From Chitinophagales bacterium (GTDB lineage Bacteria > Bacteroidota > Bacteroidia > Chitinophagales > Chitinophagaceae): a stretch of 64,000 nucleotides of DNA. The DNA is taken from NCBI GenBank assembly GCA_038222655.1, contig JBBRHM010000001.1:3350-67349 (forward strand). Reading direction: 5' to 3'. The position numbers and the translations under genes are program-made. The first letter of the stretch is position 1. Each line of letters begins with the position of its first letter. Positions 1 to 64,000 of this stretch are shown here, piece after piece. The notes under the pieces were generated by a model, which made no database searches, was not told the DNA's origin, and saw only the letters and a list, made by a program, of their open reading frames with translations.

Positions 1-101
1 GCCCCCTGTTCAAATAACAATTGTGCATGTGCCCGGCCTAAAACCCCGCAGGCACCTAACAAAAGAATTCTTTTATTTTTTATACCGGTATCTATACTCA
101 T
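1..101 (-). CDS. N-terminus of an SDR oxidoreductase (PtmA/ElaC-like), runs off the window edge
   Basis: Read by hand (not in track): ATG at 101 overlaps the neuA stop (ATGA); MSIDTGIKNKRILLLGACGVLGRAHAQLLFEQG has a Rossmann GxxGxxG motif. Confidence 0.75.
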   Translation of the reverse strand, partial: MSIDTGIKNKRILLLGACGVLGRAHAQLLFEQG

Positions 102-814
102 ACTAGTAACCCATGTTTGCGTTTCATAAGATATTCTATAAGAAGAAAGTCAAAATCGGAATCCACATCCAAACTTTTCTCACTGCCGATATCATAACCT
201 TCTGTATGGCCATCCAGTAAATAATCGGCACGGCGTATATAGTCTGGCGATAATGCATAAATACTTGCTACATGTTCAAACACCGCAGGAGCATCCTGTC
301 TGCGAACAACTGTACCGGGTAATTTTTTACAAATTTTTAGGGCACCTTCTTCATTTGATTCGAGCAAATTGAAGTAGGGATTTTTGCGTGCTTCACAAAT
401 TGAAAAGACACCATCAACACCATGAATTTTGCGTTCATGAAATTTCGCAATACATGCGGAGATATCGCTAACATCTCTTAGCGGACTGGTGCAATCGAGA
501 TCTACATATAAATCATAGAACTCATTATAATGCTTTTCACATGCGTCGAGTGCGTGTTTAAATACACCAAATTTTCCGGCTTCCGAAGTTGATAAATATT
601 CCGGGCGAAGAAATGGTGTTTCGGCTCCTGCAGCACGTGCTATCTCAGCAATCATTTCAGAATCTGTTGACACAACTACTTTATCAATTTCTTTTGTAGC
701 CAACGCCTGTTCAATAGACCAAACGATTAACGGTTTGCCAAGCATGGGTCTGATATTCTTCCCTGGTAACCCACGGCTTCCTCCACGGGCTGAGATTACA
801 CAAATTGTTTTCAT
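98..814 (-). CDS. neuA: CMP-nonulosonate synthetase (acylneuraminate cytidylyltransferase, NeuA/LegF/PtmB family)
   Basis: ISARGGSRGLPGKN N-terminal motif, VVSTD, RP..LS, CTSPLR, SLDVD. Confidence 0.9.
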   Translation of the reverse strand: MKTICVISARGGSRGLPGKNIRPMLGKPLIVWSIEQALATKEIDKVVVSTDSEMIAEIARAAGAETPFLRPEYLSTSEAGKFGVFKHALDACEKHYNEFYDLYVDLDCTSPLRDVSDISACIAKFHERKIHGVDGVFSICEARKNPYFNLLESNEEGALKICKKLPGTVVRRQDAPAVFEHVASIYALSPDYIRRADYLLDGHTEGYDIGSEKSLDVDSDFDFLLIEYLMKRKHGLLV

Positions 815-1794
815 ACACTTATTTTTTGACCTTTCGCATCTGCCTCCCTTGCACCAACTGCCACACGAAGTGCGGCTATGCCATCTTCAAGAGAACACAA
901 AGGTTGTATAGAAGGGTTTTGTATCCTTTGCAGGAAATGAGACATATGTGAAAGAAACAGATCGTTCCTTTGAAAATTATCGGCAACCCTGTTAATCACT
1001 GAAGTTGATTCCGGCGAATCACTCGATAAAGTTCCATCAATATATGACCAGTTAAAGATGGCTGTGCTTGTCATCACTTCTGCTTCACAACGGTAAACAG
1101 GACTTGCCATATCTAATTGAATATGTCCGGTAAGGCCGTTGGTGTGTGTAAGTAAGAGATTGGTAACATCATCGCCCTTGATATCCAAAGAACTTCGTTT
1201 AGATAACACAGCATTTACATTTTCAACCGGACCAAAAAGCCAGAGTGCGATATCTATTTGATGGATAAGATCAAAAAGTGCTCCGCCGCCACGTGCTGCA
1301 TCAGCACTATAGATATTTCGATAATCTTTACCCTTTCTCCACGCATCTAACCGGTGCCCCATCGCAAGCCGGTAAGTAAGTATTTGACCGCTATCCTGCT
1401 GTTGCAATATTTTGGATAGTGCAATAAGGTTTTGATGAGCCCTGAACTGGCAACCTACTTCTACAATTTTTCCCGAAGCTGCATCAGCCAGTTGGTCAAT
1501 TCCTGTTAAATTATTTGAAAGCGGCTTCTCAATAAAAAGTGCCTTCCCTGCGCGCAAAACATCTATGGCAATGCCCATGTGATTATCAGTGGCTGTTGCA
1601 ACAACCACTGCATCTGCGTTATTAATCGCATCATTGAGGTCAGCATTTACATCAACATTAAATTCATCCTTAACAGATGAAAGTAAATGAGCCTGTGAGC
1701 GCCAAACGGAAACCTTTGCTCCCAGTTGCAGTAAATTGGCAATATGCCTTTTTCCTATTGAACCGGCCCCACAAACAAGTACAGACTGTTGCAT
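811..1794 (-). CDS. Gfo/Idh/MocA-family oxidoreductase (PtmF/ElaA-like)
   Basis: GAGSIGKRH Rossmann motif, FIEKP, GGALFDLIHQID; start moved to ATG 1794 (MQQSV), 1 nt after the neuC stop. Confidence 0.85.
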   Translation of the reverse strand: MQQSVLVCGAGSIGKRHIANLLQLGAKVSVWRSQAHLLSSVKDEFNVDVNADLNDAINNADAVVVATATDNHMGIAIDVLRAGKALFIEKPLSNNLTGIDQLADAASGKIVEVGCQFRAHQNLIALSKILQQQDSGQILTYRLAMGHRLDAWRKGKDYRNIYSADAARGGGALFDLIHQIDIALWLFGPVENVNAVLSKRSSLDIKGDDVTNLLLTHTNGLTGHIQLDMASPVYRCEAEVMTSTAIFNWSYIDGTLSSDSPESTSVINRVADNFQRNDLFLSHMSHFLQRIQNPSIQPLCSLEDGIAALRVAVGAREADAKGQKISV

Positions 1795-1795
1795 A

Positions 1796-3022
1796 TTAAC
1801 GGAACCATCCATTTTCATGTTTGCCTTCCAATGTCATCCCTTTCCTGAGAATATATTTAGGATCAAGATTTACTGTTGCCAGGCTTTCTGCAATTAATTT
1901 TCCGGAATTTCCACCACCATATGGATTAACTGTTGCAGCACATACCGAACGGAATGCATCATCAGCAATACATTTTTTTATAGCGTTATATATTTCCTCT
2001 GCATTATAATCTGCATCAATTACATTATCTCCCCGTAACCTTCCCTGCTGGCGTGATCCGATATTGACTGTAGGACAGCCGAAAACCGGTGTTTCTTTAA
2101 TGCCGGATGATGAGTTTCCAACACAAGCTACGCGCCATCCCGGCTGCTTAGCCAATGCCAATATTCCATGATATACAAAACGACCCAATGATGCGTGCAA
2201 TTGTATATTCGGGTTATTGAGTTCTGAAGTTGTCCTCAAATCTTTTGACATGGTTTCGCCACCCGCATCGTTATTCGGGTAAGTAAGAATTACCTGTACA
2301 CCTTCATCAGCCAGTTTTATCAAGGCTTCTAAGGATGGTTGCAATTGTGAAGCACCGTCTTCAAATTCTGTGGTAACCGAATGTTGTGTAAAGAGAACAA
2401 CTGGTCTGTTCTTATCAAGCTTTAATCGTGCAATAAGATTTTCCGGTGTTTCAAATGAACCGTCTTTTATCAGGTCAATTGCAGGGAAGCCAACTGTGTG
2501 CACCCGCCATTCATCTTCACCCATAGCAAGAATACGGTTGCTTGCCTGTTGATTGGTTGTATAATGTAAGTGTGCAAGTTTTGACATGGCATGACGAACT
2601 GAATCATCCAAAGCGCCTCCTTCTGTAATATCTCCGCCTTCCACATGTGCAGTTGGAATATTCATTTGCGAACTCGTAATTACAGCGGCCAATCCTTCAA
2701 ACCTGTCGGCGTAAACAAGAAAAACATCGGGGTTCAATTCATCTAATACCGGTGTTAGGTTAAGTATACCCGAACCAATGGCGCGAGCAGTAGAAGTTCT
2801 TTTATCACCACTCATATCAATTTTCACTTCAGCATAAATATCAAACCCATCTTTTTTTATTTCTGAAATGGTAGAACCAAAATTATTGTCCAGGTGTGCG
2901 CCCGATACAATAAGGCGGTACTCAAGTAAAGGATGATTTTTAATTGCCTGTAAAATCGGGAACTGTAATCCGTATTCCGCACGGTTTCCCGAAAAAACGG
3001 CAATCACTCTTTTTTTATTCAT
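1796..3022 (-). CDS. neuC: Hydrolysing NDP-GlcNAc 2-epimerase (NeuC/LegG family)
   Basis: GNRAEYG, SGAHL, ADRFE, HVEGG, DDSVRHAMSKLAHLH, GNSSSG, NIGSRQQGR. Confidence 0.9.
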   Translation of the reverse strand: MNKKRVIAVFSGNRAEYGLQFPILQAIKNHPLLEYRLIVSGAHLDNNFGSTISEIKKDGFDIYAEVKIDMSGDKRTSTARAIGSGILNLTPVLDELNPDVFLVYADRFEGLAAVITSSQMNIPTAHVEGGDITEGGALDDSVRHAMSKLAHLHYTTNQQASNRILAMGEDEWRVHTVGFPAIDLIKDGSFETPENLIARLKLDKNRPVVLFTQHSVTTEFEDGASQLQPSLEALIKLADEGVQVILTYPNNDAGGETMSKDLRTTSELNNPNIQLHASLGRFVYHGILALAKQPGWRVACVGNSSSGIKETPVFGCPTVNIGSRQQGRLRGDNVIDADYNAEEIYNAIKKCIADDAFRSVCAATVNPYGGGNSGKLIAESLATVNLDPKYILRKGMTLEGKHENGWFR

Positions 3023-3836
3023 TGTTCATTTTCAATTTAAGTAAATGTGAAAGTCCCTGTACAAGGTCTACTTCGGGCGACCAATTAAGCAGTGACTGTG
3101 TTTGGGATATATCAATCAGTAAACAGGAATCTTTTTCTGCGACTGTTTTCGAAACAACTTTCCTGTTGCTTTCACCGGCAAGCTGCAATGTTTTTATAGC
3201 GAGGTCTCCTACACTTATTCCTATGCCACTTCCAGCATTTATGATACAACCGGGCATATGCATTGATGCTGCTATAATACAAGAAGCCGCATCGTTTATC
3301 CAAAGAAAATCCCTTACGGGTGATGTATCTCTCAGGATCAATTCATCCTTTCCGGGTATTTGGCGCAGGATGTCCGCAAGAACTGTATTTGATCCCATAC
3401 CCTGTCCATATACATTGGAAAAACGTATAGAAGTTCCTCCGGCTTCAGCGATAATTTCTTCGCAAGCAAGTTTTACTTTTATATACTCACTCGTTGCTGA
3501 TACTTCTTCATCAGAACGCCGTGGATATTGTTTCGAATCTCCGTATACAACAGAACTGGAAGCATAGATGATATGTTTCCATTGTCCTTGTGCCAGTTTA
3601 CTGCAAAGGCTGGTCTCATCTCCTTCTGACAATGTAGCTGCATCACGAGGTTGTGCAAGATGTATCAAAACACTGTTTGGTGAAGAAGCTATATCCGCAT
3701 AAGAATTAACAGTAGAGAATCCCTTCAGCGTTCTCCGCGACACCCCTCTAACAGGAATTTTTTTTTCTGAAAACTGTTGTATCAATGCCCGTCCCATGAA
3801 ACCTGTTGCACCAGTAATCACTACCTCAAAAGACAT
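3015..3836 (-). CDS. NAD-dependent epimerase/reductase (extended SDR)
   Basis: ITGATGFMG, ASSSVVYG, YxxxK (YIKVK), RFSNVYG, RDFLWIND. Confidence 0.8.
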   Translation of the reverse strand: MSFEVVITGATGFMGRALIQQFSEKKIPVRGVSRRTLKGFSTVNSYADIASSPNSVLIHLAQPRDAATLSEGDETSLCSKLAQGQWKHIIYASSSVVYGDSKQYPRRSDEEVSATSEYIKVKLACEEIIAEAGGTSIRFSNVYGQGMGSNTVLADILRQIPGKDELILRDTSPVRDFLWINDAASCIIAASMHMPGCIINAGSGIGISVGDLAIKTLQLAGESNRKVVSKTVAEKDSCLLIDISQTQSLLNWSPEVDLVQGLSHLLKLKMNNE

Positions 3837-3871
3837 TCATTAAGTTTTATTAAGAACATATTTATAGACTA

Positions 3872-4912
3872 TTATTTGCTTATATCATCGCGGTTGATCC
3901 TCGTCCCGCGTGAAATTTTCACCAATGCCTTTTTACCTATTAATGTTTCATAATCCGAAGCATTAAAATCGCCACCTCCGGGTCTTCTCAACCAAAGGTT
4001 TTCTTCAGTCAGTTCTTCACCTGGTGCGATCTCTTTATTTGCAACTAGTGAAGCGAATGCAAATGCTATGGTTGGCGCTTCCGCTGAAACAGCCGCTTTG
4101 CTTCCGCCACGTGCCGAAAAAATTGTTTTTGAACCATTGATCAGGTCTGAAAGTGCAGCCGGATCCATTGAGCAAACAATATCAGGGCCGGGGCGATTCA
4201 TGCTGTCCGTAAAATGTCTTTCTAAAATAGAAGCACCCAATGCTACTGCGCCCAAACAGGTATAATTTGAAACAGTATGATCCGATAAACCGATCACTGC
4301 ATCTGGAAATGCTTCTTTTAAAATTTTCATAGCACCCAAACGCACCAACTCCGGTGGAGTGGGGTATACATTGGTGCAATGAAGCAATGCAAACGGAATA
4401 TTTGCTTTGCGCAATATATCAACAGAAGGTCGAACCGTTTCGATTGAATTCATACCCGTGCTGATGATAACAGGTTTGCCAAAACGCGCAATGTATTTTA
4501 TTAAAGGATAATTATTGCACTCACCCGACCCGATTTTGAACGCAGGAATATCAAATGCCACCAGCCTGTCTACAGCCACTCTTGAAAAAGGTGTACTGAT
4601 AAAAATAGCGCCGCGTTGCTGAACATATTCCATCAGCTTTCTCTCATCAGATTCATTGAGTGCACAGCGGGCCATTATTTCATAGATCGATTCAACCGTA
4701 TGTCCGGGTATCACTGATTTTGCTTCATCAGACATCTCGTCTTCAACAATATGTGTCTGGTGTTTGATAATTTCAGCGCCGGCATCAATTGCTGCATCAA
4801 CCATTTGTTTCGCTGTTTCCAATGAGCCTTCATGGTTGATACCGATCTCGGCAAATACTACCGGTGGATGGTCATCCCCTATCAACCTATTCTGTATTTT
4901 AAATTCAGCCAT
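3872..4912 (-). CDS. neuB: Nonulosonate (N-acetylneuraminate) synthase with C-terminal SAF/AFP domain
   Basis: AEIGINHEGSL, KHQTHIVEDEMS, ISTPFS, KIGSGE, LHCTNVYPT, GLSDHT, LERHFT; the motif style matches Neisseria SiaC/NeuB as recalled. Confidence 0.92.
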   Translation of the reverse strand: MAEFKIQNRLIGDDHPPVVFAEIGINHEGSLETAKQMVDAAIDAGAEIIKHQTHIVEDEMSDEAKSVIPGHTVESIYEIMARCALNESDERKLMEYVQQRGAIFISTPFSRVAVDRLVAFDIPAFKIGSGECNNYPLIKYIARFGKPVIISTGMNSIETVRPSVDILRKANIPFALLHCTNVYPTPPELVRLGAMKILKEAFPDAVIGLSDHTVSNYTCLGAVALGASILERHFTDSMNRPGPDIVCSMDPAALSDLINGSKTIFSARGGSKAAVSAEAPTIAFAFASLVANKEIAPGEELTEENLWLRRPGGGDFNASDYETLIGKKALVKISRGTRINRDDISK

Positions 4913-4935
4913 TTATTTTTTTTACTGATTTATAA

Positions 4936-5946
4936 TTAGACGTTGTAGATATTCGATTTATAATTTTTTAAATTTTCAGTCTGTGTAAACCAATCAATCG
5001 TTTCTGAGAGCCCGCGTTTAAATCCGTCTAGGCCACCATATTCCGGCGACCAGTTAAATAATTCTTTTGCTTTTGCATTAGCGGCCCACAATCTTTCTAC
5101 TTCTGAATTTTCCGGCCGCATACGTGCTTCATCTGTGATGATCTCGATTTTTGTATTCATCACTTCCGCGATAAGTCTAACCGTGTCTCCAACTGAAATT
5201 TCGTAATTACTTCCCAGATTAATTACTTCGCCTAATCCTTTATCTGAATTAGCAGCTGCCATAAATCCTGAAACAGTATCTTTTACATAATTAAAATCGC
5301 GCGTTGGAGTAACAGAACCAAGTTTAATATGTCTTTGACCATTTGCAATTTGCGTAATGATTGTTGGTATTACGGCTCTTGCCGACTGGCGCGGGCCATA
5401 CGTATTAAACGGCCGTACAATAACTACCGGGGTATTGAAAGATGCATAAAAAGAAAATGCCATCTGGTCAGCTCCTATCTTGGATGCCGAATAAGGTGAT
5501 TGCCCCTGTAGTGGATGTTCTTCCGTAATAGGTACAAACCGTGCGGTTCCGTAAACTTCACTGGTTGAAGTGTGAATTACGCGTTGTACACCTAATTCGC
5601 GTGCGGCCTGTAAAACATTCAAAGTGCCTTTTACATTTGTGTCTACGTAGGTATCAGGCGAATGATACGAATACGGAATCGCAATAAGTGCCGCAAGATG
5701 GAGTACAATATCACAACCTTTCATTGCCTCTTTCATTCCATGAGGGTCGCGGATATCGCCTGAAAATACTTCTACATTTTCACGGATCTCTTTGGGAGAC
5801 TGGTCGAGCCAACCCCATGAGTTAAATGAATTGTATAAAACAAATGCCCGCACTTTGTAACCCTGCCGAACGAGTTCCTCGGTTAGGTGCGAACCTATAA
5901 AACCATCCGCTCCCGTAACTAGTATTTTTTTGTCTGTGATACCCAT
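4936..5946 (-). CDS. legB: NDP-GlcNAc 4,6-dehydratase, LegB type
   Basis: VTGADGFIGSHL, YNSFNSWGWLD, LIAIPYSY, TSTSEVYG, QSPYSASKIGAD, RPFNTYGPRQSARAVIP. Confidence 0.85.
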   Translation of the reverse strand: MGITDKKILVTGADGFIGSHLTEELVRQGYKVRAFVLYNSFNSWGWLDQSPKEIRENVEVFSGDIRDPHGMKEAMKGCDIVLHLAALIAIPYSYHSPDTYVDTNVKGTLNVLQAARELGVQRVIHTSTSEVYGTARFVPITEEHPLQGQSPYSASKIGADQMAFSFYASFNTPVVIVRPFNTYGPRQSARAVIPTIITQIANGQRHIKLGSVTPTRDFNYVKDTVSGFMAAANSDKGLGEVINLGSNYEISVGDTVRLIAEVMNTKIEIITDEARMRPENSEVERLWAANAKAKELFNWSPEYGGLDGFKRGLSETIDWFTQTENLKNYKSNIYNV

Positions 5947-5977
5947 ATAATTATATAGTTATTCTTTGTTTGGTCTT

Positions 5978-7282
5978 TTATGCAAGCCAGTCTCTATTTT
6001 CCCTAAGAAATTTTGCAGAAAAATGAGTAAGTACTTTTCCATGGACATTCCTACCAAGAGAATTTTTGATATCTAAAGGGAAAATTTCCCAGAATTTTTT
6101 TTGCAAGTCATCATCCACGGTCATTTTCACCCATTCCTTTTTGATCCGTTCGAGTAATTCAAATACGGCATCTTTGATTTCTTCAGGGCTATTATCTACC
6201 AGTTCCACTCCTTCTCTTTGGTATTCATTTGAATAAACACAGAAACCAACATTCCGGTCAAATATTTCAGAAACCGTCAGCAACCGCTTTTCAGAAGTCA
6301 GCCAATGTTTTTTTGGCAAATAAACTGAATCCTTTATAAAGGTAGAAACCAGTCCCATAGGTGCTGCATTTACAAATACCATTGGCCTTCTAAAGATCAT
6401 CGGTACAGCATCGTATCCGGTTCCAACGGTAATGCAGAACGCACATTTTGCACCGAGGTAAATGTCCATAAAATCAGTTCGAAACCCTGTTGTGGCATAA
6501 TCAATCACTTTAGGATTGTTTGCTTTCATGGCCGTATTAACCACTTCACCCATACGAAGTACATAAAATCCACGCTCCGCAAGTGCATCTGCAGCCATTA
6601 CATAAGACTGAATATCGCTATCCCTGTAGCTATGGTAATTCCATTTTTCAGGGTTAGGAAGTACCGCATTCAGGTAAGCACTATCTCTTACTATAAGGCA
6701 AACAAATTCAGCATCTCCAAGTATACCTAATTTTGTTAATCCTGCTTTACCGCGGGCTTCTTCATCTGGTGTAAAAGAGAGATGCGCGGGCGAGTTTGCC
6801 ATTAAACTTTTTGTGTCACGTCCATATTGAAAATCGCTTTCTGAATTTTCAACTTCATGGATAGCTCCTCCGGCCAAAGAACGGTTCATAAAAAACAATG
6901 GCTCAAGAAGCCATTTGGGCCAGATGTGTAAATGGCGTTTCCACATTTTCCCTAATTGTTTATTCGCCAGCCTGGCACCTCCAAAAAAAGCAATATCAAT
7001 ATATTTTTGTTTAGGTACATTAATCCCCGCATCTATTTCGCATAGATAAAACTCAGTATTAGCTGCCAGATGGCCAATGCGCAGACCTATCAGCCGGTTT
7101 ATCCTGATCAGCAATAAGGGACGCATCAACCTCATAATTATAAGGAAGATAAAAGCAGGAATTAACCCTATTAAAAACTGGAAAGCGCGGTTGAATATAG
7201 AAAAAAAAACCTTCCAGCCACCTTGTACAACCGATGAATATTGCCGATTGAAAAACTGAAACGCCCTGCTGATTTTACTCAC
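5978..7282 (-). CDS. Putative glycosyltransferase, TIGR04372-like
   Basis: RIGHLA, YRDSDI, MDIYLGAKC, GTGYDAVP, DNSPEEI motifs recalled for this family; GTG start. Confidence 0.65.
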   Translation of the reverse strand: MSKISRAFQFFNRQYSSVVQGGWKVFFSIFNRAFQFLIGLIPAFIFLIIMRLMRPLLLIRINRLIGLRIGHLAANTEFYLCEIDAGINVPKQKYIDIAFFGGARLANKQLGKMWKRHLHIWPKWLLEPLFFMNRSLAGGAIHEVENSESDFQYGRDTKSLMANSPAHLSFTPDEEARGKAGLTKLGILGDAEFVCLIVRDSAYLNAVLPNPEKWNYHSYRDSDIQSYVMAADALAERGFYVLRMGEVVNTAMKANNPKVIDYATTGFRTDFMDIYLGAKCAFCITVGTGYDAVPMIFRRPMVFVNAAPMGLVSTFIKDSVYLPKKHWLTSEKRLLTVSEIFDRNVGFCVYSNEYQREGVELVDNSPEEIKDAVFELLERIKKEWVKMTVDDDLQKKFWEIFPLDIKNSLGRNVHGKVLTHFSAKFLRENRDWLA

Positions 7283-7329
7283 TTAAAAAAAAATTAATTG
7301 CTGCCACAACAATAATAAATCTGCCTCCC

Positions 7330-8007
7330 TTAAATGTTGGCTGCCATGTATGTTTCAGGTGTTCCGATATCCAGGAATGTTTCTTTTGTTTCGTAGGTAT
7401 AAATTTTGCACATTAGCAGTGGTAATATCTCTGTACTAAAATCGGTCATCCCGGGTTTCAACTGTTTTAATAAATCTGCTGAAAGAATATATATTGCTCC
7501 ATTAGCCAGGTTACCTGGTGGAGACTGTTGCTTTTCATACATTTTAATTACCACTCCCTCTTCGTCTATTTCAAGAATTCCACATGAAGATGGATTATCT
7601 GTCTGGAATGTCATCATTGTCATTACACATTTTTGTGGGCGGTTTTGATGTGCCTCCAAAAAAGAGCCAAAGTCTGCCAAACAGTAATTGTCAGCGTGTA
7701 TTAGTAATGCGTCCCCGCCTTCAAAAAAATCTATATTAGCCATTAATGTTCCGGCAGTGCCTAATAGTTCTGGTTCATATGCGATCGTAACTACATCCTT
7801 ATAATTACTAGTATTAATAAACTCTTCCACAACTTTTGGCAGGTAGTGTGTATTCACTAAAAAAGGAGAAATACCTTCCTTAGACAATCGCTCAAGCCAG
7901 ATCTCCAATAAAGGCTTACCCCTTATTGGCACAAGACATTTGGGAATAGTATTAGTGAGTGGCCGCAGGCGGGTTCCAAAACCTGCGGCAAGAAGTAGCG
8001 CTTTCAT
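7330..8007 (-). CDS. Sugar-1-phosphate nucleotidyltransferase (HddC/GmhD-like)
   Basis: LLAAGFGTRLRPLT..PKCL, LLGTAG, NGAIY, DIGTPE; true start ATG 8007 overlaps the upstream stop (ATGA). Confidence 0.88.
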   Translation of the reverse strand: MKALLLAAGFGTRLRPLTNTIPKCLVPIRGKPLLEIWLERLSKEGISPFLVNTHYLPKVVEEFINTSNYKDVVTIAYEPELLGTAGTLMANIDFFEGGDALLIHADNYCLADFGSFLEAHQNRPQKCVMTMMTFQTDNPSSCGILEIDEEGVVIKMYEKQQSPPGNLANGAIYILSADLLKQLKPGMTDFSTEILPLLMCKIYTYETKETFLDIGTPETYMAANI

Positions 8008-9443
8008 TTTGTTAACTCTTCTAAAAGTTCTTTTGTTTTCAGTGGTGTATTGCCAACACGGCCTACCTGAATAGCTGCCGCGAGCGAGCCAATGCAGGCA
8101 GCTTCCCAAATGGTACCTCCAACTGCCATTACCATTGATGTTGCAATCAGTAAAGAGTCTCCTGCTCCTGAGACATCTTTAGGCGATGAATTCAATGCGG
8201 CAATCCGATCTGTGAACATATTTCCCTTCCGGTCATTAATACCAACGTAGATAAGCATTCCCTCTGAACCCAACTTCAATAAAATATTTTTTGCGTTTGA
8301 AGTCGCCAGCATTTTATCCGCCAATATTACCAATCCATCATCATGGTTACGTATACTCAGTCGTGCTTCTCGTTCAGTTGGTGTTATTAAATCCATGTTT
8401 TTAAACCTCGAAATGTCTCCTTCCTGCGAAGAAGACTGGCTATCGGCAGCAAGAAATATTTTTTTATCGATACAAAGTTCTATTATCTTATCAACCAGGT
8501 CCTGTGGCAGGCATCCATAATTAAAATCAGAAAAAACCAATAGGTCACACGAACCGATGCACTCTTTCACCTGCGCTAATATCTGTATTTGCAGTTCTTG
8601 TGAGATAGGATTCTGGTGCAAATGACTCACCCTTAAAAGTGTTTTGCCTTTGCTGCGAAATCTTTGCTTTAAAGTAGTTGGGCGGGTGGAATCAATTATC
8701 AGTTTATGATCAATTCCATAATCCGATAATTTCTCAGTTGCATAATTCCTTAATTCATCATCACCGGTAATAGATATAAATCTAACGTCGGCACCTAATC
8801 CTTTTGCATGTGCAGCCACAATTCCTGCACCACCGATAAACTTAATCGAATCAATTGGGGTAACCACTATTGTTGGATCCTCCTGTGACATACCCAATGC
8901 TTCACAGGTAATGTATTCATCAATTATCAGGTCGCCGATAATACACACTTTCAATTTTGAAATTTTTGTAACCCATTGGCTTAAAGATGCGACACTAAGT
9001 CGATTTCTCGCAATAAACTCGTTAGGAAGACTTATTGATCTCGTTTCAGCAAACGAAATTTCATTTCGTATTAAATCAATTGAAGAAAATAATGATTCGC
9101 CGGAACTGAAAATTAATTTACCGCCGTAGCTTTCCAAAATTGAACTTTCAATATTTTCTGAAAATTCATGTTCTTTCCCCTTTACAACAAGGTCAGGTTT
9201 AATACCCTCCAGTACAGAAATCAAATCTTCATCAAATATAAAAGACTCATCAATCCATGAAATACTACGGATACTTTCTAACCGCAGATCTTGTTGTATA
9301 TAAGCAGCTTTTCCTGCAATCTTATCGCTTTCTACACCAACGATCAATCGAGTTCCACATTCTTTGGCAAACCGCAATAAACGAAGATGTCCAACATGAA
9401 GTACATTAAAGTGACCTGAAACAAAAACGACTTTTTCACTCAT
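8004..9443 (-). CDS. Bifunctional HldE/RfaE-like protein: N-terminal nucleotidyltransferase plus C-terminal PfkB kinase
   Basis: N-term GHFNVLHVGH (HxGH), RLES, VKGKE; C-term IGDLIIDEY, GGAGIVA, LVFSDFNYG, ITPTEREA, DVSGAGD. Confidence 0.85.
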   Translation of the reverse strand: MSEKVVFVSGHFNVLHVGHLRLLRFAKECGTRLIVGVESDKIAGKAAYIQQDLRLESIRSISWIDESFIFDEDLISVLEGIKPDLVVKGKEHEFSENIESSILESYGGKLIFSSGESLFSSIDLIRNEISFAETRSISLPNEFIARNRLSVASLSQWVTKISKLKVCIIGDLIIDEYITCEALGMSQEDPTIVVTPIDSIKFIGGAGIVAAHAKGLGADVRFISITGDDELRNYATEKLSDYGIDHKLIIDSTRPTTLKQRFRSKGKTLLRVSHLHQNPISQELQIQILAQVKECIGSCDLLVFSDFNYGCLPQDLVDKIIELCIDKKIFLAADSQSSSQEGDISRFKNMDLITPTEREARLSIRNHDDGLVILADKMLATSNAKNILLKLGSEGMLIYVGINDRKGNMFTDRIAALNSSPKDVSGAGDSLLIATSMVMAVGGTIWEAACIGSLAAAIQVGRVGNTPLKTKELLEELTK

Positions 9444-9491
9444 ATTATGAGACCATTATTTCGGAAAACAGATACTATTATAAATTGCATA

Positions 9492-10661
9492 TTATGCTTT
9501 CTGGAATATCACATTATGCGTTCCCATACCCCAGGTAGAAATAAAAACCTCTTCAGTTTGACAATAAGCGGTCAAGTCGCCTGTTTTCTTGCTGCTGATC
9601 ATTTCAAAAATATCCTTTATCATCTTGAAAAGGTTTTGCACATACGCTAAATCATCTGTCATGGGTATATGTGCCTGTAGGAATTTATTTATGTCGGCAA
9701 TCAATCCAAGTGCTTCTTTACAGCCCTCTTCGGAATCAGCATCGATAAGACCGTCAGTGATTTCAACAATCCTTTTCAGTTTGGTACTCAGTTCTTCAGA
9801 ACTTACCGGTATAAAACATTTATTTCCTAAAAAATGACTGAGACGGCTTTGCTGAATAAATGAAACAGATGAATTTAATTCGCTTTCTGCAGTAAAAGGT
9901 TTTTTGATCCAGTCCATCGAATGTGCATTCCGGTAAGTTGGCCATGAAGAGAATAACCTGAATCCTTCAGAATGTGCATCACGTAAAAGATCTGCAGGAT
10001 CTATCAGGTATTTTAATCTTACGAATGGATTTTCAATAACATCCATAAACCACGATTCGATTTTTCGGGTATGGATGATACTGTTCCATTTATTAAGGAA
10101 AAGCGTTTGTGCCAGTTCAAGGCCTTCGCCTCCCTGTCCGTTTCTTTTCACAGAATTGTAAATCGCTTTTTGCAATAATTCAATAAACCCTCCATATAGG
10201 TCAATAAAACTTATTACAAACAAACCATCTTCTTCAAGACATTCTTTTGCTTTTTTGATCCAGGCAATATTTGGCTGTATCGTATAAATAAAGCCTTCCG
10301 CATCGATCACATCAAATTTCGATTCGTTTTTGAATTCCAGAAGTGATGCCGCCACGAGGCCATTGATGCTACTTTCCAAACCATATTGCGACAAATAATT
10401 ACGGATATAACTATGCGCTTCTATATTGGGTTCAACAAGGGTTAAAGTGGCACCCCATTTAGCGAACACCAAAGCATTTTCTCCTGTATCAGGGCCAAAC
10501 TCTAATATTTTTTTACCCTTGAAAAAAGTATAGGGCAGGTTAAGGCGATAAAAAAAGTTTTTACGCTGTTCTGAGTACCTGTTCAATTGCTCATCATTGC
10601 CAAAAGCGGCATATGTTGGGCGGATATCTTTTGTTTCATAATAATTAAACAAACTTTCCAT
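9492..10661 (-). CDS. Class I SAM-dependent methyltransferase
   Basis: KILEFGPDTG SAM motif, FDVI, long unassigned C-terminal half. Confidence 0.7.
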   Translation of the reverse strand: MESLFNYYETKDIRPTYAAFGNDEQLNRYSEQRKNFFYRLNLPYTFFKGKKILEFGPDTGENALVFAKWGATLTLVEPNIEAHSYIRNYLSQYGLESSINGLVAASLLEFKNESKFDVIDAEGFIYTIQPNIAWIKKAKECLEEDGLFVISFIDLYGGFIELLQKAIYNSVKRNGQGGEGLELAQTLFLNKWNSIIHTRKIESWFMDVIENPFVRLKYLIDPADLLRDAHSEGFRLFSSWPTYRNAHSMDWIKKPFTAESELNSSVSFIQQSRLSHFLGNKCFIPVSSEELSTKLKRIVEITDGLIDADSEEGCKEALGLIADINKFLQAHIPMTDDLAYVQNLFKMIKDIFEMISSKKTGDLTAYCQTEEVFISTWGMGTHNVIFQKA

Positions 10662-10717
10662 AATCGCTAAATATTATTTTACATATTTTAATTTAATACA
10701 TCGAGGGTTTCGCTCTG

Positions 10718-11962
10718 TTATTCTACAATCCTGAAATGAGGTACAGGTATGATATACTTTCCGGCAGTTTCCAGGTATTTTTTATTTTTCCCAATAAATG
10801 TATCCGCAAAACGCCATGCAAGAATCACTACATAATCAGGTTTCTTTTCATACATAGCATTGGATGGATATACCGGTAAATGATGGCCAGGGCTAAACCT
10901 GCCCTGTTTAGCAATATTATCGTCAACGAGATAATCGAAATATTCTCCCATTTCAAAATGATAAATCAGTGTAGTTCCGGTTACAGAAGCACCAAAACCT
11001 GCTACAGTTTTACCTTCCGCTTTCGCTTTTCGGAGAAAATCAAGCATCTGCTGTTTCAGACCGTCTATCTTCTGCGCATACTTTTCGTAAGTTTCTTTTT
11101 TATAGAGACCATAATTTTCTTCGAAACTAATCAGCTCTTCAACGCTTTTATCTTTTGCTCTTGGCCCGTCCTTATGCTGTACAAAATAACGCAGCGAACC
11201 TCCTTTGGTGGGAACCCTGTCTACTGAAAAAAGCTCCAGCCCGTGTTTCTCAAATAGTGTTTTTACAGGTTTAACAGAAAAAGAAGTGATATGCTCATGG
11301 TATATGAAATCAAATACCATATTCTCTACAAGATCGGCTAAATAATAACTTTCAAAAACGTATACACCTTTCTCATCCAGCAATTCTTTAATGCAGGCAA
11401 CCCATGTATTGATATCATCAATATTGGCAAATACATTATTGGAAGTGATCAGTTTTGGCTTGCTATGTTCTGCTATTATCTTTTTAACCAGGTCCGGACC
11501 GAAATAACCATTCATGGTTGGAACACCGTTTCCATTGGCTAATTCGGCAATATGTGGTGCCGGTTCAATTCCCAATGCATTCAGCCCGTTTTGCTGAAAG
11601 AAATGTAAAAGAGTTCCATCATTACTTCCAATATCTACTACAAGTGATTTATCTTCTAATTTAGATTTAGCTACTACATCGGCAGCGTATTGTTTAAAAT
11701 GACTATCCAATCCAAAAGAACTAGAAGTGTTATATATGTATTCGCCATACAAAACATCTGAATCGATTACATCGGGCAACTGTGCAAGGCCACAATCCTG
11801 GCACATAAAAAGATCAATCGGATAGGAAGGTTGAAAAACACCTACTTTTTCTTTCAGCACATATGCATCCCCGATAGGTGAAGGTTTCAGGCTAAAGAAT
11901 AATTCCATGTTTTCACTGCCGCAACCACGGCAGTCTTTTCTTCTGTAAATAACTTGATCCAT
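10718..11962 (-). CDS. NDP-sugar C-methyltransferase family protein
   Basis: CRGC...CQDC Zn motif, VDIGSNDG, GIEP, FDFIYHEH, GGSLR, GFGAS, VDDN, ILAWRF. Confidence 0.85.
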   Translation of the reverse strand: MDQVIYRRKDCRGCGSENMELFFSLKPSPIGDAYVLKEKVGVFQPSYPIDLFMCQDCGLAQLPDVIDSDVLYGEYIYNTSSSFGLDSHFKQYAADVVAKSKLEDKSLVVDIGSNDGTLLHFFQQNGLNALGIEPAPHIAELANGNGVPTMNGYFGPDLVKKIIAEHSKPKLITSNNVFANIDDINTWVACIKELLDEKGVYVFESYYLADLVENMVFDFIYHEHITSFSVKPVKTLFEKHGLELFSVDRVPTKGGSLRYFVQHKDGPRAKDKSVEELISFEENYGLYKKETYEKYAQKIDGLKQQMLDFLRKAKAEGKTVAGFGASVTGTTLIYHFEMGEYFDYLVDDNIAKQGRFSPGHHLPVYPSNAMYEKKPDYVVILAWRFADTFIGKNKKYLETAGKYIIPVPHFRIVE

Positions 11963-11963
11963 A

Positions 11964-12494
11964 TTATAAGTGATTCTGTTTGTTTATTTTTTCCTCAAGC
12001 GTTGTAATAAAATCTGCTGATCCTTGTAAATCTGCATCTTCCGGCGACCATGGTGCAAAGACGGTATCGCTCCTGTCGAAAGGACCATTGGTTGTTTCGT
12101 GAAACACCAATACCTCAGACCTGATTAGGAGGGTATGGTAAACGGGTTCGCCAATACGTAAGTAAAAGGATACACCGGAGGAAAAATCTCCCATCGGAAT
12201 TATCTTTTTTATTTCGCCATTGTCTTCAAAGAAAACGATGTCTACTTTGCCCTGGATGATATGTATAGATTCTGATTTACCCGGGTGTTTATGCGGCCTT
12301 ACATAACAATCTTTTTCATGAATGATGAGCATTTCATGTAGCCTGTCATCCACACCGCTATGGGTGCATAAACGAATCCGTCTTCTTGGATTTTGATTGG
12401 CCTCGAGTGTTAACTTCTCTATCATCCCTGCATTAGATTCTGTCAGGAGAGATGTTGAATAATATACCTCGTTATTTACTTTTTTTAGATCCAT
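11964..12494 (-). CDS. WbuC-family cupin
   Basis: RRRIRLCTH, YVRPHKH..KSE, YHTL, FHETTNGPF, FAPWSP. Confidence 0.8.
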   Translation of the reverse strand: MDLKKVNNEVYYSTSLLTESNAGMIEKLTLEANQNPRRRIRLCTHSGVDDRLHEMLIIHEKDCYVRPHKHPGKSESIHIIQGKVDIVFFEDNGEIKKIIPMGDFSSGVSFYLRIGEPVYHTLLIRSEVLVFHETTNGPFDRSDTVFAPWSPEDADLQGSADFITTLEEKINKQNHL

Positions 12495-12497
12495 ATA

Positions 12498-13715
12498 TTA
12501 TCCGGTAATAAAACTTTTCCAAAATGGTGGTAATAAATCGGAAGGTGGTATCAATGACCAGAACTGTCCGCCACCATCTACCCATTTTTGATGTTTGCCA
12601 ATTACTTTATGTTCATTTTCAACATTTACGGCCAGGAAACAGATATCAATATTGGAAGAATACAATTCGACACCGGATACAATTGGAATTTTACAACCAG
12701 GTGTAAACAGGTTTTGTTTTTCTTTTTGATCATCAAGGATAAGGTCGACATAACCACCAACCTCTAAAAAATTAAGTAGGCAGAATGTACTTGAACCTGC
12801 ACCATAGACGGCAATTTTTTTCCCTTTCTCTTTTTCGGTTTTCAGGTACTGCAGAAAATTATCTTTAAAACTGCTCCACCTGTCTGCATACTGCTGATTT
12901 AATGAAAGCAATGATTCAAGATACTTTGTATCGGGCTTTACATCTTTTGTTTTGCGGCCAATAACAAATAATGCTTCCCCGCTAAAAACAATAATATCTT
13001 CCTGAACAGCTTTAATCCCTATTTGAGCCAAATACCATTTCATTGTCTCCATAGTGAAATAATTGACATGCTCTTCCCAAAGCGCATAATTATAAGACTC
13101 AAGGCAACGTTTAAAATTTGGAACTTCTATCAAAATATATCCATTATCAGCCAATAATAGATCTATAGATTTGATCATATCCGGAAGATCACTGATATGC
13201 TCAAGTACGTGCCTGGCCATCAAAAGATCAAATGTTCCGTGTTCATCTTTGATCTTTTTTGCAGTTTCTATATTGAGATAATCATGAATTACATTGTATC
13301 CTTTCTCTTTGGCTATATTAAAGCCGTCGGTAGTGGGTTCTATTCCCATGAAATTGGTAAAACCATTTGCTGCAAAATGATCAAAGAATATCCCGTCATT
13401 GCAACCGATCTCAAAAATTTTTGAGTCTGTTGTAAACCCTTCCAGTGATTTTAAAATCTCAATTTCCTTTGGAATTTGCGGTTGCGACTTCCATGAACTT
13501 AAAGTAACATAGTTGTCGTACAATAAGTTCGGCGGACATGAATCTACCAGCTGTGTAAGACCACAGGATTTACATACATATAAGTTCATTGGGAATACCG
13601 GTTGAACTTCGTCCCTGTATTTGGTGTAATGCTTCATAATTGGATAGTTTCCAAACTCAATCAACGCTGATAGGTCGGTGCCGGAACAAAGATTACAGCT
13701 ATACAAATTCTTCAT
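12498..13715 (-). CDS. Second NDP-sugar C-methyltransferase family protein
   Basis: CNLC...CKSC, FEIGCNDG, GIEP, RHVLEHI, IEVPN, EEHVNYF, YGAG. Confidence 0.8.
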   Translation of the reverse strand: MKNLYSCNLCSGTDLSALIEFGNYPIMKHYTKYRDEVQPVFPMNLYVCKSCGLTQLVDSCPPNLLYDNYVTLSSWKSQPQIPKEIEILKSLEGFTTDSKIFEIGCNDGIFFDHFAANGFTNFMGIEPTTDGFNIAKEKGYNVIHDYLNIETAKKIKDEHGTFDLLMARHVLEHISDLPDMIKSIDLLLADNGYILIEVPNFKRCLESYNYALWEEHVNYFTMETMKWYLAQIGIKAVQEDIIVFSGEALFVIGRKTKDVKPDTKYLESLLSLNQQYADRWSSFKDNFLQYLKTEKEKGKKIAVYGAGSSTFCLLNFLEVGGYVDLILDDQKEKQNLFTPGCKIPIVSGVELYSSNIDICFLAVNVENEHKVIGKHQKWVDGGGQFWSLIPPSDLLPPFWKSFITG

Positions 13716-13786
13716 ATTTATTTTTTATTGGGAAAAGAGATTTAGGTAATTAAACCAGATTATTTACAAACGAATTAACTATTTGA

Positions 13787-14830
13787 TCAAAGTGCATGCC
13801 CCATATTAACCAGAATACGCCCACAATCACCTTGCCGCATGAGGTCGAGAGCCATATTAATATCATCGAGTGAAAATTCGTGTGTTATCAGTCCGTCTAA
13901 ATTCATCTTATTGGCATTCATTAATTTAATAAGCCTGGGAATCTCAACATCAGGAACGGCATCGCCGCCATGAGACCCGGTTAATTGCTTATTGAAATGG
14001 AGCGGCAGCGTATAGATAGACACATTGTCTCCTTTTTTAGGTACCCCTACCAAAATAGTTTTTCCATCAACATTAGTAAGATCGTATGCCTGTTCTATTA
14101 CCCGTGCGTTACCAGTCGTATCAATTACCACATCTGCACCTTTGGAGCCTACAATTGCCTTAATCTTCTCTGTAAGATCAGTTTCGTTTTTACTGTTGAA
14201 ACCGTGGGTCATTCCGAATTTTTTTCCGAGCTCCAGTTTTTGGGCATTGATATCAATACCTATAATAGGGTGTGCCGAAACCATGCCTGCAGATTGGGCG
14301 AGGTTAATGCCAACACCACCCATACCAAAGATTACGACAGACTGTCCTATCTTAACCTTTGCATCATTATTAATAACCCCAACCGCAGTAGTTACTGCAC
14401 AACCAAAAAGAGGTGCCAGTCTAAGGTCAAAATCTTTTGGGATAACGGTTAAACGGTTTTCCGAAATAACAGCATAATCGTTGAAGGTGGTTACCCATCC
14501 TGCATTAACTGTTTTGCTGCCCCAGTGATATTTTGCCGTGGGTGCCTGTATGCCACTGCTTGGCCTCCAGTGAAGTACAACATGATCATCCTCTTTAACA
14601 GTTGTTACGCCGGGTCCGGTTTTTAAAACTTTGCCTGATCCTTCATGCCCTAACAAATGTGGTAAAAACTTATCCGGCCCCTTACTCGCATTTATTTCAT
14701 TCAACTGGGCACCGCAAATACCACTGAAATAGATTTGTACCAGCACCTGTCCATACTCAAGATTATCGTTATAAGAAATATTATCAATAACCAGGGGCTT
14801 ACCACTTTCAACCAGTATTGCTGCTTTCAT
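13787..14830 (-). CDS. Zn-dependent alcohol dehydrogenase (MDR family)
   Basis: GICGAQ, GHEGSG, GCAVTT, FGMGGVG; lacks the structural Zn Cys cluster. Confidence 0.85.
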   Translation of the reverse strand: MKAAILVESGKPLVIDNISYNDNLEYGQVLVQIYFSGICGAQLNEINASKGPDKFLPHLLGHEGSGKVLKTGPGVTTVKEDDHVVLHWRPSSGIQAPTAKYHWGSKTVNAGWVTTFNDYAVISENRLTVIPKDFDLRLAPLFGCAVTTAVGVINNDAKVKIGQSVVIFGMGGVGINLAQSAGMVSAHPIIGIDINAQKLELGKKFGMTHGFNSKNETDLTEKIKAIVGSKGADVVIDTTGNARVIEQAYDLTNVDGKTILVGVPKKGDNVSIYTLPLHFNKQLTGSHGGDAVPDVEIPRLIKLMNANKMNLDGLITHEFSLDDINMALDLMRQGDCGRILVNMGHAL

Positions 14831-14839
14831 GTAGTTGTT

Positions 14840-15505
14840 TTATTCAAAATAAATAAACTCGAAATCTCCTGTGTAGCCAAAGTGTTCATATAACCATATC
14901 CACTCTTCTTTGTCGAAGAATGATTCGCAGGTAAGTGCCCAGCACTGTAAATTAAACTGCTCCAGTTCATTGCGGTAGCTCTCCAGCATTACATATCCTT
15001 GTTTTCCTACACGCTCGATTTCTTTTAATGCCGGCTGTAATTCAAACAGGCGCAGGTTATGAAGCGTTGTTAAACTGATCACCAGGTCAAATTCCTTATC
15101 TCCGAATGGGTATGGATCCTGAGCCCTTTGTACCATTATATAGGGTTTGATATCGGGATGAGAATTCTCTATTCCATGTTTGGAAATATCAAACCCAACG
15201 ACATGTATACCAGGAAGAATTTTTTTGATTTCATATAAAAGAAAACCTTTGCCGCAACCTACATCCAGGATTTTTGAATCATTGGTGAGATGATAATCAG
15301 CAATTAATGCTTCTGCAACCGGCTTCCATCGGCCTTCAATAAAACGGTATCCTCCATATCCATATCTTCTGTCCCCATCCCAATAATCGCCTTCGTATTC
15401 TTTAGCCTTTAACATGCACTTTACTTTCTCATCAACCATTCTTGCGAGGTAATCCCTTTTGGTAGCCTGGTGTAAAGGAGTTACAAAATTTTTGAGTTGT
15501 TTCAT
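14840..15505 (-). CDS. Class I SAM-dependent methyltransferase
   Basis: ILDVGCGKG, GFDIS, PFGDKEFDLVIS, ALKEIERV. Confidence 0.85.
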   Translation of the reverse strand: MKQLKNFVTPLHQATKRDYLARMVDEKVKCMLKAKEYEGDYWDGDRRYGYGGYRFIEGRWKPVAEALIADYHLTNDSKILDVGCGKGFLLYEIKKILPGIHVVGFDISKHGIENSHPDIKPYIMVQRAQDPYPFGDKEFDLVISLTTLHNLRLFELQPALKEIERVGKQGYVMLESYRNELEQFNLQCWALTCESFFDKEEWIWLYEHFGYTGDFEFIYFE

Positions 15506-15906
15506 TTACTTATTGAATTTGAATGTGATAAAATTTGCTTAACGCGCCATATATTTTCAATCCGTTCCATATCTTGCCTGTTTCTCATCGATAAGCCTTC
15601 TACGCAAAAATGCAGTTCCTTTTTTTGAATCAATACTTTTTCATAGATAACATTCCTTTCTACTTCATCTTCCGGTAACTGAAAAAGGCTATATGCTGCA
15701 ATGCCGTCTAACTGTGGCAATTCATCAAGGAGTAGTTTAAAGATGAGATGGCAGTGTTCCATCGCGTATTCGCTTGCACTTAATAAAAAATGTAAGCTGT
15801 TCTTATCGCAGTAATCCCTGATCACTATGTTCTGGATGTGTTGCGGCACGCGTTCATCCATAAAACTCCTGCTGAAAACATAACCCCTTACTTTTTTCTT
15901 CCTCAT
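15502..15906 (-). CDS. Sporadic carbohydrate cluster protein (TIGR04323/LIC12192-like)
   Basis: RGYVFSRSF..ERVPQHIQNIVIRDYC, LSASEY, YSLFQLP; adjacent to the 2OG oxygenase as recalled for this family. Confidence 0.7.
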   Translation of the reverse strand: MRKKKVRGYVFSRSFMDERVPQHIQNIVIRDYCDKNSLHFLLSASEYAMEHCHLIFKLLLDELPQLDGIAAYSLFQLPEDEVERNVIYEKVLIQKKELHFCVEGLSMRNRQDMERIENIWRVKQILSHSNSISK

Positions 15907-16694
15907 ACTTTAGGCAGTTTATAAGCCATCCCCGTTCGTGTTGCTGCGCGAAGTGTAATCGGTTCAAAAAATTCGCCAAGTTTTTTATCACCATACGGAG
16001 TGAATACACCTTTAAACCGGCAATTCATTGACCATCTTGTTTCAGATTCTGTATTAACCCTGTTCCCATGTGGAAGCGACTGATCAAAGATCAACACTTC
16101 ACCATATTTTACTTCCAGCCATGTAACATCATTAACGATGGCCTGGTAAAGATCTTCACTACTTTTACCTGCGCGGTTTGTAAAATCGCGGTTCAATTCT
16201 GCGGCGTGGTCTGGAGGTAGCAGATACATCGCTTTGGTTCCATAGCAGTTTACCAGAGGTAACCAAACCACTACTTCGTAAGGAGAATCACCAGACCATG
16301 TATCTGCATGTACCGGCAACAGCGAGCTGTTATCGTCGGGAAACTGTATACTTAAATTTACACGCAGTTGCATAGCCAGTTCATTGCCCACAATTATGTC
16401 AAGATAATTTTTTGCTACGCGGTAATACATTTCACGAAAGCCTTCCACATCATTAAATCCCCTGATGATCTTCAGCCTGAAAGCATTCAATTCTGCTACC
16501 GGTACTTTTTCATGAATGTGATTTAACAAATCTTCCGGCGTTGCATCAATGGCTATATCCAGTGTTTCTCCAACCAACCTTACAAACTGGTTACGCATCC
16601 AGTCCAATGCTTCCGTGTCTTCGATCTGGCGTATCACGTATCCCTGTTCAAGGTATTCTTCCGATAATTTATTTTCTGATTTACTCAAAAACAT
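15903..16694 (-). CDS. Sporadic carbohydrate cluster 2OG-Fe(II) oxygenase (TIGR04324-like)
   Basis: HxD (VHADTWSGDS), distal His (PHGN), RWSMNCRFK. Confidence 0.75.
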   Translation of the reverse strand: MFLSKSENKLSEEYLEQGYVIRQIEDTEALDWMRNQFVRLVGETLDIAIDATPEDLLNHIHEKVPVAELNAFRLKIIRGFNDVEGFREMYYRVAKNYLDIIVGNELAMQLRVNLSIQFPDDNSSLLPVHADTWSGDSPYEVVVWLPLVNCYGTKAMYLLPPDHAAELNRDFTNRAGKSSEDLYQAIVNDVTWLEVKYGEVLIFDQSLPHGNRVNTESETRWSMNCRFKGVFTPYGDKKLGEFFEPITLRAATRTGMAYKLPKV

Positions 16695-16696
16695 AT

Positions 16697-17626
16697 TTAC
16701 TTCTTTTGTATTTTTTTACGCATCGTTTCCATGAGCGTTTCTACTGTGATACCCCAATGTTTCCAGAGACTTTCCTGTGACCCATATTGTTTTGCAAACT
16801 GATCAGGAATTCCAATGCGCGCTATTTTTGAAGATTGCTGTGGCATATGATCATTTGTAAATTCCAATACTGCGGAACCCAGCCCGCCTATGCGGGTATG
16901 CTCCTCAACAGTTACTACAGCATCTACACCAGGTAATAAGTTGGAGAGGGCGGATTCGTCAAGTGGTTTGATCGTGTGCATATGTAAAACGCCGCATACC
17001 AATCCTTCGTCTTTCAATTTATCAGCCGCTTCGAGCGCAAGTTGTGTCATCACTCCGGTTGAAATAAAAAGTCCTTCGCCAACTTCACGCATCAATATCG
17101 CTTTACCTATCTGGAAGCCGTGTTTTTCTTCACTTACCACTTTATCGCCGCCTTTTCCAAGACGGATATAAATAGGGTGCGGCCAGTCAAGCGTTGTTGC
17201 CATAAAGCGTTTCATTTCATCTGCATCACAAGGTGCTACAACAGCCATATTAGGAAGTGCGCGCATGATAGCGATGTCTTCAACAGCCAGATGTGTTGGC
17301 CCCAGCGGCGCGTAAACTACGCCACCGCCATTGGCTATCAACCGCACGGGTAAATCCTGCAGGCAAAGATCAAGTGCAACTTGCTCATAACAGCGCCGTG
17401 TAAGAAAAGTAGCAATGGTATTTACATAAGGAATAAATCCTTCCATGGCCAAACCGGCAGCCATACCTACAATGTGTTGTTCACTCACCCCTTCCATAAA
17501 GAAACGCTCAGGCATTTCTTTTTTCATGGCAAGCAATACATCGGGGCCTAGATCTGATCCAATAAAAATAACCTTGTCATTTACCTTAGCAAGTTCGTAT
17601 ACGGAGTCAAGGGCTTTTTTTCTCAT
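16697..17626 (-). CDS. Transketolase, C-terminal (pyrimidine-binding) subunit
   Basis: RFFMEGVSEQ, YEQV, GPTH, YIRLGK, VTVEEH..IGGLG. Confidence 0.9.
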   Translation of the reverse strand: MRKKALDSVYELAKVNDKVIFIGSDLGPDVLLAMKKEMPERFFMEGVSEQHIVGMAAGLAMEGFIPYVNTIATFLTRRCYEQVALDLCLQDLPVRLIANGGGVVYAPLGPTHLAVEDIAIMRALPNMAVVAPCDADEMKRFMATTLDWPHPIYIRLGKGGDKVVSEEKHGFQIGKAILMREVGEGLFISTGVMTQLALEAADKLKDEGLVCGVLHMHTIKPLDESALSNLLPGVDAVVTVEEHTRIGGLGSAVLEFTNDHMPQQSSKIARIGIPDQFAKQYGSQESLWKHWGITVETLMETMRKKIQKK

Positions 17627-17633
17627 ATTTAAA

Positions 17634-18431
17634 TTATTCTAAGCATTTATACATATCCGCTATTTCTTCGGGTTTCATGTTTGATTTATGATGCCATTCC
17701 GCTTTTCCTTCTGCATACGGAAAGCCTTTGGATTTGATGGTATGACAAATAACCGTGGTAGGCTTTTCTTTATTAACCGGCAACTGTTTTACAACCGCTT
17801 CCAATGCGTTTACATCATGGCCATCTACTTCTATCACTTCAAAACCAAAGCTTCGCCATTTATCTGCAAGTGGTTCCAGATCGAGTACTTCTTTGGTAGC
17901 TCCGTAAGATTGGAGTTTATTGTAATCTATAAAAACAGTGAGGTTAGAAAGTTTGTGTTTTGATGCAGACATAGCAGCCTCCCAAACAGACCCTTCGTTG
18001 ATCTCTCCATCACCGCAAATAACCACAACACGAAAATCTTTTTTTTGCAGCCTTGCTGCGATGGCCATTCCTACACCCATCGGAAGACCATGCCCCAAAG
18101 CACCTGTAGAAGCTTCTACACCGGGTATTTTACCGCGTTCAGGATGTCCGCCGATACGTGCTGTTGATTTGCAAAAAGTTTTCATTTCTTCCCTTTCAAT
18201 AAATCCTTTATCCGCAAGAATAGCATACAGTGCAAGACATCCGTGACCTTTACTCAGGATAAGCCGGTCGCGGTCGGCCCACGTTGCATTGTCGGGCTTA
18301 AAATGAAGATAAGAATCATAGAGTACGCGCAGCATTTCTACCAGTGACATGGATGAGCCGAGATGTCCTCTTCCGCCTCCTTCAAGACCTTCGACGATTA
18401 ATTTTCTCAAATATTTAGAACGTTGATCCAT
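17634..18431 (-). CDS. Transketolase, N-terminal (ThDP-binding) subunit
   Basis: GHLGSSMS, DRLILSKGH, STGALGHG, GDGEINEGSVWEA...DYN, VDGHD, WHH. Confidence 0.9.
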   Translation of the reverse strand: MDQRSKYLRKLIVEGLEGGGRGHLGSSMSLVEMLRVLYDSYLHFKPDNATWADRDRLILSKGHGCLALYAILADKGFIEREEMKTFCKSTARIGGHPERGKIPGVEASTGALGHGLPMGVGMAIAARLQKKDFRVVVICGDGEINEGSVWEAAMSASKHKLSNLTVFIDYNKLQSYGATKEVLDLEPLADKWRSFGFEVIEVDGHDVNALEAVVKQLPVNKEKPTTVICHTIKSKGFPYAEGKAEWHHKSNMKPEEIADMYKCLE

Positions 18432-18436
18432 GTGGT

Positions 18437-20059
18437 TTAGATTGATTTTTTTATACTTTTTAAAAGATCTTTAGATTTTTTCAGTTGCAGACTTAATATA
18501 CTTTGTGAGTCTGTTTCTTTTGCATGGTCTGCATGTATTCTTTTAGCAAGGCGCTCAGGAAGAAATTCGTTAAGTAATATCAGACACCATCTCAATCCGA
18601 ATAGTGGCAGGTAGGCTTCCAGTCTCTTTTCAATTAAAAGATCATTGGTAAATATGCCTCTCACCTTATCAATCCATTGCCCTCTTACTTCTTCAGAAAG
18701 ATTCATTGCGGGATGCCAATAAAAATCAGCAACCAGCTTAACAGGATCATCCCACCCAAAATATTCAAAATCAATAAAAGTGATTTGCCCTCTTTCATTT
18801 CTTATCGCATTGTGTGCGCCAAAATCAGAGGGGCTGGGTATCCGCAACGATGAATCAAGTGTATTTTGAAATGTGTTACCGGTTATTATTTTTGCAGATT
18901 TTACAGCCTGAACGAACACAGGCATGAAATCATTTTCTAAGAAATCTGCCAGCGGAGCAGCGTTTACTTCATTTAAGCGGGACAATCTTTTTTCGATTTG
19001 CTTTGTAATTTCCAGGCCACTTAAGCAGGCTTCTGAAGCTTCTGAAAATTGACGAAACTGATCTGTTGCCCGACTCATTAACGCAAGCCGTTTGATAAAT
19101 TCTACACAAGTTTCGATGAATACATGGTCAGGCTTATCAATCACATGTCCATCAATCCATGAGTATATGGCCCAGTTCAGATTCTCATCTTTAGCCAAAG
19201 CATTTGTTACAGGGAAACCTGCTTTCGCAAGAATGGTACAGGCCGAAAATTCTGTTTCGAGTCTGGTACGACGGTCAGATTGTAAGTCGGGATAAATTTT
19301 CAGTGCACACTTATCTCCGTTTACCATGCTAAGCATAAATATCCTGCTGTTGCCACGCCCTTTTTTTAACGCTGCTTTTTCTATCTGTAAAAAAGGAAAA
19401 ACTATTTGTGCGGATTTACAGATATCTTCTGTTGTCCATTCACCAATCAATTCTCTGGTAATGGACCGCCATGAAGAGATAACTTTTGCGCTGGTTTTTT
19501 CGCCGGCTTTTTTCTGCGGATCAAAAAGATATTGATTTGTCGTTACAGGAAATGATGATTCATCAAATACTTCCTGAAGGTCATCAATAAAATGCGTACA
19601 GCCAAGTGAAATGATGCGATCTATTTTCGATTCACGCGTAGGTTCAAAAAAAACTTTATCCTGGGGAACAGAAGGTGCGTTATCTCCCGCAAGTTTATTA
19701 GCAAGTAACCACTTCATTGCTTCAACACGCAACGGGATTTTTTCTTCATCGAAATGACCGTAAGGGGATTTATGACTTACAACTGATACCTGATGCCCTT
19801 TTTGGTTTGCAAGAAAAAGAAATTCTGTAAACCCGGGGAAGATACTTGCTTTATGCATGTATTTACCATAGATCTGACCTTGTAATCTTTGCCAATTAAT
19901 ATCACCATCAGGCTGTGACATGATCATGTCTTTAACCTGCGCTTTGGAAAGTCCCTCAACTTTATCCTCAATCAGGTAAAGCTCTTTAGCTATAATAACA
20001 AAAACATTATCATAACAGGCAATGGTATTATCAAAATCAACACCTATACAAAACTTCAT
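18437..20059 (-). CDS. HAD-like hydrolase fused to an APH/choline-kinase-like phosphotransferase
   Basis: N-term GVDFDNT and HFIDDL (HAD motifs I and IV); C-term GRGNSR, ALKIY, SPSDFGAHN, IDFEYFGWDDP. Confidence 0.7.
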   Translation of the reverse strand: MKFCIGVDFDNTIACYDNVFVIIAKELYLIEDKVEGLSKAQVKDMIMSQPDGDINWQRLQGQIYGKYMHKASIFPGFTEFLFLANQKGHQVSVVSHKSPYGHFDEEKIPLRVEAMKWLLANKLAGDNAPSVPQDKVFFEPTRESKIDRIISLGCTHFIDDLQEVFDESSFPVTTNQYLFDPQKKAGEKTSAKVISSWRSITRELIGEWTTEDICKSAQIVFPFLQIEKAALKKGRGNSRIFMLSMVNGDKCALKIYPDLQSDRRTRLETEFSACTILAKAGFPVTNALAKDENLNWAIYSWIDGHVIDKPDHVFIETCVEFIKRLALMSRATDQFRQFSEASEACLSGLEITKQIEKRLSRLNEVNAAPLADFLENDFMPVFVQAVKSAKIITGNTFQNTLDSSLRIPSPSDFGAHNAIRNERGQITFIDFEYFGWDDPVKLVADFYWHPAMNLSEEVRGQWIDKVRGIFTNDLLIEKRLEAYLPLFGLRWCLILLNEFLPERLAKRIHADHAKETDSQSILSLQLKKSKDLLKSIKKSI

Positions 20060-21048
20060 TTCAGATCTATGCTCTGCATTCTTTTAATATTGAAATACTG
20101 TTCGCCGGACAGAGAATCGGGAAGTAAGCCTTCTTCAAATGCGCGTTTCAGGTCTTCCGCCGCTTCGCGGATCGTGTGTTGTGGCACGAATCCCAGTTTT
20201 TCGGCTATTTTTTTTGAAGAGATATGATATGACCTGTTATCATTGGTTGGTGTTGCTATTAATTTAACATCATCACCTACTACTTTCTGAACTGTTTCAG
20301 CAAGTTCCAGCACAGTTTGATTTTCAAAGCCAGCATTAAATATTTCACCGGCTATTTTTTCCTTTGGTGCACGCAGTAAAGTAATGTATGCATCAACCAT
20401 ATCGGCAATATGTATGTTAGGACGGAGTTGTTTGCCGCCAAATACACTGATTTCTCTTTTATGAAAAGCCAGGTTGGTAAGAATATTCACCACAACATCT
20501 AAGCGTTGCCGTGTGGAATATCCGCATACTGTTGCCGGACGGATCGTAACTGTTGTAAAATCGTGTGTCTGGAATTTAGCAAGTATTTTTTCGCAATCTG
20601 CTTTGAACTTTGAGTAATCAGTTAACGGTTCAAGAGACATTTCTTCATGCACATCCTGCTCTTCTTTAACACCGTATACAGATGAAGATGAGGCATAAAT
20701 AAAACGTTCAACGCCTGCATCTTTACTGATCCGTACAAGTGGTTCGAATGCATCCAGGTTGATCGATTTTCCGAGATTGGGATTCAATTCAAAACTTGGA
20801 TCATTGGAAATACAGGCAAGGTGTATCACTGCATTGTGGCCCGGAATTGTTTTGCGCAATAAATCTGCATCGCGAATATCACCTTTTACAAGCGTAAGAT
20901 CAATATGGGGTTTCAAAACGCTTTCTCCATACATCATTAGGTCAAGCACGGTTACTGAAAATCCTTCACTAAGTAATTTTGGTACCAGCATGGCGCCAAC
21001 GTAACCTGCACCCCCCGTGATATAAACTTTTCTATTTGTGCTGCTCAT
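20056..21048 (-). CDS. NAD-dependent epimerase/dehydratase
   Basis: ITGGAGYVG, HLACISND, ASSSSVYG, YSKFK, RPATVCG. Confidence 0.88.
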   Translation of the reverse strand: MSSTNRKVYITGGAGYVGAMLVPKLLSEGFSVTVLDLMMYGESVLKPHIDLTLVKGDIRDADLLRKTIPGHNAVIHLACISNDPSFELNPNLGKSINLDAFEPLVRISKDAGVERFIYASSSSVYGVKEEQDVHEEMSLEPLTDYSKFKADCEKILAKFQTHDFTTVTIRPATVCGYSTRQRLDVVVNILTNLAFHKREISVFGGKQLRPNIHIADMVDAYITLLRAPKEKIAGEIFNAGFENQTVLELAETVQKVVGDDVKLIATPTNDNRSYHISSKKIAEKLGFVPQHTIREAAEDLKRAFEEGLLPDSLSGEQYFNIKRMQSIDLK

Positions 21049-21084
21049 CGCTATGTTTGTTTGGTTAAATGATATTTATTTCGG

Positions 21085-22077
21085 CTAAGATGATGCTTGT
21101 GGACCCAGGTATTTGAACCAGTCCTGCGTTGCCGAGGCAATACTGTCGGGTGTCCATACAGGAGCGTTGTGCCAGTAGTCAATACTGTCAACCACTTTTG
21201 ATACGCCTTCTTCAATCGGTACTCTTGGTTTCCAGCCAAGCTCCGTATTAATCTTACTTATATCGGCAAAAGTACAATCCGGTTCGCCGGGGCGTTTAGG
21301 AATATGTGTTTTTTCGCCACCCAAAAGTTCTACCAACCTGTTTACTGAAACTGTTTGCCCACTGCCGATATTGTATATTTTTCCAACCTCATTACTTTGG
21401 GCTGCGGCAATTAGGGCCTGGGCTACATCTGTAACGTAGGTAAAATCACGTGTCTGTTCTCCATCCCCAACTATTGTCAAAGGCTTATTGGCTAATTTTT
21501 GGGCCAGAAAAACGCCAAACACTGCACCATAGGTTCCTGATGTGCGTGAGCGGGTACCATATACATTAAAGAACCTGCAAGATAAGGCAGCTAATTTATA
21601 TACCTGCGCCCAATGCATAACCAGTTCCTCGCCCATGCGTTTAGTAAGTGCATATGGATATTGTGGACGGATCTCTGCCGTTTCGGGTGTTGGATAATTA
21701 TCCGGAATACCGTAACATGATGATGAGGCTGCGTATATAAATTTTTTAACTCCTGCAGCATTACTTGCCTGCAATACATTAAAAGTACCATCAACATTTG
21801 CCCGGAAATAAGCTTCGGGTTTTTGAATACTTGGAACGATATCTGCTAATGCAGCCAGATGAAATACCCAGTCAACATCCTGAAAATTTTTGACCCATTC
21901 TCCGGATACAGAGAGATCACATTCAACAAGGTTAACCTTGCCTTTTACATGATCAAGGTTTTCGCGACGACCCGTACTGAAATTATCCAGCACAGTAACG
22001 TCATGTCCCAATTCAATAAGTGCATCCACCAAATGACTACCAATAAATCCAGCGCCGCCTGTTACAATAGACTTCAT
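21085..22077 (-). CDS. NAD-dependent epimerase/dehydratase
   Basis: VTGGAGFIGSHL, HLAA, ASSSCYG, PYALTK, RFFNVYG, TRDFTYV. Confidence 0.9.
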   Translation of the reverse strand: MKSIVTGGAGFIGSHLVDALIELGHDVTVLDNFSTGRRENLDHVKGKVNLVECDLSVSGEWVKNFQDVDWVFHLAALADIVPSIQKPEAYFRANVDGTFNVLQASNAAGVKKFIYAASSSCYGIPDNYPTPETAEIRPQYPYALTKRMGEELVMHWAQVYKLAALSCRFFNVYGTRSRTSGTYGAVFGVFLAQKLANKPLTIVGDGEQTRDFTYVTDVAQALIAAAQSNEVGKIYNIGSGQTVSVNRLVELLGGEKTHIPKRPGEPDCTFADISKINTELGWKPRVPIEEGVSKVVDSIDYWHNAPVWTPDSIASATQDWFKYLGPQASS

Positions 22078-22087
22078 AGGTCTTAAA

Positions 22088-22657
22088 TTATTTTTTTTCG
22101 ATTTTGTGTTTGCTTAACCATTGCATGCACATATGGCCTACCATCATTTGCAAGTCTTCTGAAACCTGCATATCGTTGATCTCAAAATGGATCGGGTGTT
22201 GCGCAATGTCTTTACATTTTCCACCTGAAAAACCAAGGATCGCAAAGGATATTAGGCCTTTACTATTCGCCATTTCTAATGCCTTTACAATATTGGGAGA
22301 ATTACCACTGCCTGATAATACAACGAGTACATCTCCTGCATTGGCTTTTACACGCAACTGTTCGGCATATACATTTTCATAACCGATATCATTGGCAAGA
22401 CAGGTTAAAATAGATGTATTGGCACTTAAAGATTCTACCCGTAATCCAATACCATTTTTGATACCGGCACCATAGAGAAAATCGTTTGCAAGATGCACGG
22501 CATTACCTGCGCTCCCGCCATTACCGCAAAAATAAATGGTCTTGCTATTTTCCCATGCCTGTTTAAGCGCTTCTCCTAATACCGGTATCTGGTTTATAGC
22601 AGGAAGTGTGAATGCGTAATTTATTTTCTCCAAATACGTTTGTACAATGTCCAACAT
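22088..22657 (-). CDS. gmhA: SIS-domain phosphosugar isomerase (GmhA, sedoheptulose-7-P isomerase family)
   Basis: CGNGGSA, CLANDIGY, SGSGNSPN, GFSGG, EDLQM. Confidence 0.82.
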   Translation of the reverse strand: MLDIVQTYLEKINYAFTLPAINQIPVLGEALKQAWENSKTIYFCGNGGSAGNAVHLANDFLYGAGIKNGIGLRVESLSANTSILTCLANDIGYENVYAEQLRVKANAGDVLVVLSGSGNSPNIVKALEMANSKGLISFAILGFSGGKCKDIAQHPIHFEINDMQVSEDLQMMVGHMCMQWLSKHKIEKK

Positions 22658-24414
22658 CAGAAAAGGTTTTTATTAGATAAAATTTCACTTGGTGCTCCTT
22701 CTAACACAACCTTGCCATGTTTCAGTCTGTAAATTTTGTCGCAATCTTCAACTGTCGAAAGGCGGTGTGCTACTATGATCAGTGTTTTTGTTCCATGTAA
22801 TGCTTTCAATGCCATCATCACATCCTGTTCAGTTGCTGTATCAAGCGCGCGGGTTGCTTCATCCAATACCAATACTTCCGGGTTGTGATACATAGCCCTG
22901 GCAATGCCAATTCGCTGTCGCTGGCCACCTGAAAGTCTTACTCCTCTTTCCCCTACCATCGTGTCAAGTCCTTCCGGCAGGCTGCTCACAAATTCTTCCA
23001 ATTGCGCTGCATGAATAGCATTTAGTACTGCATCTTCATTGATTTTTCCTTGGGGAATTCCAAATGCCACATTTTTTCTTAGTGTATCATCTGTCAGGTA
23101 AATAGACTGAGGAACATATCCTAATTGATTCTGCCATGCGCGCAGGTTAGTACTAATATCCAGCCCATCTACCACTATCTGGCCGGATGAAGGCTGGAGA
23201 AGACCCAGAATAATATCTACAAGCGTGCTCTTACCCGAACCGCTATGGCCAATAAACCCAACAGCCGATCCTTTAGGAATTGTGATATTTATATTATTGA
23301 GTGCATTTGAATTAGCTACCGGGTAACGGAAACCTAATTCTTTGATCTCAATTTTCTCTTTAAATGCAGCTATAGAATGATCAGTAACCGGCACTTCATT
23401 ATCCCTGATCAGGTTAAACTCATTAAAAAGAACATCAACAACAGGTTTTGAATAAGATATGTTTTGAAAGGAGGCCATGATCCTATTTACCGAAGGGATC
23501 ATACGAAATGCGGCGGCAACGAAAATTCCTAAAGTAGGCACCAGTTGGTCTAATGGTTTTGATTGCAAAACCATGATGACAATCAATCCGGCCAGTCCCG
23601 ATACTGCCAACAATTCCAGATAAAGCCTTGGCACCTGTCCCAAAGTTGTTACCCGGGTAATAATATTTGCATATTTAATATTGTGTTCTGAGTATTCATC
23701 AAGAAAATATTCTTCCCTTCCCAAAAGTTTTACATCTTTTACACCTCCAAGGCCCTGCATAAGATATTGCCCCGTAAGCCCCGCATGAAACTGTCTTCTT
23801 TCTCCCCAGAATATTAGTTTTTTTTTCGTAGCCTTATGAAATGCGTATCCGAATAAGCCTAAAAAAGAAGTAATGGTAATGGCGCCCACGGGTTCAATTA
23901 AAATGAGCATGAAGGCAACTCCAAAAACAACTGAAAGTTCAGTAGAAAGAAATATGGCTGATTGAGATAAGCCGGTAAATATCCCAACCTCACCCTGTAT
24001 GTTTCGGAGGAGTTGTGCCGAATTTCTTTGAAGATGAAAAGTATAGGGTAAACGCAGGTACCCAAGAAAAAGGTTTTGAGAAAGGTCCGCAGAAAGCTTT
24101 GCGGTAAATCTGGATTGCTTCCATGTGAGGAATAATAAAAAAGTGGCTTTAAGAAAGTACATCAGTACAAGAATTGACATCCCCCAAAAAACCAATGTAC
24201 TTTGCTTTGGATTGCCTAAATGATTGAGTAAGGGTTGTACAGCCGGGTATGATTTACCAATATCAGGTTTAAGCATCAGGCTTACAGCCGGAAGCATCAT
24301 TCCTAACCCAAGCATTTCAAATAACATTCCAATAATAATCAAGCCTGTCAGAATCAACAGTGCCCGTTTTTGAGAATGGGAAAGAAGTTGAAATATTTTT
24401 TTATAAAAAGACAT
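22657..24414 (-). CDS. ABC exporter/flippase (PglK/Wzk/MsbA-like, TMD+NBD)
   Basis: TM helices, Walker A GHSGSGKST, LSGGQRQR, Walker B LVLDE; stop overlaps the gmhA start (TGATG). Confidence 0.88.
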   Translation of the reverse strand: MSFYKKIFQLLSHSQKRALLILTGLIIIGMLFEMLGLGMMLPAVSLMLKPDIGKSYPAVQPLLNHLGNPKQSTLVFWGMSILVLMYFLKATFLLFLTWKQSRFTAKLSADLSQNLFLGYLRLPYTFHLQRNSAQLLRNIQGEVGIFTGLSQSAIFLSTELSVVFGVAFMLILIEPVGAITITSFLGLFGYAFHKATKKKLIFWGERRQFHAGLTGQYLMQGLGGVKDVKLLGREEYFLDEYSEHNIKYANIITRVTTLGQVPRLYLELLAVSGLAGLIVIMVLQSKPLDQLVPTLGIFVAAAFRMIPSVNRIMASFQNISYSKPVVDVLFNEFNLIRDNEVPVTDHSIAAFKEKIEIKELGFRYPVANSNALNNINITIPKGSAVGFIGHSGSGKSTLVDIILGLLQPSSGQIVVDGLDISTNLRAWQNQLGYVPQSIYLTDDTLRKNVAFGIPQGKINEDAVLNAIHAAQLEEFVSSLPEGLDTMVGERGVRLSGGQRQRIGIARAMYHNPEVLVLDEATRALDTATEQDVMMALKALHGTKTLIIVAHRLSTVEDCDKIYRLKHGKVVLEGAPSEILSNKNLF

Positions 24415-24491
24415 TCGTGTTTTAATAAATACTTTTATCAGTGAGACTGTAATTTCTTAAACAGGTAACCGGCATCTGATCCTGTTTATTC

Positions 24492-25580
24492 CTACTTGCT
24501 TGATTCAATTGCAAACAATCCTTTCCATAACCTGACACCTACCAGGCAGATAATAACCAGGAGCCCGGCCAAAAGGCCTCCTGTGGCAATTGATTTTATC
24601 CTGCTTACTTTGGTTTTTGGCAATGGTAAAATGGGTTTATCTATTACTTGTATCAACGGTGTTTCTTTCCTGAGAGAGACCTTGGCTATTTCTACGTTTT
24701 GGACCAGTTGTGTTAAGATAGCAGTATTTGCCTGCACATCTATCTGTTTTCGCGAAGAAGTAACACGTTTAATATTTAAAGCAGGATTTAAGTTAAAGGT
24801 ATTATCGTTGGCTGAGGCAACTCCTGAGATACCTGCATTTAATTCGGCACGAATTGAATCTGATTGTTTTTCGAGTATCGCGAGATTGATCTTTGCCTTT
24901 TTTGATTTTGTATCAATATAAAATTCAGATACTTGTTTAACAAGTTCTTCGGTAAAAAGTTTTGAGAAGAGTTCATCTTCACAAACTACTTCTACATATG
25001 TTATAGAAACTTTTTTATCTTTTTGTCCAACAGAAAGCATCCCCCCCGATATAATGGCTCCCGATATGGAGCCCATGATCTTATTTTTTTCTAATGAATA
25101 ATCTTCAAGATTCTCATTTGGTAAAAACTGGATATTTTGATTTTCTGACCCTTCTTTTTTCCATTCATTTCTTAGACCTGTAAACTGAATATAATACTCA
25201 GCCAACGACATGTCTTTCCCTCCAATTTTTACTGGATTCAGCAAGGTTTTTTCAACCAGTGTTCTCGACCTCATTAGTTCCATCAGGTTTGCGCCACTGA
25301 ATATACCTCCACCACTACTACCTAAATCAAAGCCAAACTGGCTGGCAAATCCACCGATCCCCCCGGCTGAACCACCTGAGGCTTTTTCATCTTCCAAAGC
25401 AAAGCTTAAGGTGGCAGTATAAACAGGTTTATGCATATTAGCATAGATAAATCCGATAGATCCGCCCAACAGTCCTACAACAAAAATCACCAACCATTTA
25501 GTTAACAAATAGTTTTTCCATTCATTAATCTTCAGAATAACGTCTTTGATAGTGATTTCTTCTTCCGCTTTTTCTTCCAT
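24492..25580 (-). CDS. Wzz-like chain-length regulator (polysaccharide co-polymerase, no kinase domain)
   Basis: Two TM helices at the termini, coiled-coil centre, QVIDKPILP proline motif before the C-terminal TM. Confidence 0.8.
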   Translation of the reverse strand: MEEKAEEEITIKDVILKINEWKNYLLTKWLVIFVVGLLGGSIGFIYANMHKPVYTATLSFALEDEKASGGSAGGIGGFASQFGFDLGSSGGGIFSGANLMELMRSRTLVEKTLLNPVKIGGKDMSLAEYYIQFTGLRNEWKKEGSENQNIQFLPNENLEDYSLEKNKIMGSISGAIISGGMLSVGQKDKKVSITYVEVVCEDELFSKLFTEELVKQVSEFYIDTKSKKAKINLAILEKQSDSIRAELNAGISGVASANDNTFNLNPALNIKRVTSSRKQIDVQANTAILTQLVQNVEIAKVSLRKETPLIQVIDKPILPLPKTKVSRIKSIATGGLLAGLLVIICLVGVRLWKGLFAIESSK

Positions 25581-25611
25581 GAATATTATTTTAACAACAA
25601 ATGCATTTTGC

Positions 25612-28074
25612 TTATCTTCTTAATATTGCAATCACAACCCCCGCCAAACTCGCCAACGCACTTGCAATACCAACTATTTCGCCTGTACTTGTCCCTTTCT
25701 TTACTGGTTTTCCCGGGACTACCAATTCACTACCTGGAAATATTTTAGGATAAGATTTAAAGAAAAAAAAGTGCTTAGTCGTAGCCGCCTTCCCATTTGC
25801 ATATACCACATAAGCTTTCCGCCGCCAGGCATCCCCATTAAAGCCACCCGCCTCATTAATGTAATCCTTTAAATTATTCTTCTTTTGATAAGGCACTTGT
25901 GTAGCAAGAAGCACGGCACCGCTAACCTTCACCTGCCCATCAAATTTTGGAATAAATAATTCATCTTTCGATTTAAGCACCAGGTCTTCAATTGAGCCTG
26001 GGGTTTTATTAATAGAAGGCAGGTCAAGCGGAATCTGGTCAAACTCCCTTTTGATCTCAGCTATTTCTTTATCCAATCCAGTGGTATCTTTTAACCTTTT
26101 TTGCAACTGTTTAATGACATCTTCAGATTTTTGTTTTTCTTTTTCCGTTTTGTAGCGTTTCAGGTAAGCACCTTCCGGGTAAGCATCCGGGGTTACCCCC
26201 CCAGCTCTTTTCAATAAATCACTTACTCTTTCATTTCTGCTGCTAAGTGCATACGGACCGGGATATTGCACCTGGCCGCTAACGGTAACTGTTTCCGGTA
26301 TGGCATATCCGGCCTTCCTTCGTATGGTTATTACATCAAATGCCTGTAAAGGTATATTCGCAGTTGGAGAGCTAAGATCACCATTAATAACTGAGTTGAT
26401 AATGGTACTGGCGCGGTTATCCGTAGTGGATATACTGTCTCTTTTGAGTAAACGGGCGATTTCAATATTCTTAAACGCTGCATCGGTAAACCCACCTGCT
26501 TGTAAAATAAGATCCTTCAGAGTAAGGTTCTCTACATAATCGTATTGACCGGGTAACCTTACCTCACCCTGGATAGTAACTTTAAAAGAATCTTTCAGGT
26601 CCTGCACAGAACTGATCAACACTTCATCTTCACGCCGCAATGCAGAATTATTGGTAGCATCTCCAGCAAGCGCTTTTTTAATATCGAATGAAACAATACT
26701 CCGGGTAAGATCTTCCTGTAAACGGATAATCTGGCCTCTCCCTGTGAAAGCATCTTCTTTCAGCCCATCGGCTCTGCGGATAAGTTCTGCTACTGTTAAT
26801 CCGGGAGTTAACTCGTATGCATCAGGACGGAAAACTGCTCCGCTGATTCGAACACGATTCTGAAAACGATTCAATATTTTTGATATGACAAAAAGATCCC
26901 CGGATTGGGGTTGGTAGCTGTCATAAGCAGTAGATACAAGATCAAATACTTTTCTTTCTTTATCACTGCGTTGAAAAACTTTTATAGAAGAATAATATGC
27001 AGTATCCGTGAAACCTGAAGCAAACGCTACAATGTTGGAAAAATGCTCGCCAGGCAAAACTTCAAATATTCCAGGCCTCTTAACCTGCCCCTCCAGCTCA
27101 ACCCTTGTTTTATAAGCAGGAATACGGATCACATCATTATCTTTCAAACCAATATTATCGGACTGATCACCCTGCAGGAGCAAACGGTAGAGATCAATCT
27201 TGCGTTCCAATTTGTTATTGCGAAAAAGTTCTATTTCCCGGAAACTGCCGAATGCCGAGGGGCCACCGGCAATATATAATACATTGAATACGGTTGACAG
27301 AGAAGAAACGGTGAAATTGCCTGGGCGGTTACTGCCAACAACAGTAACCCGGATACTGCGTATCTTACTTAAGGTTACTGATAATTTTGACCCACCAGAC
27401 CGCAAATAAGGATATACACTGTTGCCCATTACCGTTCTTAGTTTTTGGGTGGCCGCTTCTATAGTAAGCCCTGCCAGTTTTACCTGGCCCACATTGGGTA
27501 TAGAAATGCTGCCTTCGGGAGAGACGGTCAGTTCACCTTCGTATTGCTGTACGCCATATACAGATACCTGTATCTGGTCGTTAGGGCCCAGGATATAATT
27601 GACTGGCGTAGCCAGGCTTAAATTAGGTTCGAAACTTGGCGCTACGCCTGTGTATAATTCGGAACCGAATATAAGCGGGTTGATAAGGGGTTTTGTTTTC
27701 TCTGTTTTGCTGTAAGTATCCAAAGAATCAGGACTATTGTTACTACGCAAGGGCGCTGTTTCTTTCTTACCGTTTAATTTTCCTATTCCGGAATTATTAG
27801 TATCCATTGAGGAAAGTCTTTGCTTTAATTTAGCGAATTCAGCAGGGGGCATGCCTTTAGCAAGCGCCGCCTGCTCTGCCTGTTCAATCGTCATTCCGGA
27901 ACTTGTCAATTGGGTCTTCAGCTTGGCAATATCTGCATCGCTCAACTGATCAACCTTTAGCTGGCTTAGATCCTTCCCTTTTAACAGATCTTGCGCATGG
28001 AGTTCCTGGCTTCCAAAGAAAAGACAAAACGCGAAAAATATATATTTCAAAAAAACTGGTTTACGCATGTACAA
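25612..28074 (-). CDS. Polysaccharide export protein with multiple SLBB domains (Wza/KpsD-like)
   Basis: Signal peptide, YILGPND Poly_export motif, repeated V.G.V..PG.Y SLBB units, C-terminal hydrophobic helix. Confidence 0.88.
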   Translation of the reverse strand: MYMRKPVFLKYIFFAFCLFFGSQELHAQDLLKGKDLSQLKVDQLSDADIAKLKTQLTSSGMTIEQAEQAALAKGMPPAEFAKLKQRLSSMDTNNSGIGKLNGKKETAPLRSNNSPDSLDTYSKTEKTKPLINPLIFGSELYTGVAPSFEPNLSLATPVNYILGPNDQIQVSVYGVQQYEGELTVSPEGSISIPNVGQVKLAGLTIEAATQKLRTVMGNSVYPYLRSGGSKLSVTLSKIRSIRVTVVGSNRPGNFTVSSLSTVFNVLYIAGGPSAFGSFREIELFRNNKLERKIDLYRLLLQGDQSDNIGLKDNDVIRIPAYKTRVELEGQVKRPGIFEVLPGEHFSNIVAFASGFTDTAYYSSIKVFQRSDKERKVFDLVSTAYDSYQPQSGDLFVISKILNRFQNRVRISGAVFRPDAYELTPGLTVAELIRRADGLKEDAFTGRGQIIRLQEDLTRSIVSFDIKKALAGDATNNSALRREDEVLISSVQDLKDSFKVTIQGEVRLPGQYDYVENLTLKDLILQAGGFTDAAFKNIEIARLLKRDSISTTDNRASTIINSVINGDLSSPTANIPLQAFDVITIRRKAGYAIPETVTVSGQVQYPGPYALSSRNERVSDLLKRAGGVTPDAYPEGAYLKRYKTEKEKQKSEDVIKQLQKRLKDTTGLDKEIAEIKREFDQIPLDLPSINKTPGSIEDLVLKSKDELFIPKFDGQVKVSGAVLLATQVPYQKKNNLKDYINEAGGFNGDAWRRKAYVVYANGKAATTKHFFFFKSYPKIFPGSELVVPGKPVKKGTSTGEIVGIASALASLAGVVIAILRR

Positions 28075-28098
28075 TAGATTTTGATCTTAGGATTAATA

Positions 28099-28638
28099 TT
28101 AACTGTCCATCAAACTAATCATCACCCCTAAATCTTTTAAATGCTCTTCATTAAACTCATCGGCAGTGAATAAACCTACCCGTATTTTCTTACCGATTAA
28201 GGGTTCTACGTTTTCAATCAGTTTGTATAAGTAGGGCTTATCAATATCTCCCACTAAAACAAGGTCAACAAAAGTGGAGTTCTTACCCTGGGCGAGATCT
28301 CCGGTGAGATACACTTTATCGACATTGCCTAATTTTTGGATGATTTGTTCTACAATCTGATCGAGGCCCACATATTGTAATATAATGCGCCGTAAAGGGG
28401 TAAACAGGGGGTGTTGGATATTGACTGAATATTGCTTGAGCTTGGTATTTGCTTCCTCTGCCTGCACTTCTATTAGGTGCATATCAGAAAGTTTGTTTAA
28501 CTCAAGCCGGACCGTATTGCTGCTTACTCCCAGTTCCCTCTCTAACCCCCGTAAATATACTTTACTGGCTGGATTGAGTAATAGCTTTGTCAATAACCTG
28601 ACACGAATTTTTCCCGTAAATAGATTGCTTAATACCAA
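28099..28638 (-). CDS. Winged-HTH regulator fused to a degenerate nucleotidyltransferase-fold domain
   Basis: YLRGLERELGVSSNTVRLELNKL wHTH; VYLTGDLAQG...VDLVLVG MNT-like; start reassigned to TTG 28638 (the track GTG 28680 lies in the ops-like element). Confidence 0.7.
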   Translation of the reverse strand: MVLSNLFTGKIRVRLLTKLLLNPASKVYLRGLERELGVSSNTVRLELNKLSDMHLIEVQAEEANTKLKQYSVNIQHPLFTPLRRIILQYVGLDQIVEQIIQKLGNVDKVYLTGDLAQGKNSTFVDLVLVGDIDKPYLYKLIENVEPLIGKKIRVGLFTADEFNEEHLKDLGVMISLMDS

Positions 28639-28667
28639 TAGTAAGGGTTGAAATGTAAGATGCAAGA

Positions 28668-28683
28668 ACGGCTTCGCCACCGT
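28668..28683 (-). promoter_or_regulatory. ops-like pause/antitermination element (ACGGTGGCGAAGCCGT)
   Basis: GGCGAAGCC core in the leader of a polysaccharide operon, about 30 nt before the first start codon; resembles GCGnAGC ops cores of RfaH/UpxY loci. Confidence 0.5.
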
Positions 28684-28954
28684 GACTCACATACATTGAG
28701 CAGCAGAATGACACATTATCGAGTAGCTAAACTAAATTAATATGTGTTAATATTCAAAAAGATTTAATAGGACTTAGTAGAAAAACCACTCTTTGGTTCC
28801 CTGATAGTATAACCACTATGAAATTGATCTAATTTATGTAGTTCAATTTATTGAAAAAAAAGTATTTAAATGATAGCAAATATGTTTCTAAAAAAATGAT
28901 TACCAATACTTTAGATATTATTCGGGAGGTTGCGTGAAATGTTCAAATGAGGTG

Positions 28955-28985
28955 CAAATATAGGGGGGATAGGTTGGCCTGCAAA
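28955..28985 (-). promoter_or_regulatory. Bacteroidota primary-sigma promoter (-33 TTTG, 19-nt spacer, -7 TATATTTG)
   Basis: Minus strand TTTG-caggccaacctatcccccc-TATATTTG is an exact consensus match. Confidence 0.75.
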
Positions 28986-29069
28986 AAGTTTTGAACAAAG
29001 GGAAGAGAAAGATCTGCTCGGGTAAGATTCCACACTTCCCTAAGACGTCCGAGATGGCGGCCAGCTAAA

Positions 29070-30002
29070 TCAATCCCAATGCTCCTCCTTAACCATCTCA
29101 TAAACTTTTGCAATCCCTTCTTCCAAACCAATCGATGCTTTCCAGCCAAGAGCATTCATTTTAGAAACATCCATTAATTTTTTGGGGGTGCCATCTGGTT
29201 TGCTTTGATCCAGACAGATCTGACCTTTATAACCAACAATTCCTTGCACCAGATGGGCCAGTTCCATTATGGAAATATCCTTTCCAGAGCCTACATTTAT
29301 GAGGCCCTTCTCATTGTAGTTTCTCATCAGGAAAAGACATGCATCCGCAAGATCATCCACATGCAAAAATTCTCTTTGGGGTGTACCTGTTCCCCAAAGA
29401 ATCACAGAAGGATCACCATTTCTTTTAGCCACAATGAATTTTCTTAATAACGCAGGTAATACATGTGATTTTTCGAGATCATAATTATCATTTGGACCAT
29501 ACAGGTTCGAAGGCATTACTGAAATAAAATTGTCGCCATATTGTGCCCTGTAAGAGTCGCACAACTCAATTCCTGCGATCTTGGCAATTGCATAGGGTTG
29601 ATTGGTATGCTCGAGATAACCTGATAATATATATTCTTCTTTTAACGGCTGTGGTGCTTTTTTGGGATAAATGCAGGATGACCCCAGGAAAAGAAGCTTG
29701 GTAACCTTATTAATATGCGATGCATGTATAACATTTGCTTCGATTAGAAGGTTTTGGTATATAAAATCAGCACGATAAGTATCATTGGCAATAATTCCAC
29801 CAACTTTTGCTGCAGCAAGAAAAACAAAATCCGGCTTAGTTTCTTCAAAGAAATTATTTACTGATTGCTGGTTGCGTAGGTCTAACGCTTCTGATGTGCG
29901 GGTTATTATATCTGAATAGCCATCCTGCACCAAACGTCGCATTATTGCGCTGCCAACCATTCCCCTATGCCCTGCTATGTATATTTTAGCGACTTTATCC
30001 AT
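29070..30002 (-). CDS. fcl: GDP-L-fucose synthase
   Basis: AGHRGMVGSA, AAAKVGGI, LGSSCIYP, YAIAKIAG, NLYGPNDN, HVLPALL. Confidence 0.95.
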   Translation of the reverse strand: MDKVAKIYIAGHRGMVGSAIMRRLVQDGYSDIITRTSEALDLRNQQSVNNFFEETKPDFVFLAAAKVGGIIANDTYRADFIYQNLLIEANVIHASHINKVTKLLFLGSSCIYPKKAPQPLKEEYILSGYLEHTNQPYAIAKIAGIELCDSYRAQYGDNFISVMPSNLYGPNDNYDLEKSHVLPALLRKFIVAKRNGDPSVILWGTGTPQREFLHVDDLADACLFLMRNYNEKGLINVGSGKDISIMELAHLVQGIVGYKGQICLDQSKPDGTPKKLMDVSKMNALGWKASIGLEEGIAKVYEMVKEEHWD

Positions 30003-30025
30003 TTGTTCTCTTGTCTTACTATCAC

Positions 30026-31135
30026 TTATTCAAATTCATTCTTAACATCAAACCCGCTGTTTTTTAAGAACTGTTGCTTTTCAAATATCCTGATATCACT
30101 GGCTACCATTTCTTTAATCGTATCAGCCAAGGTATACTTTGGTTTCCATCCCAGTTTCTGGTTTGCTTTTGTTGCATCGCCAATCAGCAGATCTACTTCT
30201 GTAGGGCGGAAATAACGTTTGTCTACTTTCACAACTTCTTTTCCTATTGCAATTTGATGTTGACCGGTGCAGGTTGTTACTACACCAATTTCTGTTGCAT
30301 CTTTTCCTTCAAATTTTATTTCAACACCAATCTCTTTGAAAGCAAGCCTTACAAAATCCCTGATGCGCGTAGTAACACCGGTGGCAATCACAAAATCTTC
30401 CGGCTTTTCCTGTTGCAGCATCAGCCACATTGCTTCTACATAATCTTTTGCGTGGCCCCAATCCCTTTGTGCGTCGAGGTTTCCGAGGTATACGGTATCC
30501 TGCAAACCAAGTGCGATCTTTGCTACTGCCCGCGTGATCTTGCGTGTAACAAATGTTTCACCACGAAGCGGAGATTCATGGTTAAATAAAATACCATTAC
30601 ATGCAAACATATTATACGCTTCCCTGTAATTTACAGTAATCCAAAAGGCGTACATTTTCGCAACAGCATAAGGCGATCTTGGATAAAATGGCGTCGTTTC
30701 ACTTTGCGGTACTGCCTGAACAAGACCGTATAATTCTGATGTGGATGCCTGGTATACTTTTGTTTTACTGATCAAACCTAAGAGCCTAACAGCTTCTAAT
30801 ATTCTCAAAGTGCCTATACCATCTACATCGGCTGTATATTCAGGGGTTTCAAAACTCACTTGTACATGGCTCATCGCTGCAAGATTATATATTTCATCAG
30901 GCTGTACTTCCTGAATGATCCTGATCAGGTTTGTGGAATCAGAGAGATCCCCATAATGCAGTATCAAATGCCTGTCTGGTATATGTGGATCTTCGTAGAA
31001 ATGATCAATCCTGCTGGTATTTAAAAGGGAGCTTCTCCTTTTTATACCATGTACTTCGTAACCTTTTTTCAGTAATAGCTCTGCCAGATAAGCACCATCC
31101 TGTCCTGTAATCCCTGTTATTAATGCTCGCTTCAT
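30026..31135 (-). CDS. gmd: GDP-mannose 4,6-dehydratase
   Basis: [44 protein letters not shown]. Confidence 0.97.
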
Positions 31136-31223
31136 AATACTGAATTAGAAATTGATCTTTGAATTTGCAAAGTAACGGTTTTCAAGAAATTATTAATGAG
31201 AAGATGCCGGTAATGACAGATAG

Positions 31224-32501
31224 TTACAGCCGCGCATCAACCAGTTTCCTTTCAATAAAACCCTGCGTATCAAATATGACCGCACCTTCTTTTTTAAACA
31301 ATGAAAAATCTATTTCTTTAAATTCTTCGTGTGCCACTGCCAATATCACTGCATCAAAATCATAACTGATTGATTCTAGTAACAGAATACCATACTCAGC
31401 AAAAACCTCCGTACTATTGGCCCACGGATCGTATACATTGGTTTCGATGCCCGCCTGAACAAGTGTTCGATAAATGTCTACCGTTTTTGTATTTCTTGTA
31501 TCTGAACAATTTTCTTTAAACGAAATTCCTAATATCAGTGCTTTAGCGCCGTTGATCATTCCTTTCTTTTTTGCAGCCAGCATCGCAATCGTTTTTTCGG
31601 CAACAAATAGTCCCATCTGTTCGTTTACTTTTCTGCCCGATAAAATAACAGCAGGCTGATATCCCAATGCAATGGCTTTGTGTGCGAGATAATGTGGGTC
31701 TACACTAATACAATGCCCACCAACTAATCCCGGTTTGAAAGGAAGAAAATTCCATTTTGTAGCAGCCGCCGCAAGTACATCCTGCGTATCAATTCCCATT
31801 CGGTCGAAGATCAGTGCGAGTTCATTCATAAAAGAAATGTTCACATCACGCTGCGCGTTTTCAATGGCTTTGGAGGCTTCGGCTACTTTGATACTTGGCG
31901 CTTTGTGCGTGCCTGCTATGATGATGCTTGCATATAATGCATCCACAACCGTTGCAATTTCTGGTGTGGACCCTGACGTGACTTTTTTTATGTTAATGAG
32001 TTTGCGCGTTTTATCACCCGGATTAATGCGTTCGGGCGAATAACCACAATAAAAATCTTTATTGTATACAAGGCCGCTTGTTTTTTCCAATACAGGTACA
32101 CAATCTTCTTCTGTACAACCGGGGTATACCGTTGACTCATAGATAACCAAATCCTCTTTTTTAAGCAGCCTTCCTATCATTGTTGAAGCATTTACCAGAA
32201 ACTGCAGGTCGGGTTTTTTATCGGCATCAAGCGGTGTGGGAACCGTAACAATAAATACATTGCAGTTCTTCAATTCATTTTCAACATCGGTAAAGCTGAG
32301 ATTGGTAGCTTTTTGTAACTCATCTGTTGTTAGTTCTTTGGTACGGTCAATGCCTTGTTTTAATTCGGCTATCCTTTCTGCATTGGTATCAAATCCGATC
32401 ACGCGGTATTTATCTGCAAACGCAACTGCCAGTGGAAGCCCTACATAACCCAGCCCTATTACTGCTATTGTATATGTTGAATGGAGAGAAGCCTGGTTCA
32501 T
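31224..32501 (-). CDS. tviB: UDP-N-acetylhexosamine 6-dehydrogenase (TviB/WbpO family)
   Basis: IGLGYVGLP, TVPTP, YESTVYPG, SPERINPG, KAIENAQRD, GGHCI, FKENC. Confidence 0.88.
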   Translation of the reverse strand: MNQASLHSTYTIAVIGLGYVGLPLAVAFADKYRVIGFDTNAERIAELKQGIDRTKELTTDELQKATNLSFTDVENELKNCNVFIVTVPTPLDADKKPDLQFLVNASTMIGRLLKKEDLVIYESTVYPGCTEEDCVPVLEKTSGLVYNKDFYCGYSPERINPGDKTRKLINIKKVTSGSTPEIATVVDALYASIIIAGTHKAPSIKVAEASKAIENAQRDVNISFMNELALIFDRMGIDTQDVLAAAATKWNFLPFKPGLVGGHCISVDPHYLAHKAIALGYQPAVILSGRKVNEQMGLFVAEKTIAMLAAKKKGMINGAKALILGISFKENCSDTRNTKTVDIYRTLVQAGIETNVYDPWANSTEVFAEYGILLLESISYDFDAVILAVAHEEFKEIDFSLFKKEGAVIFDTQGFIERKLVDARL

Positions 32502-32568
32502 GTGGACAAATTAACCATTATTTACGAAGAGGAATGTTTGAGTGGGTAAAGGGAAGGGTGCATAACAA

Positions 32569-33048
32569 TTAAGCTGACTGTAATAAACAGGCCGCATGGG
32601 CCACCAGCCCTTCCTTTCTGCCAACAAAACCCATTGTTTCAGTAGTGGTGGCTTTAATGGAAACATCTTTTATGGTGAGATGGAGTATATCTGCAATCAC
32701 CTGTTGCATCTGCGGTACGAAAGGCATTATTTTAGGAGATTCCAGACAAAGTGTAGAATCAATATTGATGATGGAATAACCCTCCGCCTTAATCAGTGCA
32801 TAGGCTTTAGACAATAATATTTTACTATCAATACTTTTAAATTCAGCAGATGTATCGGGAAAATGAACACCGATATCACCCAGACAAGCCGCACCCAGCA
32901 AGGCATCACAGATAGCATGCAGCAAAACATCCGCATCACTGTGGCCCAATGCCCCTTTTTCATGGGGTATTTTAACTCCGCCAATGAATAGATCACGGCC
33001 TTCTACTAATTGATGGAAATCGATACCGTAACCGATGCGTATTGACAT
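32569..33048 (-). CDS. ispF: 2-C-methyl-D-erythritol 2,4-cyclodiphosphate synthase
   Basis: [44 protein letters not shown]; true start ATG 33048. Confidence 0.96.
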
Positions 33049-33070
33049 TAATAGCTGTTTAAAATTATTT

Positions 33071-33390
33071 AACTCACCCTGGCTTCGCTTCGCTGGCCAC
33101 CCCTCTCTGCTTCGCAAAGAGGGGGAAGATCTCTCCCCTCTCCACAAAGTGGATAGGGGCCGGGGGTGAGGTTATTAGTCACTTAAATTAAACACAATCC
33201 CAAACCGGATCGTATTAGACAATGCATTTCAACTCACCCCGGCCTCGCTTCGCTGGCCACCCCTCTCTGCTTCGCAAAGAGGGGGAGGATTTCTCCCCTC
33301 TCCACAAAGTGGAGAGGGGCCGGGGGTGAGGTTATTCGTCACTTAAATTAAATACAATCCCAAACCGGATCGTATTGGACAATGGATTTC
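33071..33390. repeat. 160-bp tandem duplication made of a REP-like palindrome plus the porV 3' end
   Basis: 33071-33230 vs 33231-33390 aligned by hand: 9 mismatches in 160 nt; copy 2 includes the porV stop region. Confidence 0.95.
33233..33330. repeat. REP-like GC-rich multi-hairpin element (second copy at 33073-33170)
   Basis: Outer arms CTCACCCCGGCC/GGCCGGGGGTGAG, inner hairpins CCCTCTCTGC-TTC-GCAAAGAGGG and perfect CCCCTCTCCAC-AAA-GTGGAGAGGGG. Confidence 0.8.
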
Positions 33391-34483
33391 TGGTTACCCC
33401 GCTTCCTGAAGGTACCAGGTAGGAAAAATTAATATTCAGCTTATCCAGGTTAAACCCTGCTCCCAATGAAAAGAATTTACGGTTACCCCTGTTTTTATTT
33501 TCGTAAAAATAACCCGCCCTCACAAAGAACTGATCATTATATGCATACTCCGCACCCAATGATGCCTGTAAAGAATTTAATTGATTGGTACCATCGCTGA
33601 ATGATTTTGTATAACTCGAGATGACACCCGTATTACGGTACTCAGAAAGTTTTGCTGAATCCGTTGAAAAATTACCGGTTGCTGTGGGCGCTGAAGGAAC
33701 CAGCAGCTTATTAATATCTAATCCAAATGTGATCTTATTGCTTTCATTGATGGCACGCGTATAAGAAAGTCCTGCTCCCAGATTAGCAGGGATATAATCC
33801 TTGTTACGTGAATCATTGGTATAGCCGATTTTACTGCCGAGGTTTGATAACACTACTCCCCAGTTAAGTCCTTCTCCTTCCGCATTCACACCATGATAAA
33901 ACAAAGACACATCACCGGCAACGGCATTGCCTGCCTTGTATACCACGCCGGTACCCACATCGCCTATCACCAATCTTGAATTGATATAGCGCAGTGCCAC
34001 ACCAATACTCAGCTTTTCATTTATTATCCGCGAATAGCCTGCATCGATAGAGAATTCACTGGGCTTTACCGTATTCAAAATATTACCGGAATAATCGGTT
34101 AACTGGATATTACCGAGACTGAAATAACGAAGTGAGGTAGAAATGGCGCTCTGGTCGTCTAACTTGTAATAAGCCGCAAGACTGGCCAGGTACACATCAT
34201 TCAATCCCAGGTCCTTTAACCAGGGTGTATAATTTACGGCCACTGCCGAGCGCTTCTTTGCAAAAGGCACTTTGGCGAGGTTCCAGAAAGGGGCATTTGC
34301 ATCCGGGGAGGTGGCAATGGCAAGGTCGCCCATACCACCCGCTCGCGCATCCGGTGATATACGCAGAAAAGGAACTGCTGTAGACACAATATTGATAGAA
34401 TCTGCTTGTGCCTGTGATGTAACGACTGCAAAAATAACAGCCATTACTACCATACTTGATTTTTTCAAAATAGAACGCATCAA
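33332..34483 (-). CDS. porV: Type IX secretion outer-membrane shuttle PorV
   Basis: TAVPFLRISPDARAGGMGD, YTPWL, YFSLG, GAEY.Y, RKFF.LGAG; lies downstream of porU. Confidence 0.92.
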   Translation of the reverse strand: MMRSILKKSSMVVMAVIFAVVTSQAQADSINIVSTAVPFLRISPDARAGGMGDLAIATSPDANAPFWNLAKVPFAKKRSAVAVNYTPWLKDLGLNDVYLASLAAYYKLDDQSAISTSLRYFSLGNIQLTDYSGNILNTVKPSEFSIDAGYSRIINEKLSIGVALRYINSRLVIGDVGTGVVYKAGNAVAGDVSLFYHGVNAEGEGLNWGVVLSNLGSKIGYTNDSRNKDYIPANLGAGLSYTRAINESNKITFGLDINKLLVPSAPTATGNFSTDSAKLSEYRNTGVISSYTKSFSDGTNQLNSLQASLGAEYAYNDQFFVRAGYFYENKNRGNRKFFSLGAGFNLDKLNINFSYLVPSGSGVTRNPLSNTIRFGIVFNLSDE

Positions 34484-34702
34484 AAAGGATTTGATTTTAC
34501 AATGATAAAATGTAAGAGCATAAAATCATAGTATTCGCTTGCCGGGCAAAAAAAGATTATGAAAGCCTTGTCTTTTCTTACGCCGTCAACCACGGGAACA
34601 ACTATTTTTTTTCAAAAAATGATTGTTCCGCCAATACAATGATATTAAATAAAACAGTAACCTAAAAAATCAATAGAGTAGAAATCAAGCCATTCGGAAA
34701 AT

Positions 34703-37700
34703 TTAGAGGATCATCAATTGCTGGGTGCTTTCTGTTTTATTACCACCTGCAACAACCATTACACGGTAAATATAAATACCTTTTGCCAATTTTGCACCTG
34801 ATTGGTTATCTCCCTCCCATTTTATCTGGCAATTGCGGGTTCCTCCTGTATTTACCACCTGCCTTATCTCCTTTACAAAAGCCCCTGTGGTGTTATAAAT
34901 ACGGATAGTAACATCAAGGTCGGTGTTTGGCTGGTTATGCTCAAAAGCAAAAACGGTGGAAACCCTGAATGGATTGGGATAATTGCGCACATTACTAATC
35001 TGCAATTGCGTTTGCTTTGCTACCATAAATGTTATGGTTGCCTCACTTGAATTATTAGCCACATCCCATGCTTTTATGCGTATGGTATGTTTTCCCTCCG
35101 ATAATGTGGGTAACTGAAAACGGACCCGTCCTTCCTGGTAACTGTCAAGCAATGCGGTATAAAAACTATTCAACACTAAAACATTCCGTTCATTACCATC
35201 GATCACGGCAGTAATATCATGACCGATTCCATTGCCTGAAGTGCTGATGCCGGATGAATCAAAGAGCTTTGCCAATAGTACCGGATTCTCATGGGTAAGT
35301 CCTCCATCCTTAAATTTATCATCATTGATATAGAGATTGATAACGGGGCCGGCATTATCAGCCAACACATTGTTTGTTGTTCCTCCAATATAAAAAGAGG
35401 TATTGATTCCATTGGCATCCCGTTTTCCGTCATCCGCATATAAACTGATACGTGCTTTTCCGGCCTGGTAATTAATATCCTTTGGTACAATAAAGGAAAA
35501 ACTAAAACTGCCATTTGTCACCGTTGCTTCGGCTTTGTACAATACACCGGTTTGCTGGGTAAAAGTTGTTACGGGACTTGCCGCATCATTACCCAATGTC
35601 TTTACCTGTTGGGCCTTATCAAAAACAACAGGACTTAATTTTCCATTAAAATCCGTAACCGGGTTACCGGATGCATCTGTTACGATACCGGTAAATGTAT
35701 ATTTTCCCAAAGCATGCAATGTATCGGCGCCTGTGATGGATTGATTATTGATGGAAGTTAGCTGAAGTCTAAGTTCAGGAAAACCCAAGCGCATGGCGGG
35801 GTCACCGAGTAAAGTGAATTTGCGATTATTTAAAACATCACCCGAACTTTGCTGGGTAAAATTTTTCGCTTTTTGCACCGATTCACCCAAACTTAGGTAC
35901 TGCCCATTTGAAAGAGGTTGCAAAGCTATCCTGAGATAATTATCATTGATCAATCGATTACTATACGCAAATACCAGCCGTGTAGTGGTAAGCAAAGCAA
36001 TGGCTCCATTGGAATTGCCGGTTAAAATTGCGGCACCCAAAGAGTTTTTTGCAGGATCGTCGTGGGGTGCAAAATCACAACTGGCAGTAATAAAGAGAGG
36101 AAGTTTATTTGAGTTATTAAACCGGTTAAGCTCCTCCTGCGTAACTACAGCTTCTTCGGCCAAACGCTGGTAACTACCGTGACCGCTGTAATTAAAAATC
36201 AGTGTGCCATCAAACACCTGGTTTACAATCGCATCATTCACTGCAGGATAACGTGCACCACCACTACCACTTTGTAATGGATAGGCATCCAGGTAAATTT
36301 TATATTGATTGAATAAAGGATTTGCATTGGCAGCATCCGCTGAAATAGTTTCTGCATCGGAAAGATGGAGGTTATTATCCTGGTCATCCGCCACAAAAAC
36401 GGTTTTATTATGCCAGGCGCCAAGGCTTTCTTTGCTATGATAGCGGATGATCTTGTCTACCATAATCTTTGCCTCAGCTGCATTGCGCGCAGGTATCCTG
36501 CCGATACCAATATCCAGCAAGGAAGCAGTATTGTTTTGATTGATGTCATCCGAATCATCCAGCAACCCGAAAAAATCATCAGAAGTATAGGTATTCAGCG
36601 GGTCGAGTGAATTGATGCTTTCATATCCGGGCACCAGGTTAACATTGCCCGTTACCCGTGAACGGTAATCGTAAGAAGCGGTTCCGAATAACAAAAGATA
36701 TTTGGGGCGCTGCGAAATAGTTGCGCCCGCTTTATCATAAAACATTTTTACAAAATCGCGGATCGCCGTGGGATCAGGTGTGCCGCTGGCAAATTCCTGA
36801 AAAATCTGATCAGTAGTGGCAACCACCATTTTATACCCATCTCTTTGCTGGTGAAACTGTGCAAGCCGCTGCGCTTCTACTAACAGTGAAGCATGGGTAA
36901 TGATCAAAAAATCTGCAGTGGTCGCATTATGCAGGTCCTGATTGGGTTGCTTGCCAAGAGCAAATGGGGTAAGCAGACCGGTATTTGCAAAAGCTACATA
37001 TTCCCTCAACCTTGATGCATCATTCGTAAAATTGGTTTGTGTTCCGGTAGTATTTGCATTCATTTTTTGTGGCTGCAAAGGATCAGTTATATCCCAGACA
37101 TTGGTAGTTGTGCTGCCATTACTGATCGTATAAGCTGCCACTGCACTGGGTTGTACAGGTTTCCAGTCCCGAAAAAATAATGTGTTAGTGCCAGTAAGAG
37201 AAAGATTTCTTCTACCAAATACTTCAAACCCGTTGAGCCAGCCCTTTGCTCCTGAAACGGGGGAACTAAAAGCAAAACTTACCGCAATACTTGTCTGGCT
37301 TACCGTAAATAAATTACGCTGGCTAGAAGACACACCATAGGCATCTAAAAAATTGCCGCTTACACCCGGAAGATTTACTGACTGAACCAACTGCCCATTT
37401 ACCGAAACATCAAATTTACCATTAGCTCCAACACTACGGGAAGCAAGATCGGAAATCAATGTAACCGGCTGGCCAGTTAACAATCCCGGCCAGTCAATCG
37501 TGAATGAACGGCTTGTTATAGCACCCGGGGAATTGGTAAATTCTTCCCCATACCATTCTTTGCCACTGTTGAGTAAATTAACCAGGTCATTCTCATAAAA
37601 ATATCTTTCCTGGTAAGTGTTTACAGTAACCGTTGGCTGTGCAGCCAATGGTTGGAGCGATATTCTTTTTCCTGTTCCACCAAGGGTGATATAATAAAAA

Positions 37701-38125
37701 GCAGTATCCGTATACAGGTTCTTTTGATGTATAAAACTTTGACGGGTACTGTCTTTTTTCCAGCGTTGCGGGCCGGCTGCATAGAAAATAAAATAGTCTG
37801 TACCGTTAAAAATCCCATCGCCTCCATCTACCATCTCAATAGGGTTTTCAAAAAGATCATCCGTTCGGGGTAAGGCGTTATTTTCTTCCAGCATGCCACC
37901 ACCATTTCCATATAACCGGATAGATGAGGAGCTAAGATTGGCAGTAGCAATACCTAATGCGGATAGCATTGATGCATCTACTTTATACAAGCCTTCCTGT
38001 TTTACGCCTATTTTATACCAATTACCGGTAGCAAGAACGGAATGTGCAGAATAACTACGTTGTGCGGTAGCCAGCCCTACAAAAAACAGCGTGAAAACTA
38101 TCATTAAAAGCCCCTTCCCCTTCAT
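34703..38125 (-). CDS. porU: Type IX secretion sortase PorU (peptidase C25 plus CTD)
   Basis: GKEWYGE, C25 His/Cys motifs YSGHG and ITASCDF, LLGDP, C-terminal NYPNPF CTD. Confidence 0.93.
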   Translation of the reverse strand: MKGKGLLMIVFTLFFVGLATAQRSYSAHSVLATGNWYKIGVKQEGLYKVDASMLSALGIATANLSSSSIRLYGNGGGMLEENNALPRTDDLFENPIEMVDGGDGIFNGTDYFIFYAAGPQRWKKDSTRQSFIHQKNLYTDTAFYYITLGGTGKRISLQPLAAQPTVTVNTYQERYFYENDLVNLLNSGKEWYGEEFTNSPGAITSRSFTIDWPGLLTGQPVTLISDLASRSVGANGKFDVSVNGQLVQSVNLPGVSGNFLDAYGVSSSQRNLFTVSQTSIAVSFAFSSPVSGAKGWLNGFEVFGRRNLSLTGTNTLFFRDWKPVQPSAVAAYTISNGSTTTNVWDITDPLQPQKMNANTTGTQTNFTNDASRLREYVAFANTGLLTPFALGKQPNQDLHNATTADFLIITHASLLVEAQRLAQFHQQRDGYKMVVATTDQIFQEFASGTPDPTAIRDFVKMFYDKAGATISQRPKYLLLFGTASYDYRSRVTGNVNLVPGYESINSLDPLNTYTSDDFFGLLDDSDDINQNNTASLLDIGIGRIPARNAAEAKIMVDKIIRYHSKESLGAWHNKTVFVADDQDNNLHLSDAETISADAANANPLFNQYKIYLDAYPLQSGSGGARYPAVNDAIVNQVFDGTLIFNYSGHGSYQRLAEEAVVTQEELNRFNNSNKLPLFITASCDFAPHDDPAKNSLGAAILTGNSNGAIALLTTTRLVFAYSNRLINDNYLRIALQPLSNGQYLSLGESVQKAKNFTQQSSGDVLNNRKFTLLGDPAMRLGFPELRLQLTSINNQSITGADTLHALGKYTFTGIVTDASGNPVTDFNGKLSPVVFDKAQQVKTLGNDAASPVTTFTQQTGVLYKAEATVTNGSFSFSFIVPKDINYQAGKARISLYADDGKRDANGINTSFYIGGTTNNVLADNAGPVINLYINDDKFKDGGLTHENPVLLAKLFDSSGISTSGNGIGHDITAVIDGNERNVLVLNSFYTALLDSYQEGRVRFQLPTLSEGKHTIRIKAWDVANNSSEATITFMVAKQTQLQISNVRNYPNPFRVSTVFAFEHNQPNTDLDVTIRIYNTTGAFVKEIRQVVNTGGTRNCQIKWEGDNQSGAKLAKGIYIYRVMVVAGGNKTESTQQLMIL

Positions 38126-38314
38126 ATCATTGTATAAGATCGTTTAAAAACAGGCAGCGCTTGCCAAACATTCAGAATCCTGTTTAAAATTAGGCTTTTG
38201 CTAACAGACAAAAGGACAGCAGCTTTTAAAATCATTAACGGAAATCTTATATATTCGCATATACGTTTTCCAAATATCTATTAGAAACCTATATTCCAAA
38301 TTCAATCTATCGAC

Positions 38315-39883
38315 ATGCAGTTATTGAAAACAGGCAAAAATTTAGTTTTGCTTCTTGCAGTGGCAGGTACTGTGGCATCTTGCAGTGCTTTGAAAAAAAA
38401 GCATGATAAATCCACCGCTACCGGTTGGAATTACAATGATAAAGATCAGGGCAATTTTACCGTTGCCAAACCGAAAGACATACAAACTGCTCCCGGTCTT
38501 GTTTTTGTGCAGGGTGGTACTTTTACCATGGGCGCTACACAGGAAGACGTGATGGGCGACTGGAACAATATACCCAGGCGTGTTACCGTAAACTCATTCT
38601 TTATTGATAAAACGGAAGTAGCCAACGTTCACTACCGCGAATACCTGTATTGGCTGGAGAATGTATTTGGCCAGGCAGGAATGGACTCCGTGGTTGATCA
38701 GGCAAAACCTGATACACTGGTTTGGAGAAGTGAACTTGCTTTTAATGAGCCCTACGTTGAATATTATTTCCGTCACCCTTCTTATAACTATTACCCAGTA
38801 GTGGGCGTAAGCTGGCAACAGGCCAATGAATATTGTATCTGGCGCACGGACCGTGTAAATGAACTGGCCCTGATCAGCAAAGGTTTTCTCGATAAAAAAA
38901 GCCAGATCAAAAAAGAAATTAACGGTGGCGGACAGGATAATTTTAACAGCAAAGCTTACCTGATGGGTGAATACCAAGCTACACCGGGCAAACAGGCAAC
39001 TTCCAAAAGCAATCCTTTAAAAGATGCTCAGGGAAAACCCCGCACCACGGTGAAATTTGAAGATGGTATTTTATTTGGCGATTACCGTTTGCCAACAGAA
39101 GCAGAATGGGAATATGCTGCGTATGGTTACATTATGCAGAACCCCCAGAAGAAAGTAAACGGTTCTAAAAATCGTGGGGAAGAAGTGATCTCCAACAAAC
39201 AGATTTACGCCTGGAAAAATGATGGTTTTGATAATATCCGCTACACCAAAAAAAGCGCTTTTCAGGGTGCTATGTTAGCCAACTTTAAACGCGGCGCCGG
39301 TGATAATATGGGTGTGGCCGGAGGACTTAATGATAATGCTGCTATTCCTGCTGAAGTAACTTCTTTTATACCCAATGGGTTTGGTTTGTATAATATGAGT
39401 GGTAATGTTAGTGAGTGGGTACAGGATGTTTACAGACCTGTGACCAATATTGGTGATGATGATTTTAACCCCTTCCGCGGTAATGTTTTCAAGAAAGTTG
39501 ACATGAGCGGTGGCGCTGGTAATCTTAGAGATGATAAGGGCCGTATTAAAATGATACCGGAATCAGATTCTGCCTTGCGCAACAGAAGAAATTACCAGAA
39601 GTCTTATGCTGTCAATTATCTGGACGGAGATTCATCCAGCACTGCTTTATACAATTATGGTACTACAACTCTGATCTCCGATAAATCAAGGGTATATAAG
39701 GGCGGAAGCTGGAACGACAGGGCATACTGGTTAAGTCCGGGCACTCGCCGTTACCTCGAAGAAGACCTTAGCACCAACACTTTGGGCTTCCGTTGCGCCA
39801 TGACTCATTATGGGGCGCCGGAAACTACTTCGCGCAAAGGAAAAACAGGAACATTCTTTCCGCAACGTCGAAATAAAAGATAA
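38315..39883 (+). CDS. gldJ: Gliding motility lipoprotein GldJ (FGE-sulfatase fold)
   Basis: Lipobox VASC, PGLVFVQGGTFTMG, YPVVGVSW, RLPTEAEWEYAA, MSGNVSEW, GFRCAM; divergent from porU, upstream of murF. Confidence 0.92.
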   Translation: MQLLKTGKNLVLLLAVAGTVASCSALKKKHDKSTATGWNYNDKDQGNFTVAKPKDIQTAPGLVFVQGGTFTMGATQEDVMGDWNNIPRRVTVNSFFIDKTEVANVHYREYLYWLENVFGQAGMDSVVDQAKPDTLVWRSELAFNEPYVEYYFRHPSYNYYPVVGVSWQQANEYCIWRTDRVNELALISKGFLDKKSQIKKEINGGGQDNFNSKAYLMGEYQATPGKQATSKSNPLKDAQGKPRTTVKFEDGILFGDYRLPTEAEWEYAAYGYIMQNPQKKVNGSKNRGEEVISNKQIYAWKNDGFDNIRYTKKSAFQGAMLANFKRGAGDNMGVAGGLNDNAAIPAEVTSFIPNGFGLYNMSGNVSEWVQDVYRPVTNIGDDDFNPFRGNVFKKVDMSGGAGNLRDDKGRIKMIPESDSALRNRRNYQKSYAVNYLDGDSSSTALYNYGTTTLISDKSRVYKGGSWNDRAYWLSPGTRRYLEEDLSTNTLGFRCAMTHYGAPETTSRKGKTGTFFPQRRNKR

Positions 39884-39951
39884 TCACTGATTACTAGGAC
39901 TGAAATATTTTCCCTGAAGGGAATAAAAGATAAGGAAAAGGTAGATACAGC

Positions 39952-39984
39952 AAAAGAGCCATCCTCCAGTAGGGTGGTTTTTTT
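39952..39984 (+). terminator. Rho-independent terminator of gldJ
   Basis: AGCCATCCT-ccagt-AGGGTGGTT stem (with GU pairs) followed by a T run. Confidence 0.7.
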
Positions 39985-40014
39985 ATGCAAGCAACTGGTT
40001 CATTTCTGAGCTTT

Positions 40015-40154
40015 AGAAGCTGCTTGAGGTATTAATATTTTAAACCCATTGCCACAGATACACAGATTAGACACAGAAAAAATCTGTGAAAATCTGTGCA
40101 TCTGTGGCTAAAAATGCTTCATAACTAACTTTATATAAAACTCAACCAGCTTCT
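40015..40154. repeat. Nested inverted-repeat element (MITE/REP-like)
   Basis: Outer AGAAGCTGCTTGAG (40015-40028) / CTCAACCAGCTTCT (40141-40154), 13/14 match; inner GCCACAGATACACAGATT (40051-40068) / AATCTGTGCATCTGTGGC (40091-40108), 17/18 match. Confidence 0.65.
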
Positions 40155-40270
40155 TAATCTTTACAGTGGGATTGTTGTCTTTCTATTGCAAGAAGATTAA
40201 TCCTATTTACTTCTCATTCCAAATGCACACACTACAGAAAGATTAAATAAGTTTACCAAAATAATCAGCT

Positions 40271-41551
40271 GTGACCATCCCGGAACTATATCAATTATTT
40301 CTACAACATCCCTCAGTACAAACAGATACCCGTAAATTAAAAAGCGGCGATATCTTTTTTGCATTGAGTGGCCCAAATTTTAATGGCAATGCATTTGCAG
40401 AGCAGGCATTGGGTATGGGCGCGTCATATTGTATCGTGGATGAAGAAATCAACGCAAATGATTCACGCATCGTTAAAGTGCCGGATACCTTACTGGCTTT
40501 GCAGGAGTTGGCCAAATATCATCGTGAACAGTTCACTGTTCCCTTTATCGCCATAACAGGAAGTAATGGCAAGACCACCAGTAAAGAACTGGTGTATGCT
40601 GTGCTCTCATCACATTACCGGACATACACCACACAGGGCAACCTGAATAATCATATTGGTGTACCGCTTACCTTGTTAAGCGTTAAGAAAGATGCAGAAG
40701 TGGCGGTGATAGAAATGGGCGCCAATCACCAGAAAGAAATTGAAAGCTATTGCCGCTATACACAACCCACCCATGGCCTCATCACAAACTGCGGAAAGGC
40801 ACACCTCGAAGGTTTTGGCGGTGAAGAAGGCGTAAAGAAAGGAAAAGGTGAACTCTTTGATTTTTTGCGTACACATAAGGGTACCGCTTTTGTATATACT
40901 GATTATGATTACCTGCGCGAAATGAGTATGGGCATTTCGAAAATCGTGAAGTATGGATCATCTGAGGGAGAGGTGCAGGGAAATATTTTGTCTTCCGAAC
41001 CATTCCTCGAAGTAATTATCAATAAAGGATTACAGGAGATTGGTTCTATCCAGACACAATTGGTGGGAGATTATAATCTTCCGAATATTTTATGTGCGGT
41101 GGCCATAGGAAAATATTTTCAGGTACCGGATGAAAAAATAAAAGAAGCTATTGAAAAGTATGTTCCGTCTAACAGCCGTTCACAACTGCTGAAACAGGGT
41201 ACCAATACTTTCATACTCGATGCTTACAATGCCAACCCAACCAGTATGAAAGCGGCCATTGAAAATTTCGCCCGTTTACATGCTGTAAAAAAAGTGTTGA
41301 TGCTGGGCGGCATGATGGAACTGGGTGAAGAAAGTCTGGAAGAACACCGCGCAATGATTGACCTGATTAAAAAATATACCTGGACAGGTGTTGTTTTGGT
41401 AGGGGGTGATTTTACCCATATAGATCATGGCTTCACCTTTTTTTCCAGTTCGGACGAAGCCGGCGAATGGTTCAGACAAAATAAGTTTGAACAAACTTAT
41501 TTTCTTATCAAAGGTTCCCGCGGAATACAGATGGAAAAAATACTTGGGTGA
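40271..41551 (+). CDS. murF: UDP-MurNAc-tripeptide--D-Ala-D-Ala ligase
   Basis: TDTRK, ITGSNGKTTSK, NNHIGVP, IEMGANH, DAYNANPTS, GGMMELG, KGSRG. Confidence 0.95.
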   Translation: MTIPELYQLFLQHPSVQTDTRKLKSGDIFFALSGPNFNGNAFAEQALGMGASYCIVDEEINANDSRIVKVPDTLLALQELAKYHREQFTVPFIAITGSNGKTTSKELVYAVLSSHYRTYTTQGNLNNHIGVPLTLLSVKKDAEVAVIEMGANHQKEIESYCRYTQPTHGLITNCGKAHLEGFGGEEGVKKGKGELFDFLRTHKGTAFVYTDYDYLREMSMGISKIVKYGSSEGEVQGNILSSEPFLEVIINKGLQEIGSIQTQLVGDYNLPNILCAVAIGKYFQVPDEKIKEAIEKYVPSNSRSQLLKQGTNTFILDAYNANPTSMKAAIENFARLHAVKKVLMLGGMMELGEESLEEHRAMIDLIKKYTWTGVVLVGGDFTHIDHGFTFFSSSDEAGEWFRQNKFEQTYFLIKGSRGIQMEKILG

Positions 41552-41625
41552 TTTTGGGAAGGAGATTGTGACTTCTGTTTAGAGTCCCCTCGGAGCTACT
41601 ACTAAGAAAAATGTGGGACCTCTAT

Positions 41626-41674
41626 TTACTTTCTTTGTCTTGATACAAAGAAAGTAACAAAGAAAAATCAAGGC
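41626..41674. repeat. Palindromic intergenic element with pseudoknot potential
   Basis: Perfect 13-bp stem TTACTTTCTTTGT/ACAAAGAAAGTAA; loop CTTGAT is complementary to ATCAAG at 41667-41672. Confidence 0.6.
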
Positions 41675-41814
41675 ATACACGATCGCTCCGCGCGTTTTTC
41701 CAAGCCTGCACACACTTTTCTTTCTTTATATTGAATGGTGCTATTTTGATGTTTAGAATTTAATATTTTCTCTTCCCGTCTCCACAAAAGCAACAGTGCG
41801 CTCCACAAACAAAA

Positions 41815-42324
41815 ATGATGAACCGAATTGATGGAGTAACTTTACGCCACTTAACCTTTTACCTGATGCCGCAAATTATGAAAAACAGAAATTATATATG
41901 GAGCGTTTTAACCAGCCGTTGTCCGAGATGCAGGGAGGGCAAGGTTTTTCTGATTGACGGTGCTTATAAAAAAAACAGCCTTAAAATGCATGATCAATGC
42001 CCGGTATGTGCGCAGCCTACTGAAATAGAAGTGGGCTTTTATTACGGTACAGGCTATGTGAGTTATGCATTAAGTATCGCTTTACTGGTAGCCACTTTCA
42101 TCGCATGGAAAATAATTATTGGCGTAACCTTTTCTATAGATGATAACCGGATATTTTACTGGATGGGTTGTGCTTTTATATTATTGTTTCTAATGCAACC
42201 CATACTCATGCGCTTATCACGTGTACTCTGGTTAAGCTGGTTTGTAAGTTATGATCCTGATTGGAAAAATCATCCTATCGAAAGACAGGAAAGAGTGAAT
42301 AAAGAACAGCAGCATAATTGGTGA
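41815..42324 (+). CDS. DUF983-like membrane protein
   Basis: CPRC...CPVC, GFYYGTGYVSY, two TM helices; true start probably ATG 41866 or 41878. Confidence 0.75.
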   Translation: MMNRIDGVTLRHLTFYLMPQIMKNRNYIWSVLTSRCPRCREGKVFLIDGAYKKNSLKMHDQCPVCAQPTEIEVGFYYGTGYVSYALSIALLVATFIAWKIIIGVTFSIDDNRIFYWMGCAFILLFLMQPILMRLSRVLWLSWFVSYDPDWKNHPIERQERVNKEQQHNW

Positions 42325-42366
42325 ATCGTGAATTGAAAGCTGAAAATTTACCATTACCCATCCACC

Positions 42367-42405
42367 AAAAAGGAAAGGTTCGCAATGCGAACCTTTCCTT
42401 TTTTT
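42367..42405. terminator. Bidirectional intrinsic terminator
   Basis: Perfect 17-bp stem AAAAAGGAAAGGTTCGC-aat-GCGAACCTTTCCTTTTT between convergent genes. Confidence 0.9.
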
Positions 42406-42423
42406 ATGCTACATATTTTGTTA

Positions 42424-45400
42424 TCAGAAATTAAATTTGATACCCACCTGTCCCTGCCAACGTGAGTTGATAGGATCCACAGTGTAGTATTGATTAGTAA
42501 GACCTGTTGGCTTATTAAATGTAAACGCCGGATTATAACCGGAACTTGGCTTTCCAACCGGAACAATACCCGTAGGATTAGAGGCCGTGATCAACGAAGC
42601 TTTTGTATTGGAAGGATCCGCAGCAAAAGACAATAAGTTAACCGTGTAGTTATTGACATTCGTTACAAACGTGATATGTCCCCAGTCATTGTTGATAAGG
42701 TTTAATACATTGAATACATCCAGACTAATCTGCAGGCTCTGCATCTTGTTGGTTTTACTCAGCTTGAACTCATGCATTAATTTCAGATCCAATTCATGGT
42801 TCCATGGTGTATGTAAACCATTTCTTTCTGCATACTGTCCCCTTCTTGTACTCAGATATTTATCGCCTGAGAGTAAAGTATTCAGGTCATTCCATTGTTG
42901 TGAAGCAGTATACACCTGGCCACTTTTTACAACATCCACCAGTTTAATATCGTTCTGATCCTTTGGAATATAAGGCAGGTTAGCATTAGCGCCATTGCCG
43001 AAAGGATTTCCTCCGGAAGAATACACCACTGTATAAGGGCTGCCCGATTGACCTGAATAAAAGAAACTAAGTGAAGTAGCATTTGTTTGATTCCAGATAA
43101 GATTGGTGCTGAACGTACCCACTATGCGGTTACGCAGGTCGAAATTGGAATAGGATAATTGTGCACTGTTTGGAGTGATGGCCGGATTCACTTCGTAGTT
43201 AGACTGGAAGGAGTTACGGATACCATTGCTGATATCTTTACTCACACCATAGGTATACGCCAAACTCCAGTTAAGGTTCAAAGTATGTTTACCCATCGCG
43301 ATATTATTGGTCGCTTTACTTAACTGTGCGGTAAGGTTGTAGCGGTATCCTTCGCTCGTATTGGTTAAGAAATAAGCATTGGAATATTGAGCATATAATT
43401 TACCTCCGGTATATACAGGGGTTTGTGTTGGACCGGTTGTATAATATTCAGTCTGGTCCTTCAAATTAATCTGCTGGAACTTCACATCATGTATCGTTTT
43501 TGTATACAACGCATCCAATGTTAATTTATATCCTTTACCGAATTTAAAATCTACCGCTGCACTTGAGCGCCAGATTGTAGGCAGTTTAAAATTATTATCA
43601 ATAATATCAACCTCTCTTGTATTGCTGGCAGATACACCACCATATTTAGAAACCGTGTCTTTCAGGTTCAAGGGATTGATAGCAAGGGGAACTACTGTTC
43701 CACTGGCCGGTCTGTAATCAATATTACCATACACACTGCCGTTAAGTGTATACGCATATCCTAACCAGGCAAAAGGCATCCTTCCTACAAATACACCTGT
43801 ACCACCGCGTAATACAATTGACTGATCACCATTAATATCCCAGTTAAAACCGATACGGGGAGATAAGGTTGCTTTACCCAGCCATTTATTGTTAAGCTGT
43901 GAAAAAGAAGTATTGGAAAATGTAGGACTGGAAGAATTATTATCAGGCACACTGTTTAAGGCAGGATCCGTAGAAGGTTGCTCACCAATGGCTGAATAAT
44001 CAATACGCAAACCCGGTGTTACTTTAAAGGTAGGACTTACCGTAATCTCATCCTGTGCATAAGCACTTAACAAAGCCACTGTAAATGGATTGGGCGGATT
44101 GTTATACAGAGCAGTTCTGTCGTTTGGATATTTTGGATCGGTTGTAAATGCACCACGGATACGGCTCGGCTTATCATTCAGGAAATTATTTACGTTCGAA
44201 TATTCCCAACGGCCATTCCATGAGTTGATAAACCCATACGTAAGATGGTAAAACTCGTTATGCGTACCAAAAGTAAATTTATTAATACCGCTGGTTAACG
44301 TAACATTATCGCTTAGCTCAAAAGTTTTTTGCTTCATGTTATAGATAGAAGCTTCTCTCCAGGTACCTGCCCAGATAGCGCCGCTACCAATATCCATAAA
44401 AGGCGAAAGAACACCAGGAAAATCCCTGTATTCATGAACATTGATATAACTCGCATTAAACTGATTACTCAGGTTATTGCTGAATTTTGTTTTCAACTCT
44501 GCTACCAGATTCAGATTTTTGGTGTGCTGGGTAAAATCAGTTGAAGAAAACTGGAAATTGCTGCTGGAACGTTCTATATTATTACCCACACCATTTGTAT
44601 AGATAGCTCGCAGGGTTAAAGAGTTTTTATTATTAAGGTTAAAGTCAAGACGGGCAAAAAGTTTATCGCTGTTAGTATACAATTTATAAGCATCATACGA
44701 ACCTACATCATACCCATACTTATTTTTTAACTGGTTCTGTATAGCCTGCGCATCAGCGATGGTTATAGCAGCTCCCGGATCGCCTGCATTGAGGAAGGTA
44801 GGTTCCTGTCGGCGGGTTTGCTCATAGTTAACAATAAAAAAGGCTTTATTTTTTGCTATCGGTCCGCTAATAGTAGCACCATATTGATAATCATGAAAAG
44901 CGGATCCTATTTTAGTTTTCAATCCATCTACACTTTTTCCAACCAAACTCTGGTTACGTCCATAACTATATACAGAGCCATGAAAAATGTTACCGCCGCT
45001 TTTGGTTACTGCGTTCACGCTGCCTCCCGTAAAATTACCCAGCTTTACATCATACGGAGCCAATTGAACCTGCACTTCCTGTATCACATCCAGACTGTAA
45101 GGGTTGGTACGGGTACCCGCACCGGCTGCACCACTCTGGCCTCCACCACTGATACCACCAGCTGAATTACTGAATCCTATCGCATCATTATTAATAGCAC
45201 CATCGATGGTAAGGTTATTATAACGGAAATTGGTTCCGGCAAAAGAGTTGTTATTTGATTGAGGGGTTAACCTTGTAAAATCTGATAAACTTCTGCCTAA
45301 TGTTGGCAAAGTGGCTAACTGCCTGGATCCAATGGTTGTTGATCCTACGATTTGTTTTCTGCCGGCTGTGGTTACCGTTACCTCAGTTAATACAGTTGCA

Positions 45401-45738
45401 GAACTGATAAGGTTAACAGTCATATCAGGGTTAGATCCTAATCCCAGATTTACATCATTGAAAACTTCATCTTTATACCCAACAAATGAAACCTTAACCG
45501 TATAGGGTCCGCCTGCTTTCAGGTTAGGAATTACAAAGATACCTTTACTGTTTGTCTGGGTGGTTGTTACAAACCCCGTAGGTTCGTGTTTCACCGTAAT
45601 GGTGGCACCGTTTACAAAAGCGCCTTTGCTTTCTTTTACGTGACCATTAAAAGTTGCAGATGTTTCCTGCGCAAATGTGGTTGCAGATAAGAAAAATAAT
45701 ACTATACATGGTATAGCTGCAAGCATCTTCTTAAACAT
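42424..45738 (-). CDS. Oar-like TonB-dependent outer-membrane receptor with carboxypeptidase-regulatory N-domain
   Basis: Signal peptide, G.V.....V.GATI, FRYNNLTIDG, PYDVKLGNFTGG.VNAVTKSG, C-terminal GQVGIKFNF. Confidence 0.85.
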   Translation of the reverse strand: MFKKMLAAIPCIVLFFLSATTFAQETSATFNGHVKESKGAFVNGATITVKHEPTGFVTTTQTNSKGIFVIPNLKAGGPYTVKVSFVGYKDEVFNDVNLGLGSNPDMTVNLISSATVLTEVTVTTAGRKQIVGSTTIGSRQLATLPTLGRSLSDFTRLTPQSNNNSFAGTNFRYNNLTIDGAINNDAIGFSNSAGGISGGGQSGAAGAGTRTNPYSLDVIQEVQVQLAPYDVKLGNFTGGSVNAVTKSGGNIFHGSVYSYGRNQSLVGKSVDGLKTKIGSAFHDYQYGATISGPIAKNKAFFIVNYEQTRRQEPTFLNAGDPGAAITIADAQAIQNQLKNKYGYDVGSYDAYKLYTNSDKLFARLDFNLNNKNSLTLRAIYTNGVGNNIERSSSNFQFSSTDFTQHTKNLNLVAELKTKFSNNLSNQFNASYINVHEYRDFPGVLSPFMDIGSGAIWAGTWREASIYNMKQKTFELSDNVTLTSGINKFTFGTHNEFYHLTYGFINSWNGRWEYSNVNNFLNDKPSRIRGAFTTDPKYPNDRTALYNNPPNPFTVALLSAYAQDEITVSPTFKVTPGLRIDYSAIGEQPSTDPALNSVPDNNSSSPTFSNTSFSQLNNKWLGKATLSPRIGFNWDINGDQSIVLRGGTGVFVGRMPFAWLGYAYTLNGSVYGNIDYRPASGTVVPLAINPLNLKDTVSKYGGVSASNTREVDIIDNNFKLPTIWRSSAAVDFKFGKGYKLTLDALYTKTIHDVKFQQINLKDQTEYYTTGPTQTPVYTGGKLYAQYSNAYFLTNTSEGYRYNLTAQLSKATNNIAMGKHTLNLNWSLAYTYGVSKDISNGIRNSFQSNYEVNPAITPNSAQLSYSNFDLRNRIVGTFSTNLIWNQTNATSLSFFYSGQSGSPYTVVYSSGGNPFGNGANANLPYIPKDQNDIKLVDVVKSGQVYTASQQWNDLNTLLSGDKYLSTRRGQYAERNGLHTPWNHELDLKLMHEFKLSKTNKMQSLQISLDVFNVLNLINNDWGHITFVTNVNNYTVNLLSFAADPSNTKASLITASNPTGIVPVGKPSSGYNPAFTFNKPTGLTNQYYTVDPINSRWQGQVGIKFNF

Positions 45739-45760
45739 AAATTCTGTTTTTATTATTGCG

Positions 45761-45817
45761 CAAAGTTGCTTTCCCTATGTTACCGCAATGTTACCACGAG
45801 GTTACCTCAGTGTTAAC
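45761..45817 (-). promoter_or_regulatory. Promoter (-7 CAACTTTG) with four 11-bp-period direct repeats (G[G/T]TAAC)
   Basis: Plus-strand GTTACC at 45779, 45790, 45801 and GTTAAC at 45812; -7-like box at 45761-45768. Confidence 0.6.
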
Positions 45818-45876
45818 AAAGGATTTTTTGATTGAGCCATCCTGCGTTATCTTGTGTTAAATATTCCCCTTCCGTC

Positions 45877-46590
45877 ATGGAAACGCATCATCACCATCAT
45901 CATACGCATACGGAAGAGCATTTAACGAGTTCGGAAATACTGAAAGATGTAGTTATCGGTATGGCTGATGGCCTAACCGTTCCTTTTGCATTGGCAGCGG
46001 GCTTAAGCGGCGCGGTAAAAGATGTGCACCTGATTGTGATTGCCGGTATCGCCGAAATTGCTGCGGGTTCTATTGCCATGGGACTGGGCGGCTACCTGGC
46101 CGGTAAAACAGAACTTGATCATTATAACAGCGAGCTGAAAAGGGAATATGATGAAATTGAACATTTGCCCGAAGTGGAAAAAGAAGAGGTAAGGGAATTT
46201 TTTGCAGGATTGGGCCTGAGCCCCGATGTACAAAAACAGGCCGTGGAAGAACTGATTAAGGATAAAGACCGGTGGGCCGATTTTATGATGAAGCATGAGC
46301 TGGGACTGGAAAAGCCCGATCCAAAAAGAGCAAGGAAAAGTGCTTTTAATATTGGTGCTTCTTATATTGTAGGTGGTTTGATACCCCTTAGTCCTTATTT
46401 TTTTGTAAAGGATGGTATTAGCGGATTAGAGATATCCGCCGTGATAACTTTATTATGCCTGATGGTATTTGGTTATTTCAAAAGTAAACTTACCGGAACA
46501 CCTCCATGGGAAGGTGCCTTAAAAGTGGCTTTTATCGGCGCAATGGCCGCAGGCTTCGCATTCTGGATTGCCAAACTGATAGGCAGCTAA
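45877..46590 (+). CDS. VIT1/CCC1-family Fe/Mn transporter
   Basis: DVVIGMADGL, AG.IAMGLGGYL, P...A.....SYIVGGLIPL; start ATG 45877 with an N-terminal His6 run. Confidence 0.9.
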   Translation: METHHHHHHTHTEEHLTSSEILKDVVIGMADGLTVPFALAAGLSGAVKDVHLIVIAGIAEIAAGSIAMGLGGYLAGKTELDHYNSELKREYDEIEHLPEVEKEEVREFFAGLGLSPDVQKQAVEELIKDKDRWADFMMKHELGLEKPDPKRARKSAFNIGASYIVGGLIPLSPYFFVKDGISGLEISAVITLLCLMVFGYFKSKLTGTPPWEGALKVAFIGAMAAGFAFWIAKLIGS

Positions 46591-46599
46591 ACCCTTTTA

Positions 46600-46842
46600 C
46601 TACAACAATTCTTGCCTTGTCTGAAGGATGGCCTGTGCGGCTGCGCAAATCTCATAATCCTCGGTAGGTAAAGCTATTTGCTGGCATATCCATCGCAAAG
46701 TGGCAGAATCCTGTTCGCTTAAGGCGTCCATAATTTCCGATTGGGTTTTACCCCGCAGGGCCTCACGTATTTTATCAAATGTTTCCAGCATTTCTGCATT
46801 TGAATTTCCAAATGATTTATTGTATTCTTCCTGAAAATCCAT
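46600..46842 (-). CDS. Small hypothetical protein (80 aa, acidic, helical)
   Basis: Clean ATG ORF converging on VIT1; no motif recognised. Confidence 0.55.
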   Translation of the reverse strand: MDFQEEYNKSFGNSNAEMLETFDKIREALRGKTQSEIMDALSEQDSATLRWICQQIALPTEDYEICAAAQAILQTRQELL

Positions 46843-47005
46843 GACGTCGGTTTAAATAATGGCAGGCTTACTTCTTTACTTATTGAAAGTAAGATAAATA
46901 AAGCCAGAAAGAAGATTTTGTGCATTGCCCAATGCAAAAATAGAAAATCATACGACAACCTGCAACAGCTCTATAAACTGAACGTTGTTATTGTATCTTT
47001 AACCC

Positions 47006-47566
47006 ATGCAGTTGTATATAAAAAATATGGTTTGCCCCAGATGTATTGCTTCAGTAAAACACATACTGAAGGAGTCAGGCGTTACCTATTCATCTGTTCA
47101 TTTGGGAGAGGTAAAAACGGAAACTGACCCAACAGAAAAGCAGTTAGGATTATTACAAACAAAATTATTAGCTGCAGGGTTTGAATTACTGGATGATACA
47201 AGGAAGCGACTCATCGAAAAAATAAAAACCATCATAATTGAACAGGTACATTATGATGCAGATACTAAAAAGCAAAAACTATCAGAGGTACTTTCATCGA
47301 GTCTCCGCAAAGATTATTCTTTTCTAAGTAACCTTTTTTCGGATGTGGAAGGCATTACTATTGAAAAGTATCTTATTCAACAGAAAATAGAAAGGGCCAA
47401 AGAATTAATAGTCTACAATGAACTCACTGTAAGCGAAATTGCCTTTCAACTGGGCTATACAAGCGTTTCGCATCTTTCTGCACAGTTTAAATCGGTAACC
47501 GGTCTTACGCCCACCCATTTTAAGAAGGTTGGTAATGCACATCGTAAAACACTCGATAGCATCTGA
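47006..47566 (+). CDS. AraC-family regulator with N-terminal HMA-like CxxC domain
   Basis: KNMVCPRC; C-terminal IERAKELI...SEIAFQLGYTSVSHLSAQFKSVTGLTP. Confidence 0.9.
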   Translation: MQLYIKNMVCPRCIASVKHILKESGVTYSSVHLGEVKTETDPTEKQLGLLQTKLLAAGFELLDDTRKRLIEKIKTIIIEQVHYDADTKKQKLSEVLSSSLRKDYSFLSNLFSDVEGITIEKYLIQQKIERAKELIVYNELTVSEIAFQLGYTSVSHLSAQFKSVTGLTPTHFKKVGNAHRKTLDSI

Positions 47567-47569
47567 ACC

Positions 47570-47631
47570 ATAATTCTATAACAGGTTTCCACAATTGTAT
47601 AACAGCCCCCAAAGCTGGACAGGTACCTTTG
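47570..47631 (+). promoter_or_regulatory. Tandem 21-bp-spaced direct repeat plus -7 box TACCTTTG (candidate AraC site)
   Basis: ATAATTCTATAACAG at 47570 and ACAATTGTATAACAG at 47591; TACCTTTG at 47624-47631. Confidence 0.7.
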
Positions 47632-47647
47632 TAAAATAAAAAATAGT

Positions 47648-48382
47648 ATGACACATACCTATACAGTAACCGGCATGACCTGCACAGGGTGCCAGGCAAA
47701 AGTGCAACAACTGCTATCACAAATACCCGGCATTCAACAAGTAGCTATTGATTTGGCTAAGGCTGAAGCCACCTTATCCATGGAAACGCATGTGCCTACA
47801 GAACAATTGCAGGCAGCGCTAAAAGACTATCCCAAATATCAACTCAGTGATCAAAAAGCGCCAATACCGGCACGGCTGGAATTATCGGAAGAAAAAAAAT
47901 CATGGCTAACCACTTATAAACCTATTCTTCTGATTGGTGCATACATTACAGGTATTTCATTAATAATGGAACTCGTAAATAATACCTTTCAATGGCAGTC
48001 ATGGATGGAACATTTTATGGCGGGATTCTTCCTTACTTTCTCATTCTTTAAATTATTAAATATTGAAGGGTTTGCCGATAGTTATGCCATGTATGATGTA
48101 ATTGCAAAAAAAATACGCGTATGGGGTTATATCTATCCATTTGTTGAATTAATGCTGGGTATTGCTTACCTGACATCCTTTAGTCCTGTATATACCAATA
48201 TGGTCACTTTCCTTATCATGTCGATCAGTATGATAGGTGTATTACAAAGCGTTCTTGCTAAAAGAAAAATAAAATGTGCCTGTCTGGGTGCCGTGTTTGA
48301 TTTGCCCATGAGTACTATAACCATTATTGAAGATCTTGCCATGATTGCCATGAGTGGTGCTATGCTATTAGTAATGTTATAA
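47648..48382 (+). CDS. HMA-domain plus MauE/DoxX-like membrane protein
   Basis: GMTCTGC, then TM helices and a CACLG motif. Confidence 0.85.
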   Translation: MTHTYTVTGMTCTGCQAKVQQLLSQIPGIQQVAIDLAKAEATLSMETHVPTEQLQAALKDYPKYQLSDQKAPIPARLELSEEKKSWLTTYKPILLIGAYITGISLIMELVNNTFQWQSWMEHFMAGFFLTFSFFKLLNIEGFADSYAMYDVIAKKIRVWGYIYPFVELMLGIAYLTSFSPVYTNMVTFLIMSISMIGVLQSVLAKRKIKCACLGAVFDLPMSTITIIEDLAMIAMSGAMLLVML

Positions 48383-48467
48383 TGACCTGAAAACCAACCT
48401 ATTTAAAATAATTAACAACTCCTGTATTCCGTCAGTAGAAAATAATGATACCTTTACCTTGTTAAAA

Positions 48468-48854
48468 ATGAAAAAGTTTCTTGTAACCATATTGGCTTTA
48501 GTATATCTCTCCGTTTCGAGTGGGGCCACTATCAGTATGCATTACTGCATGGGAAAGCTAATGGCCTGGGAGTTGCAAGAAACAAGGAATACTGCTTGCG
48601 GCACTTGTGGCATGGAAAAATCAAGTCACAAAGGATGTTGCAAAGACGAACAAAAAAAATTACAGATTGATAAAGACCAGAAAATTTCTGAATCTTCTTT
48701 TCATTTTCTAAAGATTACGCCGGAGGCAATGAATTTTCATTCCCGGTCCTTCTTTTATTCATCGCTTTTTTCAATTAATTATCCCCTTGCGCATGGACCT
48801 CCTGCATTAACGACCGTGCCGATTTTTATTCGTAATTGCAACTTCCGCATTTAA
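48468..48854 (+). CDS. Cys/His-rich small exported protein (HYC..CC..PP type)
   Basis: Hydrophobic N-terminus, MHYCMG, CGTCG, GCCKD, AHGPP near the C-terminus; start ATG 48468. Confidence 0.75.
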   Translation: MKKFLVTILALVYLSVSSGATISMHYCMGKLMAWELQETRNTACGTCGMEKSSHKGCCKDEQKKLQIDKDQKISESSFHFLKITPEAMNFHSRSFFYSSLFSINYPLAHGPPALTTVPIFIRNCNFRI

Positions 48855-49002
48855 TAGTTTTCTCCTTGTAACATACTCGGCTTTCTGCCGTAATGGGCCA
48901 TGCAATATCAGTTGCCCAGTCTTAGTCTTACTATTATCATCAAAATAGGTTTCAGCATTAGCGTATACTAGTGTTGCTGCCTATACCACTAAAAAAAATA
49001 CA

Positions 49003-49461
49003 ATGAAAACTTTCAAAATAATATTTGCCATACTGTTTGCATTTTCAATAAGCCAATCAGTTCATGCTCAAAGTAATAAATCAGATCGTATAAAAGACGA
49101 TAAAAAATCTGTTACCCTGGTAGAATATACATGTCCTATGCATCCGGATGTAACGAGTGATAAACCCGGCAAATGTTCTAAATGCGGAATGTATCTTAAC
49201 CGTTCAAAAAAAGAACAGCTGAAACAGGATGCAGTAAACTATACCTGTTCCATGCACCCCGACGTAGTGAGTGATAAGCCCGGCCAATGTGCTAAATGTG
49301 GCATGAATTTACATCTTTCCAAAAAGGAAGAAATGAAATCAGCTGTGATAAATGGGTATACCTGCCCTATGGATACGGATGTAAAGAGTGATAAACCCGG
49401 CAAATGTCCCAAATGCGGTATGACAATGGCTGCCGCAAAAACAAAAGTTAAGAAAGCATAA
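49003..49461 (+). CDS. Exported protein with three heavy-metal-binding (HMBD) repeats
   Basis: Signal peptide; YTCPMHP..PGKCSKCGM, YTCSMHP..PGQCAKCGM, YTCPMDT..PGKCPKCGM. Confidence 0.85.
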   Translation: MKTFKIIFAILFAFSISQSVHAQSNKSDRIKDDKKSVTLVEYTCPMHPDVTSDKPGKCSKCGMYLNRSKKEQLKQDAVNYTCSMHPDVVSDKPGQCAKCGMNLHLSKKEEMKSAVINGYTCPMDTDVKSDKPGKCPKCGMTMAAAKTKVKKA

Positions 49462-49499
49462 ACCTTATTTATTTACATTGATCATTTAAAATTAGTATC

Positions 49500-49988
49500 A
49501 TGAAAACATTTATTTTTTTAATAGCAGGTCTTATTTGTATGTCAGCATCTGCACAGGTATCTAAGGTTACCATACAGGCTAGTGGGCTAACCTGCAGTAT
49601 GTGTAGTAATTCTATCAACAAATCTTTGAAGACGATTGATTTTGTTCAGAATGTAAATCCAAATATTCAGAATTCTTCTTTTGAAATAACTTTTAAAACA
49701 GGATCTGCAGTTGATTTTGACAAGCTGAAAAAAAAGGTAGAAGATGCGGGATTTACGGTTGCCAGCTTTACAGCCCTCGTTAACTTCAATAATGTACAGG
49801 TTAAAGCTAACCAGCCGATCAAGGTTGGTGACAAAACACTATATATTCTCAATGCAAAAGATCTGTCGTTGAATGGGGCAAAGCAGATAAGAGTACTTGA
49901 TAAAGGCTTTGTATCAGGCAAAGAATTTAAAAAGAATGTATTAGCTACTGCCGGTGGCGGCAACGGTACCTATAATGTAACTATTTAA
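49500..49988 (+). CDS. Exported HMA-domain metal chaperone
   Basis: Signal peptide, GLTCSMC, V.DAGF. Confidence 0.8.
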   Translation: MKTFIFLIAGLICMSASAQVSKVTIQASGLTCSMCSNSINKSLKTIDFVQNVNPNIQNSSFEITFKTGSAVDFDKLKKKVEDAGFTVASFTALVNFNNVQVKANQPIKVGDKTLYILNAKDLSLNGAKQIRVLDKGFVSGKEFKKNVLATAGGGNGTYNVTI

Positions 49989-49994
49989 GTATAC

Positions 49995-50025
49995 AGGTGG
50001 TTTTACCTCCTAGGTAAAACCACCT
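49995..50025. other. Perfect intergenic hairpin
   Basis: AGGTGGTTTTACCT-cct-AGGTAAAACCACCT, 14-bp stem, no T-tract. Confidence 0.7.
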
Positions 50026-50038
50026 TAAATCTTACCAG

Positions 50039-50848
50039 ATGAAAACCAAACTACTCATAGCCATGTTGCTTGTTTCCTTAACGGGCATGGCACAGGAGCT
50101 TTTTGTATTTACAGAACCGGCCAGTAATATGGCAGCAAAAAGTATAGGGTTACGGTTGAATAATTTTATCATGCCGGAAACCTATACAAACAAAACCAAC
50201 TACAACCTTGTTCCTGAGATAATGTTAGGTGTTTCCAAAAAACTGATGGTACATGGCGATCTTTTTTTTAGTAACCGCAACAAACCATTCTCTGCGGAAG
50301 GTGCGAGCGTGTATGCTAAGTATCGTTTTATAAGTAATGATGAGGTTCAAAGACATTTCCGCATGGCCGCCTATGGCAGGTATAGTTTTAACAACGGCAC
50401 TATTGACCAGGAAGAGATTAATTTATATGGGCGTAATACGGGTTATGAAGCTGGTATTATTGCCACGCAACTACTGCATAAAGTGGCCCTTTCTTCCGGC
50501 TTATCATTTACAAAAGCTATGGACAATGGAGGTAATCATACATTCATATATGGGAAGCCCGACAGTAAAGCCATCAATTATACCTTATCAATTGGAAAAT
50601 TAATGTTGCCAAAAGAATATACCGATTATAAACAAACCAATGTTAACCTGATGGTAGAGTTCCTTAACCAATTGAACCTGGGGTCAGGCAAATATTATAT
50701 GGATGTTGCGCCATCCGTGCAGTTTATATTTAACAGCGTTGCCCGGGTTGATATCAGTTACCGGAAAGAGTTAACCAGTACTTTATTCAGGACGGCCGCA
50801 GATGGATTTTTTGTGCGTCTGGAATACAATTTGTTTAATGCGTTTTAA
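50039..50848 (+). CDS. Uncharacterised outer-membrane beta-barrel-like protein
   Basis: Signal peptide, alternating aromatic/hydrophobic strands, C-terminal Phe. Confidence 0.6.
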   Translation: MKTKLLIAMLLVSLTGMAQELFVFTEPASNMAAKSIGLRLNNFIMPETYTNKTNYNLVPEIMLGVSKKLMVHGDLFFSNRNKPFSAEGASVYAKYRFISNDEVQRHFRMAAYGRYSFNNGTIDQEEINLYGRNTGYEAGIIATQLLHKVALSSGLSFTKAMDNGGNHTFIYGKPDSKAINYTLSIGKLMLPKEYTDYKQTNVNLMVEFLNQLNLGSGKYYMDVAPSVQFIFNSVARVDISYRKELTSTLFRTAADGFFVRLEYNLFNAF

Positions 50849-50875
50849 GGGTGAGAATCAAGCTACTGAAAGTGG

Positions 50876-50936
50876 CAATCATGTAAGTTTTTAGGGCAAT
50901 TGTATAACTTTAAGAAGGCGTCAACTATTAATTTTG
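50876..50936 (+). promoter_or_regulatory. Second copy of the tandem repeat plus -7 box TAATTTTG
   Basis: CAATCATGTAAG (50876) and CAATTGTATAAC (50897), 21 bp apart; -7 box starts 32 nt after the second repeat, as at 47592/47624. Confidence 0.6.
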
Positions 50937-50945
50937 TAGTACTCC

Positions 50946-51398
50946 ATGATAACAAACAGATCAATACAGTTCAAAGCGGCTTTCCTGCTTGTTGTATTCG
51001 CATTGAATACAGTAGTAGGCTTTGCCTGTTCTGTGGGTGTGGATATGGGATTTAATACTTCACACCATGGGCCTGAATTAAAAGGCACAGTGCATATTCA
51101 TAAAGATGGAAAAAAGCATTTGCACAAATCAGGTAACGATAAACACCATCATGCTAACAAACAGGCGGCTTCAAAGAAAGATGATTGCTGCAAGGATAAG
51201 GTAATCAAATTACAAACCTCTGATAAAAGCTCTCAATACGCACAAACAGTAATTAAAGCCCCTGAATTTAACGTAAACTCCATTTTTCAAACACCGGTTT
51301 TTAATACAGTAAAGGGTGTAAGACAAAAAGAGATAGATTACTATTTTCATCCGCCGCCCCGTAATATCTACTTACACATCCAGCATTTGCTGATATGA
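50946..51398 (+). CDS. His/Cys-rich small protein with C-terminal polyproline
   Basis: Hydrophobic N-terminus, FAC, HHG..HIH..KHLH..KHHH, DDCCKD, FHPPPR. Confidence 0.7.
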   Translation: MITNRSIQFKAAFLLVVFALNTVVGFACSVGVDMGFNTSHHGPELKGTVHIHKDGKKHLHKSGNDKHHHANKQAASKKDDCCKDKVIKLQTSDKSSQYAQTVIKAPEFNVNSIFQTPVFNTVKGVRQKEIDYYFHPPPRNIYLHIQHLLI

Positions 51399-51474
51399 TT
51401 TGATGTAAATTTTACTACTTCATGGCTATGCCATGTCTGTAATCCATTCTTTACTACTATTAAATCATACAAAA

Positions 51475-52056
51475 ATGAAAAATATAATTATAGGGATTGC
51501 CCTTACTTCTATCGCAATTACAGCTTGTAATACCAGCCCTGACAAAAATAAAGATGCAATACTAGTTAACAGTGCTGACGTAAAAGAGGTTACTGAATCA
51601 CCAAAAAAAGATCCTAATGTGGATGGGGCGATGCGTGAAATGATCAGTCAGTATTTACAAATAAAGAACGCCTTAGCGAATGATAATGGTAAGGATGCTG
51701 CCAATGCAGGCAATGCTTTTGTAGAATCTATGGGCAAAATGGAAAAAAATTCATTATCGCCGGAGAAAAAGAAAGTATGGGATGATCTTTCTGATGACGC
51801 CAAGGAAATGGCTGAACACATAGGCAAGAATGGAGATAAGCTCGCGCACCAACGGGAGCATTTTGACATGCTTAGCAAAGACATGTATGATATGGTGAAA
51901 ACATTTGGAGCAAGCCAGCCACTATATAATGATTATTGCCCCATGTATAATAATAACAAAGGCGCAACCTGGTTAAGTGAAACCAAAGAAATAAAAAATC
52001 CATACCTCGGTAAAAAAATGCCCACTTGCGGTTCAGTTAAAGAAGAGATGAAATAA
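51475..52056 (+). CDS. DUF3347-like metal-binding lipoprotein
   Basis: Lipobox ITAC (start ATG 51475), YLQIKNALAND, QREHF, YCPM, WLS...IKNPYLG..MPTCG. Confidence 0.8.
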   Translation: MKNIIIGIALTSIAITACNTSPDKNKDAILVNSADVKEVTESPKKDPNVDGAMREMISQYLQIKNALANDNGKDAANAGNAFVESMGKMEKNSLSPEKKKVWDDLSDDAKEMAEHIGKNGDKLAHQREHFDMLSKDMYDMVKTFGASQPLYNDYCPMYNNNKGATWLSETKEIKNPYLGKKMPTCGSVKEEMK

Positions 52057-52062
52057 TTAAAG

Positions 52063-52536
52063 ATGAACTGGAAAAAGAAAATATTGCTTTCAGTCATAGC
52101 CGTATTTATCATTATACAATTTATACAACCTGTCCACAACACAAGCGGGCAGGTATTACCGGCAGATATCACCCAAACATTGAGTGTTCCGGATAATGTG
52201 AGAGAGATTTTTACAAAGGCCTGTAATGATTGTCATAGTAACCATACCCGGTACCCATGGTATGTATATATACAACCCATAGGATGGATGATGGAAAACC
52301 ATATTAAGAAAGGAAAAGAAAATCTGAATTTTAGTGAGTTTGGAAATTACTCAAAAAGAAAACAAGCTAATAAGCTTAGATCAATTGGAATAAGCCTTGA
52401 AGATGGGTCAATGCCGCTCTACGGATATACTATACTGCACCAAGCGGCGAGACTGAGTACAGAAGAGAAAAAAATGATTATTGCCTGGGTATCCAATACA
52501 AAAGACAGTCTTTCAAAAAACCAGTATGGAAAATGA
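52063..52536 (+). CDS. Haem-binding-domain (c-type) protein
   Basis: ACNDCHS (CxxCH), YPWY, LNFSE, MPL..Y...H. Confidence 0.82.
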   Translation: MNWKKKILLSVIAVFIIIQFIQPVHNTSGQVLPADITQTLSVPDNVREIFTKACNDCHSNHTRYPWYVYIQPIGWMMENHIKKGKENLNFSEFGNYSKRKQANKLRSIGISLEDGSMPLYGYTILHQAARLSTEEKKMIIAWVSNTKDSLSKNQYGK

Positions 52537-52607
52537 AAAAATTAAAAATAATCTTCATCAAAATTTTTAAAGCAATTTTTATCAGGAAAAAAGATTGCTG
52601 TAAATAA
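52533..52607 (+). CDS. Putative 24-aa peptide MKKLKIIFIKIFKAIFIRKKDCCK (not in track)
   Basis: ATG overlaps the upstream stop (ATGA); stop TAA 52605-52607 is 8 nt before the next ATG. Confidence 0.55.
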   Translation: MKKLKIIFIKIFKAIFIRKKDCCK

Positions 52608-52615
52608 CAGAATAT

Positions 52616-53182
52616 ATGGGAGACATACAAGCTATAATATTTGTAGTACCGGTCATTGCATTGATACTGACAAGTATATTGTATCTCTATTGTCTACATA
52701 CAGTTACCGATAAGAAAGGTTTTACTACATTCGTTTTTATAGCAGCTGCTTTAGCTTTTCTGTTAAACTTTACATGGGAAGTAATTCAAATACCGCTATA
52801 TAAAGGTTCGTCTTTTACGGCAAATCATATTGCATTTTGTGCACTGGGGTCACTCGCAGATGTGATAATGGTTTTACTTCTCTACCTGGGGTTTGCATTT
52901 ATATTTAGAAAACCATTTTGGATACAGGATGCAAGATGGCAAAAAGTAATCATACTGATTTTGATAGGTGCAATAGGGGCCATTTTATCTGAGATGCGAC
53001 ATTTATCATTAGGAAGTTGGTCCTATGATGATTCGATGCCTATCATTCCGGTTGTGAAAGTGGGTATATCACCCGTATTGCAATTTATGATTCTGCCGCT
53101 GATAATTTATCGGATAAGCTTTAACTACTCATTACTAATGAAACGAAGAAAAGAAAAGAAATTTTACTCACACCAATTATAA
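52616..53182 (+). CDS. Hypothetical multi-pass membrane protein
   Basis: About 5 TM helices, NFTWEVIQ.PLY, HIAFC, G.SP..Q. Confidence 0.65.
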   Translation: MGDIQAIIFVVPVIALILTSILYLYCLHTVTDKKGFTTFVFIAAALAFLLNFTWEVIQIPLYKGSSFTANHIAFCALGSLADVIMVLLLYLGFAFIFRKPFWIQDARWQKVIILILIGAIGAILSEMRHLSLGSWSYDDSMPIIPVVKVGISPVLQFMILPLIIYRISFNYSLLMKRRKEKKFYSHQL

Positions 53183-53184
53183 AA

Positions 53185-55251
53185 ATGGAACACAATCATC
53201 ATAAGGAAGCACCTGCCAAAACTCCCACTATGGATCATTCCGGTATGCACCATGATGCCATGCAACATAGTACCGGGCCAGGCATGGGAATGGAAGGCCA
53301 TAACCATCATGCCATGATGATTGCTGATTTTAAAAAGCGGTTTTATGTGGTGCTGATACTGACTATTCCTATCATGCTGCTATCGGCAATGATACAGCAA
53401 TTTATGGGCGTAAACTGGCAGTTTAAAGGCTCTTCCTATATACTATTCGCACTATCATCCATAGTATTCGTTTATGGCGGATGGCCTTTTTTAAAGGGGT
53501 TAGTTGATGAAGTGAAAACAAAGAATCCCGGTATGATGTTTTTAATTGGCTTTGCTATATCCGTAGCTTACATCTACAGTGTAGCTATTGTATTTGGCCT
53601 ACAGGGTATGGATTTCTTTTGGGAACTGGCCACCTTAATACTCATTATGCTTTTAGGTCACTGGATAGAAATGAAATCTGTAGCCGGAGCCTCAAAAGAA
53701 TTGGAGTTGTTAGTACAATTGATGCCGTCAGATGCGCATATGGTTATGCCTGATATGGTACATGATGTACAGACAGCTAGCCTAAAAGAAAAGGATATTA
53801 TCCTCGTAAAGCCTGGCGAAAAAGTGGCCGCGGATGGCATCATCCTTGAAGGTGAGAGTTATCTAAATGAATCTATGCTTACCGGCGAATCAAAACCGGT
53901 ACAAAAAATTAAAGGAGATAAAGTAATTGCCGGGTCAATTAATGGCAATGGTTCCATAAAAGTTACCATCTCTCATGCTGCAAAAGATTCCTATCTCTCA
54001 CAGGTAATCAAATTAGTGGAAGATGCACAAAAATCAAAATCAAAAACCCAGCTACTGGCAGATACCGCTGCAAAATGGTTAACGGTTATTGCTATTATTT
54101 CAGGCATCGCTACTTTTTTGTATTGGTTTTTAACAGGCCAGTCTCTAGCATTTTCGATGGAACGAATGGTTACGGTAATTGTAATTTGTTGCCCCCATGC
54201 TTTAGGACTCGCAGTGCCTTTAGTGGTTGCCAAATCAACCGCCCTATCTGCTAAAAACGGTTTACTCATTAAAAACCGGACAGCTTTTGAAAACGCAAGA
54301 AAAATCACCACTATCGTATTTGACAAAACGGGCACTTTAACGGTTGGGAAATTTGAAGTATCCAAAATTATTTCCCTTCAAAGCGGTGTTACAGAAAATG
54401 AAATTATACGCCTGGCTTCCGCGTTAGAGCAAAAATCGGAACATCCTATTGCTACGGGCATCCTGCAAAAAGGGAAAGATTTATCCATCGCTGTTCCTGC
54501 CACTGAAAATTTTAATGCTATTACTGGTAAAGGTGTAGAAGCTACGGTAGACGGCAAAAAGATAAGGGTAGTAAGTCCCGGCTATTTAAAAGAAAACAAT
54601 ATTTCTATCCCCGCAGAATTCACGGCCAATGATACGGAAACAGTTGTGTTTGTATTAATCAATGATGGGATGGCAGGATACATCGCCTTATCAGATCAGA
54701 TACGACCTGAATCAGCAGAAGCGATCAGTACCTTACAGAAAAATCACATCAAATCAATTTTACTAACCGGCGATAACCGCAACGTAGCAAAAACAGTGAG
54801 TGAAACATTAGGGATGGATAGCTTTATTGCCGAAGTATTGCCGCACCAGAAATTAGAAAAGATAAAAGAGCTGCAAGGAAAAGGAGAATTTGTAGCAATG
54901 ACGGGTGACGGCGTAAATGATGCACCGGCCCTTGCGCAAGCAGATGTAGGCATTGCCGTAGGCAGTGGCAGTGATATAGCTGCAGAAACAGCAGGTATTG
55001 TTTTAGTGAACAGTAATCCTAAAGATATTGTGAGTTTACTCTTATTTGGCAAAGCCACTTATAGAAAGATGATTCAAAATTTAATTTGGGCAACCGGCTA
55101 CAATATAATTGCGCTGCCATTGGCAGCCGGTGTTTTATATAAGCAGGGCATATTATTAAGTCCCGCGGCCGGTGCGGTTTTGATGACAGTAAGTACCGTA
55201 GTGGTTGCCATTAATGCAAGTATGTTAAGCGTACAAAAAAGTAAACTTTAA
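53185..55251 (+). CDS. copB: Copper-translocating P1B-3-type ATPase with His/Met-rich N-terminus
   Basis: TGES, CPH (ICCPHALGLA), DKTGT, SEHP, GDGVNDAPAL, YN and MxxST TM motifs. Confidence 0.93.
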   Translation: MEHNHHKEAPAKTPTMDHSGMHHDAMQHSTGPGMGMEGHNHHAMMIADFKKRFYVVLILTIPIMLLSAMIQQFMGVNWQFKGSSYILFALSSIVFVYGGWPFLKGLVDEVKTKNPGMMFLIGFAISVAYIYSVAIVFGLQGMDFFWELATLILIMLLGHWIEMKSVAGASKELELLVQLMPSDAHMVMPDMVHDVQTASLKEKDIILVKPGEKVAADGIILEGESYLNESMLTGESKPVQKIKGDKVIAGSINGNGSIKVTISHAAKDSYLSQVIKLVEDAQKSKSKTQLLADTAAKWLTVIAIISGIATFLYWFLTGQSLAFSMERMVTVIVICCPHALGLAVPLVVAKSTALSAKNGLLIKNRTAFENARKITTIVFDKTGTLTVGKFEVSKIISLQSGVTENEIIRLASALEQKSEHPIATGILQKGKDLSIAVPATENFNAITGKGVEATVDGKKIRVVSPGYLKENNISIPAEFTANDTETVVFVLINDGMAGYIALSDQIRPESAEAISTLQKNHIKSILLTGDNRNVAKTVSETLGMDSFIAEVLPHQKLEKIKELQGKGEFVAMTGDGVNDAPALAQADVGIAVGSGSDIAAETAGIVLVNSNPKDIVSLLLFGKATYRKMIQNLIWATGYNIIALPLAAGVLYKQGILLSPAAGAVLMTVSTVVVAINASMLSVQKSKL

Positions 55252-55318
55252 AAAAAGGTGTTAGATAACAACAATTGATTATCTAACTTTTAAAAAAAGA
55301 TTCATAAAATTCTAATAA

Positions 55319-58300
55319 GTGAAAACAGAAAGCAACATAAAAAAAATAATTATATCGATACTATTTTTTGGGGCATGTTCTTTTGTATCTGCACAGGATA
55401 TGAAAAGAATGGATATGTCTAAAATGGAAACTACAAAAAAGGTACAGCCAACAACCTATACCTGTGTCATGCATCCGGAAATCCATGCAACCAAGCCAGG
55501 TAATTGTCCAAAATGCGGGATGAAACTGATAAAAGAAAAACCAAAAGTCGCCTCCAGGCCAGAAGCTAAAAAAATGGACGGAATGCAAATGCCGAAAGAT
55601 CCCGTTAAGGTAAAAAAGATGGATAATATGGATGGGGTGAAAATGGATGATATGCAAATTTCTTCCACTAATAATCAATCTCAGCCGGTAACGTATACAT
55701 GTCCCATGCACCCGGAGATTCATGCCAGCAAACCGGGTAATTGTCCAAAATGCGGAATGAAACTAGTTAAAGAAAAACCCAAGGCTGCCGCTCCAGAATC
55801 AAAAATGCAACAGCAGGATGGCATGCAAATGCCCATAAAAAACGATTCAAAAAAGATGGATAATATGGAAGGGATGAAGATGGACAATATGCAAGTGCCT
55901 TCCACCAATAACCCATCTCAGCCGGTAACGTATACCTGCCCCATGCACCCGGAGATTCACGCCGGTAAACCCGGCAATTGTCCAAAATGCGGAATGAAAC
56001 TGGTTAAAGAAAAACCGAAGGCTACCCCTACCGAATCAAAAATGCAACAGCATGATGGCATGCAAATGACCATGAAAAACGATTCAAAAAAGATGGATCA
56101 TATGGAAGGAATGAAACTGGATGATATGGGCCATATGGAAATGTCAAAAGCATTACTTGGACCCATAAAAACAATTTTCAACCCTACCCCTCCTCATACG
56201 GTGCGTTACGATTTATATATACGGGACACAACCGTAGTTTTTGGAAAAAAACAAAAACGGGCCATTGCCGTAAATGGAAGTATACCTATGCCCACGCTTA
56301 CTTTTACCGAAGGCGATACTGCTGAGATTTATGTACACAATGAACTGAATGAGGAAACATCCCTGCACTGGCATGGTCTTTTTCTTCCTAATAGATACGA
56401 TGGCGTACCCAATCTCACCCAAATGCCTATTAAACCTCATACAACACATCTCTATACATTCCCAATCATTCAGCACGGAACGCATTGGTACCATAGTCAT
56501 ACCGGATTACAGGAACAGATTGGCATGTATGGCGCTTTTATCATGAATAAAAGAAAGGAATGGGATATTCCCACCATCCCATTAGTAATTAGTGAATGGG
56601 CAGATATGAAGCCAGAAGAAATTCATAGAAGTCTTCATAATGCCACCGATTGGTTTGCTATACAAAAAGGAACTACCCAAAGTTATACAGAAGCTATACA
56701 AAAGGGCCAATTAAAAACCAAGCTTACCAATGAATGGAAACGGATGAATGCAATGGATGTAAGTGATGTGTTTTATGATGCATTTCTGATAAATGGCAAA
56801 AATCAAAATGAACAGCCGCAATTTAAGGCAGGCGATAAAGTAAGATTACGGATAGCAAACGGTGGAGCATCAGATTATTTCTGGTTAACCTATGCGGGTG
56901 GTAAAATAACGGTTGTAGCCAATGATGGTAATGATGTAGAACCAGTTGATGTAGACAGGCTGATTATAGCCGTATCCGAAACATATGATGTAGTGGTAAC
57001 CATTCCGGAGAACAAGCGCTATGAATTTTTGGTAACACCCGAGGACCGCACAAAATCAGCATCGCTATGGTTAGGCAGCGGGGAAAAAGTACCTGCTATA
57101 AAGTTGCCAAAACTTAAATATTTCGCCGGCATGAAGATGATGAATGAAATGATGGATATGAAAGGCAACATGATACAAATGGAAGGTATGCAAATGAGCA
57201 ACCAGGTAATGGATATGAATACGGTTATGTACCCTGAAATAACAGGACCTGAAAATGCAAAAGATATCATGAAATCAGAGCAGATGCAGGGAATGAAAAT
57301 GGCTACTCCTTCTTCAAGTAGCACCAATACAATGAAAATGGAGACTGGTAAACAGATGCAGATGAATAATGGCAGCCACAGTATGGCTGGGATGGATATG
57401 AGTGCTGATATTGCTGATATAGTAACGCTTAATTATGGGATGCTTCGTGCCCCTGACAAAACAACGCTGCCTTCCGGTCCGTTAAAAGAATTAAAATTTG
57501 ATTTAACCGGAAATATGAACCGCTACGTGTGGACATTAGATAATAAAACAGTGTCAGAGTCGGATAAGATTTTAATTAAAAAAGGTGAAAATGTAAGAAT
57601 GATCATTTTCAACAATAGTATGATGCGGCATCCTATGCACCTTCATGGCCATGACTTCAGGGTATTAAACGGACAGGGCGAAAATGCGCCGATGAAAAAT
57701 GTGATAGACATAATGCCCATGGAAAGAGATACCCTTGAATTTGCTGCTACCGAAAGTGGTGATTGGTTTTTTCACTGCCATATTTTATACCATATGATGA
57801 GTGGCATGGGCAGGATATTCAGTTATGAAAATTCGCCCCCTAACCCGGAAATACCTGACCCCAAATATGCCACGCGTATGCTCTTCAAAGATGACCGAGA
57901 AGCACACTTCATGGTAAAAGCAGGTATAGAAAGCAATGGCTTCGATGGTGAAGCCATGCTCGCAAATACACGCTGGAAATTAAGTACCATGTGGCACCTG
58001 GGGCATCAGGACATGCATGGCTATGAAAGTGAAACCATGATTGGCCGTTACCTGGGTCGTATGCAATGGTGGTTTCCCTATATAGGTTTTGATTACCATT
58101 ATAAAGTGGAAGGCGGCCCCAAAAATATATTTGGTAATGAAGAAAAAAATTGGTTAGGCCAAATGAGTAATAAAAATAATCGCAAAACACTTGTAGCCGG
58201 TGTAGCCTATACCTTACCGATGCTGATTATTGCAGATGGTCGCATAGATGGTGATGGCAAGTTCCGATTTCAGGTAAGCAGAGAAGGTATTACCCTTACC

Positions 58301-58444
58301 CCCAGAATACGTTTCAACTGGATGCTGAATACTGACAAGGAATATGCTGCGGGCTTACGGTATACGGTTACCAAATACTTTTCTCTTTCAACCCACTATG
58401 ACAGTGATATGGGACTGGGAGCCGGCATTACTATAACTTATTAA
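55319..58444 (+). CDS. Multicopper oxidase with three N-terminal HMBD/Met-rich repeats and a C-terminal barrel-like domain
   Basis: HWHG, WYHSH, HPMHLHGH, HCHILYHM copper motifs; signal peptide; amphipathic-strand tail ending in Tyr. Confidence 0.9.
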   Translation: MKTESNIKKIIISILFFGACSFVSAQDMKRMDMSKMETTKKVQPTTYTCVMHPEIHATKPGNCPKCGMKLIKEKPKVASRPEAKKMDGMQMPKDPVKVKKMDNMDGVKMDDMQISSTNNQSQPVTYTCPMHPEIHASKPGNCPKCGMKLVKEKPKAAAPESKMQQQDGMQMPIKNDSKKMDNMEGMKMDNMQVPSTNNPSQPVTYTCPMHPEIHAGKPGNCPKCGMKLVKEKPKATPTESKMQQHDGMQMTMKNDSKKMDHMEGMKLDDMGHMEMSKALLGPIKTIFNPTPPHTVRYDLYIRDTTVVFGKKQKRAIAVNGSIPMPTLTFTEGDTAEIYVHNELNEETSLHWHGLFLPNRYDGVPNLTQMPIKPHTTHLYTFPIIQHGTHWYHSHTGLQEQIGMYGAFIMNKRKEWDIPTIPLVISEWADMKPEEIHRSLHNATDWFAIQKGTTQSYTEAIQKGQLKTKLTNEWKRMNAMDVSDVFYDAFLINGKNQNEQPQFKAGDKVRLRIANGGASDYFWLTYAGGKITVVANDGNDVEPVDVDRLIIAVSETYDVVVTIPENKRYEFLVTPEDRTKSASLWLGSGEKVPAIKLPKLKYFAGMKMMNEMMDMKGNMIQMEGMQMSNQVMDMNTVMYPEITGPENAKDIMKSEQMQGMKMATPSSSSTNTMKMETGKQMQMNNGSHSMAGMDMSADIADIVTLNYGMLRAPDKTTLPSGPLKELKFDLTGNMNRYVWTLDNKTVSESDKILIKKGENVRMIIFNNSMMRHPMHLHGHDFRVLNGQGENAPMKNVIDIMPMERDTLEFAATESGDWFFHCHILYHMMSGMGRIFSYENSPPNPEIPDPKYATRMLFKDDREAHFMVKAGIESNGFDGEAMLANTRWKLSTMWHLGHQDMHGYESETMIGRYLGRMQWWFPYIGFDYHYKVEGGPKNIFGNEEKNWLGQMSNKNNRKTLVAGVAYTLPMLIIADGRIDGDGKFRFQVSREGITLTPRIRFNWMLNTDKEYAAGLRYTVTKYFSLSTHYDSDMGLGAGITITY
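55445..56129 (+). repeat. Three intragenic tandem repeats, 237-bp (79-aa) period
   Basis: CAGCC anchors at 55445, 55682, 55919; each unit is YTC.MHPEIHA.KPGNCPKCGMKL plus a Met-rich linker; third unit truncated. Confidence 0.9.
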
Positions 58445-58522
58445 AATATATTTCCCTTTACAGGAAGACCATGAAAATAAAAATCGTTAACCCCTATTTC
58501 TTAATTATTAAAATCAAAAATT

Positions 58523-58855
58523 ATGAGCCATGTGAAAAATCAGGCATTGCTTACTGCCTTACATAATTGCCAATCAGAGTGCAACCATTGTATAACAGCC
58601 TGCCTGGATGAAGCAGACATAAAAATGCTGGCAAAATGTATTAAGCTGGATATTGATTGCGCGGAAATTTGTACGCTTACTGCTGCATTAATTGCACGCG
58701 GTTCTGAACACGGCAAACATATGCTGAAAGAATGCGCCGAAGTGTGCAATGCCTGCGCAGAAGAATGCGAAAAACATGCAAAGATGGGAATGGAGCATTG
58801 CAAAGCCTGTGCAGAAGCCTGCAGGACCTGTGCCCAGTTATGCAGTGCAGCTTAA
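58523..58855 (+). CDS. Four-helix-bundle copper storage protein (Csp3/DUF326-like, cytosolic)
   Basis: Repeated CxxxC/CxxC Cys spacing, DCAEIC, no export signal. Confidence 0.85.
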   Translation: MSHVKNQALLTALHNCQSECNHCITACLDEADIKMLAKCIKLDIDCAEICTLTAALIARGSEHGKHMLKECAEVCNACAEECEKHAKMGMEHCKACAEACRTCAQLCSAA

Positions 58856-58866
58856 GCATTATTGAA

Positions 58867-58899
58867 GAAGGCAGGTAGATTACCTGTCTTCCTTTTTTT
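58867..58899 (+). terminator. Intrinsic terminator after csp
   Basis: GAAGGCAGGTA-gat-TACCTGTCTTC followed by a T run. Confidence 0.7.
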
Positions 58900-58939
58900 A
58901 GTAACCTCAACAACATTATTTACGATAAAATCAACAATT

Positions 58940-59617
58940 ATGAAAACGAACAGAATTTTTCTTCCCTTGTTTGCAGTCACAATGGTGGCTACCAGTTGCC
59001 ATAGCGACAAAACAACCATTGATATGGCAAATACCGATTCAGCAAAAATGAGAAGTATGGGAAAAGATGCGGCAGATAAAAAGATGGGAATGGATGACAT
59101 GAAAAACAATGTATCTATGGTTAGTATGTCGGCCATGATGGAGAAAATGAATGGAATGAAAATGACCGGGGATTTTGATATAGATTTCGCAGCTATGATG
59201 ATAGAACATCACCAGGGAGCCATTGATATGAGTGAAGCTGAAAGCAAGTCAGGTTCAGATGCACAAATGAAAGCCATGGCAGAGATGATGATTAGGATTC
59301 AAAAAGAAGAGCAAAATACATTAAGAGACATGATAAAAAATAACAAGCCCGTGAAAATGAATATGGGGCAGGGCGATGCATTAAGCAAAGCAATGGAGGA
59401 AATGAAAACGAAGATAGGTGCAATGCAAATGACAGGAAATACAGATAAGGATTTTGCCGTGATGATGATTCCTCACCATGAGAGTGCAGTAAGAATGGCA
59501 AAAAATGAATTGTCTTATGGCATGAAAACAGGCCTAAAACAAATGGCAAAAAAAATGATTACTGACCAAACCAAAGAAATTAATGAATTCAAAAAATGGT
59601 TGTCGGCACAGAAATAA
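58940..59617 (+). CDS. DUF305/CopM-like Met-rich lipoprotein
   Basis: Lipobox ATSC (start ATG 58940); two D.DFA.MMI.HH..A..M repeats; Q..EI. Confidence 0.85.
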   Translation: MKTNRIFLPLFAVTMVATSCHSDKTTIDMANTDSAKMRSMGKDAADKKMGMDDMKNNVSMVSMSAMMEKMNGMKMTGDFDIDFAAMMIEHHQGAIDMSEAESKSGSDAQMKAMAEMMIRIQKEEQNTLRDMIKNNKPVKMNMGQGDALSKAMEEMKTKIGAMQMTGNTDKDFAVMMIPHHESAVRMAKNELSYGMKTGLKQMAKKMITDQTKEINEFKKWLSAQK

Positions 59618-59782
59618 GCGCTTACATAAGATGATAGATTAGGTTTCCCGGTGGGAGCAAAGACGGTAAAGCCATCCAAAGCCCTTGCCTCCTTTCTTTT
59701 CTTTGCATTAAATTATTTAAACAAACGAGACACATCTAAAGCGCTCGTGTCTAAAATAATATTGACGTCAATGTTATGTAAA

Positions 59783-60826
59783 CTATAATGCAATCAGGCG
59801 CAGCTGAATATTAACAGGTGTTTGCCACACGCAAAGCACATTTTTATCATCCACTGCTTTCAATAAAGGCAGACTTCCTTTTCCGATATTACTGGCGATA
59901 CCGCTATTTTTCTTTACCATAATATTACCTTTCTCACCCCATGCATACACAGTGTTAGTCTGAATAGTTTCAATAGACCCATTACGACCTTCCCCAATTT
60001 GTGTTTCATTCATACCTGGTGAAGCCGTGTAGATTTTGCCTTCCCGCTGCCATATTGTTTCGGGAGTGCCCGCCTGATTGATTACGATACCACCACCATC
60101 CATAGGGCATCCGTTTAATTTCCAGTTGCCGTTTCCTAATTTTTCTGCCGCGCCAAATGTCTGGCCCCTATCTGATGAATGAACGAGATACATATCACGA
60201 TTTCCATTTAACCAGTTCCGAAACATCACATATACCTGGTTACCTTTCATCACCACCGATGGCTTGCAGCATTCACAAATAGTATTATCGGGAGATTCAT
60301 ACACAACCCCATTTTTACTCCAGCTTTTTCCACCATTTACTGATTTTACACCATAGAGATTTTGCCCTTTCGAATTTTTTACGCTTAGCCATATGGCATA
60401 GACATTTAATCCATCTGCACTCAGTGCCATCAAAGCTTCTTTGGCTGTCTCTGGTCTTTCATTAAGCCTCACTGGTTTGGTCCAGATTGCGCCTGATTTT
60501 TTAAAAGAGAAAATGTCACCCTTTTTTGTACAAGCCGTTACCACCAAGCCATCAGTGGTAGCCGCTATTTGCGGGCCCCGCATAGCTGTAGTGAACACGT
60601 TGGGTACAACAGCAATTAAAAGAGGCTTGGAAAATACTTTTCCGTCTTTAGAAGAAATATACATTAGGCTATCGCCCATACCATACGTAATATGGAGCAC
60701 CCCTTTACTGTCTTTTGCTATATTGGGCATCTGGCCCTTTATCATTACCGTACCATTTTCTGCAGACTGTGTATTACCGGAAAGTGTCGCCAAAATAGCG
60801 ATTATAAAAAAATGGATGAATTTCAT
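59783..60826 (-). CDS. Exported BNR/Asp-box beta-propeller-like protein
   Basis: The translation reads on the minus strand (track strand is wrong); S.NGGKSW and SSDRGQTF Asp-boxes, CECCKP, GCPMDGG; start ATG 60826. Confidence 0.75.
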   Translation of the reverse strand: MKFIHFFIIAILATLSGNTQSAENGTVMIKGQMPNIAKDSKGVLHITYGMGDSLMYISSKDGKVFSKPLLIAVVPNVFTTAMRGPQIAATTDGLVVTACTKKGDIFSFKKSGAIWTKPVRLNERPETAKEALMALSADGLNVYAIWLSVKNSKGQNLYGVKSVNGGKSWSKNGVVYESPDNTICECCKPSVVMKGNQVYVMFRNWLNGNRDMYLVHSSDRGQTFGAAEKLGNGNWKLNGCPMDGGGIVINQAGTPETIWQREGKIYTASPGMNETQIGEGRNGSIETIQTNTVYAWGEKGNIMVKKNSGIASNIGKGSLPLLKAVDDKNVLCVWQTPVNIQLRLIAL

Positions 60827-60856
60827 GATAATTTTATTTAAATGAGTGCCTGATGT

Positions 60857-60889
60857 GTTATACAATACTACACCTAACTTACATATATC
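60857..60889 (-). promoter_or_regulatory. Third copy of the tandem repeat motif
   Basis: Minus strand GATATATGTAAG-N9-GTATTGTATAAC; no correctly spaced -7 box. Confidence 0.4.
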
Positions 60890-60925
60890 TTACAACCTTC
60901 CCTTAGCTTACTATTTTATTAGCTT

Positions 60926-63382
60926 CTATAAGTTAGCCGGAATATAAATATCGAAAGTGGCACCCTTATTTATTACACCATTAGCAAGGATAAAACCATG
61001 GTGGTTCTCTATTATTTTTTTTACAATCGCCAGCCCGATACCGGTTCCACTATATGCTTCCCTGCCATGTAATCTCTGGAAAAGTTCAAATATTTTTTTA
61101 CTGTACCCTTTATCAAAGCCAATGCCATTATCTGAAACACTGATATGACAGTAAGTTTTATGATGGGAAATTATGTCTTTTGCAAAGGGTATATCATCAG
61201 TTACCATTTCACTATTGATTTGTATATGCGGTGATTGTCCGGGAATAGAAAATTTTAGTGAATTACTGATAAGATTATGCAGCAGTTGGCGGAATTGAAA
61301 AGGAATGATAGGGATATCATACATTTTACCAATTTCTATGGTTGCGCCGGCCTGTTGAAATTCTTCTGCAAAATCTGATTTTACTTCTTCCATAATTTTT
61401 CCCAGATTGACGATTTCAAACTTTCTTTCATCAATATTGGTGTGAGAATAGGCAAGTAAATCATCAATCAGTGTTTGCATACGTTCGGCCGCTTTACGCA
61501 TTCTAACAAATTGATCTTTGCCGTTATCTGAAAGATTTTCATATTCTTTCTCTAAAATACGTGAGGCAAATGTTTGAATTTTTCGAAGCGGTTCCTGTAA
61601 GTCATGGCTTGATATATAGGCGAATGATTGCAATTCTTTATTCATTTTTTCCAGATCAATATTTTTTTGCTCCAGTTGAGCCGTACGTTCCTTCACCTCT
61701 TTCTCTAACTGGTTGGTAAATATTTTCTGATCCTCTATATCTGTACTCGTGCCTACCCACATCTGGATATTGCCGTATGCATCTTTTTGCGGAATAGCGC
61801 GGCTTAACTGCCAGCGATACTCACCATCATGTCTGCGAAAACGATGCTCAAACAAAAAAGGCTCGCCGGTGGTCACTGATTTTGTCCACGCGTTAATATT
61901 TCCCTCCTTATCATCCGGATGTACAATTTGTATCCATCCATCTTTATTTATTTCTTCAATGGTTAACCCGGAAAAATCAAATACAGATTGATTAAAATAA
62001 TTCAGGTTCCCTTCGGTATCGGATGTCCAGATATGCTGTAGCATTGAATCGGCAAGCAGACGAAATTTTTGTTGGCTTTTGAAAAGAATTTGTTGCTGTA
62101 TTTGTTGGTTCTTTTCTGCTCTTTTTTGTTCAGTAATATCAGTATGTACCCCCACCCATTCACGGATGGATCCATCATCATTTAAAATAGGTCTTGCCCT
62201 GATAGAAAATTGACCCCAGCTGCCATCGGTTAATTTTATCCTATGTTCAAAAACAAATGTTTTTCGTTCCTGTACTGCTTCATTCCATGCAACAACAGTA
62301 GGTTGTGCATCATCCGGATGTACCGCATTGGCCCATCCATAACCCTGGTACTCTTCATATGTCTGGCCAGTAAGTATGGCCCATGCAGGTTGTTCCCCAG
62401 CCATTTTACCTTCCGGAGTATTGGTCCACAAAAAGCCCTTAACAGCAGCTATGGCAGCAAGGAAACGCTGCTCACTGATTTCCATTATTTTTCGTGCGCG
62501 AACTTCTTTTGAAACATCCTGTAAAGTGCCATTAAAACGATAGGCTATTTTTTGCTCAGTAAACCAGGCTCTTCCTTTGGCACGGACAAACGTTTCTTTT
62601 TTTGTAAGAGGATGTACAATCGTGTATTCCATATCGTAGTGACCACCGCTCGAAAAATTCAATGTCTTTTGGATGGCATCCACCACTTTTTCTCTGTCAT
62701 TTTGTGCAATGGCTGCTATGGCATGTTGCAGTTCAATCTCCGCTTTTGGAGGAAGACCAAACCATTCTTTAAGTCTGGCGTTAGCAGAAAATTTATTAGT
62801 GACAGGATTATAATCAAAAGTTCCCAGTTCAGTTCCTTCAATAGCAAATTCTAAGGCATCATTAATGCTGGTAAGCTCTTTAAGATATTTTACCTTATCG
62901 GTGGTTTCATTACAGGTAGCGATAACACCGGCTTTGTCACCTGCTTCATCATAAACCGGACTAAAGTTCAATGTCCAGTACACATCTTCCATAATATTAT
63001 TTTTGAAAATAGGAATTAGCAGGTCTTCATGCAAGATGGCTTCTCCCGTATCCTGCACCTGAACCAGTAAAGGTTTAATAACGTGCCATATGGCATCCAG
63101 GGTCTGTTCAGCAGGCCTTCCAGGGATAAAAGGATATTTTCCATCTTGTCCTAAACTAAGGCGAAAGGCATCGTTATAAAAGCAAATGAGTTTCGGGCCC
63201 CAGCATAAAAACGTAGGAAATTTTGAATGGAGAATAATGCTGAGTGAAGTGAGCAAGCTTTGGGGCCATGTTTCAGGTTTGCCGATAGCAGAGTTACTCC
63301 AGTCATGTGAACGGATAAGATCACCCATTTCTCCGCCGCCGGAAAGGAAATGATGCTTAAGTTGGGGTGAAGCTACTTTCAT
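60926..63382 (-). CDS. Cytoplasmic multi-PAS sensor histidine kinase
   Basis: GGGEMG N-terminus, PAS/PAC units (VHPDD twice), SHDLQEPLRKI H-box, NLISNSLKF, DNGIGF, GTGIGLA. Confidence 0.92.
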   Translation of the reverse strand: MKVASPQLKHHFLSGGGEMGDLIRSHDWSNSAIGKPETWPQSLLTSLSIILHSKFPTFLCWGPKLICFYNDAFRLSLGQDGKYPFIPGRPAEQTLDAIWHVIKPLLVQVQDTGEAILHEDLLIPIFKNNIMEDVYWTLNFSPVYDEAGDKAGVIATCNETTDKVKYLKELTSINDALEFAIEGTELGTFDYNPVTNKFSANARLKEWFGLPPKAEIELQHAIAAIAQNDREKVVDAIQKTLNFSSGGHYDMEYTIVHPLTKKETFVRAKGRAWFTEQKIAYRFNGTLQDVSKEVRARKIMEISEQRFLAAIAAVKGFLWTNTPEGKMAGEQPAWAILTGQTYEEYQGYGWANAVHPDDAQPTVVAWNEAVQERKTFVFEHRIKLTDGSWGQFSIRARPILNDDGSIREWVGVHTDITEQKRAEKNQQIQQQILFKSQQKFRLLADSMLQHIWTSDTEGNLNYFNQSVFDFSGLTIEEINKDGWIQIVHPDDKEGNINAWTKSVTTGEPFLFEHRFRRHDGEYRWQLSRAIPQKDAYGNIQMWVGTSTDIEDQKIFTNQLEKEVKERTAQLEQKNIDLEKMNKELQSFAYISSHDLQEPLRKIQTFASRILEKEYENLSDNGKDQFVRMRKAAERMQTLIDDLLAYSHTNIDERKFEIVNLGKIMEEVKSDFAEEFQQAGATIEIGKMYDIPIIPFQFRQLLHNLISNSLKFSIPGQSPHIQINSEMVTDDIPFAKDIISHHKTYCHISVSDNGIGFDKGYSKKIFELFQRLHGREAYSGTGIGLAIVKKIIENHHGFILANGVINKGATFDIYIPANL

Positions 63383-63391
63383 GAAAATTAT

Positions 63392-63838
63392 TTACGGTTG
63401 TATTACAAATGAATCCTTACCGGGTTTCGAAATATTTTTTTGAATGATCAGGGTCAAAACTTCGTGAATAGTTTTTTTGAGTTGCGAAAACTCCGCTGGT
63501 TTCCTGATGTAATAGTTTGCCCCGTTTGCATAAAGCAGGTTTACTGTATCACTATGGCAGGAAGTAGAGAAAATTACAATCGGAAGGTCTTTTAGTTTAT
63601 TATTATTTTTTATTTCAGACAAACATTCCATACCTGTTTTACGGGGCATGTTCAGGTCAAGAAAAAGAATATCGGGAAGTGTGGTTTCTTCTGTGGTAAG
63701 CAATTGCATAAGTTCTACTCCGTCATGCACAGTAAGCAGGTTAACTATAAGTGGCAATTCGTGCAAGGCTTCTGTAAAAAAAATACAATCATCCGTATCA
63801 TCATCGGCAAGTAACAGATTGTATTTTTTTATTGTCAT
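63392..63838 (-). CDS. Single-domain response regulator (CheY/Rcp1-like)
   Basis: LLADDD, PDILFLDLNMP, FSTS, GANYYIRKP. Confidence 0.92.
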   Translation of the reverse strand: MTIKKYNLLLADDDTDDCIFFTEALHELPLIVNLLTVHDGVELMQLLTTEETTLPDILFLDLNMPRKTGMECLSEIKNNNKLKDLPIVIFSTSCHSDTVNLLYANGANYYIRKPAEFSQLKKTIHEVLTLIIQKNISKPGKDSFVIQP

Positions 63839-64000
63839 CTAAATAAAATTATTACCGGTGTTGACTTAGTTTGATTTGCTATGCGAAACCAGATTCAAAA
63901 AAAGTAGCGGTTTCTCCTAATTGGTTACTCTCAATTTACATGAAATTAATAAAATAGGGTATTAATAAATAACCATAAGCAACCTACATTCCTACCAAAT

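Follow-up and report, generated by a model that had tools for sequence, protein, structure and literature searches.

The window, i.e. the whole stretch of 64,000 nucleotides that was analysed, carries a small gene at 48468-48854 which is the promoter-proximal cistron of a copper/heavy-metal operon in a Chitinophagaceae-like host (Table 1). It is followed by genes coding for an exported protein with heavy-metal-binding domains (HMBD), an HMA-domain protein and an outer-membrane-protein-like (OMP-like) product. The small gene starts with ATG at 48468, ends with the stop codon at 48852-48854 and encodes 128 amino acids; TTG at 48459 is an alternative start, but the homologues start with MKKFL. 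The end at 49002 given in the preliminary description is that of the spacer behind the gene, whereas the gene itself ends at 48854; the HYC, CxxC, CC and HGPP motifs, the 148-nt spacer and the metal genes behind it all lie where that description had placed them.

Table 1. Features of the locus, in window positions
Feature	Position	Strand	Remarks
ATTAACA motif	48411-48417	+	precedes the -7 box by about 31 nt; may be an activator/operator site
Bacteroidota -7 promoter box TACCTTTA	48449-48456	+	consensus TAnnTTTG; 19 nt before ATG
HYC_CC_PP family gene	48468-48854	+	128 aa plus stop; NF047658 match
Signal-peptide-like N-terminus	48468-48527	+	residues 1-20: MKK, 13 hydrophobic residues, SSGA
Cys/His cluster	48540-48641	+	HYC, CxxC, CC; invariant in 113 homologues
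Linker, free in sequence, fixed in length	48684-48785	+	residues 73-106; entropy/gap analysis
HGPP, candidate elongation pause site	48792-48803	+	window variant of the family motif [H/N][A/G/S]PP
Post-PP tail ALTTVPIFIRNCNFRI	48804-48851	+	16 residues; last 12 strongly conserved up to C-terminal Ile
Pyrimidine-rich tract	48855-48877	+	directly 3' of the stop
Weak hairpin CGGCuuucuGCCG	48878-48890	+	-5.5 kcal/mol; site of the family's conserved post-stop hairpin
Second small hairpin GGGC..GCCC	48894-48918	+	-6.6 kcal/mol; replaces the family's conserved CUAUUGGCAUUUCU motif
Window-specific hairpin	48947-48984	+	-14.6 kcal/mol; ends 18 nt before the HMBD start codon
Gene of exported protein with HMBD x3	49003-49461	+	PF19335 at 2.6e-37; three heavy-metal-binding domains
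HMA-domain protein gene	49500-49988	+	PF00403
Gene of 269-aa protein, outer-membrane-protein-like C-terminal end	50039-50848	+	ending ...YNLFNAF, by eye
Paralogue ORF2, 150 aa	50946-51398 (with box 50929-51398)	+	own -7 box TAATTTTG at 50929-50936
ORF2 spacer	51399-51474	+	arm 51399-51410 pairs with 12 nt at 51458-51469; inner hairpin 51421-51435

The gene is a genuine member of the HYC_CC_PP family (NF047658). Its product scores 48 bits against a curated cut-off of 28 (E 1.6e-12, residues 2-114 covered), and the HYC, CC and PP after which the family is named are all present. The 38 aligned relatives match the same model without exception, and 382 homologues were found. The family comprises 4,238 clusters (50% identity, E<=1e-3), mostly from Chitinophagaceae and their relatives. 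It is curated and already named by NCBI, yet uncharacterised, and a literature search found no paper on 'HYC_CC_PP'.

The product is apparently exported. By inspection, MKKFLVTILALVYLSVSSGA followed by T is arranged in n-, h- and c-regions like a Sec signal peptide, and the cleavage site was placed in the same way between the conserved SSGA and the T. Residues 1-20 are conserved (mean top-residue frequency 0.82) and AF2 models a helix at residues 2-17, in agreement with the hydrophobic N-terminus noticed before. Behind this segment follow HYC (residues 25-27; 48540-48548), CxxC (C44/C47; 48597-48608) and CC (C57/C58; 48636-48641). Residues H25, Y26, C27, C44, C47, C57 and C58 are invariant across 113 homologues, in which P111 and P112 are conserved in at least 90%. 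These motifs are far beyond chance, and the HYC/CxxC/CC cluster may bind metal. The linker between the cluster and PP (34 residues) varies freely in sequence (entropy 2.31 bits) at a nearly constant length (gap fraction 0.006), and the distance from CC to PP is 52-54 residues in 110/116 and 126/130 family members (>94%).

HGPP is the least frequent of four forms of the family motif, whose frequencies follow the order HAPP > NAPP > NSPP > HGPP. Counted from the C-terminus, the prolines at -18 and -17 are conserved in 91% and 95% of the members, respectively. Between HGPP and the stop lie 16 codons, exactly as first described, so that PP stands 51 nt from the ORF end; a tail of 16 residues after PP is kept in about 90% of HYC_CC_PP members. 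What is conserved in this tail is the amino-acid sequence, the codons showing synonymous changes and CGN/AGA switches among relatives; I at -1 reaches 97%, F at -3 93%, and N at -6 and C at -5 80% each. Its last 12 residues are conserved at least as well as PP and include a sixth conserved Cys (C124). PP is missing in 7-10% of the members, which retain the tail, the hairpin behind the gene and the context (e.g. locus L080).

The conservation of the C-terminal 12 residues as amino acids, with the sixth Cys among them, suggests a function of the finished protein. The most serious rival to a regulatory role is a stable exported metal-binding accessory protein (a periplasmic chaperone, a metal sponge or a partner of the HMBD, HMA or OMP-like proteins) that is encoded first by chance, a reading which we consider rather unlikely. 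PP would then be a structural turn, the C-terminal strand with its sixth Cys would serve the fold or a protein-protein contact, and the hairpin behind the stop would be an ordinary element of mRNA stability or processing. Small periplasmic binders are commonly encoded in copper operons, which favours such a protein, as do the six conserved Cys, the alternating hydrophobic pattern of a tail conserved to its last residue, and the loss of PP in members that keep tail and context. The AF2 models speak on both sides. Residues 1-70 have moderate confidence in the first model, with a beta hairpin at 20-35 (pLDDT 63-76), but the deeper second model is lower there. No confident fold was obtained in either run (mean pLDDT 58 and 54; pTM 0.20 with 113 sequences; C-terminal half below 50 in the first model only), and a search of the PDB found no sequence relatives of the product. 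In addition, a folded domain would seldom contain a 34-residue linker whose length is fixed while its sequence is free.

The surroundings of the gene were compared in 80 related loci (75 for the next gene, 69 for the promoter and 61 for the spacer box). The -7-like box claimed for the gene itself is confirmed. Of 69 homologous loci, 41 have a perfect TAnnTTTG at the same position (-22..-13), and most of the others have TAnnTTTA there. This position implies a leader of only about 8 nt. Within the spacers, a TAnnTTTG box was seen in 0/61 cases, versus 8% in shuffled sequences, and the spacer search gave neither a canonical terminator nor a sigma-70 promoter. Judged by eye, the ATTAACA heptamer recurs at its place in many of the homologous loci, where a -33-like TTTG follows closely. 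Farther upstream lies an AraC-family gene (47006-47566) whose product has a CxxC-bearing, HMA-like N-terminus.

A metal gene comes next on the same strand in about 73 of 75 loci, so the question whether the family always precedes metal genes can be answered with nearly always. It encodes an HMBD protein in 48 of these loci, a DUF3347 protein in 5 and an HMA-TonB receptor in 1; by eye, an HMA-like protein of about 120 aa was assigned in 15 and a CusA-like protein in 3. The genes at 49500-50848 are syntenic with the small gene in the closest relatives (L001-L009), and further copper genes lie downstream in the window. Among public reads, the locus was found in DNA metagenomes only, no RNA or ribosome-profiling run containing the sequence.

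The spacer (48855-49002) has the length of 148 nt and the small hairpins first reported: three are folded, with a minimum free energy of -32.1 versus -23.2 +/- 3.5 for shuffled sequences. The stretch behind the stop has a family mean composition of T 52%, C 20% and G 10% at +1..+18, that is, U-rich and not C-rich when checked for rut-like composition. In the relatives it is followed by a conserved hairpin, starting at a median of +19, with a mean dG of -11 versus -4.9 for shuffles. Helix 1 of this hairpin is paired in 94%, shows compensatory change in 6/9 pairs as well as G-U pairs, and was matched by 0/500 shuffles; in the 811 kb searched, the hairpin was found only after HYC_CC_PP genes. The copy in the window is degenerate and gives no score with the model of this hairpin (R1), and the CUAUUGGCAUUUCU motif is absent from the window spacer. 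These helices were scored by anchored analysis and with a structure given by hand; RNAalifold on plain MAFFT alignments missed or under-called them because of register shifts. The hairpin at 48947-48984 sits in about 50 extra nt, a stretch that the spacers of the relatives (about 100 nt) do not have. A search of the whole window against Rfam gave no family at gathering score and, at E<=10, noise only.

Other candidate elements of this RNA were rejected. The second hairpin of the family (GGCAU/AUGCC) is paired in 77% with no compensatory change, i.e. a conserved sequence for which a helix is not demonstrated. Masking of the HMBD start by the post-stop tract gives -9.1 kcal/mol in the window, yet own, shuffled and swapped pairs are equal in about 60 loci, with -3.8 kcal/mol for own and -4.1 for shuffled pairs, the sister family described below serving as positive control. 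Finally, the PP codons can pair with the motif behind the hairpin (-14.4 kcal/mol in the window), but 3% of random 22-mers reach that value and family-wide swapped partners are equally good; this pairing was treated as chance.

The geometry limits what a paused ribosome could do. With PP in its P and A sites the ribosome reaches about 48815, leaving 40 nt to the stop and 60 nt to the site of the hairpin, and it could touch neither the conserved hairpin nor the downstream start. The arrest at HGPP that had been suggested keeps a recognised RAPP-like motif in its favour; against it stand the 16 codons to the stop, a tail conserved no less than PP, the members that dispense with PP and keep the tail, and the fact that hairpin and downstream start are out of reach from PP. 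Related to this, the gene could be a cis-acting leader in which the decisive ribosome event takes place at the ORF end (at termination or in the last codons) and not at PP, an alternative we regard as improbable. A conserved module of 22 residues from PP to F-R-I-stop would then lie within the tunnel of a ribosome that has the stop codon in its A site, in a manner resembling TnaC or the NAP-stop/NSP-stop peptides of Bacteroidota, and the held ribosome would cover the U/C-rich tract beside the hairpin. Conservation to the last residue agrees with this, as do the constant interval of 16 residues from PP to the stop (the sister family has 13) and the start of conserved RNA right after the stop (the +19 hairpin here, a helix at the stop codon in the sister family). 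Termination-stage arrest has been documented in Bacteroidota uORFs (PMC10987492). However, ...F-R-I at the C-terminus is not among the known termination-arrest motifs, TAA, TAG and TGA all occur as stop codons in the family, and the +19 hairpin lies outside the footprint of a terminating ribosome.

Proteobacterial copper leaders offer the main comparison. CruR of Bordetella pertussis (Bp2923; DUF2946/PF11162) has a conserved spacing of 45 residues between CXXC and RAPP; altering this spacing breaks regulation, and Rho dependence and copper-relieved arrest have been demonstrated (PMC9426467). The present gene resembles CruR in its small size, signal-peptide-like N-terminus, CxxC (C44xxC47, invariant and accompanied by HYC and CC), PP motif of the RAPP class and poor predicted structure. 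It also shares a length-conserved distance from Cys motif to PP and a place as first gene of a copper-related operon, before a long spacer (162 nt in CruR, 148 nt here). On the other hand, it has no DUF2946 HMM match, HGPP/HAPP stands instead of RAPP, and PP lies 52-54 residues behind CC (63 behind CxxC), compared with 45 in CruR. PP is followed by 16 conserved residues and not by 3, as the preliminary description had already cautioned. Besides, HMBD/HMA genes lie downstream where CruR has a TonB-dependent transporter.

[quoted passage not shown] The position immediately upstream of copper genes is common to both, but here PP is 51 nt from the ORF end and the HYC_CC_PP spacer is not paired with the downstream start region, so that the family has no start-masking stem-loop of the CutF type. 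Nor does HGPP, with its 16 following residues, fall where the C-terminal motif does in CruR (3 residues from the end) or in the survey of CutF-like proteins (last 15 residues). CopL of Xanthomonas/Stenotrophomonas (NF033807, CopL_fam), likewise small and rich in Cys and His, is encoded immediately before copper-resistance genes and is reported to be required in cis for their induction by copper (as cited in PMC9973294). Against PF11162 and NF033807, the product of the gene and 37 close relatives gave no match even at E<=5.

The RAPP-like motifs in the literature include HAPP and HGPP, and the validated arrest peptides of Bacteroidota have N-A/S-P as their arrest tripeptide (PMC10987492, PMC12992588); the assignment of HGPP to this class, made earlier, therefore stands. 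RAPP-like motifs alone were, however, mostly insufficient for arrest in published tests (PMC10987492, PMC12992588). The RAPP-like ('RQH') group shares with the present family the small size, an N-terminal localisation signal (putative here), the [R/Q/H][A/G]PP-type motif and the spacer between both, and the NAP-stop/NSP-stop peptides share the N-A/S-P of the NAPP/NSPP variants. Nevertheless, those peptides precede sec/yidC genes and carry their motif at or a few residues from the C-terminus. Here, the motif class and the putative signal agree with the RQH group, but 16 residues follow the motif and metal genes lie downstream; as to NAP-stop/NSP-stop, the family ends in F-(R/L)-I, and its N-A/S-P is internal and followed by Pro.

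A second gene of the same kind, ORF2, lies downstream in the window. It has a TM/signal segment, His-rich repeats, CCKD and HPPP, and a 12-residue tail that ends in ...LLI (SFQI in the consensus of its family). It scores 32 bits with NF047658 (cut-off 28) and 24 bits with CopL_fam (cut-off 40). In the sister family to which it belongs, 33/35 members match CopL_fam (best E-value 1.8e-6) and 4/35 match DUF2946, all below cut-off. An hhalign comparison of the sister family with the HYC_CC_PP family, made without ORF2, gives a probability of 76% (E 2e-5); the distance from PP to the stop is 13 residues in the former and 16 in the latter. The partner 51458-51469 of the arm at the ORF2 stop lies just upstream of a probable DUF3347 start (51475), a CutF-like helix from stop to start region. 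In 56 sister loci, RNAduplex gave -13.1 for own pairs versus -5.3 for shuffled (p 6e-11) and -10.7 for swapped pairs (p 3e-6), a result stronger than that of the column-wise count. As regards the DUF2946-type analogue proposed at first, the CopL/DUF2946 matches and the helix speak for it by way of the sister family, and the absence of a match in the gene itself speaks against it; HYC_CC_PP is possibly a very distant relative of CopL/CruR/CutF.

Given the family, the promoter box, the metal neighbours, the spacing, the hairpin and the sister family with its matches and helix, the best reading of the gene at 48468-48854 is a cis-acting copper-sensing leader like CopL, CruR or CutF, although we place it a little short of an even chance. 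The earlier idea of a copper-responsive leader gains from the Cys-rich, promoter-proximal gene followed by metal genes and from a Cys-to-PP spacing conserved in length as in CruR. Against an accessory protein speak the constant place of the gene as first cistron, the fixed distance to an RNA hairpin of its own, and a sister family that combines a translation-coupling helix with CopL-like similarity.

As a copper-sensing leader, the gene would work as follows. The nascent chain would be exported via Sec, and the HYC/CxxC/CC cluster, situated 53-86 residues before PP in the chain, would be just clear of the ribosome tunnel and the translocon when the ribosome meets the [H/N][A/G/S]PP pause site. 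Metal binding, as opposed to disulfide folding of the cluster, would alter the speed of the ribosome through PP and the 16-residue tail to the stop. This timing could set the expression of the co-transcribed metal genes by means of the post-stop RNA element (U/C-rich tract and hairpin at about +19), with RNA-polymerase pausing, Rho access or mRNA fate as the likely routes; unmasking of the downstream start site is an unlikely one. Export, metal binding, pausing and any effect in cis are what we infer from these features.

The terminal phi-x-phi of the tail (F-R-I; F-Q-I in the sister family) may also be read as a degron or PDZ ligand, by which the exported protein would report metal status to a protease or a partner in the periplasm, or be quickly cleared; the operon would then be controlled by transcription, e.g. 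by the upstream AraC-type protein with its HMA-like N-terminus. We hold this to be very improbable. F-x-I is kept in both paralogous families, the AraC-family gene and the conserved ATTAACA precede the promoter, and CutF and CruR have been reported to be degraded after export (PMC9973294, PMC9426467). The proposal is otherwise a mere likeness of motifs. Neither a PDZ protease gene nor an anti-sigma gene was seen in the surroundings, and the fixed Cys-to-PP spacing and the post-stop hairpin are left unexplained.

Should the copper-sensing leader prove true, copper sensing by nascent exported peptides would extend beyond Proteobacteria and a common, unstudied Bacteroidota family (>4,000 clusters) would gain a role. 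Its geometry would be a different one, with a pause site far from the stop, a conserved tail and a dedicated RNA hairpin. Translation initiation in Bacteroidota does not rely on Shine-Dalgarno pairing, and a directly testable system joining arrest peptides and metal homeostasis would become available in a phylum with such unusual initiation; the annotation of copper-resistance islands in soil and water Chitinophagaceae would improve as well. If the product is an accessory protein, it is one more small periplasmic metal-binding protein.

Beyond this locus, HYC_CC_PP and its sister family might make up a large class of metal-sensing nascent-chain regulators that spans Bacteroidota and has a new architecture, a suggestion that we put forward as doubtful. 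In that class a RAPP-like pause, a tail of 13-16 residues ending at the stop and a post-stop RNA element may act together, the RNA element being the +19 hairpin in one family and the helix from stop to start region in the other; it would be an arrest/attenuation module unlike SecM, CruR or CutF. The 'Bacteroidota analogue' of the preliminary description, whose layout resembles that of the known copper leaders, is not wholly new: NCBI had named the family, and a survey had catalogued CutF-like proteins of Bacteroidota (PMC9973294). That survey assigned 19% of its CutF-like proteins to Bacteroidota, or 40% after normalising for proteome numbers (PMC9973294). It was filtered for PP in the last 15 residues, so that the HYC_CC_PP family, with 16 residues after PP, would be excluded from it.

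The HYC_CC_PP gene that heads the copper-resistance operon is best read, tentatively, as a cis-acting sensor similar to CopL, CruR and CutF, which are known copper-responsive leader proteins. Its product begins with MKKFLVTILALVYLSVSSGA, continues as TISMHYCMGK...ACGTCGM...KGCCKDEQK... and ends in PLAHGPPALTTVPIFIRNCNFRI; it matches the NCBIfam model NF047658, 'HYC_CC_PP family protein', with 48 bits (cut-off 28), and the precomputed Pfam annotation of its homologues is PF26622, an entry absent from the local Pfam copy used for the domain scans. The family comprises 382 word-indexed homologues, 4,238 clusters at 50% identity (E<=1e-3) and at least 409 genomic loci, nearly all from Chitinophagaceae, Sphingobacteriales and other Bacteroidota. 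A literature search on the name HYC_CC_PP found no paper mentioning it, so the family is named but functionally uncharacterised. The motifs and the 16-codon distance to the stop lie where the preliminary description had placed them; the end that it gave, 49002, is that of the 148-nt spacer and not that of the gene.

Features of the copper-resistance region (window coordinates)
Feature	Position	Description
TonB-dependent receptor	42424-45738	opposite strand
ORF	45832-46590	N-terminal His6 run (METHHHHHHTH...), membrane-protein-like segments
AraC-family regulator	47006-47566	HMA-like CxxC N-terminus; same strand as family gene
HMA-MauE fusion protein	47648-48382	same strand
ATTAACA heptamer	48411-48417	
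-7 box	48449-48456	TACCTTTA
HYC_CC_PP gene	48468-48854	ATG 48468, stop 48852-48854; 128 aa
HYC	48540-48548	
CxxC	48597-48608	
CC	48636-48641	
HGPP	48792-48803	followed by 16 codons, then stop
Post-stop hairpin	48878-48890	4 bp, degenerate copy
Private hairpin	48947-48984	-14.6 kcal/mol
-7 box of paralogue	50929-50936	TAATTTTG
Paralogue (ORF2)	50946-51398	150 aa
First ATG before DUF3347 gene	51433	within spacer hairpin of paralogue
DUF3347 gene, probable start	51475	MKNIIIGIALTSIAITAC..., lipoprotein-like
ORF	55319-58444	1,041 aa
Cys-rich protein	58523-58855	110 aa, helical-looking, many CxxxC
Met-rich protein	58862-59617	251 aa

The 113 homologues share H25, Y26, C27, C44, C47, C57 and C58 without exception, and conservation reaches at least 90% at P111, P112, F126, R127 and I128. 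Scored by mean top-residue frequency, the conserved blocks are the signal-like N-terminus (0.82), the HYC block (0.78), the CxxC block (0.79), the CC..KDQK and xxHAPP blocks (0.73 each) and the 12-residue tail (0.77); the 34-residue linker reaches 0.47 and the four residues C-terminal to PP 0.36. The linker is almost unconstrained in sequence (entropy 2.3 bits) and indels are very rare (gap fraction 0.006), CC and PP being separated by 52-54 residues in 110 of the 116 close and 126 of the 130 distant members, and the stretch after PP is exactly 16 residues long in about 90% of them. The motif itself occurs, by decreasing frequency, as HAPP, NAPP, NSPP and HGPP, so the HGPP of the window is a minority variant. 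The tail consensus from 245 full-length members is (V/I)(P/A)(I/V/L)(F/Y)(I/L/V)(L/R)N(C/R)xF(R/L)I-COOH, with I at -1 in 97%, F at -3 in 93%, and P at -17 and -18 in 95% and 91%, respectively. This tail is conserved at the amino-acid level, its wobble positions being variable and its Arg codons alternating between CGN and AGA. PP has been lost in about 7-10% of members (e.g. HAPL, NSLP, RALL, NAHP), which keep the tail; the representatives concerned include P0243, P0253, P0278, P0281, P0297, P0305, P0324, P0331 and P0332, and one such locus, L080 (6340-6390), retains the hairpin described below and its HMBD neighbour.

A less likely but serious alternative is that the product is simply a stable metal-binding accessory protein. 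AF2 gave a mean pLDDT of 58 and pTM of 0.32 with 38 sequences, and 54 and 0.20 with 113; values of 63-76 for the N-terminal 70 residues and below 50 for the C-terminal half, PP and tail included, were obtained in the first run, and this split was not reproduced by the second. A PDB sequence search with the family protein found no relative.

Related to the operon, profile and domain scans confirmed that metal-binding genes follow the spacer: an exported three-HMBD protein, an HMA protein and further copper genes. Of 80 homologous loci (L001-L080), 75 have enough flank, and in these the next same-strand gene encodes an HMBD protein in 48, an HMA-like exported protein (about 120 aa) bearing GxCxxCK and C-terminal CCxYxRK in 15 (by eye), DUF3347 in five, a CusA/CzcA-like pump in three (by eye), an HMA-TonB receptor in one and another family member in one, two being unclear. 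The commonest spacer length is 97-101 nt. Of 69 distinct loci, 41 have a perfect Bacteroidota -7 box (TAnnTTTG, in most cases TACTTTTG) at a distance of 13-22 nt 5' of the start codon of the family gene, and most others, the window included, have TAnnTTTA instead; spacers contain no such box (0/61, versus 8% of shuffles). The promoter-like box noticed originally is thus borne out and extended to the family. Because the gene commonly has its own box and the spacers have none, it is, judged by promoter motifs, the first cistron and has only a very short leader; most probably the metal genes share its transcript.

The small hairpins initially reported in the 148-nt spacer were recovered, three in number (MFE -32.1 versus -23.2 +/- 3.5 for shuffles). 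In almost every locus three features follow the stop codon in order: a pyrimidine-rich tract (+1 to +18; T 52%, C 20%, G 10%), a GC-rich hairpin with median start at +19 (IQR 15-20; mean dG -11 versus -4.9 kcal/mol for shuffles) and a conserved CUAUUGGCAUUUCU. Across 64 distinct stems, own arms are paired at 90% and swapped arms at 44%, and G-U pairs are frequent, which makes this a strand-specific structure at the RNA level. When 29 sequences were aligned, pairing in helix 1 was 94%, with compensatory change in six of nine pairs, values reached by none of 500 shuffles (slid controls, 23-42%); in the putative second hairpin no compensatory change was seen. Searching 811 kb with a covariance model of the element gave matches on the gene's strand only, each immediately after the stop codon of a HYC_CC_PP gene. 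The element is therefore neither a generic terminator nor a repeat; it has no Rfam family, and no 3' U-tract was found after the hairpin. Pairing with the downstream start region was tested and not seen in this family. The window's own copy is degenerate and lacks the GGCAUUUCU motif, and its spacer has about 50 nt more than the roughly 100 nt of most relatives, the private hairpin lying within this extra sequence.

Among the known leaders, CruR has an export signal, a CXXC and a RAPP motif three residues from its C-terminal end, with a functionally important 45-residue spacing and a 162-nt spacer; copper relieves its arrest and thereby allows Rho termination (PMC9426467). CutF has a Sec signal, four Cys and a C-terminal PPP, and Cu-induced stalling melts the stem-loop masking cutO (PMC9973294; bioRxiv 10.1101/2025.02.05.636593). 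A survey accepting PP within the last 15 residues listed 5,334 CutF-like proteins, to which Bacteroidota contribute 19%, or 40% once proteome numbers are normalised (PMC9973294); HYC_CC_PP, with 16 residues after PP, falls outside this limit, whereas the sister family of the paralogue falls within it. The accepted RAPP-like motifs include HAPP and HGPP, and in the validated NAP-stop/NSP-stop peptides of Bacteroidota the arrest tripeptide is N-A/S-P; RAPP-like motifs by themselves were usually insufficient for arrest (PMC10987492, PMC12992588).

With the ribosome at PP, the Cys cluster would just have emerged from tunnel and translocon, since it lies 53-86 residues N-terminal of PP, and the linker of fixed length and free sequence would suit a molecular ruler between the two. 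A model in which stalling at PP simply melts a stem-loop does not fit HYC_CC_PP, because a ribosome at PP extends only to ~48815, selection on the tail is strong at the protein level and some lineages do without PP. The ribosome-arrest proposal of the preliminary description is partly supported: the RAPP-like motif class, the fixed Cys-to-PP spacing and the position ahead of metal genes speak for it, the simple PP-stall geometry does not. That the decisive event occurs at the stop codon, with a 22-residue module in the tunnel, is improbable. For a cis-acting sensor, the timed step may be the passage from PP to the stop, and the post-stop hairpin could, as in CruR, pause the polymerase, admit Rho or decide the fate of the mRNA.

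The N-terminus of the paralogue is hydrophobic, and the protein carries His-rich VHIHKDGKKH repeats, CCKD, HPPP and a conserved tail; in the sister family, to which it belongs, the linker is variable (53-58 residues) and the tail consensus is DIRIAIQSFQI-stop. Each of the 35 members sampled scores above the HYC_CC_PP cut-off, and a profile-profile comparison with family 1, paralogue excluded, gave a probability of 76% (E 2e-5) over the CC core; 33 of 35 match CopL_fam (best 1.8e-6) and four match DUF2946, all below the curated cut-offs. Sister-family operons contain DUF3347, Haem_bd and an HMBD P-type ATPase or HMBD multicopper oxidase; the window's paralogue heads DUF3347, Haem_bd and P-type ATPase genes. 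In the sister spacer (~75 nt), the stretch that begins at the stop codon base-pairs with 12-19 nt just 5' of the following start codon: in 56 loci, own pairs score -13.1, against -5.3 for shuffled (p 6e-11) and -10.7 for swapped ones (p 3e-6), the column-wise pairing count being weaker because of register shifts. This is a CutF/SecM-type arrangement, in which the start region of the second ORF is opened once a ribosome has arrived at the end of the first. It lends independent support to the view that the superfamily may control in cis how the following gene is translated.

The gene and family were already known as sequence entities, as was the copper-sensing leader class with its catalogued Bacteroidota contingent. 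New are the tentative placing of HYC_CC_PP in that functional class, as the best reading, its distinct architecture of distant PP and conserved tail, the family-specific post-stop hairpin and the sister family's stop-to-start-region helix.

Several minor observations concern the surrounding genes. The heptamer ATTAACA, ~8 nt 5' of a -33-like TTTG and ~31 nt 5' of the -7 box, may be a transcription-activator binding site; it recurs at the same position in L002, L009-L011, L013, L015, L018, L022, L024, L028, L029, L032, L034 and L038. The AraC-family/HMA-MauE pair directly upstream is found in at least 15 loci, e.g. L033, L046, L052, L055, L061 and L078. The exported GxCxxCK protein (~113-141 aa), ending in (D/P/G/S/A)CCxYxR, usually then K, by eye, substitutes for the HMBD protein as first downstream gene in L012, L014, L024, L025, L029, L031, L032, L035, L041, L049, L053, L056, L057, L062, L070 and L075. 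The ORF of 1,041 aa resembles a fusion of a copper oxidase with an outer-membrane protein: it combines three HMBD-like CPMHPE...KCGM repeats and Met-rich stretches with His motifs like those of multicopper oxidases, and its C-terminal part is barrel-like. The Cys-rich and Met-rich proteins after it (from translation) extend the copper island. The ORF with the His6 run, which adjoins the TonB-dependent receptor gene, may be a further metal-related gene.

Follow-up and report, generated by a model that had tools for sequence, protein, structure and literature searches.

Vicinal Cys-Cys sites that hand over metal are found in the mer system, both in the membrane pairs of MerT and MerF and in the C-terminal Cys-Cys tail of MerA. 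Very short proteins can act at membranes, and SpoVM is a 26-residue amphipathic helix that lies in the membrane surface. Gene callers skip open reading frames (ORFs) of less than about 30 codons, and the copper-resistance clusters of Bacteroidota are poorly understood. In Bordetella, CruR (a DUF2946 protein) is the product of a copper-responsive upstream ORF that senses copper through the cysteines of its nascent chain (PMC9426467).

Here we analyze a short ORF (sORF) of 24 codons that ends in Cys-Cys-Lys and lies in a copper/heavy-metal island of a Chitinophagales bacterium. The window is the whole stretch of DNA that was analyzed, 64,000 nucleotides long, and positions refer to it.

The Reading Frame and Its Island

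The island contains, in this order, VIT1, the AraC regulator, MauE-HMA, a 131-aa HYC_CC_PP-like gene, HMBD, HMA, a 269-aa gene, HYC_CC_PP (the 50946 protein), DUF3347, Haem_bd, the sORF, a 188-aa membrane protein, a P1B ATPase, an HMBD-multicopper oxidase (MCO), and DUF305 (Table 1). A first-pass annotation of this DNA had placed the sORF exactly in the gap between two genes, and it does fill that gap: its ATG (52533–52535) overlaps the TGA of Haem_bd (52534–52536) in an ATGA, and the next gene begins at 52616, 8 nt past the sORF stop. The Cys-Cys motif that the peptide was said to have in common with the 50946 protein is indeed present there, and HYC_CC_PP members have in common K-[G/D/N]-C-C-[K/N/H]-D-[E/K]. 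There is no copy of the sORF at the MauE-HMA boundary of the window; elsewhere, a 27-aa subfamily overlaps the MauE-HMA stop.

Table 1. Coordinates of the sORF and of neighboring genes in the window
Feature	Position	Strand	Remarks
24-aa microprotein gene (island subfamily A)	52533..52607	+	translates to MKKLKIIFIKIFKAIFIRKKDCCK, then stop
Haem_bd gene (PF14376)	52063..52536	+	stop overlaps sORF start
188-aa multi-pass membrane protein, no Pfam family	52616..53182	+	8 nt 3′ of sORF
P1B-type ATPase, N-terminus His/Met-rich	53185..55251	+	
HMBD-multicopper oxidase	55319..58444	+	homolog in G039 fused to sORF peptide
HYC_CC_PP family protein (NCBIfam)	50946..51398	+	motif KKDDCCKDK
AraC-type regulator and MauE-HMA membrane protein	47006..48382	+	

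Residues N51, W54, E55, Q58, H71, C75, D82, E126, and H129 are invariant among the more than 360 homologs of the 188-aa membrane protein, whose sole match is a weak one to a lycopene-cyclase domain (E = 0.011). The protein was not found in 60 related genomes, and for this reason the island of the window was probably acquired horizontally. A single-protein scan of the genome contigs gave no match. At two other loci (L004 and L005, around 1600–1740), a deletion took out DUF3347 and most of Haem_bd, and the last few codons of Haem_bd remain ahead of an intact sORF.

The 10 kb around the sORF contain 128 ORFs of 20 aa or more. An ORF of 24 codons is thus no evidence by itself, and the case for the sORF therefore rests on its comparison with other genomes.

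Evidence for Coding

The first-pass annotation proposed a microprotein, to be checked by searching the copper clusters of other genomes for a conserved sORF with a terminal Cys-Cys. Such sORFs are found, and cross-genome comparison and dN/dS values identify a genuine conserved gene with an invariant Cys-Cys. The loci with the closest relatives of the 188-aa membrane protein (L002–L007) have the same sORF, with mostly synonymous changes. For example, the sORFs of the window and of L006 differ at 18 nucleotides, distributed 4/2/12 over the three codon positions, which amounts to 10 synonymous and four nonsynonymous codon changes, between flanks that are not alignable. In all, more than 130 distinct nucleotide versions encode peptides of 22–28 aa with the tail KK-x-Cys-Cys-(K/R)-stop, and the lengths have modes at 24 and 27 among the pattern matches. 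The NG86 dN/dS is 0.14 in the 24-aa class (n = 33) and 0.16 in the 27-aa class (n = 60), with dS of 1.0–1.6 in both, i.e., with synonymous sites close to saturation. It drops to 0.04 in the C-terminal 12 residues, against about 0.4 at the N-terminus.

The metagenome set was retrieved with a degenerate DNA pattern that fixes the last ten residues. Since the tail is thereby imposed by the search, weight must be put on the positions left free. The N-terminal half, outside the pattern, has a dN/dS of 0.39–0.47. The matches listed include 107 distinct tails; among 106 distinct tails of these matches, the free position −7 is Arg in 89, using all six codons, the free position −11 is Ala in 80, using all four codons, and position −12 is Lys or Arg in 102. 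The pattern also permits TGG in place of the stop, which never occurs among the matches listed. All 60 mid- and low-scoring matches of a profile (see following) that were fetched retain KK-x-CC, one residue, and a stop. At the level of nucleotide substitutions, these comparisons demonstrate purifying selection on the amino-acid sequence of the family, and we are nearly certain that the sORF belongs to a real protein-coding family.

Distribution and Annotation

The degenerate C-terminus pattern matched at least 120 metagenome contigs. Of 401 genomes sampled across the phylum it matched six, all in Chitinophagaceae, and the reversed pattern, used as a control, gave none. A profile built from 46 peptides and free of the DNA constraint finds the family in 94 of 251 Chitinophagaceae genomes (69 of 151 genera) and also in four other families of Bacteroidia, again in metal contexts. 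The copper-resistance clusters with the gene are those of soil and freshwater Bacteroidota. One carrier of the family, the cultured Flavisolibacter ginsenosidimutans, encodes MTTTSKIGNIFLRILKAIFLRKKDCCK.

The microprotein family is new and uncatalogued. No NCBIfam model matches it, four representative peptides have no Pfam match at E ≤ 10, and none of ten exact peptides occurs among 15 billion catalogued protein sequences. Among 5.8 billion protein clusters there are only two relatives, both N-terminally extended "hypothetical proteins," and a literature search found no paper with the family motif. Hence, a component of over a third of Chitinophagaceae genomes and of hundreds of environmental contigs has so far been wholly unannotated.

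Six pattern matches next to PTS-EIIC (INYTIFLKKKECCK, without a start codon) were set aside as chance matches. In the gut-metagenome loci L093, L112, L140, L166, and L167, the sequence, likewise next to PTS-EIIC genes, ends in INYTIFLKKKECCK and a stop, with no start codon in range; these matches are taken to be due to chance or to represent the C-terminus of an unrelated protein. The contig of locus L044 (QFQQ01000060.1), labelled as a Citrobacter freundii metagenome-assembled genome, has the same regional ORFs as L043 (LGYU01000016.1), from Chitinophagaceae bacterium PMP191F, and is probably mis-binned.

Gene Neighborhoods

The link to copper suggested in the first pass is borne out by the neighborhoods: 23 of the 30 best genome loci have a metal gene within 1.5 kb of the sORF, and 63 of the 114 metagenome loci listed, many of them on short contigs, have one within 3.5 kb. 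Its two more specific ideas, an accessory subunit of the ATPase or of the adjacent 188-aa membrane protein, do not hold up in general. An ATPase gene comes next in only 11 of about 112 loci, many sORF loci have no ATPase within 3.5 kb, and the sORF lies upstream in only six of the 84 fetched loci of the 188-aa protein family. Outside the window, an ATPase gene directly follows the sORF at 7–10 nt in eight loci, and the sORF stands 7–12 nt ahead of ATPase or MCO genes in about 15.

In metal islands the sORF stands at the boundaries of modules. These are Haem_bd, sORF, then ATPase or MCO (about 20 loci, with the 24-aa form); AraC, MauE-HMA, then sORF (about 19 loci, with the 27-aa form); sORF, then HYC_CC_PP, DUF3347, and HMBD (about 18 loci); HMA, the 269-aa gene, sORF, then a convergent gene (about seven loci); and a CopZ-like HMA followed by the sORF. 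The 24-aa subfamily usually has Haem_bd upstream, at a gap of −8 to +11 nt (18 loci), and the corresponding gaps are −8 to −1 nt after MauE-HMA and −1 to +6 nt after the 269-aa gene. The sORF is translationally coupled to the preceding gene, whichever gene that is. On its other side the gap varies between 4 and 361 nt, and 27 of 112 loci have the downstream gene on the opposite strand, sometimes 0–16 nt away. HYC_CC_PP genes are preceded by a recurrent spacer, about 90 nt long, with a TTGACAttGTACAAT-like motif and, after it, a Bacteroidota −7 box (TAnnTTTG), which makes the spacer promoter-like. The tight upstream gap, the variable downstream gap, and the promoter-like spacer together indicate that the sORF typically closes the unit that precedes it, as its last cistron, and does not serve as a leader for the following one.

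The TTGACAttGTACAAT-like motif with TAnnTTTG is seen in spacers 3′ of the sORF in L089, L106, L144, L171, and others (compare positions 50849–50945 of the window). The motif may be an operator of the HMA-AraC regulator.

The family also has neighborhoods of another kind. In a higher-GC lineage the sORF follows an ACP gene beside a SNF2-associated gene, often before an M13 peptidase, and in six loci it precedes a Na+/H+ exchanger that itself comes after a CDF transporter. Because these contexts (ACP/SNF2, M13 peptidase, and Na+/H+ exchanger), as well as that of a 23-aa chromosomal form (see following), are not obviously related to metals, the ancestral function of the family may be other than metal.

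Overlap with hscB

The commonest form in genomes is a 23-aa subfamily, M.LLKK.W.II[RK]K.[FL]LPKK[S/D/N]CC[K/R], which is found without metal neighbors at a fixed chromosomal site: a methyltransferase (+), an AlaDh/PNT-like gene (−), and then HscB (+) or nothing. At sites with HscB, the whole sORF falls within the 3′ end of hscB, in the +1 frame, so that its tail KK.CCK-stop is an alternative reading of HscB ...EKELLQVK.... Twenty-one distinct free-standing copies occupy the same site; in these the sORF is intact, the hscB frame is broken or deleted, and the gap to the divergent neighbor goes down to 26–125 nt. Diversity among the free-standing copies is 0.35, 0.19, and 0.62 at sORF codon positions 1, 2, and 3, and their dN/dS is 0.20 in the sORF frame, compared with 1.35 in the dead hscB frame. 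Among nested copies the values are 0.23 and 0.69, respectively, so the sORF frame seems to be under the tighter constraint there too. In several of the genomes surveyed, the microprotein is kept and hscB is nowhere to be found.

In an unbiased sample of hscB genes from Chitinophagaceae genomes, 56 of 110 have an intact nested 23-aa ORF in the +1 frame, and these genes group in a clade characterized by ...IYEPVK...EKELLQVK.... In the sample, synonymous codon usage of hscB is skewed wherever the sORF needs it. The hscB Tyr that provides the sORF ATG is encoded by TAT in 54 of 55 genes (background 0.69), each Leu that contributes to TGC-TGC is NTG in 68 of 78 cases (background 0.51), and the residue that provides the sORF stop is encoded by GTA or GTG in 57 of 57 cases when it is Val (background 0.71) and by ATA in 15 of 20 when it is Ile (background 0.42). 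The p-values of these skews range from 3e-3 to 2e-11, and those for Tyr, Leu, and Val from 3e-8 to 2e-11, with genes treated as independent, i.e., ignoring shared ancestry. Synonymous codon choice in hscB thus protects the start, the Cys-Cys, and the stop of the nested sORF. About 16 resolvable hscB genes from four other families of Bacteroidia have no nested ORF, though their C-termini are homologous.

The genome of the window has its own nested copy, MNRWKRLLQIIRKVLLPKKNCCR, in the hscB of contig 25 (about 2509–3003, minus strand; locus L446), which the genome-wide profile search at E ≤ 0.01 missed. The distribution of hscB itself is patchy, with the gene in 124 of 251 Chitinophagaceae genomes and in 30 of 301 genomes across the class.

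A frame artifact as the source of the 23-aa subfamily is ruled out by the free-standing copies and by the unbiased codon tests. A functional link to Fe-S, which the adjacency of HscB brings to mind, was given less weight, since genomes without any hscB still have the peptide. The family probably originated by overprinting hscB. Overprinting would have taken place within Chitinophagaceae, and would have been followed by survival past the loss of hscB, duplication into metal islands, and spread to other families.

Fusion to a Multicopper Oxidase

In one genome of the same order (G039), there is no stop after CCK, and the frame runs through MKENIIKISKRILNFLKKIFKAIFIREKECCK-TVLFFLSITITQNLLAQ-KVVHYDL... 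into a multicopper oxidase that has no start codon of its own. As the peptide is fused in frame to an oxidase without its own start, its sequence must be translated in G039. At unfused loci, the oxidase begins 6–31 nt past the sORF stop and has its own signal peptide. In the fusion, the peptide takes the place of the n-region ahead of the hydrophobic core in the signal peptide of the oxidase, in a single genome with two near-identical copies. The n-region of a signal peptide is the part that stays cytoplasmic. The two copies (L249 and L250; G039:C2 near 895,280 and 7,260) are near-identical ATPase-MCO pairs, and the few differences between them are located in the peptide part.

Peptide Properties and Proposed Mechanism

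The family has a common architecture, an amphipathic helix of 12–17 residues followed by ...[R/H/P]-K-K-x-Cys-Cys-[K/R]-stop, and a net charge of +4 to +8 (+8 for the window peptide). The Lys/hydrophobic helical periodicity noted in the first pass is not significant for the window peptide alone (z = 0.49, p = 0.30); it does hold across the family. When the RKK cluster is included, the hydrophobic-moment test is not significant, whereas for the helix body alone the family as a whole gives a clear signal: the moment has its peak at 90–100 degrees, with a mean of 0.49 and a mean z of 1.86, and 99% of 117 peptides exceed their own shuffles. The longest apolar or uncharged run is at most nine residues in 114 of the 117 peptides. 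The sole chemistry that never varies is the vicinal dithiol, set one residue before the C-terminus.

Given that the peptide has neither a signal sequence nor an apolar run that would span a membrane, we place it at the cytoplasmic face of the inner membrane. The helix would lie along that face and present its C-terminal vicinal dithiol, which would bind Cu(I) or another soft metal. The peptide might then act as a metal buffer at the membrane surface or pass the metal on to export or detoxification proteins, and the island copies (24 and 27 aa) would be paralogs of the chromosomal form recruited for metal stress. Binding of Cu(I) or a soft metal is favored because the only invariant chemistry is the Cys-Cys, in a K-x-CC-K setting like that of the HYC_CC_PP proteins of the same operons. 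The Cu(I)-thiolate mechanism at the membrane surface, suggested by the invariant Cys-Cys and by gene neighborhood, is put forward tentatively.

A fuller scenario, plausible although just short of probable in our estimation, joins this role to the history of the gene. An ancestor of Chitinophagaceae would have gained the ORF de novo in the +1 frame at the 3′ end of its hscB, the hscB codons would have been bent to keep it, and it would have outlived hscB, been copied free into copper operons and from there into other families of Bacteroidia, and once have become the n-region of an MCO. The site of action of its dithiol would be the inner membrane face, where the copper poisoning of iron-sulfur assembly and the export of copper meet. 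For the statement as a whole, that of a translated cationic microprotein family with an origin in hscB overprinting, recruitment into copper operons, and a Cu(I) role at the membrane surface, our confidence leans to its being correct, if by a modest amount. The peptide is short enough to be synthesized and at least one cultured carrier exists, which makes Cu(I) binding and membrane association directly testable.

Alternative Explanations

The peptide could instead be a trans-acting membrane microprotein for which metal binding is not the main job: it would modulate a larger membrane protein or sense the state of the membrane, and its Cys pair would serve as a redox switch or in disulfide dimerization. 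This would fit the variety of upstream partners (Haem_bd, MauE-HMA, u269, HMA71, ACP, and HscB), the fact that subfamilies track a partner of their own (the 24-aa form after Haem_bd and the 27-aa form after MauE-HMA, MauE-type proteins being linked to disulfide chemistry), and the chromosomal form without metal neighbors. However, most such regulators have a transmembrane-length apolar run, which is absent here, the one invariant feature is the Cys-Cys, whose K-x-CC-K context recurs in HYC_CC_PP proteins, and the enrichment in copper islands is strong; we therefore consider this role rather unlikely. A cis-acting, copper-sensing leader or arrest peptide, in which a nascent Cys-Cys binds copper at the ribosome and controls the genes behind it, is clearly improbable, even if CruR provides a precedent (PMC9426467). 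The far stronger constraint on the C-terminus than on the N-terminus (0.04 versus 0.4), as in arrest peptides, and the roughly 15 sORFs closely ahead of ATPase or MCO genes point in this direction. Against it stand the 27 of 112 downstream genes on the opposite strand, some of them 0–16 nt off, the promoter-like spacers between the sORF and HYC_CC_PP operons, the tight coupling upstream but not downstream, and a length fixed at 23, 24, or 27 residues. The sORF also occurs as a lone chromosomal gene and as the in-frame N-terminal part of an oxidase, and it has no RAPP/PP arrest motif, signal peptide, or CXXC. Terminators and conserved structure, sought in the window as signs of a leader or attenuator, were not found.

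With a charge of +4 to +8, an amphipathic helix, and 22–28 residues, the peptides resemble antimicrobial peptides, and one could think of a cationic membrane-active toxin (a type I toxin or a bacteriocin). This is very improbable, as the neighborhoods show no recurring export, immunity, or antisense partner, the sORF is embedded in metal operons and co-oriented with them, and conservation lies in the Cys-Cys tail and not in the helix. Short ORFs are abundant, and the local RNA fold at the sORF has z = −2.2, so that the frame might be conserved through an RNA or DNA element, or by chance, and not be a gene at all. Yet third-position variation dominates, Arg uses all six codons, and the reversed pattern gave no match against six for the forward one. 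An RNA element is ruled out by the absence of any Rfam match for the sORF region and by an internal hairpin without covariation (7.86 of 10 pairs across the family versus 7.85 in a column-shuffled control). The reading that there is no gene is effectively refuted by the substitution pattern.

Comparison with Known Systems

The HYC_CC_PP proteins (NF047658), and CopL/DUF2946-like Cys-motif proteins from copper operons, are found in the same operons as the sORF, often as the next gene, and share with it a basic K-x-Cys-Cys-K motif. However, they are 130–150 aa long and have a hydrophobic N-terminal signal or anchor, as well as HYC and PP motifs, whereas the sORF peptide has no match to the HMM and no signal peptide, and ends one residue past the Cys-Cys. 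CruR resembles the sORF in being a small Cys-motif ORF of copper-related operons. It differs by its place at the head of the operon, by a CXXC and a C-terminal RAPP arrest motif, and by its action in cis via Rho. The sORF usually ends an operon or sits inside it, coupled upstream at −8 to +11 nt, and also occurs alone or fused; its tail is KK-x-CC-K/R-stop, and Pro is found only as LPKK in some subfamilies, not at the C-terminus. Homology to DUF2946 (PF11162) was not found in Pfam with four representative peptides at E ≤ 10. HMA/CopZ domains (PF00403) are ferredoxin-like folds of about 65 aa with MxCxxC, in contrast to 24 aa and no Pfam match here. The single-pass small subunits and regulators of P-type ATPases (KdpF, MgtS/MgtR, and sarcolipin type) would imply an apolar transmembrane helix of about 18 residues or more, which the peptide lacks, and a linkage to the ATPase gene that is found in 11 of about 112 loci.

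As for mechanism, the mer system offers a likeness in its vicinal dithiols, which shuttle a soft metal on a flexible end or at a membrane face, but it handles another metal with much larger proteins that have no sequence relationship to the sORF. SpoVM, KdpF, MgtS, AcrZ, and MntS are, like the sORF product, peptides of 20–50 residues that act at the membrane, but none has a Cys-Cys tail or homology to the sORF. Moreover, KdpF, AcrZ, and MgtS are transmembrane, whereas the sORF peptide is too polar and too short to span the bilayer.

The 23-aa form has the hallmarks of overprinted genes, i.e., an ORF in an alternative frame of an older gene, kept across species, with constrained synonymous sites in the host gene. 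We know of no described bacterial case in which an overprinted gene has outlived its host and has free paralogs that were recruited elsewhere, and a literature search found none. The difference here is that the second gene does outlive hscB and has free-standing paralogs in other operons. The overlap with hscB is thus a rare bacterial case in which gene birth by overprinting, escape from the host gene, and recruitment would all be readable from extant genomes.
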